Shown: in pieces, positions 1 to 37,551 of the stretch
Layout of the letters: every line of letters starts with the position of its first letter
Numbering within the stretch: the stretch's first letter is position 1
Translations under genes and position numbers: made by a program
The notes under the pieces: generated by a model
Databases searched by the model: none
Seen by the model: the letters and a program-made list of their open reading frames with translations, nothing else
Told to the model about the DNA's origin: nothing
Source of the DNA: Seison nebaliae
Lineage: Eukaryota
Assembly (NCBI GenBank): GCA_023231475.1
Contig: JALJEE010001519.1
Span: forward strand, 1 to 37,551
Length of the DNA: 37,551 bases
Reading direction: 5' to 3'

Positions 1-123
1 ATTCTTCGCCGGTTGGTCAGTTCGTTCGTCGGACGACTTCTCCTTTCTCTCTCCATTAGGTGTCTTCGTTCTCTTTCTCATTCTTCGTAAGTCAAATTTA
101 GAAACATAAAACTTTCTCGTAGT
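1..123 (-). CDS. Possible partial exon of a gene running off the left edge (MRKRTKTPNGERKEKSSDERTDQPAKN...)
   Basis: Open frame on the minus strand from a ...TCATTTAG acceptor (ending at 124) through an ATG at 81 to the window edge. Charged peptide, no recognisable domain. Confidence 0.3.
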
Positions 124-671
124 CTAAATGAGAAATAAAAAAAAACTTATCGAATGTTGAAAGACAGATGTATGAGGGGAGGGAAACTGATGGAAAAAAG
201 AGTTTTTTTTTTGGGAAAGAAAAGCCATAACAATTCTAATTTACTTTCATTTCAAACGAAGAAGAGAGAAAGAAAGTCATTTAGTTGTAATGATGAGGAG
301 AAGTAGTTCATAAATATAAGAAGTAGCTACAATTACCACGACCAATCGACATGGAATTTTGCTCGAGAGTGTAAGAAGAAATTGCATGAGTGGAATGAAT
401 AGCCGATAAATGAGAATGTTAAAGAAGAAGAAGAAAACATTTTTATTCATCAAATATTGTTTCACTTCAGAGACTATTGACAATTTGAATGAAAAAGAGG
501 AAGTTGAATGACGTCACCATAAATCCACATGTCAACAAGGACGAAGTGTCTTTAACGATGTGATATAACTAAATGGATGGACGGATTAGGAGAAAAATGG
601 AGAAAAATATATGACGGAAGAAAGTAAGCTAAAGAATCAATGAATTCATCATCATCACTTCCCACCATTCT

Positions 672-2119
<1,448 letters not shown>

Positions 2120-2696
2120 TTAATCGCAGACGTTGAAAGAATAAGGATTAATCAAAGAATTGGACGGAGGAATGGAATCTAATGGGAAATGAGAACTGTT
2201 AGAACGATTGAGTTGAGAGATTGTCGTCGTCAATGATCGGGTGGTGATCCACCCTCGAAATTCACCCTCAAACAAAATTGTTCACTTGAAATTTTTAGTT
2301 TAATAAAATGAAATATTTTAATATACTTATCGTCGGTAATAATTTACATAATCATCCGTTCCATTGAACATAAACAAACGTCAACTTCCATATAGTAACA
2401 TATGCACATAGATCTAATAATAATTCATTTGCCACTTCAACTTATTTGGCTTCTTCTTCTTTTTCTGTCGACTTAAACACTTCACATACATAATGAAGTA
2501 CGTGGATTTTTTTGTAGGCTATTCATATAATCAGTTCTTGTACAACACTCATATATCAATGGCACTTTAATAATTTACCGCTCATATTTTTCATTTATAA
2601 TTTATTTAGTTAGTTTATATCATCAGATTTTATCTGACTTATATCGCTTGAATGGAATACGTTTTCTCATCAGTTCATTATGAAATATGAGTTCCT

Positions 2697-2722
<26 letters not shown>
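2697..2722. repeat. (CT)n microsatellite
   Basis: Direct CT dinucleotide run. Confidence 0.9.
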
Positions 2723-2728
<6 letters not shown>

Positions 2729-3169
2729 GGAAGAAATGAGAAATTTAAAATTTAATGATAAAATTTCTACTCCACAAAATATCCAAATTGATTTTGTAAT
2801 AAAAGAAGAAGATAATTTATATATGAAATTAAAGAAAAATATAATCAAATTAAACGAAGTGAAGGTAATTGAGAAAGAGAAGTTTGTTTTGATGATGATA
2901 TATGGTGTAAATTGATGTAATACAAATCATGCTTTCGATGAAGAAGTCATGATTCAAAAACCATAATGACAATTTCACACTGTGAAACATAAACGAAATT
3001 AGAAGAACAATAGAAAAGTAATGGTGAATCGATTTATTTTTTAAAAATTCTTGATGAAATTAAGTGAGAGTTAAGTTAATTTTGATTGTTAGAGAAACGG
3101 TAGATAAGGTATCGAATTTGAGTTTGATAGAATGAAATGTCGAATTTCTTTTTTCTTCTATTCTAATTT

Positions 3170-3460
3170 CGTCCGGAAACGGTAAATCGTCAAGTTCACG
3201 CCGATTCCATTCCACCAATCTTCTTTCACGACCTTTCAAATGGCCAGTAGTTCTCTGGGCTTTGGAATCTCTCCTCTCTAGGAAACAGGGGCAAGACCGT
3301 TCATTTCATTGATTGGGTATCCTTCTTCGGTCTTGCCCCAAGTCGGGTACCATCGGAACAATGAAAAAGTGATGGACCGATGGTACCCATTCACCCCATT
3401 TCTCACTACCACTAGTCATTCCAACGATATGGACGATAACTAGTGGTATGGAAATAAACG
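3170..3460. ncRNA. Candidate structured non-coding RNA, family unknown (minus strand slightly favoured)
   Basis: Perfect stems 3288-3299/3328-3339 (12 bp), 3345-3356/3377-3388 (12 bp), 3407-3416/3439-3448 (10 bp), plus 3203-3209/3263-3269 (7 bp), in a GC-elevated island with no ORF in the track. Confidence 0.5.
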
Positions 3461-3539
3461 AAATTATAAAACTTTCTTCAAATACTTATTCATAGTATAA
3501 TTGTCTCTTCAATTTATACACGAAAAGGATTAGCGCAAA

Positions 3540-3666
3540 AACTGAAATTTTCAGTTACAACAATGAACATTTACTCAGTTCGTTTGACGTGTCAATTTGT
3601 CATTGGCTAAATTAAATATACAACTAAAATATGTCAAATTCAACAAATAAAATGACGACACGTCAT
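3540..3666. promoter_or_regulatory. Cluster of TGAC...GTCA inverted motifs and a CCAAT box (minus strand), possible promoter
   Basis: TTGACGTGTCAA 3584-3595, ATTGG 3602-3606, ATGACGACACGTCAT 3652-3666. Lies upstream of the hairpin island on the minus strand. Confidence 0.22.
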
Positions 3667-3974
3667 ATTAGTCAGAGTTTGACAAGTAATAAAAATTGAC
3701 CAGTTGTCTTACATTTTCAGACTCAATTTCATTTTTATCCTTCCTCACATCGTTAAAAGATCGAAATCGTTTCTTTTTTTTTACTGCACGAAAAGTGCAC
3801 AAAAAATGCACGAAATTTCAATTTTTTATGCAAATCGTTGGAATGATAATAAAGACAGAATTCTTAAGATTTTACGATAAGACTATTCAATTAGCCTTCT
3901 CTCAATTTATATGTATGATAAAAAAATTAATAAATTTATTTTTCTTATTAAATGTTTTTCTGTCGATCCGTCTC

Positions 3975-6900
3975 TTATTTGACCATTTGCGACGTTTTCA
4001 TTTGGAGGACCATGATCACTTTAGACAGGTTGGATAATTCTTCTAGAAATGTGATGATAATGAACAACGAGAAAGTGGAAAATGGAACCTGTTGTTAGAC
4101 TTTGATTATTCTGCAATTTACTAATATCGATCTTGTTAATTAAATTATAAAAATCCGTATTGTTATTCTGATGTTCGTGATTGGTGGGCGTGGTATGATC
4201 ATGAGCATGAGAAGGAGGAGATGTTGACGATTGTTCGGTGATGGAATTTCGATTCGTAATAATTAAAGAATCATCATCATGACTCTTCTGATGACGGTGG
4301 AATAATTTCTTCAAGAACGGTTGTTGTTGTTGTTGATCAATATCGTATCGTTGAGATTTAAATTCGTTATCGATTTTATCAATGGAAATATTGTCGATTG
4401 AAGATTCGCCATTTCTGCCCGATTGATGGTGATCGGATTGTTTAAATGAGAAATCAAGTTCCAAATCGAATAAGGAAGTTCGACTATTATTCTTCTCGTT
4501 TACATTCCTCAAATTGTGATCGTTCGGTTGATGATGATGGTGGAGATGATGGTTGTCATTGGAGGAGCATCGATTCTTCGAACTACCGAGACTTCCCGTT
4601 CTTAATCGCCGCGCACCAGATTTGATGAAGGATTTGATGGAGGACGTTCTCGTTTCTTTCAGTTTCACTTCATTCTGATTCGTCTGATTCGAATGATGAA
4701 GTGATGTGATATTAGTAACGGAATTCGCTATCAGTTTCGGTTTGACTGTAGCTGAATTTTTAATTGTCACATAACTCGACGTCAATTTACTGCCAGCAGG
4801 TGGAAGAGTGGATTGGACGGTGGAACTCTTATTCTCCACGCCCTCCACCTCCTCCTCCCCACCACCGTCATTCGTGTTAATGAGACGGTTTTGAATATTC
4901 TTCAAAAAATTCGTCGATAAATAAAGATTGGGATTTCTAATACGCGTCAATGATGATGATTTCGTTTTCTTCAAACCACTTCCCTCATTACTGACGATGG
5001 GTGGACATTCATAAGAATTTTGATTTTCACTCAATGAAAAACGAATTTTTTCTTCTTTTCTCTTATTTGTCCTGGTCGTCTTTTCTTCTTTCTTTTCTCC
5101 TTCATTAGACGTCATTTCTTCTTCTCTATTCTCTGGTTCATATTGATAATGATGAACAATATTTTGTTGTTGTTGTTGTTGTTGTTTGAGAGAATGGGTG
5201 GTCGATGATAGATGTTGAGACCAAGAGCGACGTCTCATTTCATCTAAGTCGATTTTCTTTTCATGATCATTCGACTTTTGTTTCATGCAATGATCCATAT
5301 CAGAAATTAAAGCCGACGTATCAGTATATTCATATTCCACATGAGACACTTTATTCTCGATCGGTATCGAACAAAGATAATCATTACTATCATGATAACA
5401 TTGTCTCTGTCGTTTCAATTGACTTCCATTCATTTTGTTCATTTCGAAATTATCGTCGATATCCGTATAAATTCCTGTTTGAACGATCTCCTCTTTATTC
5501 TCCAACTTCTCATCGAATTGATAATCAACGTCATTCGTCGTATTCAACTCACTCAATTTATTCGACTGACTCTCATTCGATATTTTACTGGAAAGGATGT
5601 CGTCCGAATTCGTCGAATGATACGCCGAACTTCCACTACTATTCTGACGGATAATCGCATGTTGTTCATCACACAAATTCCCACGACCAATACTCAACGT
5701 GTCCAATTGGGTGATAGGCGCCCGAATCTCCTTCTCCAATTTGAAGAAGATAGTCAAATCCTTCTCCGATTTCAATGTACCGTTCTCCGAATGAATATGA
5801 TAATCATCCAACATTCTTCCGTCACTTCTTCTCGTCTCCTGATGTGACATGGAAATGGGAATCATCTTCTCACCATGCTCCCCACCACAAACATAACTAT
5901 AAGTACAATCGTTCGACGAATCGGGAAATTTCTTAAGCGCGACCGATCTCGTCCTAATCTTTTCCATTTCATGATCAACGACGAAATCGGAAATTTTCCG
6001 TTTTCTTTCCTGACTGATGATTTGGAGGAAGTGATTGAACAGATCCGTTTTCAATCCCTCGTTCTTCTCCGATCGATAAACGGAATTATCAGAAAAAATC
6101 TGAAAAAAAAATTTTAATTTTAATAATTTTTAATTTAATTTCAACGAACTTCCATTTCATAAGTCAAATCGTTTTTCAGGAATAGTTTGAACACTTTCCT
6201 CTTATCCATTGACACATGTTCAATATCGCGATTCTTAAATTGGAAAAAAAATGATGGAAAGAGAAAATGAGAAAAAACTTCGATTATGGTGTGGAGATGG
6301 TTGGACGATAACCGTTTCAATGGTATGACGAGGATGAGAATTCGATTGCTGAAGACGAGTAGTCGTCGTCGATTCTTTCCGTTGAATTGTCGCACGTACA
6401 AATCGTACAATAATTCGTTATCATTTTGAAGGAAACTGATGAATTTGTTTGACGTCTCATCAATTCGATGAGTGTTCGATGGCGATTGAACGTGACATGA
6501 ATAAGAGTAGAGGAGAGATTCTTTCGTCTTCTCGGAATGACACGAGAAGAAGTCATTCCAATTACGCTTGTGGAAATACATAGAATCATAGAACGATTGA
6601 TGATAGTTGCCATGGCAACGACAGCTAACTTCACTTCCATCAGATGGAGCGATCAATGTTGTTGGGAGACGTACATCATATTTCTCCAATCGATAATTAT
6701 TTAAATAATGACAACGTACTTTGATCTGATGGAAATTGTCGGAGACTTTCTCGTTCGTCTTTTTCAGTTTTATATACGTTTGTAACACGCCGGAATAAAC
6801 GGCGGCGGTGCAATGCCATTTGGAGAGTTTATAAGGAAAATCGGAAATTTGTAACTTTTTATGAGCCTTCCTCTTATGTCGTCTCTTCTGCTCTTGTTTC

Positions 6901-7373
6901 TGCTGTTGATATAACTTCATAATTTTCGATTCTCTCCTCATCAATTTGATGATTTGTTCGAACGTCTGAAAAAAGGATGACGGCCATTCTATCACGTTCA
7001 ACCAGATACATCTCAATTTCTGGATTTCATTCATTGGCAAGATATTATCGATGAGGAATGAAAAGGTCGAATATTTGGAGGAGAGGTCGATCGTCAACGA
7101 TTCCAATGGATCGATCTGCTCATTGAACCACATACAAACGGTGGCAATACATCGTTTCTTACTGGCTGATTGAAGGACGTTGAAGAGATCGAGTTGCATT
7201 TGCGAACATCGATGGAAGGAATGAAAGACGTTTGGCAGGAGATTGATGAGATTAAATTTCTCGATCATCTCATAAGCCATTCTCATAATCTTTAGTTGTT
7301 TGTGTTGTTGTTGGAGTAGTTGTTGGAAGAAACTATCCAATGGCGAACGAGTTTTCACGTCGTTCATATTCAT
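3975..7373 (-). CDS. Degenerate DH/PH (RhoGEF-like) protein with a long low-complexity C-terminal half; exons 7373-6279, 6233-6150, 6099-4089, 4042-3975 (start uncertain)
   Basis: ORFs 6141-7373 and 4021-6054 join in phase through a 50-nt GTT-AG intron (6149-6100). PH-like RRRLLVFSNRILILV strand preceded by a helical DH-like block. A final 46-nt intron (4088-4043) gives the helical end TEELSNLSKVIMVLQMKTSQMVK*. The gene is well supported, the domain call is weaker. Confidence 0.6.
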
Positions 7374-8815
7374 CCTTCGACGAATTAGTCTCTTTTTTAC
7401 ACTTCACTCACACAGTTCGAATAAAGTACACTCACTTCTTAATGTCTCTCCACTTGAAAAGTCTCACCAATCAATCACTTCGGTGGGATTGATAAAGAAG
7501 AATTAATTTAATTTTTTTCGATTGTTGTTGTTGTTGTTGTTGTGAATGTCAGAAAGAAAAGAAGATGAAAATGAGATTGGGCAAAGGAGAAAAGAATGAT
7601 GTCTGAATAGTGCTTTGATCGAAAAGAAGAGAATTTACATGCGAGAAATAATCGGGAAAGTTTTATAACAATCTTTCCTCCAACTTTCAATTTGAATCGT
7701 TCGATCGTCTTCCCAATTCTCAATTTTAATCTCATCCTCATCATCCTCATCATCATCATCATCTGGATGATCACCACCATCATTACCATTTTAAATGGTA
7801 ACCGTTTTAATAATAATTCTCATATTAATATTTTCCTCATTCATCAATTCATTACTGGATTACATAATCGATTGATAAGGTTGATTGATTAATCAGGTCA
7901 GTTCTAACCGATCTTCAATCGAAAATCAATCGATCTCATGAAAAGCTTCGCTGTTCTATGCGTCTTTCTCTTAATTACATACGGAAGCAATTTGATCGAT
8001 AAGAAGATTTCCATTTCACATTGAATCTGTCTTCTTTCTCTATCGTTTTTCGTGTCTTACTCTCATCACAACCTCAATTTCCACCGTCGTCACATGATAT
8101 TTTAGTTACGAGTAAATTTTAGAGATAATAATTCGATTAGATATCTACAAATATTCTTCTTCTTCTTTATCTTTCAAAATTATTTCAAATAAACTTTTCA
8201 CGAACACTCCCCGAAGAAAACACCTCGACAAAAATAAAATCGAACCGGATCAAATCACCTCCTGTTTACATATAATTGATTAATTAGCAGTTATTATTTT
8301 TAAGATTTTTTTTCGAAGTCAATTCGAAGGAGGAGGAGGACGACGAGAGGGAGGACGAATTGATGATAATCAATTTACTTAAACGAAAAAACAACTTCTC
8401 CCCTCGAACGGGAAAGGTTAAAGGAAGAGACTGATAAGATGTTTGTCTCTTTCGATCTGATTTCATACTCGGCAAGGTTAGATAACAAACCCACAAATGA
8501 TGATATCACATGTCACATTAAAAACCGTTATTGTGGTTACTAGCTGACAAAAGTGCTCGCCGTCTCTCCCTTCCTCCCCACCGCAACCACATGTCGGGAC
8601 AGTTACGAAAAAGATGAGATTCGTCTCGTACATTCATCATGAGACAGAGATGTCGAGGAAGAGATACACGAAACTTTCCAATATCTAATAGTTAACTTGC
8701 TAGCTCACGTTTTCGAGATGAGCTAACTCTAAGTAGCTAGATAGTAAGTTATAATTGAATATTTCACATATTCTTCCTTTCGATTAGCGCTCGCGCGTTA
8801 TGTCAGAATATATCG

Positions 8816-8816
<1 letters not shown>

Positions 8817-8842
<26 letters not shown>
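8817..8842. repeat. (GT)n microsatellite
   Basis: Direct GT run. Confidence 0.9.
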
Positions 8843-8847
<5 letters not shown>

Positions 8848-10159
8848 GGGAGAATCGAGAGAAGAGGAGACGTTTTAAAAGTTTGAAATCGAACATTCGG
8901 TTAGATTCATTTACGAATGATCAATGATTCAAGTGAACATTCGAATTAGCTGATGCTTTCTTCATCATCATCATCATCATTATCATCATTACAATAAAGA
9001 TGATTGAAAATCACGACATTGGATTGATTCGATACTGTGTATGATCTCGAAAATGAGCATAAATAAACAAATCATCAAATCTCAACAAATATCATTTCCA
9101 ACCACCAATTCACCACAAATTTTCATAATATTTTCGATTCTCCCATCGAACTTCAACATATCATACTTCCTTCCATCTCCAATTTAGTTCATTATCATTC
9201 ATCATTAATCGATGCGAGAGACACATTTGATAACGCAATGAATCAATTTCTTCGCAATATTATACTTTACCTTATTGTTGTCGATGATGAGAATGGAAAT
9301 GTTAATCGATCATCGATCACAACCCAAATAGGAATAGTACCGTAGAACATGTAAATAATTAATATTGTTAATTTATTATAAACAATCGAGAAAATTGATC
9401 AATTATCGATTTGATCTATCGACTTTTTTCAACATAAACAAAAGATATTTTATTTTCAATTTTTTTTATTAATCTTCTTTAAAAGAATCTTCAATTAGTT
9501 CCAAGAATCTTTCAAATCTAAATCATCATCATCATCATCATCATCGAGATAAATTTCTTTATAGTTCCAATCGACATTTTTTTCTTTCACCTCCACTCAA
9601 TAAATTGATATATATTGAGATATGTTTATTGATTTTATTCCGTCAATAAATTCATAAATTTTCAATCGTTAACATATCTTCAAACATTTTTTACTTTAAA
9701 AAACTTAAATGCATTTTACCATTTTCTATGACATGAGTGCCCAAATGAACATTTATCTTTCACTTTTCTTTTCTTTTTTTTTCCGGAGATAAGAAGAAGA
9801 ATCGCATTCTCCTTTACACTCTCGCCATCCAAATACATGATGATTAAGAATTGATTGTTTATCTTCTCCTTTTTTACGTTTTTTTCGGATGGAATTGAGA
9901 AAAAATATATTGAATTTATTTTTAAAAATTTCAAAGAAACGACAATTTACGATCACATCCTTTATGATAGGGAGCAGTGATCTCTAAAGAGTTTGATCAA
10001 TAAGGGGAGAAGAAAAGTGTATTCAAAATCGGAAAGGAAAGAAACTTTCAATTCTTTCAATCATTTTGAAAACGAAAATATTTTTTTTACTGAAATGATA
10101 AAAAATGAGTCACAAATGAAACAAGAAAAAAAAAGAAGAATAAGATTACGACATAAGCA

Positions 10160-10215
10160 ATAGTTGTAGTAGTAGTAGTAGTAGTAGTAAGTAGTAGTAG
10201 TAGTTGTAGTAGTAA
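10160..10215. repeat. (TAG)n imperfect microsatellite
   Basis: Direct TAG/TTG trinucleotide run in intergenic DNA. Confidence 0.85.
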
Positions 10216-10892
10216 TAATGATGACGATGATGTTGATGGTGGTGGTGGTAATGATGGTAGAAAGAAATGAAATCCCATTTTGGTGAGAGATCGAATAATT
10301 TAAAATAAGAAAAAAAAGATGAATTTCCATTTCCTGGTATGAAGAAGAATGGATCATCATTATGAGCTCGGTAAGATTAGAAAATGATATTAATATCGAA
10401 AAAAAACGGAAAGAAAGAAGAGATTTTTTCATAAAGAAGAGATCATAAAATTTTCATCAATTACTTCATTGAATTTTCATAGATTTTACATCGATCTATC
10501 TCTCTTTGTGTTTCACGTTCTGTTTCTTTCACTTTTTGAGACAGAAGATAAAAAAAAATAGAACTACAAATTTGTTTATTATTTCCATGGCACTCGGGTG
10601 GCGTTCCATGATAGAAGGCGGAGAGGACGAGTTGGAATAAAAAAAATATTTTTGAAAATAAATCTCTTTTTTTTTTCCTCCCAATTCCATCCTCTCTCTC
10701 ATTACTAATCTTTTTCTTTTCTTCTTCTTTTTGAAATTTAAAATGTTTTTACATTCAATTCAACAATTACGTAACGATCAATAAGAGATATGAGTAACAG
10801 GAACGATTGACGTGTATTTAGAGGAGGTGGAGGAGAGGGAAAGGGAAAGAGAAAGGAGATTAGAAAGAGAAAAAAGAAACCTAATCGAACAT

Positions 10893-13670
10893 TTAGTAAC
10901 GTGCACTTCGACGATTACCTGTCGGATTGGTGTTGGGATTGTTGGGCCGATAAGCAGAGATGTTACGACCGATACGTCGATTGCCGAATCGATTAAAATT
11001 AATTCGATTCGTTTGACTGGTTGCTGATGCTGAACCAGTAATGGTATTCATGGGCATGATGGGAGGATAATTGGGTTGTTGGAGGAAATGATGTGACATC
11101 GATCGACTGGCATTTGATGGTTGCATCATGTGCATATCATCATTCATTGGCATATGACGTTGTGAATTCATCATGGAAATGGCAGCTGATCCCATACCAG
11201 TTGATGGCATTGATGAGTATGGCATCGAAACGCCGGAATATTCATTGGCATTATTCATCATGGCAGATGTGCTATCGAACATAGGTGACACATTGACATT
11301 ATTCGCTTGTTGATTAGTATTAACGGCGGGATAATTTGTTCGCATATTTCGATAATGAGAATAATTGATCTGATCAATCGGCATCATTTCACTCACTTCC
11401 ATCTGATCCTCCATCATCTCGTTAGTGGAATAAATGGAATTGGACAATTTATCATTTTGACCCGATTTCATCGCCATCGATTGATCAGACATCATCGAAC
11501 GATTACCATTATTACCATATATTCCCATTCCTGTCATTTCATCCATCGATCGATTCATAGTTGAATGATTTTGAAAATTATTATTTCCATTTGGATTATT
11601 ATTATTATTATTCGGATTATTATTATTATTATTATTATTATTGTTGTTGTTGGCACTTGTTGAAGTGGATGATGAATTCATAATATCATCCACATCATCA
11701 TTATTTGCATTCATCATCACATTATTAGCATTGGTCGATGAATCATTCATCATCATAAAATTATAATCCATTTCCGTTCTCATCGGATTGGACATGGGAT
11801 TAGTATTACGATAAAATCGATTATTTTGAATCATTTCCATCGGATACATTTTATTATTAGGTGCTTTCTTCATAAATTTCATTGTGAATTTATTCGCGTA
11901 TGACGTGTCGATGTTAGTCTCATTTCCATTCATTTTCTTATCGCCCAAAATCGAACGAATTTGTTTCTTTACCATCGAATGTAAATCTTTAATTTCATGA
12001 CGCATTTGCATCTGTAACGACTTCTCGTGTTGATCACATTGTTTCCATCGAAGTGCCACACCATAATTTCCGTCATTCTTCCTTATCCAAAAACCATACG
12101 AATGGATATCGTACGCTTTCTTCGGGAGGCCACTATCGATATTAGGGAATGATGATTCGTCGGCTATCTCCGCCCAAACTGGTCTTGTTCTTGACATGAA
12201 TGATGGATCGAGTATTGTTTGATTTGAATTCTTATTAATCGGATGTGATTGTGAAATGGGGAAAACGAGTGCGCCCAAATTAATTCGCTCGATAATTTTT
12301 GATGCTGTATGTTTCGAATCGACTTCCACTAACGCCTCGCCACAACTCTTTCCACGCTCGTTAGTGAGGACGATGGCTCGTTCGATCATCTCTTCGGCGA
12401 TACTTCCGTTAATTTGAGTCATATCATTTTTGGCGTCGGGAAATTTTTTGATTTTTTGTTCTCTCATTTTTTGAAAAACGCCACTCGTCGAATTGGATGG
12501 ATGACCGAGCAAATATGCCGCACAACTAATCAAAGCATTCCTCAACACCTCATTATTGACATGATGTGGCACATGTCTCAATCTCACCATACATTGACCA
12601 TGAGAAACGATACGAATGTGCAACGATTGTTCCTTCATATACACCGTCGATGGTGTTGAATTGGGTAATGATGGTGGTGGTGATGTTGATGTTGATGTGG
12701 ATTCTTTCGATTCCTCCAGTTTTAAATCATCTTCATCTAAACTAATATTCAATTCTTTCATCTTTTTGAATAATGTTTCACGTCGTTCTCTCGTTAATCG
12801 ATCCGGTTTCTCACCATCATATCGATCCATGATGATTTCGGCACCTGCTCGACTTCCCATCATAACGAAAGCTGATCCACGATTCGTATTAAATCGGATC
12901 CATTCAACTCCACCATATTCCAACGTATATTCATCCAATAAATATTTCAAATCAACAATCGTCCAATCGTGGGGAAGATGTTGAATATAAATCTTTCGAC
13001 GGCTCCACAAACGACGTTGATCATTTTCTCGAATTAATTGACTCCTCTCCCAAAACACGACGTCATTCGACGTATTCATCGGTCGATTTGTCGGTCGCAT
13101 TTTCACTTTCTTATTCAAATTCATCTTGTTATTATTATTGTTGTTATTGTTGTTGTTAGTTGTAGTGGTGGCGACTGGTGGTGGTATAGACATAGATGAT
13201 ATCGATGGTTTTATGGCACCGATAGTGACGCTTTTCTCCACAGATTTCTCCACGGATTTATCCAATCGCTTCTTCTTCGATTGATTATTCGTCTCATCGT
13301 CATTTACTTCATCGTCATTTATCTCTTCCGTCACTTCATCTTCTGTGGCAACGAGACCATTCGCGTCGTTCTTGTTGAACGTCTCGTCTAATTCCAAACT
13401 ATCGTTGTAAATGTCCTCCATCTCTCCTGACGAATTCAACGAATTATTATACACGTCGGCCACACACTCTTCCACATTGGCACCGTTCTGATGCATGACT
13501 TCCTCATCTCCTCCCGTCTCTCCTTCCTCTAACGACTCAGACTTATTGTCGCCTTCATTCTCCTTCTCTTCCATTTTGGACGCACTACGTTTCATGCCGC
13601 TGACAGGCGACAACGGCTCCTTCTTTTCTATCTTAGTAATCGGCTCACTCTTCGGCACTACTTCGGACAT
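10893..13670 (-). CDS. DBHS-family (NONO/SFPQ/PSPC1/NonA-like) RNA-binding protein, single exon, 925 aa
   Basis: RRM1 (RKIYIQHLP...GSAFVMM), RRM2 (VRLRHVPHHVNNEVL...IERAIVLTNERGKSCGEALVE), NOPS-like RPVWAE...DSGLPKK...YGVALRWK, a coiled coil, and C-terminal NRRSARY resembling the DBHS KRRRY NLS. Confidence 0.85.
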   Translation of the reverse strand: MSEVVPKSEPITKIEKKEPLSPVSGMKRSASKMEEKENEGDNKSESLEEGETGGDEEVMHQNGANVEECVADVYNNSLNSSGEMEDIYNDSLELDETFNKNDANGLVATEDEVTEEINDDEVNDDETNNQSKKKRLDKSVEKSVEKSVTIGAIKPSISSMSIPPPVATTTTNNNNNNNNNNKMNLNKKVKMRPTNRPMNTSNDVVFWERSQLIRENDQRRLWSRRKIYIQHLPHDWTIVDLKYLLDEYTLEYGGVEWIRFNTNRGSAFVMMGSRAGAEIIMDRYDGEKPDRLTRERRETLFKKMKELNISLDEDDLKLEESKESTSTSTSPPPSLPNSTPSTVYMKEQSLHIRIVSHGQCMVRLRHVPHHVNNEVLRNALISCAAYLLGHPSNSTSGVFQKMREQKIKKFPDAKNDMTQINGSIAEEMIERAIVLTNERGKSCGEALVEVDSKHTASKIIERINLGALVFPISQSHPINKNSNQTILDPSFMSRTRPVWAEIADESSFPNIDSGLPKKAYDIHSYGFWIRKNDGNYGVALRWKQCDQHEKSLQMQMRHEIKDLHSMVKKQIRSILGDKKMNGNETNIDTSYANKFTMKFMKKAPNNKMYPMEMIQNNRFYRNTNPMSNPMRTEMDYNFMMMNDSSTNANNVMMNANNDDVDDIMNSSSTSTSANNNNNNNNNNNNPNNNNNNPNGNNNFQNHSTMNRSMDEMTGMGIYGNNGNRSMMSDQSMAMKSGQNDKLSNSIYSTNEMMEDQMEVSEMMPIDQINYSHYRNMRTNYPAVNTNQQANNVNVSPMFDSTSAMMNNANEYSGVSMPYSSMPSTGMGSAAISMMNSQRHMPMNDDMHMMQPSNASRSMSHHFLQQPNYPPIMPMNTITGSASATSQTNRINFNRFGNRRIGRNISAYRPNNPNTNPTGNRRSARY

Positions 13671-13758
13671 CTTCCAACAAATTTATTCGTGAAAAAAAAA
13701 ATTCTCTCGTGTAAATTTCTCTTTAAATGAATCTACTGTACTACTTGGTTTGGTTGAA

Positions 13759-13769
<11 letters not shown>

Positions 13770-13797
<28 letters not shown>
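13770..13797. repeat. (GT)n microsatellite
   Basis: Direct GT run just upstream of the DBHS gene. Confidence 0.9.
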
Positions 13798-13801
<4 letters not shown>

Positions 13802-14722
13802 GGAAATTTGTTGATGGAAAATGACCTTTCCCTCTTCACTTATTATCCGATATGTTACTCTCCGTTTACCACACGAATTTAGTGTAGCGGTCCACCCGAA
13901 CTTATAGGCAACTGGTATATCTTCTCTTTTTAATTTGTTTGGAAGAACTCTATTAATAATTTTATACATTCACCACCTCCCCACCATGACATACATGTCA
14001 TTCCCTAATACACATGTACGCCCTTTCAAATTTCTTAACAACAACAGTGAAGCTTGTCTATTGAATATAATTTGATTTGATGAAAACATCTAATCTAATT
14101 AGTTGGATGGGATGAAACGCGTCTCCAACACAATTCACACAACTCTCACTCCTTTTACACAAACTCGTTTACACTATTATTTTCAGTCTTCTCTCCAATC
14201 ATTCGAACATGTCATAATCATTGATCAATGGATAAACTTAAAAGAATCTAATTGAATCAACTGTGAAAGAGGAGAAATGAGTTTTGTTGGAAGGAAAACT
14301 GAAAAAATGAGAATTTTTTTTTTAAAATTTTTCATTTAAAAGAACAAGTCACTTTATATATATATTCGTGTGTGTGAATAAGAAATAATTTTATTTTTTA
14401 AATAACATAAAATAATTTGTATAAATCATCGGGAACTAAAATATTTTCTATTTCTTTTTTTTTTCTTCTTTGGTTGTCGATCATTTTTGGAAAAAATTAA
14501 AATAAAATAGTTATGTTTGGATGCATGAAAGGAAATGGTGAGCCACTCGCACACTCCATCTATACACACACACATTGAAACAGATCGCGTGAGTGTTTGG
14601 AGAAGTGAAATAAAATAAAAATAATTTCTTCTCAATTCCTCTCGTTAATGTGTGGAATGGATATACATATACATATAAAAGAGAATGTTAATGTGCTTTT
14701 TATAAGAATTGACGTTTGTCGC

Positions 14723-17700
14723 TCATTCGTACAGACTGTTCTGAGAGGACGTCGAATAAGACAAATTGAATTTGCCTTGTTTCTTCGTTATCGGTTTGTA
14801 TCTGGGCGAATTGAATTGATTCTCGTCCACTTTCTCGTCAAACACTTTCATCTCTTCTTCTTCCTCCTTCACTCGTTTATCGACACATCGTTCTTCACCT
14901 TGCAAGATCAGGAGAGAATTTGTCGATGAAATATTTTTTAAATAATTTAAAAAAAGATCATCATTTCCTACCACTTTCTCCGAACATCGTCTCATTCGAA
15001 TGTTGTTGTTGTTATTATTATTGTTGTTATTATCGTTTTGTGGTGTATTGACTTTGAGTGATTGGAGTTGTTTCGTTAACATATTCTGCTGATAGAGATT
15101 AATAGCATTTTTCTCGATGTTCATCGATAACAAATCATTCCAGATGTGCATAAATGATGATTCATTAGGTAAAATTTGAATTTGAAAAAAATGGACGGAA
15201 TTCAAACAACAAGTACTGTCTTTGCAGGATTTCAATATTGGAATGGTGGTAAATTCGATATGATCTCGTTTGTTTGTTTCCCTCATGAAAATCTCTCTCA
15301 TATCGACGAATGAGACGATTTCGTATTTCTGATTGAAACGTTTATTATTATTATTATTGCCCATATCGAACGAGATCGATTGGACACTATTCGACGATGT
15401 TCGTTGACCGACTAATGTGGAATTTGTGGAATTGATGGATGATCGATTACTACCGTTCTCTCCCGTTTCGGATGATGCAGCATTAAACGCATTGAAGAAA
15501 TTGTTGGCGGATGTACAAGCGGCGATGTTCGATGGTGACAATATTGGTGGTGAAGTCATTTGGGATGGTATCGGTGAAATGATTTCTTTAGATTTCTGAT
15601 AATTCAGTTGTTGTTGTTGATTGTCGATGAGTTGAAGAAGTAGATGAATGATTTCCGGATCGACATTCTTCAACGTCTTCACATTGTCAAAAACGATATT
15701 ACTATTCGATTTGAAGATATTTATCAATGAATTGTCCATATTTAACGATTTCACAAAATTCACTAAATCTCTCATATGAACACTCTCTCCAGTGCCACTA
15801 ACTGCCCACACTTCTCTCGGCGATAAATGACGAATCAAACTCGACCATTTATTGTCTTTAATCGAATGATTCTTCAATAACTCGTCAATTTCCATTCCAT
15901 GATTCGGTTCCGATTCCTTCTTCAATTGATTAATTCGATAAACGTAGTCATTGTAGATGATGGCACTACCACTACTTTTATGTTTCTTTAACGGTTTCGT
16001 AATGAGAAGTTGATTATCGAACAAGAATAATTTCTTCAATCCTTTATCGTCACATGTTAAATTATCGAAAAATTTCAAATTCGCCAATTCCTCCTTCTCG
16101 TCCATGGAGATGTTGAGATAAATGGATTTTTGAGAGAATCTCCTGAATGAACTTTTCTTCCTGATATTCGAATGTTTGAAAAGTGTCTTTGATTTATCCT
16201 TCTTGCTCATTTGTAATGATGGTGCATTTAATGCTGTGCGATAGAGACTCTCTCGAAAGTCATTTAATGATTTTGATGAATTCTCATTCAAACAATCGTC
16301 ATTGATAGTGAGTGGAAGTGATTGACGGAAAGTGGGATGATTTGTCATTTTTGATCTGAAATCATTATTGAACAACATATCACCATAATATGATTTGGTC
16401 GTCATATAATCGAAGAAAGAGACGTGATCTTTATGATTGTCTCTCGTCCGATATTTCATCAGATTCACATCTCCGAAATAATATAATCGTCCCAATTCCT
16501 TCATATTCTTTTTGAATTCGTTATTGTTATGACTCTCCTTATTGTTCGAATAGAGTGAATAGATCATTTGGGCGGAATCGATCGCTTTCACAATCTCATG
16601 AATCGTCAATGACGCGTCTAACAGAATTGCCTTTTCATTCTCATTCTTCGTATTCTCTACAATCGACTAGAAAAAAATTTCGATTAGAAAAATTTAATTA
16701 AAATTTATTATTAAAATTAAAAATTAAAATTTATAATTAGAATTTATAATTAAAATTTATAATTAAACTTTTAATAATAATTGATATTTACCGATACGTT
16801 GAATTGGTTGTACGAGTACGTGAGATAATGAGAATAATTTTCCAATTCTTTTGCGTGTATGAGGAAAATAAGAATTCGATTCACAATACGTTCTCCAAAA
16901 CGAATCGGCCAGTTTATGGTTGAGGAGATAATGTAGATAAAGTTCGTATAATTCCTCTTTCTGTCAAATAAATGAATAAATCAATTAATAATAATAAGAA
17001 TAAATAGAAATTTAAATAAAAATGAATTAAACGTAAAATATGAATGTGTGAGCGATGAGACCAGGAATGAATGACGCTAATCGAAGAACCGGTAAGAAAA
17101 CGGTCGAATGGAAAAGATAAATCTGTTTCACGTTACTGAACAGAAGATACATGTTCTCGATGATTTCTGGTGATTGACAATCGGCTATTTGTTTCTCATA
17201 ATCCTCGACAACTGATTGTAGTTCGTTAATGTACGTTCGTTCCGTATCTAGAATCTCTTTGATGGCGTGAAACCGTTTGTCGTTGTTCGTCGTCATTATA
17301 CCGAGGAAGATGTTCGTTGTCGTCAATTCGTCATTTGTCTGGTTGTCGGTGAAGGTGGTTGAGATGGGGAAATTATGCCAGAAGACATTCAACTTCAACA
17401 CCAGTAATTGGAGCTCGTACAAATGGAGGAATGTGTTAGAGGAGAAATTTGAATTTAATAATTCTAAATATTTTCGTTGGATGTCAGTGATGAGGAAATA
17501 TGATTTAAATTTACCGAAATATGTTTGGAGGATGGATTCGAGTTCGGTGTTTGGAAGGAATCGTTGAACGATATTCCATATATGAATAAATAATTCATCA
17601 ATTAAATCATCATCAGAATCGTGATGGATGGAATTGAATTGATTATATAGATCGAGATTAGAGAAGATTAATCGATAATTCTCCGTCATATGTTCGGACG

Positions 17701-20700
17701 ATAACAAATTCGACAATTTCGTTCCGTAATGTTGCGCCACGTATTGATGGAGTTTGATATGATATATGATGGATTTGAAATCGATGAGGAGATCCTGTCG
17801 ATTATCGTTCAATAGATCAATGAGTGAAATTGGCATTGTAGTATTCATCGATTCTTTCATAATGTCTTGTGTTAACCATTCGTCACAATGATGAATGGAT
17901 GATGAAATTCTCATATTAATCATATTCAAATTCCAATGGAAAAATAGATCGCCAGCGATGACGTCCAATTCCTCCACTTTCGGCACGAGACATTTCCCTC
18001 CCATCAACATATGTTCCTCCAAATGTTCTTTATGTTGAACGAGATGTTGTTGATCAAATTGAGGATAACGTTCGTTCATCACAGTTAAACAATATGAATT
18101 CATTTCCGTCAACGATATTTGATGGTCATTTTCCATCTCTTGTTTCATGTTCAATCGAAGAACATTTAACGCTTTTCTCGGATATCGATAATCTCGTCGT
18201 TTCTGATGACTTTGATCAATCGGATGAGAATCGATTGATGGTGATCGATTGGATGACGAACAAATCGATTCGTTCAATTGATATGATTCTCGATTAAGAT
18301 TTGTGATGCCACTGTCATTGGTTACTTCGCCGGAATTGATGGACGGATCATAATAAGGTGATTCATGTGAATGTGACTCGAAAAGAAACGTCATATCAGT
18401 CGACGGAACTTTACAACGATAAATGAGACGGATTCCATCATTCGCCAATTCCTCTATCGATTCGATCAATTCTGAAAAATTCTCTCGCAATTTCTCATAT
18501 AAATCATTACGATGGAAAATTGACATGGAGCTGGCAGTAGATGTGGCTGTAGATATGTGTTTTTTCAAATCATCAACTTGTCTTTGGATGGATTTGAAGG
18601 AATTTTCAAATTGACGACTACTACTAATGAAATGGAGATATCGTTGCATGTCATTGGAGAGATAATTGACATAAATCTCCAGACCGATAACGGAAGCTTG
18701 TATCGTTTTAATTTGATCAGCGGCGATAATTGTTCGTTTTGGCTCGTTCAATTTCTGCAAATGAAAAACATTCAATTTTTCATGTTCAAATGTATTGGAT
18801 AAATTCAAATTTAAATTTCGATCGATTTCTGTATATTGATAATTATTATCTTCATCCACATCCGCCAACGAATTTATCCACGATTTAGTGTATGCGTATT
18901 TATCGATATTATTATCATTGGGAGATGACTCATGTTGAACGATATGTAATGACGATGATTGATTCACATTAATATTCTTATTTGACATTACCGGTGTCAT
19001 AGGCGAAGTGGCATCGTCATGTAACTTCATCAACAATTGTAACATACTCGCACTGAGAACGTCGAGATTGTTGAGATTGTCGATGACAATTTTCCTTTGT
19101 TCTTCAATGAATGTCATCCATTCTTTAATTTTCAATATTTGAGATAATGTCGATGATGATTTATTCATAATCGTCGTACACGTATCACTCATATTCTCAC
19201 TATTGGATGTGACTCCTGAAATGGTCGCTCCTCCATTTGTTGTCGTTAATGTGATGGCCGTTGGTGTTTTGATGGTTGATGGTGAGAGAACGGTTTCCGT
19301 CGTCTCAATTAAATCGTTTAATTCCGAATGGAAATTATTATTGATCATCTCCTCTTTGATCTCAACAAATCGTTTGCACAAATCATTCACTTCACCGATA
19401 CATTCACCAACACATACGTGCAATCTGTCGATAGCTGATTGTTGTTCTAACCATTCGCTGAGTGTCTTGTCGCCGTATTGGAGAAGTTGATGGAATTCCT
19501 GTGCATTTCTCGTTAAACGATTGACGAATTCGCGAATATCTCGATATTGTCGAATCTGAGGAAGATAAAATAAAATTTTGAATAATTTTTAAAAATTTCT
19601 TAATAATTTCTAACATTAAATGAATAATCGAAGGAAGTGAAACATAATTGACGACGGAAATTCGAATAGAGAGTCACCGGTTGAATGATGAAAACTGATC
19701 GGATGATATGATGATAATACTTCTGGAGTAATTGGAGCAATAACGTCACGTTGTCCCAATCACCATTACGACGATTAATCACGGCAATTATCTTTCTACC
19801 TTCGTCATTGTGTCGGGCAGATTTTGAGTGACCATTTCTGGGATATAAACAGAAATTTGTCGTCTCGTTCAATTTGGAAATGAAATAATTTGTGAGTAAT
19901 TGATAATAATTGACGATTTGACGATGGTCAATGAAATGTTGTGTGAAATTATTCTCCTTAATCTCATCATCGTCAATCACGTCATAACTGCCAATACTCG
20001 CCTTCTTCTTATCGTACTGATGATGATGATGATGATGATGATGATGGTTATGTTGTTGGTTGCAGAGATTATCGTCGTCACTACCATCCGCCAACATTTT
20101 CCAAGCGAACTTCCTCAAATATTTCTGGAAGATTTGCGACGAATAATTCTTCTTTGTTTCCGTCTCGAAAAACATCTTGACGAATTTCTCTTCCACCTCT
20201 CTCAATTTCTGTTTGGTGACATCGGAATAAATGATGGCGGGAATCATTTCAAAATCGTCGCGCACAATTCGTGCACTTCTCTCATCATTCTTCTCATCGT
20301 CTCCATCTGCGTCGATTGTCTCCGCTTCGTTATACTGATCGTCGATCATCGTCGTCCTCTTCGTTATGGTGGTCATTGTGGCGGAGATGTTGTTGGTCGA
20401 TGATATATCCACTGATGGTTTCCCAACCAGATGTTTCGCCAACGATTTCGAAGTGAACAAATTAAGGAATGTTCCCTTCAACAAATTCGATCGACTAAAT
20501 CTTTGTTCATTTGATTGTTGTTGTTCTTGTTGTTCTTGTTGCGACTGCTGTTGTTGTTGTTGTTGTTGACGTTGTTGACGTTGTTGTTCTTCTTCTTCGT
20601 CGTTCACATTGAATTTATCAACTACATGAAAGAAAGTTTGAGTGAGTGAATGAATGAGAAGAAAAGAAAAGTTAACGGAATGAAACGGAAACGAGTTGAT

Positions 20701-20737
20701 CCTGAATGAGATCGTTTATCAAATCGTCTTTCTCCAT
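14723..20737 (-). CDS. Dbl-family RhoGEF (Sec14/CRAL-TRIO, helical/spectrin-like, DH, PH; MCF2L/Dbs/Trio/puratrophin-like); exons 20737-20677, 20621-19615, 19555-17033, 16960-16769, 16666-14723
   Basis: Sec14-like IAVINRRNGDWDNVTLLLQLLQ...VFIIQP and LSEWLEQQ. DH motifs AIKEILDTERTYINEL, LFSNVKQIYLFHSTVFLP, LVQPIQRIGKYQLLLK. PH strand KLFLFDNQLLITKP. Four GTT-AG introns (55, 59, 72, 102 nt) keep the frame. Confidence 0.9.
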
Positions 20738-23383
20738 GACAGATAAGTCAATTTACATTTGTGTGAGAATCGAACGTCTATCGTGGGGGCAATGGTGGTG
20801 GTGGTGTAGGGGAGATGGATTTGGAGTATAAGAAAAAAAAATTAATTTTCTCAACTAATATAGAAAGACAAAGACGGAAGGGAAATAGAAGAAATCGAAA
20901 TAAAGTCAAAAAAAAAAAAACGAGATTGTTATAAAAGTTCGTTACTTCTACACTATAACTCCTTCGCCTCTCCTCACTACATGCAGACGAGGCGAAACAA
21001 CTCGAATTAAAAAGGAAAAAATTAGAAAATTTTTCGAATTAGTTTCTTTTCGATTATCAATTATCCCAACATAAATATTCTATCCTCCTCTCTCTCTCTC
21101 TCGCAGAAGAAGAAGAAGAAAAGCGGAACGAAATTCTAAAAGAATTTGGATTACTTCTGAAATTTATCATCATCAATTTCATCCTCTATCAGTCCTTACT
21201 CCCGTTGAGTAAAGAAATGAGTTAGACAAATAAGGAAATTCGAAGCAGCTTCCAAACGAGAATTATCAAATTCTGCAACTGTTTTCCTATCTCGTTCCAC
21301 ATTTCCTGCGTCGTGTCTTCACCATTTAATCGGATCGAGGAAAAAAAAATCATTCGTCATTTAAATGGCCAGCGACATTTATAGTCCATAAAATTAGAAG
21401 AACGAAGTGGGGTCACTATATTTGCCATTAAGAGAAATGTAGAAGGAACAACAAATTCCATTTTATTCGATTAATATTATCATCATCATCGTCATGTTAT
21501 TTCGATGATGATTATTTTCATCACTCTTCATCATCAGAGAGAGAGAGAGTGGAGCGGAGGAGAGAAAGGTAGAAAGGAGATCAAACAAGAACATTTAGGC
21601 TAAAACAGACGATGACATGCAGTGAGAGAAGAGGACGACGTGATGAGTAATAACCATTCGAATAGGCACAACAGATGCTCATAACGACCCATATGTTACA
21701 AGAAAGACAGAGAGAATGAGAGAGAGAAAAAATCAATTTCCGTTTGGCTACTTTCAACTTAAATTAGGAGGAATGTTGAGTGACAAAAAAGAATGATGTC
21801 GCTCAAATCATAACATGATATATGAGACAGCCACAAGAATATGAACTTCAATTTATGAAGAAACATTCCCAATTCCATTTCTCCACTCCACAATGACCGA
21901 ACGATTAATTCATGATTCATAATCAGATGAAATTCTGCTCAATCTCACAACAAACTTCTCTTAATCTCCATATTTGATGATTATGATTTATGACTAATAA
22001 GCGAATCGATACAAAAGATCTTATAAGCATATTCCCTCATTATCATAATATGATGGAATTGACATGATTTCTTATGTTCAATTCCGTCATGATGGAATTT
22101 AATTCATCATTCCCAGATCATTCCATAGAAGTTGAAAAGAAGAAAATATTTGAAGTTTATTAAAAGAAGAAGAAGAAGAAGCGTTAAATGAAATTGATTA
22201 GAAGATAATTAATTGATTAGGAATAAATCGATAATTAACAGATAATTCATAAATCGTTTTAATGAGAGAGAAGACAGGAAGGAAGGAAGGAAGGAAGAGA
22301 AAGAGAAAGAGAATGATGTTAATTAGACGAAAGGAGATTTCTTTCTATTCTCCTTTCCAATTGTTTAGAGTGGAAGGATAAATGTCTGATTAGAAAATTA
22401 ATAAAACGAAATGGAATTGTTGTTCGTGGAGAGGTGAGGAAGATAGAATCCGAAATGTTCAAATATTTACTTTCTTCTTGTCTTCTTCGGTGAGAGAATA
22501 GGAAGAAACGTGTGAACAATATCTTAATTGGATTTAGTGTTGTTACTTCTCCTTCTTCGCTTCCTTCCACAACGAGAGGATGGAAACTAATCACCATCGA
22601 CGAACGGTCAATCATTCTCAATGGAATTAGAGTGAATAAATAAATGGAATGACCATGTAGGAAATGTTGGTAGGAGTCTCTCACATCTGCTTATTATCAT
22701 CTTTTTGACATTTATCATTTATTTCCATCAAATTATCATCGTTTTCATTTATCAACTTATCATTCATCTATCTACCTGATACTCATATCTTTCCCTTTCC
22801 TTTCCATCATCACCACCATCATCACTATCCTTCTCTCTTTTTCTTGCCCACACTAGTTTCTCTTTCAACATGTTGCCAAGGTGTAAATGTTTCTTTCCTT
22901 CCTTCATATCCTCTTTCTTTCCTCAACAAAGAATCAGGAGAAGGTCATGAAAGAATGAGAGAACTCTCGATATTCATATTAATAAAAATTCTCTTCTTTC
23001 TTACTAATTCTTCTTCTTATTATCTTCAAGAGAAATTGTTTGTTTGGAGAAAAAATTTAAAAAGTATCATAAATACTCAATAACTCCCCATTTGCACAGA
23101 CGAAGAGAACACACAGTGAATAAAAGGGAATTTTTTTTAAAATAAAGAATGTTGATGAATTGGAATGAAGGAATAAGAGAAGAATTATTTTATCGTAATT
23201 CACTCACAAGGCCATCATCAGCACCATCACCATTTACGCGAATCATCAGAAAAAAATCTTTTTCAAATTTAATTAATTTTAAAATAATTATAAGAACAAG
23301 TCCTTTTAAAAGTCAACTTTCTACATCTCCTTTTCTTTCTTTTTTTTTGTTGACAATCCAATTATGTAGAATTATGATTGCTT

Positions 23384-24745
23384 TTAGTATTCATCGAAAC
23401 CTGGCATGAAAAATTGCTTTGCAAATTCATTAACCTTTCCCTTCAATTCCTCAATTTCTTTTATTGATGTGGAACGAACGAATTCTTTAAACTTCTTCGT
23501 CGTTAAGACGGTGTCGCCTGTATTTGCCTTGGCAGCATCGTCTTGTAATCGGAGAGTGAGTTCGATTGCTTCGTGTACGAATCGAGCCACTTCACCGAAA
23601 TCGTTTTTCTCAAGTTTCCTCGACGTCAACGCAGAAGTTCCGATTCGAATTCCACTCGGTTTCAACGCGCTCTTGTCACCAGGACACGTATTTTTATTGA
23701 CGGCGATTTGACACAATTCCAAAATGAATTCAACTTTCGCTCCATCCGTTCCCTTATTTTTCAAATTTAACAACATTTGATGAGTGTCTGTGCCACCAGT
23801 GACGATATGGTAACCGAATTCGATGAATTTCTCACAAACAAATCGTGAATTGTCGATGACTTTTCTTGCATAAACTTTCCATTCGTCACTCATCACTTCT
23901 TTCAATGCCACACCGATGGCACTGATGGTGTGATTGTGAGGACCGCCTTGTAAACCGGGAAAAACGGCAAAATCGATTTTTTTCGATATCTCTTCATTCT
24001 TACTGAAAATGATGGCTGCACGTGGTCCTCTTAATGTCTTGTGAGTAGTAGTCGTTATTACATCGCAATAATCGAATGGATTATTTACTAATTTTGCTGC
24101 CACTAATCCACTCACATGTGACATATCCGCCATTAAAATACTTTTGGATTTTGTAGCGATTTCTTTGAATTTCTTATAATCCAAATTCCTCGAATAACAA
24201 CTAATTCCAGCAATGATGAGTGTTGGTCGATATCTCATAGCCATATCTTCCAACCATTCATAATCGATTTCTTCCGTTTCCAAATTCCGTTTATATGGCA
24301 TCGATTCAAAAAAGATGGATGTGGCACTGATCTTTTTATTACCGTTATAGAAACCATGAGAGAGATGACCACCGTCTGATAAATCCAATCCCATAATTCG
24401 ACCATGAACTCCAACGAGTGCCGTATAAACGGCAAAATTGGCTGGTGTTCCCGAAAGTGATTGAACATTAACTTTCCATTCATTACCATCAAGATGGAAA
24501 GCGGATAATGCTCGTTCTTTCACTAAACTTTCCATTTCATCAACAAATTCCGTTCCACCATAATATCGATTGCCGATAGTGCCCTCACTATATTTATTGG
24601 AGAAACAGGAACTTTGTGCTTCGAGAACTGCGCGTGAAGCGAAATTCTCCGACGAGATCAATTCAAGACCGTTCTTCTGTCTCATTTTCTCCTTCATCAT
24701 AATCTCGTACATTTGTGGATCGGCATCCTTCAAAGTCGTTGTCAT
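23384..24745 (-). CDS. SHMT: Serine hydroxymethyltransferase, probably cytosolic, intronless
   Basis: LELISSENF, NKYSEG..GNRYYGG, GGHLSHGF, ADMSHVSGLVAA, PLP-lysine motif TTTTHKTLRGPR, VFPGLQGGPHNH. First ATG at 24745; the ORF-track start at 24778 is a TTG. Confidence 0.97.
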   Translation of the reverse strand: MTTTLKDADPQMYEIMMKEKMRQKNGLELISSENFASRAVLEAQSSCFSNKYSEGTIGNRYYGGTEFVDEMESLVKERALSAFHLDGNEWKVNVQSLSGTPANFAVYTALVGVHGRIMGLDLSDGGHLSHGFYNGNKKISATSIFFESMPYKRNLETEEIDYEWLEDMAMRYRPTLIIAGISCYSRNLDYKKFKEIATKSKSILMADMSHVSGLVAAKLVNNPFDYCDVITTTTHKTLRGPRAAIIFSKNEEISKKIDFAVFPGLQGGPHNHTISAIGVALKEVMSDEWKVYARKVIDNSRFVCEKFIEFGYHIVTGGTDTHQMLLNLKNKGTDGAKVEFILELCQIAVNKNTCPGDKSALKPSGIRIGTSALTSRKLEKNDFGEVARFVHEAIELTLRLQDDAAKANTGDTVLTTKKFKEFVRSTSIKEIEELKGKVNEFAKQFFMPGFDEY

Positions 24746-25041
24746 TTTTTTTTTTTGATGTAAATAAAAAATTTTCAACTTATCTACGAAAAAGATTTGA
24801 AATTTTATTTAAAATTTATTTATGGTTCGATATGATGACATCCTTTTTCACACACATATCATTCTACATAAATCACAAATTGGAAATTTCGAGATAATTT
24901 TAAAATTTACATTATCCCAAATTTCCACAATCACTTCATTTCACTTCGAAAATTCGTCGATCAATATTCAAATTTGAAGCTTTTCTTTCTCATCAACATC
25001 CACTTCAATCGTCATACCGTCACCAATAACAGTTGTGAAGT

Positions 25042-27065
25042 ATGCAACCGATCAATCGACGTCGCTCATCAATTAATCATGAGAAGAAAGAGAATCATCA
25101 TCATTATTGTCATCAACATCAATCACATCATAACCATAACCATAACCATCACCATCATCATCACCATCATTCAAGTCGTCGACGGAAGCGATGGGCGTCA
25201 TGTCACACGGACGACGAAGAGACAGTTACAAGGAAAAATAATGTGAAACGTTTCGACGATCCGTTACACTGAATTTAATTTTAAATTTCATTCGACCATC
25301 ATCAATTAGAATCCATCAGAAAGAAGACTCGTTGTTGACCTCCGCCAGCGGTTACAGTAACTTGAGAGGCTTCTTCAATCTCTGCATCATTCTCCTAGTT
25401 TTCTCATTTCCAATTGTTTTATTAACACCAACTCTTATCTAGTGTATGTCAACGGGTCGTTTAGTGTTGGAGAATTTAATAAAGTTTTTTTTCTTTTTCT
25501 TTTTTACAACTTTCATGGCCCGTATTGGACAGATATGGTCTCCTTGTGGAATCGAATGCAATCATCTATTTCATCGCTTTATCGACGTTCAAAGAGAATC
25601 TGTTCATCATCATCATATTACTCCTCTCCATTCTCCACGCTTATCTGATCGAGAAGATGCGGTTAACTGTTATTATTCCATCAAACGGAATTTGAATGGA
25701 GAAATTTTTCCAAAAAAAATTTTTGAATAAATTTTCAGTTTTTTTTTTTCGACGAAAATTTTCTTTTAGTTTCAATCGTTTCACATGATTATTATAAATT
25801 TCATACTTCTATTATAGATCGGAAGGAAACAATGGAGATTCATTCGATTGTTACATATCATTAATTTGACGATGTTACTCATCTTTCCACCATACATCGT
25901 CTTAATAAATGATTTTCATGTTTGTTAGACGAATTTGTTAAATTTGAAAAATATAAAGAGAATTTTCTCATTTTTTCCAGTATCAGCAATAACGGAATTG
26001 ATGTGGATAACGATCGTTTTCCTCAAATTGTGGAGTTATGCTGCTATCAATAGTCGATGTTATGATTGGTTAATGGAGAATGAACATGGTCGTCGTAAGA
26101 CGAAACATCACGTGATTAACACGAGTGAATCGATGACGAATATGAAGGAATCATTCAGTGATAGTAACGAATTGGATTCATTATCATCATTAACGGATAA
26201 TGAGAATGAAGTGGAAGAAATGGAATATCCGAAAAATATAAATTTGAAAAATTTAATTTATTTCATTTTTGCTCCCACTCTCTGTTACGAGTTATCTTTC
26301 CCTCGCAATAATCGAATCAGATTCAAATTTTTATTGCGACGTCTCCTCGAACTCATTTTCATTCCACCACTTCTACTTCTCATCACACAACAATATGTCA
26401 ATCCTATCATCAATAGTACTCGTCAACCAATTAGTGATATGGATTGGATGAAGATGTTGGAACGACTTTTGAAATTGGCTGTGCCAAATCATATTTTCTG
26501 GTTGTTACTCTTTTATTGGATTTTCCATTCGATGTTAAATGTTTTCGGAGAAATTCTCCAATTTGCTGATCGACGATTTTATGGTGATTGGTGGAATAGT
26601 GAAAGTATTCGGTATTTTTGGCAAAATTGGAATGTTACCGTTCATCGTTTCGCTCAACGTCACATATATAAACCATTAAGGAAAAATTATCATTTCAGTT
26701 CGATGGGAGCGAAAGGTGTCGTTTTTCTCGTCTCAGCTTTCTTTCACGAATATCTCGTTAGTGTACCACTTAAAATGCTCCGACCATGGGCTTTTCTCGG
26801 CATGCTTGGTCAAGTACCATTTGCATTGTTCGTCGACAATTTCCTCTCCGGTACAATCGGCAACACTTTCGTCTGGTTGTCATTGATTATTGGACAACCA
26901 TTAACTCTCCTCATGTATATGCACGATTATTACATTTATGTGAAGGAGGTGGAATATGGAAAGACCACTCTCCTCAACGAGAAGGAACGTCTCTTCTATC
27001 TCCAACATAACAGTTTGCTCGACCAATCATGGAAATTCGTTCACAACAATCAAACAATCTTCTAA
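25042..27065 (+). CDS. DGAT1: Diacylglycerol O-acyltransferase 1 (MBOAT); exons 25042-25262, 25310-25397, 25443-25483, 25533-25668, 25818-25923, 25981-27065
   Basis: HQKEDSLLTSASGYSNLRG, RLVLENLIKYG, FLKLWSY, YFIFAPTLCYE, FADRRFYGDWWN, FWQNWN, SAFFHEYLVSVP, GQP. Five GTT-AG introns (47, 45, 49, 149, 57 nt). Confidence 0.95.
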
Positions 27066-27164
27066 TCTTTATTCCATCATTTTATTTTCTCGATTATTGC
27101 TTTCATTGGAAAATCATTAAACTCTCTCTCTCTCTCTCTCACACTCACTCACTCAAATGGGTAA

Positions 27165-27390
27165 TCGCAAATTTTTTTTCCCGTTTTTCTTTAAAAAAAA
27201 CCATCAAAATTTTTTTCGTTTTTAATTCAAAAAAAAAAACCATCAAAATTTTTTTTCGTTTTTAATTCAAAAAAAACCGTCAAAATATTTTTCCTTTTTA
27301 ATTCAAGAAAAAAACCATCAAAAATTTTTTCGTTTTTAATCCAAAAAAAAAACCATCAAAATTTTTTTTCGTTTTTAATTCAAAAAATTT
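27165..27390. repeat. About 37-40 bp AT-rich minisatellite, 5-6 copies (AAAAAAACCATCAAAATTTTTTTCGTTTTTAATTC)
   Basis: Direct tandem repeats differing mainly in homopolymer length, between DGAT1 and the next gene. Confidence 0.9.
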
Positions 27391-27559
27391 GGGATTTTAT
27401 TTTCGTGGGAAATGTTTGAGCGAAGGGATTGGGAAGAAGAAAAAATTGATAATTTTCATAATTCTTAACATGATTATTTTCACGATTATTTCCTTCTCAA
27501 ATGATTACTATCACTTTTTTTTGTGTGTTCCAATATAGAAGTTCACATTTCTAGGAAAC

Positions 27560-28752
27560 ATGTCGAATGGAAAGGAGATGAACGAAGAATTGAAGTCGGT
27601 GTTGAAGGAGGAGAAAAAGTTCGACGATTTCTACAAGCAATTGAGGAGAAGAGATGAAACGAAAGGAGAAGAAAAGAAATCGTATAATTTCCTCTTCAAT
27701 TCCCTCCTCATTCTTTATGGTGTGCTCGTTCTCATAATCTGTCTCGTCATCTATTGGGGGAATACATTGTACGCAGCAGTTGGGGTACATATGATGTCGT
27801 TGCAATTTGACAATTTGAATGAATTACAAATGGCAGAATGTTTATTAGATATGCCAGAAGATTGGAAATTAGTCTTCCATTTAGAGGAGGATTGTACTGC
27901 ATGTGCGAATGTTGATTCGATTGATGTGATTGATAATTTGAAGAAAGAATTGACGAAAGAAGAATTTATCGGAAAATTCGCTTATTCGAAAAGACCGGTG
28001 TTAGTGAAAGGTGCCGCTAATCATTGGAAAGCGATGAAATCATTCAATTTACAACAACTTTCCGATTTCTATCGAGAAGCGAATGTGATCGAATCAACAG
28101 AGAGTGAAGATGGATGGACATGTCAATTCTTCCCCTATCGAACTGATATGAGGGCATTAGGTGAATTATTCGATAAATATGAAATTGGAAATCTCTCTCA
28201 TACCGATCGAACATCTTCATCACCTAGTGAAGATCGATGGTATGTCGGATGGTTTGTATCTTTATTTATGATATTAATTTAATTCTTATATTTTTTCTTT
28301 AGGAGTAATTGTAATCATGAAGTTGGTGAGAAATTTAGAGAACATTATCAAACGCCATCATTCATTCCAATCGATTCCGAATCAAGTAAAGTCGACTGGT
28401 TATTTATCGGCACACCAGGTTATGGTGCTCCATTACATGTTAGACATTTATAAATTTTTTAAATATTTCAACCAATTCTATTGAGTAGTTAGATTTTGTG
28501 GAATTGACTTCGTGGCAAGCACAAATTAAAGGGAAGAAATTGTGGACACTGAAACCACCACCCGAATGCACGCACATCTGCCCCACCCATCACAAATTGC
28601 TAGTGGAACCGGGCGACATTGGTTAGTGAATAAAATAGAGAAATTCTCCTATAAAATTCTTTCTAGTTGTCATCGACACGAATTATTGGTATCACAAAAC
28701 ATTAATTTTGGGGAATGAGATCAGTCTCACCATCGGAACGGAATACGATTAA
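27560..28752 (+). CDS. Single-pass membrane JmjC/cupin-domain protein; exons 27560-28251, 28303-28438, 28489-28621, 28667-28752
   Basis: N-terminal hydrophobic helix, RPVLVKGAANHWKA, WYVGWSNC, DWLFIGTPGYGAPLHLD (HxD), WQAQIKGKKLW, VEPGDIVVIDTNYWYHKT (distal H). Three GTT-AG introns (51, 50, 45 nt). Confidence 0.88.
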
Positions 28753-29162
28753 ATCAGAAACTTTAAAAAAATTTCCTCTGATAAACTTTTTTTTTAAATT
28801 TCAAATAAAATCAAATTCAATCATTTCACATTTGTATTCATTTGGATTGGATTCGAATATTTTTATAGCTTTTTGGAAAATCATGATATTTCCGAGAATA
28901 ATTCATCTCAATTCATTAGGAATAATCAAGACATTTTACATTACACAAATCTCTCAATTTGTCTGATGAATGAGGAAGAAAATTTAAAAAGAAATTTAAC
29001 GAATTGATTTTTATCTATTTCTTCTCTCTTCTCCCCCCAACACAAAAATTTTTCTCAAAATAAAATTTTCATCTTTCACTCTTATAACAATCGAGAATGA
29101 GGAGAAGACAACTCATCAAATGAAATTGATGATGAAATGAAAATGAATCATCGAACTCAAAT

Positions 29163-30162
29163 TTATTTCTTGTATTTCCCACTATGTGTTTGGTAGACGT
29201 CCATAGTTTTCGGATGTCGATATTGGATCTTCATCGTTTTCAACGTAATCCAATTCTTTCTATAAAGATGCCAAAATGCACCCATAATAATGGGAGCGAA
29301 TAAAAGTAACTTGAAATTAATAAATAATTAATTAAAAAATTTTTTGAAAAAAATTAACTTTCAATCCCATTAATTTCCTCTTTTCTAATTCCGGTTGTCC
29401 GGTCCAAGTGAGAAAAGCGGAAACATCTTTCGCCATTTGACTAATTGAAGCTTCCGTTCCTTAAAAAGAAAAATAAATTTATAAAATTAGAAAATATGAA
29501 AATAAATTTATAAAATTAGAAAATATGAAAATAAATAAAAAAAAACCATCAGAATATTCGATATGTTCATCAAATATCGGTTGCGCCATACTAATGTTGC
29601 CACCGGGGAAATATGGATTGAAATGTTGTCCTTCAGGAACGTCATGTCCAGCTGGTGCGTCCATAAATCCGTTTAATAAAGAGAAAAGATAATTCTCGCC
29701 ACCATGTCTCGCCAAAGTGATGTAAGTGAGATCTGGTGGATAAGCTCCGTTATTTGCTGCTCTCGCTGCTTCCTCGTTCGCATATGGAACTGGAAATTTA
29801 TCTGAAATTTTTCCTGGTCTCTCGAACATTTCTCCCTGATCATTAGGACCGTCAGTGACTTGAATATCTTCCGCTTCAGTTTTCGCTTCATCGGCCGTAT
29901 GAGTGACATTGATCAATTCTCGATAACGAACATATTCCAATGAATGACAAGCGGCACAGACTTGTTTATAGACTTCGTAACCACGACGGAGGGAACGATG
30001 ATCGAATGAATCGAACATTCCTTTGTGTGGCCATTGGAAGTCATGTGGTGGATGAACTATCAAATCGCCCGCTTTCAACGGTTCTAATAATGCGGTGGCT
30101 GATATAGCCGCCGTTCCCATCATACCGGCGATAGCACATCGATAAAATAATTTCGATGACAT
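29163..30162 (-). CDS. CYC1: Cytochrome c1, heme protein of complex III; exons 30162-29547, 29459-29359, 29309-29163
   Basis: [16 protein letters not shown] (CxxCH), [39 protein letters not shown]-terminal TM helix. Two GTT-AG introns (87, 49 nt). Confidence 0.97.
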
Positions 30163-30648
30163 TTCCTGAAAGAGAAAATTTTATCTATAAACAATAATAG
30201 ATTAAATTAAATTTTCCATTCTCTCAAACTTTTGAATTGTCCAATCAACTCAATTCTTTTATCATCATCAGCAACAGTTATTTGATGAAGCTTAAAATTT
30301 GAATTTTAAAATTTTTTGAAAAATTCCAAATAACAAATTTCCTTATCATTCAAATAAATTTTAATTAACTTAAGATTATTATTATCACTAATTGATTCGT
30401 TTGAAAAATATGAGAAATTCATTTTTCACTTTTTCTACATGAGATCGGATCAATCTCATATTTGGTCATTGGCGTCGGTTCGGTCGTAAATTTTTCCACG
30501 AATTTTATTTGAAGTATAACAAAGTTTAATTAATTGTCCAATGTACGGGAATGTGTGAGAAGAGAAGGAGGAAAAACGATGAAAGAATTGGAGAAAAGAA
30601 GAGATGGTGGGAAGAGATAGGACATGGAAATTTTAAATTTTTAGCTTA

Positions 30649-31520
30649 ATGGGGAAAGTAAAAATAAACAAGACACAAACTCAAACCAAAATGTATTCCG
30701 AGGACTATGATGATAATAGTTGTGATTTGGATGATGATGTACGACATAACGGTGATGAGATAAATGTACCACGTGCCGCCGTCAATAAAGTGGTGAAAGA
30801 GATAGAGCCAAATCTCCGTTTGAGTGGTGAGGCGAGAGATCTGGTAGTGACATGTTGCAACGAATTTATTCGGACACTTTCTCGACAAGCTAACGAGATT
30901 TGTGAAGAGCAAAATAAACATGTGATGATTGGCGAACATATAATTTTGGCTTTAGATCGTCTCGGCTTTTCTGAATACAAATTAAAATGCAATCAAGCTC
31001 TCTCCGCCACACAAGATGAATTCTCACGCCGTCGCCGAGATCGTTATAAGTTTTATTTGTAGTCTTCTCTTCGAATTTTTCCTTTATAGGCGATCGAAGT
31101 AAAATCGGATTGACAGAAGAAGAATTGATCGAGAAACAAAACGAATTGTTCGATCTCACTCGATCAATGGCACCATCCGAATCCACCAGTGATGTGTCGA
31201 CATCGACGACAGTCGAAACAGTCGTCATCACCACCAGCAGTACAGCTACGACGACTACTAATGCCACTACCGGTCACAAGATCACTTTGGATTATTTGAG
31301 AACGATGAGTGATCAATTAGGAACGAAACATGGGACGACGGGAGGAGAAGTGCCCATTCGTCCCAAATTGTCCAGAAGAAATACGAACGACATATTTCCC
31401 AACGATCATATATTAGATAGAAATAAAAATAAGGAAAGAATTTTTAATACAAATTGTTCATGTGAGAAAACGCATAAGAAAATGAGTCGTGCAGATGACG
31501 ACTCGGACAACTACGATTAA
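30649..31520 (+). CDS. DR1: Negative cofactor 2 beta / Dr1 histone-fold repressor; exons 30649 (or 30691)-31042, 31090-31520
   Basis: VPRAAVNKVVKEI...EARDLVVTCCNEFI...ANEICE...EHIILALDRLGF, then GLTEEELIEKQNELF after a 47-nt GTT-AG intron. Confidence 0.92.
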
Positions 31521-32644
31521 TTTGTCTTTCTTCTTTCCTTATTACTTATCTTTATCTGTCCTTCCTCCCTCCCCTAACCTCTCCACACAACACAACACGA
31601 CACACAATATACAGAATTTATCTTTGAACTCTTGAATCAATTTGATCTTGTTAACATTTATTACATTTCATAAAATTTTCTTTTCTGTTTCCATTTGTCA
31701 TCCCTATCATTTGTTTATTATATAAAGTTTTCAACTTACTCCCAACTTCTTAGAACTGATGGTGATGATATTTGTGACTATCGATCTTAAAGTTTTTTTC
31801 CCACATGTTAATCTCCACAATCCATTCAATTACTAATAATTACTTTTAATTTTTAATCAGAATTTCATAGAAAATTGAATTTCTTCACATTTTCTCATTT
31901 GAAATCTTTAGCTTTTACTCATTTCCTTCAACTCTTTAAATTTCTCAATTTTTATTTTTAATTTCTCTTCTCAACAATACTATAATTCAAATTAACATTA
32001 ATCCAATTCGTTTCTAACAACGTTCTCCAGTTAAATGGGAGATAGTTTCATAATGGATAAATCATCAATTTTTTTCAGATATCTTTAATTAATTTAAGTT
32101 TAATTAATTTAGGAACTAATCATAATATAATTACACCCTAAATAATTTATGAATTAGAGTTGATGTTAAAATTATTTGAGAAACATTCAAAAAGTTTTGT
32201 GAGTTAATTCCATTCATATCCACATGCTTAACCTTCTCAACATTTCACCGAATTCTTTCAGTAATTTTCATGAATAACAACTGTTTTAACTTTTCATTTA
32301 TTTGGGAATACGAAAAAAACAAAAGGTTCATGTGTTGAATAATTAATAAACCTTTATCAGCTATTTGGATATTAATTAACCATGTTATTGCACTCTGACA
32401 TTTCTTTCCTCCACAACCTCAGTTGAATCGGGTTTATTATTAAATATTTTTATTAGTATGAAGAAAAACATCTTGAAGAATCGCCTCAGTTGAAGTGATG
32501 GTTTGAAGTGAAATAAAATCTTAATTAAAGAATTGGCAGAACAACAATAATCGCTCGATTCGTTGCTTATCTTATTGTTCGTTTTAGTTGGGATAAATGG
32601 AATAATTCCCATCATCAGTTATTTTTAATTTTTTCATTCTTTCG

Positions 32645-34660
32645 TGAATTTAACGAGGTTTGGTCGATATTCGGTTTCTTCAGAATTGGAATGATTTTGA
32701 AGAAGAGCGAGATAGAGGAGAACTGATGATGAGAAAGAATAAGATTTACGGAATCAGTAAGGCCGGTTACGAGAGATGGAAGTAAGTGTTGCACCAATTT
32801 AATGCAAATATTATCGAAACGGTGAGCCTTGGTACCGTCGAGAGTCTGGATAGATTCGAAAATTTCTTGAGGAGTGAAAAAATCGAAATGGACATTGACG
32901 ATAGGGCAGACGTAGGGTATGATGAAGGTACATATAGGAGCCGAAGTATTCCACGAAGGAGTCGCCAGAAATAGAAGGTGTCGATGAGTTGGAGAAGCGA
33001 TTAGTTATTAATTTCCAAATATTCGAAGGATGAGACGAAAGGCACGCGTTACGGAGCCTACCGTGAAAATGATCCCTGACACACTTTCTCACGGTTCTGC
33101 GGAATAATTTCCGAGATTTTAGATGGAAATAGGAGAACGAGAAAATTGTAGACGATGGGAAAAAGTGGTAGATGACCATTTGGCAATAAAGAGTAACTGC
33201 TCAGTAGGGGAGAGATTAGTGTTCATACGCGTAAAGGAAGCATTATGAAGAATTACTTGTTGATGCAAGAGAGGGAGTTTACAATAGTGCTTGCAGGTAA
33301 TGTTACGCGGAGTGGTATTTGGCGAACTCAAGGCCATGGGAGTGGGACGGGAAAAACTGGAGATGATAAGGGAGATAGGAAGGTGGTCGTAAAGAGATGA
33401 AAGGAAAGAATCTAATCTAACTAATGATGAAATGATCTATCCATGAGCATGTGATGTGAAAGTGATGGAAGATGTGGAAGAGAGGAAAACGGAAAGACGA
33501 TTGGATTCAAGTGGATTCAATTACTGAGAGAGAGGAACAGAAACCTGAAAAATCACTCGGTCGAAGGTAGACATTGAAACATAGGATATTATGGACGGAA
33601 AAGCAGACTACATCCATTGATAGTTGGGTGAATGAAGAGGCATGGAGATCATTAGAAATAAAAGTACATAGACCACCGGAAGGTCGGCCAGAGCCATTAT
33701 CAGAATCGGGGGAGAAGCGGAGGTACTGAAACATCGATGATCGGCCACTTCTAGCCAAGCTGGTTTCGAACCCACGAGCCAGGTCTCCTGACAGAAGATG
33801 ATGTCATAACCAGTGAGAGAAAGGAAAGTGATATTACGGATATCGGTAGAAACGACAGAAGATGTAGATCCTTTTGTGGAAGGAAAGGAATTATGTCAGA
33901 AAGAGGTGACAGGATCGGACATAGTTGAGTCAATTGAAGAAGAGTTATTCGAGGTGATGACTGAAGGAACGCATTTCTTGATAGAGGTTGCGTGATCGTT
34001 GAATTCGATACAGCGATCGCGCAGAAAAACGTTGGCGGAAGAAGAAAAATAGAAGGGACGCACGTAAGTGTTTTGCGGCCAGATCTTCGATTCGAGGAAA
34101 TCCTTCCATTTCTCGACAGAACAGCGAATGATGAAGGAGCGAGGAGTCGTTGGAATTTCGTCCCGAGAATCGAAAGTGGATGAGCGCTCCTATTAAGAGG
34201 AGTAGAGATGGGGATCGAGGACTCATTGGTTCTCTATTTGAAGGCATCTCGGTATGTAATCTTTCTTTGATCGCGAGAATTCGTGCCTTTTTCGCAGATT
34301 TGGGAATTATTCGTTTTATTGTCTTTCCCAATGATAATTTCCTGGTTAGCTATAATGATCTTTAGGAAACTAGCGATTTCTTCCAAGAGGGCGTGTGTCT
34401 TGTTGGGTAACGCGAGGGAATCGGTGAATGATGACATTGTCTCTTTTAACTGAGACATCATTTGGACGTTTCAAACTCTCTTCGGAACGGAGTTCTTGTT
34501 CAGATTCTTCTTTTTGTTGGTGGATGAATTGGCGGACGGACTGGGGGGTCCAGGTCGTTGGTGGATTAGTTGGTGATTGGCGGTGATCGGTGGGTTACTC
34601 CTTGGATCGAGGCATCGTTAAGGAGGCCTGAGCACGCGGAGTTGTTGGGAGATGTACTAT
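32645..34660 (-). mobile_element. Decayed non-LTR (LINE-like) retrotransposon: ORF1 remnant, APE endonuclease, start of RT; frameshifted and 3'-truncated
   Basis: Minus-strand peptides in shifting frames: DIIFCQETWL (about 33775-33810), GRPSGGLCTFI, FNVYLRP, SWIDHFII (about 33425-33450), YDHLPI (about 33374-33391), IWKLI, KAHRFDNI and IIPILKKP (about 32671-32697). Upstream coiled-coil ORF ending ITYRDAFK. GC content above the flanks. Confidence 0.85.
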
Positions 34661-35775
34661 CAGTAGATTTATTTATGTCGAAAAAAATTTTTTTTTTTTC
34701 TCTTTTCGAATGTGAAATATTAATTGAAATATGTGAAATTAGTCGAATAATGAATCGAATGTGAAAAATAATATTAAAGCAACTTGCTATTGCTTTCACA
34801 TATTTTAAATAAATTTTTACTTTAATTAAATTTTCTTTTACTTGAAATTCCCGACGGGATAAATTGAAGTTTGTAGTAGTGGTAGATGTGGTAGGAGGTC
34901 GGTACGTTGGATGAGACATGTGTCTTATCGTTGTAGCGATAGAAATATCTTACTAACGTAACGGAAATGATTCGATTTTATTCTCATTTCAATTACGTTT
35001 GTTACAAAACATTTTTTTTTATTGAAATTCCCGTCGGTCATTCCCCATTACGTTCATTACAAAAGATTTAGTAAAAAAAAATGACCAAGAATTTTTATTT
35101 TTTTTTTATTTAAAACTAATTTCAACTAAATAATTAACTAAATATTTCAGAATTATTTTGTTTATTAGTTTAATCCCAGAGGGGAATGACAGAAAATTTA
35201 TAATTAGATTAGAATTTCGAGTAAATTGGAGATGGAATACAATTTATTTATACAATATTATTATTATCATTAAAATTTCATGAATTAGATGACGTTCGAA
35301 ATTGATTTATTTGTTTTTATATTATGAGGAGCTCAATTTGCCAAATCAAAATATTTATCACTTCTACAATTAGGTAGTTATGTTAATAATTCTTACTCGT
35401 TCCGAAACACGAACGATATCCGTAAACGAAAACTTATTTGATCATTAGTATTAATACTTATATACTTATATCATTCTTATTATATGTATATGTTATATAT
35501 ACATAATACTTATTATTTCAATTAATTCATCGAATTATAATTTTAAAATCATTAATTAGAATTTTTTTTATTATACGTAGTCTGATTATAAACTACGTCT
35601 GATATTGATCTTTACATTCATTCGCTTAGGAATTTTAAAAGTCGCATTATAACTAATAGTATTATTAGCTCAATTGTCTAACATGGAAAGTTAATGGAAT
35701 TTATTCTTTTGCAGCAAATTTGTTCTAACATTTTAGAAGAATAAACATACAAATTGGAAAAGTATAATCGGACAA

Positions 35776-36558
35776 ATGTTTCTTGTTCTTCTTATTCGAG
35801 TTTACTTGTTGTTGTGTCAAACGGGTTTTGGTAGTACAATTAGCTATGTCGCTAAAACACCAATAACATTTGAGATGTCGGAAATAATTTGTCAATTAAG
35901 AATATGTCAAAACCAAACGGATTGTTTTGGAATTTTTAGTTTTGACGGAAAATTGTCATTGATAAAGAATATCGATCGAAAATTATTGGATATAAAATTC
36001 GATATGTTTTTGGAATCAAGTTATTTCCTTCTTCCCAATAAAAACTTCTATTTTAAATACTAATCAGAATATGAATTTATTTATGACCACCTTCTACAAT
36101 TTAAACATCTCAGTATATTCAGCAGTAATTATCTAACAATTACTAGTTACGGATTTACTCACACGAAATCGTTTGATGATTATTCGAAAGGATTCATTAT
36201 CAATTCTCAACAATTCTATATCGGAAATGAATTCCTGTACAAATTAAGTCGACTATGGGATTTATGCATGCGTTTCTACATTTATTATTCACATTCTTCA
36301 GCTGTTCATGTCGAACATTGTGGAGTTCATTTCAGTTCTAAAACTAACAAATACAGAGCGACAATCGGTCATGTTATGAGCGACGATTCTTCCAAAGATA
36401 TGACTTACTGTTCTTATGGAAATCCAGCAAATGAAGGTGAATTTACAGTAAATGGAAAATATGGTTTTTGGGGAACATGTTACGTTCCGTATGATAAAGT
36501 TTTAATTTTTACAGACTACGCCGAAGGAATTATAATGAAAGTAAAATTCAATTTCTAA
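35776..36558 (+). CDS. Secreted protein with a Cys-rich (PAN-like) N-terminus and a partial fibrinogen-C-like domain; exons 35776-36019, 36068-36558
   Basis: Signal-peptide-like start, CQLRICQNQTDCFG. A 48-nt GTT-AG intron (36020-36067, with TACTAAT branch-like site) joins two ORFs in frame. KSFDDYSKGF...FYIGNEFLYKLS resembles the FReD motif W..Y..GFG....FWLGNE.IH.LT. Confidence 0.7.
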
Positions 36559-37245
36559 TATAACTATATCTAATAATTCAATTTTTTTTTTTCTATAATA
36601 TTTGGTGACATATAATTTCTCAACTGTTTGTGTGTTTTTTTATGATTGGCAAAAATTTTGAAACATGATTTATTTTCAACCTGTGAAGATTTTTTTATAA
36701 AATAATTATTATATATTATATGGTTATAACCATATAAAATTTAAAATTAATTTAAATATAATTGCCGATAATTTTTTCGCACTATATCGGAAAACTAAAC
36801 ATAAATCGATAAATTAAAATGGTGAAAATAGGAAAGATTAAACTAATATTGGTGCTATTTATCATCGAAGTTTTGTTACTTATCAACTTTTCGCCGACAG
36901 AAAAACACATTCCTGCGAAAAGTTTCGAAGAAGATAAATATAGGATAAACCTTTACCAAAGTCGGTGACGGGAAATCGAAGTAAATGATAATATGCGAGA
37001 ACTAACAGTTGTTCATTGAAAGGAGTTCAAAAAAAACCCTAACGTAATTTTCTTCCTCATAGATGTTAATAGATTGTAGAATAGATATTAACTTAGGATA
37101 CTATGAACGACCAATATGTAAAGGAATCTTAATGTTGACTAATGAAGAAAATGTTGACTTTCTTAGGTCTCATACAGAAACGGTTTGGTCTCAACAGTTT
37201 CAAAGCTAAAATATCAATCACAACTTTCCGTTGTATAAGTGATTG

Positions 37246-37551
37246 GGGGACAGTTCTACTCCTTTACGAGTTCTACACCCTAGTAAAGGAAAAACGGACA
37301 GATCTACTCCTTCTACACCGGACAGATATACTCCTTTTTCGAAAAATTCGGACAGATCTACTCCTTTTTCAAAAAATTCGGACAGTTCTTCTCCTTTTTT
37401 TCAAAGTTCGGACAGTTCTACTCTTTTTTCGAAAAAATTAGGACAGTTCTACTCCTTTCTTCAAAAAATTTCGGACAGTTCTACTCCTTTCTTCAAAAAA
37501 TTCGGACAGTTCTACTCCTTTTTCGAATTTTTGGATAGTTCTTCTCCTTTG
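37246..37551. repeat. About 30-32 bp tandem repeat (CGGACAGTTCTACTCCTTTTTCAAAAAATT), 9-10 copies, runs to the right edge
   Basis: Head-to-tail copies with a conserved GGACAG(T/A)TCTACTCC core and a variable T/A tail. Confidence 0.93.

Follow-up and report, generated by a model that had tools for sequence, protein, structure and literature searches.

What might a cluster of perfect hairpins in AT-rich intergenic DNA of Seison nebaliae encode? The cluster (positions 3170-3460, hereafter the island) lies in a 37,551-nt stretch of contig JALJEE010001519.1, which was analysed at its full length and which we call the window. An earlier note read the island as a structured RNA, either a strongly diverged form of some known class or something new. 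Our analysis supports the first of these options and lends no support to a new class: the locus is likely to belong to the RNase P/MRP family, and we lean towards the narrower reading in which the island and its flanks together form a divergent nuclear RNase P RNA of ∼470 nt with an expanded specificity domain. The predicted gene probably spans ∼3074-3545 and so runs past the boundaries first drawn. RNase P and MRP had been set aside by eye because only the inside of the island was inspected, whereas the candidate diagnostic regions lie outside it (Table 1).

Table 1. Coordinates of the hairpin island and of the predicted RNase P RNA elements
Feature	Position	Strand	Remarks
Predicted RNase P RNA gene, ∼470 nt	3074..3545	+	Ends inferred from weak P1
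P1 5′ strand candidate	3074..3084	+	5 bp with 3536-3540; after a bulge, 3 bp with 3541-3543
P2 5′ strand (predicted)	3084..3095	+	3091-3095/3504-3508, 5 Watson-Crick pairs; extension 3084-3088/3510-3514
P3 candidate	3098..3142	+	Internal loop rich in purines, between a 7-bp distal stem (3110-3116/3123-3129) and a weak proximal one
CR-I / P4 5′ strand (predicted)	3141..3152	+	U3147 bulged; first base C, not G
P7 5′ strand (predicted)	3164..3172	+	9 Watson-Crick pairs with 3458-3466; island-closing
GAAA-tetraloop hairpin, 3 bp	3173..3182	+	P8-like position
Alternative hairpin	3234..3267	+	Favoured on + over the 3203/3269 stem; 3′ side partly retained in second contig
H1	3288..3339	+	12-bp stem; placed in the expanded specificity domain
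Invariant H1-loop stretch, 17 nt	3300..3316	+	Changed at 0/17 positions vs 13/28 other compared loop positions
H2	3345..3388	+	12-bp stem
H3	3407..3448	+	10-bp stem with inner 4-bp stem; no counterpart seen in the second-contig comparison
P7 3′ strand (predicted)	3458..3466	+	Partner of 3164-3172
CR-IV, 8 nt (predicted)	3494..3501	+	AG-N4-AU; P2 begins 2 nt downstream
CR-V / P4 3′ strand (predicted)	3518..3532	+	Exact pattern match
T4 run then CAG	3548..3554	+	Directly after P1; Pol III stop or 3′ splice site

Structure, copy number and conservation of the island

Every stem arm and loop named earlier was found in its place when checked against the sequence. When the 55 perfect stems of at least 9 bp in the window are ordered by length and GC, the top two places go to H1 and H2 and the sixth to H3. 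GC content is 62% in the arms, 34% in the loops and 27-28% in the flanking gaps. The lowest + strand folding energy among 249 pieces of 300 nt belongs to the piece starting at 3151 (-91.4 kcal/mol), a narrow lead over the next (-91.1), and the shuffled z-score proposed earlier as a check came to -5.21 on the + strand and -5.25 on the - strand, none of 200 shuffles being as good on either. A 9-bp helix absent from the earlier note (3164-3172/3458-3466) encloses the whole island with a probability of 0.97 and was equalled in 48 of 4000 random pieces. Of the smaller structures, the 3203/3269 stem drawn earlier stands on the - strand (pairing probability 0.67) and falls on the + strand (0.0), where another hairpin is favoured, while the GAAA-capped hairpin reaches a probability of 0.03-0.06. 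Judged by their G-U pairs, H3 and one inner helix would be better suited to a - strand RNA. The hairpin cluster is a real, selected structured element.

The many dispersed copies that would mark a transposon fragment were not seen in the runs examined. A single unbranched contig covers the island in X1 and X2, as it does in all four runs over 3140-3700, and points to a single-copy element; no second copy at equal depth aligned at 80% in the four runs over the same interval. Word depth, which is no measure of copy number, is about half as high for the contig bearing the island (2734-6300) as for several others (7.3 vs 13-14 and 14.9 vs 26-30; runs X1 and X2).

Two of the four runs (X4 and X5, one sample) also contain a second contig (510 and 386 nt) at a depth of 2.8-3.5 vs 15, and its comparison with the window covers 3269-3359 together with the 30-letter ends. 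There are 11 differences in the 91 positions of 3269-3359; the seven that are listed all fall within 3317-3328 and none within 3300-3316, and the other four lie near the ends. A 30-letter end of the contig matches 3360-3389 gap-free with nine differences, seven in the H2 loop, one in an H2 arm and one outside, the H2 loop differing at 7 of 17 compared positions and its 3′ arm at 1 of 12. For the unchanged 17-nt stretch of the H1 loop Fisher's test gives p = 0.0006, the block having been picked after seeing the data. Loops changed more than arms, at 13 of 45 positions as opposed to no more than 6 of 48, with p ranging from 0.07 to 0.001 according to the placement of the four unlisted differences; the two stem changes located face 3299 and 3350. 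It appears from this comparison that the H1 and H2 stems and one loop stretch are under constraint and that the remaining loop parts are free to change.

A second lineage is a plausible source of the low-depth contig, since S. nebaliae has been reported to comprise two strains that differ in abundance and in GC and share 82% mitochondrial identity, and its host also carries a second seisonid (PMC8351084); a paralogue or low-depth errors are the alternatives. The H2 arms had no match in a metagenome pattern scan, and the invariant loop word matched 14 viral and 26 metagenome loci, with flanking similarity in none of the 40. The cytochrome c1 of the window is identical to a record from S. nebaliae, and other relatives of the window genes in the protein collection are distant (best other SHMT 58%, cytochrome c1 72%).

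The tertiary contact proposed earlier between the H1 and H2 loops fared unevenly. The 8-nt complementarity of 3304-3311 and 3359-3366 is present, but a loop-loop kiss is unsupported because the second contig alters three of the eight positions of 3359-3366, two to mismatches and one to a G-U pair, with 3304-3311 intact. Such complementarity arose in 188 of 5000 base shuffles of both loops, in 53 of 5000 random window pieces and, for any of the three loop pairs, in 154 of 5000; it is weak evidence, a 1-4% chance event.

Candidate RNase P elements around the island

A scan with motifs of 25 families gave no match inside the island and an exact RNase P CR-V at 3518. The basic descriptor (CR-I, CR-IV, CR-V and a P4 of at least seven of eight pairs) has a single match in the whole window on both strands, and this match brackets the most stable island. 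The pattern of conserved regions was checked on data. Rfam, applied to 20 loci, verified 15 of them as RNase P genes; all 15 were found, none of the five loci without an Rfam match and none of 40 unrelated loci passed, and 96 of the 122 fetched loci passed, Rfam verification covering 20 loci. The control set is prokaryotic (bacterial or archaeal) only, and 14 archaeal genes were aligned solely to read conserved regions. In its spacing the window match lies inside the control ranges or next to them, with CR-IV to CR-V at 24 nt (mostly 17-27 in the controls), a P2 offset of 2 (0-2) and a distance from P2 to CR-I of 46 (45 in E. coli).

Chance matches were counted both with and without regard to location. 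For the basic test, 17 of 5000 local shuffles of 2900-3800 were as good, and with location ignored 59 of 300 whole-window shuffles gave a match. Once P2 and P1 were added, 11 of 20,000 shuffles of the flanks and 21 of 600 shuffles of the whole window passed; the strictest level, which asks for P7 besides P2 and for control spacing, was reached in 8 of 800 whole-window shuffles and by 10 of 15 controls. These p-values are optimistic, because the match came after 25 motif families had been tried and the descriptor was extended post hoc; the case rests on the match bracketing an independently flagged, conserved island.

The predicted elements differ widely in how well they fold. When all CR-I-like sites were compared with all CR-V-like sites, those at 3141 and 3518 paired at seven of eight positions around a bulged U, the P4 helix being mostly A-U and G-U with one U-U mismatch. 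The enclosing helix, placed as P7, starts 11 nt after P4 and has a probability of 0.82-0.97; P2 reaches 0.95 with CR-I, CR-IV and CR-V held unpaired and 0.05 in the free fold. The P3 candidate has a probability of 0.01-0.04, and its location between P2 and CR-I fits. Pairs can be drawn for the P1 candidate, at an ensemble probability of ∼0. A 7-bp hairpin at 3540-3556, directly 3′ of CR-V, competes with the predicted P1, and could be a 3′ trailer structure. Seven CR-II-like and five CR-III-like words occur, none flanking a P12 inside P10/11; CR-II/III are absent or too diverged for placement.

With nuclear RNase P RNA (RPPH1/H1, Rpr1; RNaseP_nuc) the predicted RNA shares the order P1-P2-P3-CR-I-P7-[S domain]-P7-CR-IV-P2-CR-V-P1 (P1 and P3 as candidates), a P4 pseudoknot with a bulged U, an 8-nt CR-IV, a P7 set off from CR-I, and a single-copy, intergenic gene. 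It differs in its length of ∼470 nt, with a 285-nt S domain, in its AU-rich P4 and weak P1 and P3, in lacking P19 and any placeable CR-II/III, in its internal T6 and in matching no covariance model. Archaeal type A/M RNase P RNAs (controls L041-L112) have the same CR-IV/CR-V spacing without P19, a GNRA-capped first hairpin and the same P4 register, but their P4 and P1 are GC-rich and their CR-II/III clear.

The Rfam check proposed earlier gave no credible match for the window or the region. Six scans of either, whole or in halves, five of them with E up to 10, held no RNase P or MRP match, and the best E value, 0.007, belongs to an lncRNA model that has no structure and whose cut-off is 70 bits, the match scoring 14.7. 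Also against an RNase P identity are the weak P1 and P3, the P2 probability of 0.05 in the free fold, the AU-rich P4, a CR-I that starts with C, the G-U pairs that suit the opposite strand, and the unplaceable CR-II/III, regions called universal in RNase P RNAs by PMC4919922. In its favour are the single copy, the stems conserved in the second contig and the lack of codon periodicity.

The protein side is equally mixed. A BUSCO table (PMC12256650 supplement) scores RPP29 as complete for Seison, and an RNA-based enzyme is therefore to be expected. The same table scores POP5, RPP30 and RPP21 as missing, which we count against the RNase P reading; these absences may reflect divergence, because RPP21 is also missing there in most rotifers. 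POP5 is present in 22 of 22 free-living rotifers of the table, whereas Seison and the two acanthocephalans are scored as lacking it, and the protein side of RNase P/MRP may have changed in the Seison/acanthocephalan branch.

Should the locus encode an RNase P RNA, the island would be the enlarged specificity domain of the S. nebaliae nuclear enzyme, and the flanks would carry CR-I, CR-IV and CR-V in RNase P order and spacing. By analogy with the family, P4/CR-V with RPP29 and other proteins would bind catalytic magnesium ions (PMC4919922 places the metal ions of catalysis at P4 with CR-V), the RNP would cut the 5′ leader of pre-tRNA, and P1 and P3, being weak and AU-rich, would depend on protein for their formation. 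Most speculatively, and as the step of which we are least sure, H1-H3 and the invariant H1 loop would replace the CR-II/III T-loops as a platform for protein or substrate.

Rival identities of the locus

The strongest rival is RNase MRP RNA, which combines the same catalytic domain with a hairpin-rich second domain without T-loops and would cut pre-rRNA and other single-stranded RNA. All catalytic-domain evidence for RNase P is also compatible with MRP. The island RNA further shares with RMRP and Nme1 an apparent lack of CR-II/III (unplaceable here, and lacking in MRP RNAs according to PMC13184271), several radiating hairpins and a GAAA-type first loop, the hairpin past the junction carrying GAAA at 3176-3179, four of five letters and thus one base short of the MRP GARAR pentaloop. 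MRP RNAs are also those most often missed in invertebrates (PMC2770079). The distinguishing marks given in PMC13184271 are, for MRP, a strict 6-nt CR-IV, a 3-bp P5 beside CR-I, a GARAR pentaloop and no CR-II/III, and for RNase P an 8-nt CR-IV, a P7 further off and CR-II/III. At this locus there is no 6-nt reading of CR-IV (no AG-N2-A in 3467-3504), a 9-bp P7 stands 11 nt after P4 in place of a 3-bp P5 adjoining CR-I, no GARAR pentaloop is closed by a stem, the sole exact GARAR word (3363) lying in the variable H2 loop, and the MRP CR-I word is absent at two mismatches. Two of the three RNase P features and one of the four MRP features are thus found, and we therefore hold RNase P to be the somewhat probable identity and MRP a doubtful one.

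A lineage-specific structured RNA of 303 nt, read from either strand of 3164-3466, with a terminal stem of its own to close it and serving as a protein scaffold via the invariant loop, would make the RNase P-like flanks a chance product of AT-rich DNA. The conserved GC-rich part does stop at the terminal helix, Rfam offers no match and the other families tested do not fit, and a - strand RNA would suit both the G-U pairs and a CCAAT/ATF-like/TATA set upstream on that strand. We nevertheless judge it improbable: around the island stand five elements in order and spaced much as in the controls, an arrangement that 11 of 20,000 flank shuffles reproduced, and no terminator, Sm, C/D or H/ACA end signal occurs at 3164 or 3466.

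Very little probability remains for a cis-acting structure on the - strand, whether it belonged to the GDP-mannose dehydratase transcript, as part of its leader or first intron, or to the upstream gene, as part of a long 3′ UTR. Both neighbouring genes are on the - strand, and the window's sole CCAAT-N9-ACACG (3606) and the TATAAA at 3518 point into the island, but the dehydratase start is 1 kb away, the island lies past the other gene's likely poly(A) signal, and the + strand elements would be left unexplained. Least credible is a mobile-element relic or a group of inverted repeats that arose by chance: small DNA elements typically have perfect inverted arms such as those seen here, but one unbranched contig in four of four runs with no equal-depth copy at 80%, and arms that change less than loops, largely refute it.

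Other identities were tried and set aside. For spliceosomal snRNAs, U3, U7 and box C/D RNAs, the motif scan of 3100-3540 found no box D, U2 or U5 word and no Sm site inside the island, and it likewise spoke against U1, U6 and snoRNA readings; a U12-donor look-alike at 3317-3324 falls among the positions changed in the second contig. Animal telomerase RNA is marked by a template, a pseudoknot, CR4/5 and box H/ACA (PMC8480181). The locus has no TTAGGG template, in a search that assumed this repeat although it may not be Seison's, and its only pseudoknot candidate is the unconserved kiss. The helix 8 motif of SRP RNA and the GAUC motifs of 7SK were not found, nor was an exact hammerhead core; none of 43 HDV-like loop candidates combined P1, P2, P3 and the GG linker, and ARAGORN found no tRNA. 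Seison has 29 annotated precursors of long-loop microRNAs, and none of nine short island words occurred in the Seison rows among those listed (PMC12553114 supplement). A coding exon fits neither the differences over the three codon positions (4, 5 and 7) nor the ORFs, which span only 22-37 aa. A YCAY cluster is no mark of the island either, since 66 of 746 pieces of the window have as many such words. On the - strand, RNase P gave two 7-pair combinations, only with two CR-V mismatches or within H3, and none passes the full test.

Transcription, setting and meaning

Runs of T on the + strand comprise T4 at 3080, T6 at 3149, T4 at 3548 and T9 at 3774, and the T6 run (3149-3154) begins inside CR-I, the 5′ strand of P4. 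Once it had read through T6, Pol III would not be halted by a T4. Because the T6 lies inside P4, normal Pol III transcription of the predicted RNase P RNA seems unlikely, although this is the inference of which we are least sure; the arrangement hints that Pol II may make the RNA or that termination may need longer runs such as the T9. The T4 after P1 can also be read as a Pol III stop. Pol II-made RNase P RNAs are described for insects and crustaceans, and Pol III signals for the molluscs and annelids examined, in PMC4287351. With the intron-embedded genes of insects and crustaceans the predicted gene shares an internal T6 that Pol III is unlikely to pass, and flanks that are donor-like (GTTAAG, 3070) and acceptor-like (TTTTCAG, 3548-3554), words that are common on the + strand of the window (21 and 8 copies); unlike those genes, it has no evident + strand host gene.

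The island is intergenic, with a GDP-mannose 4,6-dehydratase gene (Pfam) on one side and another gene on the opposite side, both on the - strand; two long frames of 702 and 420 aa at 4021-7403 (-) have no Pfam match. The interval 3513-3665 holds the window's sole CCAAT-N9-ACACG (- strand, 3606), inverted GACACGTCA-type sites at 3585 and 3657 and, overlapping the predicted CR-V, the TATAAA at 3518; a third GACACGTCA-type site lies at 11901. We take this set to resemble an ER-stress/CREB3-type promoter, which presumably would fire antisense across the RNA gene toward the dehydratase.

Elsewhere in the window, all eight exon ends picked by eye on the basis of reading frames, at predicted junctions, are followed by GTT (six GTTA, two GTTT) and not by GTA or GTG; the introns in question lie near 1420, 1679, 25352, 25662, 28251, 28440, 28622 and 29547. 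Such donors suggest a changed U1 or U6 in S. nebaliae, with no tie to the island: the link to the splice code considered earlier found no footing, since the motif scan placed no U1, U2, U5, U6, Sm or box D motif usably. Long intron-free frames encoding SHMT (23384-24742), an RRM protein (10893-13682) and a RhoGEF (14723-19588), all on the - strand, adjoin genes with many short introns. Frameshifted frames at 32600-34600 (-), of higher GC and with words that we take to be LINE-like endonuclease and reverse transcriptase, are probably a decayed retroelement. Short tandem repeats were seen by eye at 27180-27400, 29470-29530 and 37300-37551, and the contig terminates in one.

If the locus is what we propose, it would provide an RNase P-family RNA for a syndermatan. 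We found no RNase P RNA gene described from a rotifer or syndermatan in the mainly open-access literature searched. The gene would have escaped Rfam through a catalytic domain that has drifted towards AU and is interrupted by a large insertion. An RNase P RNA free of T-loops would directly probe whether animals can do without the module that reads the tRNA elbow, and where the difference between P and MRP lies, and the internal T6 makes the choice between Pol III and Pol II testable beyond arthropods. If it is merely a divergent housekeeping RNA, the value lies in annotation. More tentatively, and with no great likelihood, a P-type catalytic domain may sit on an MRP-like second domain that has lost the CR-II/III T-loops, by which every other RNase P RNA reads the tRNA elbow, and has three GC-rich helices and an invariant loop instead, with a shift from Pol III to Pol II independent of that in insects and crustaceans. 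If so, a single RNA would perhaps serve both functions in a gene-poor epibiont.
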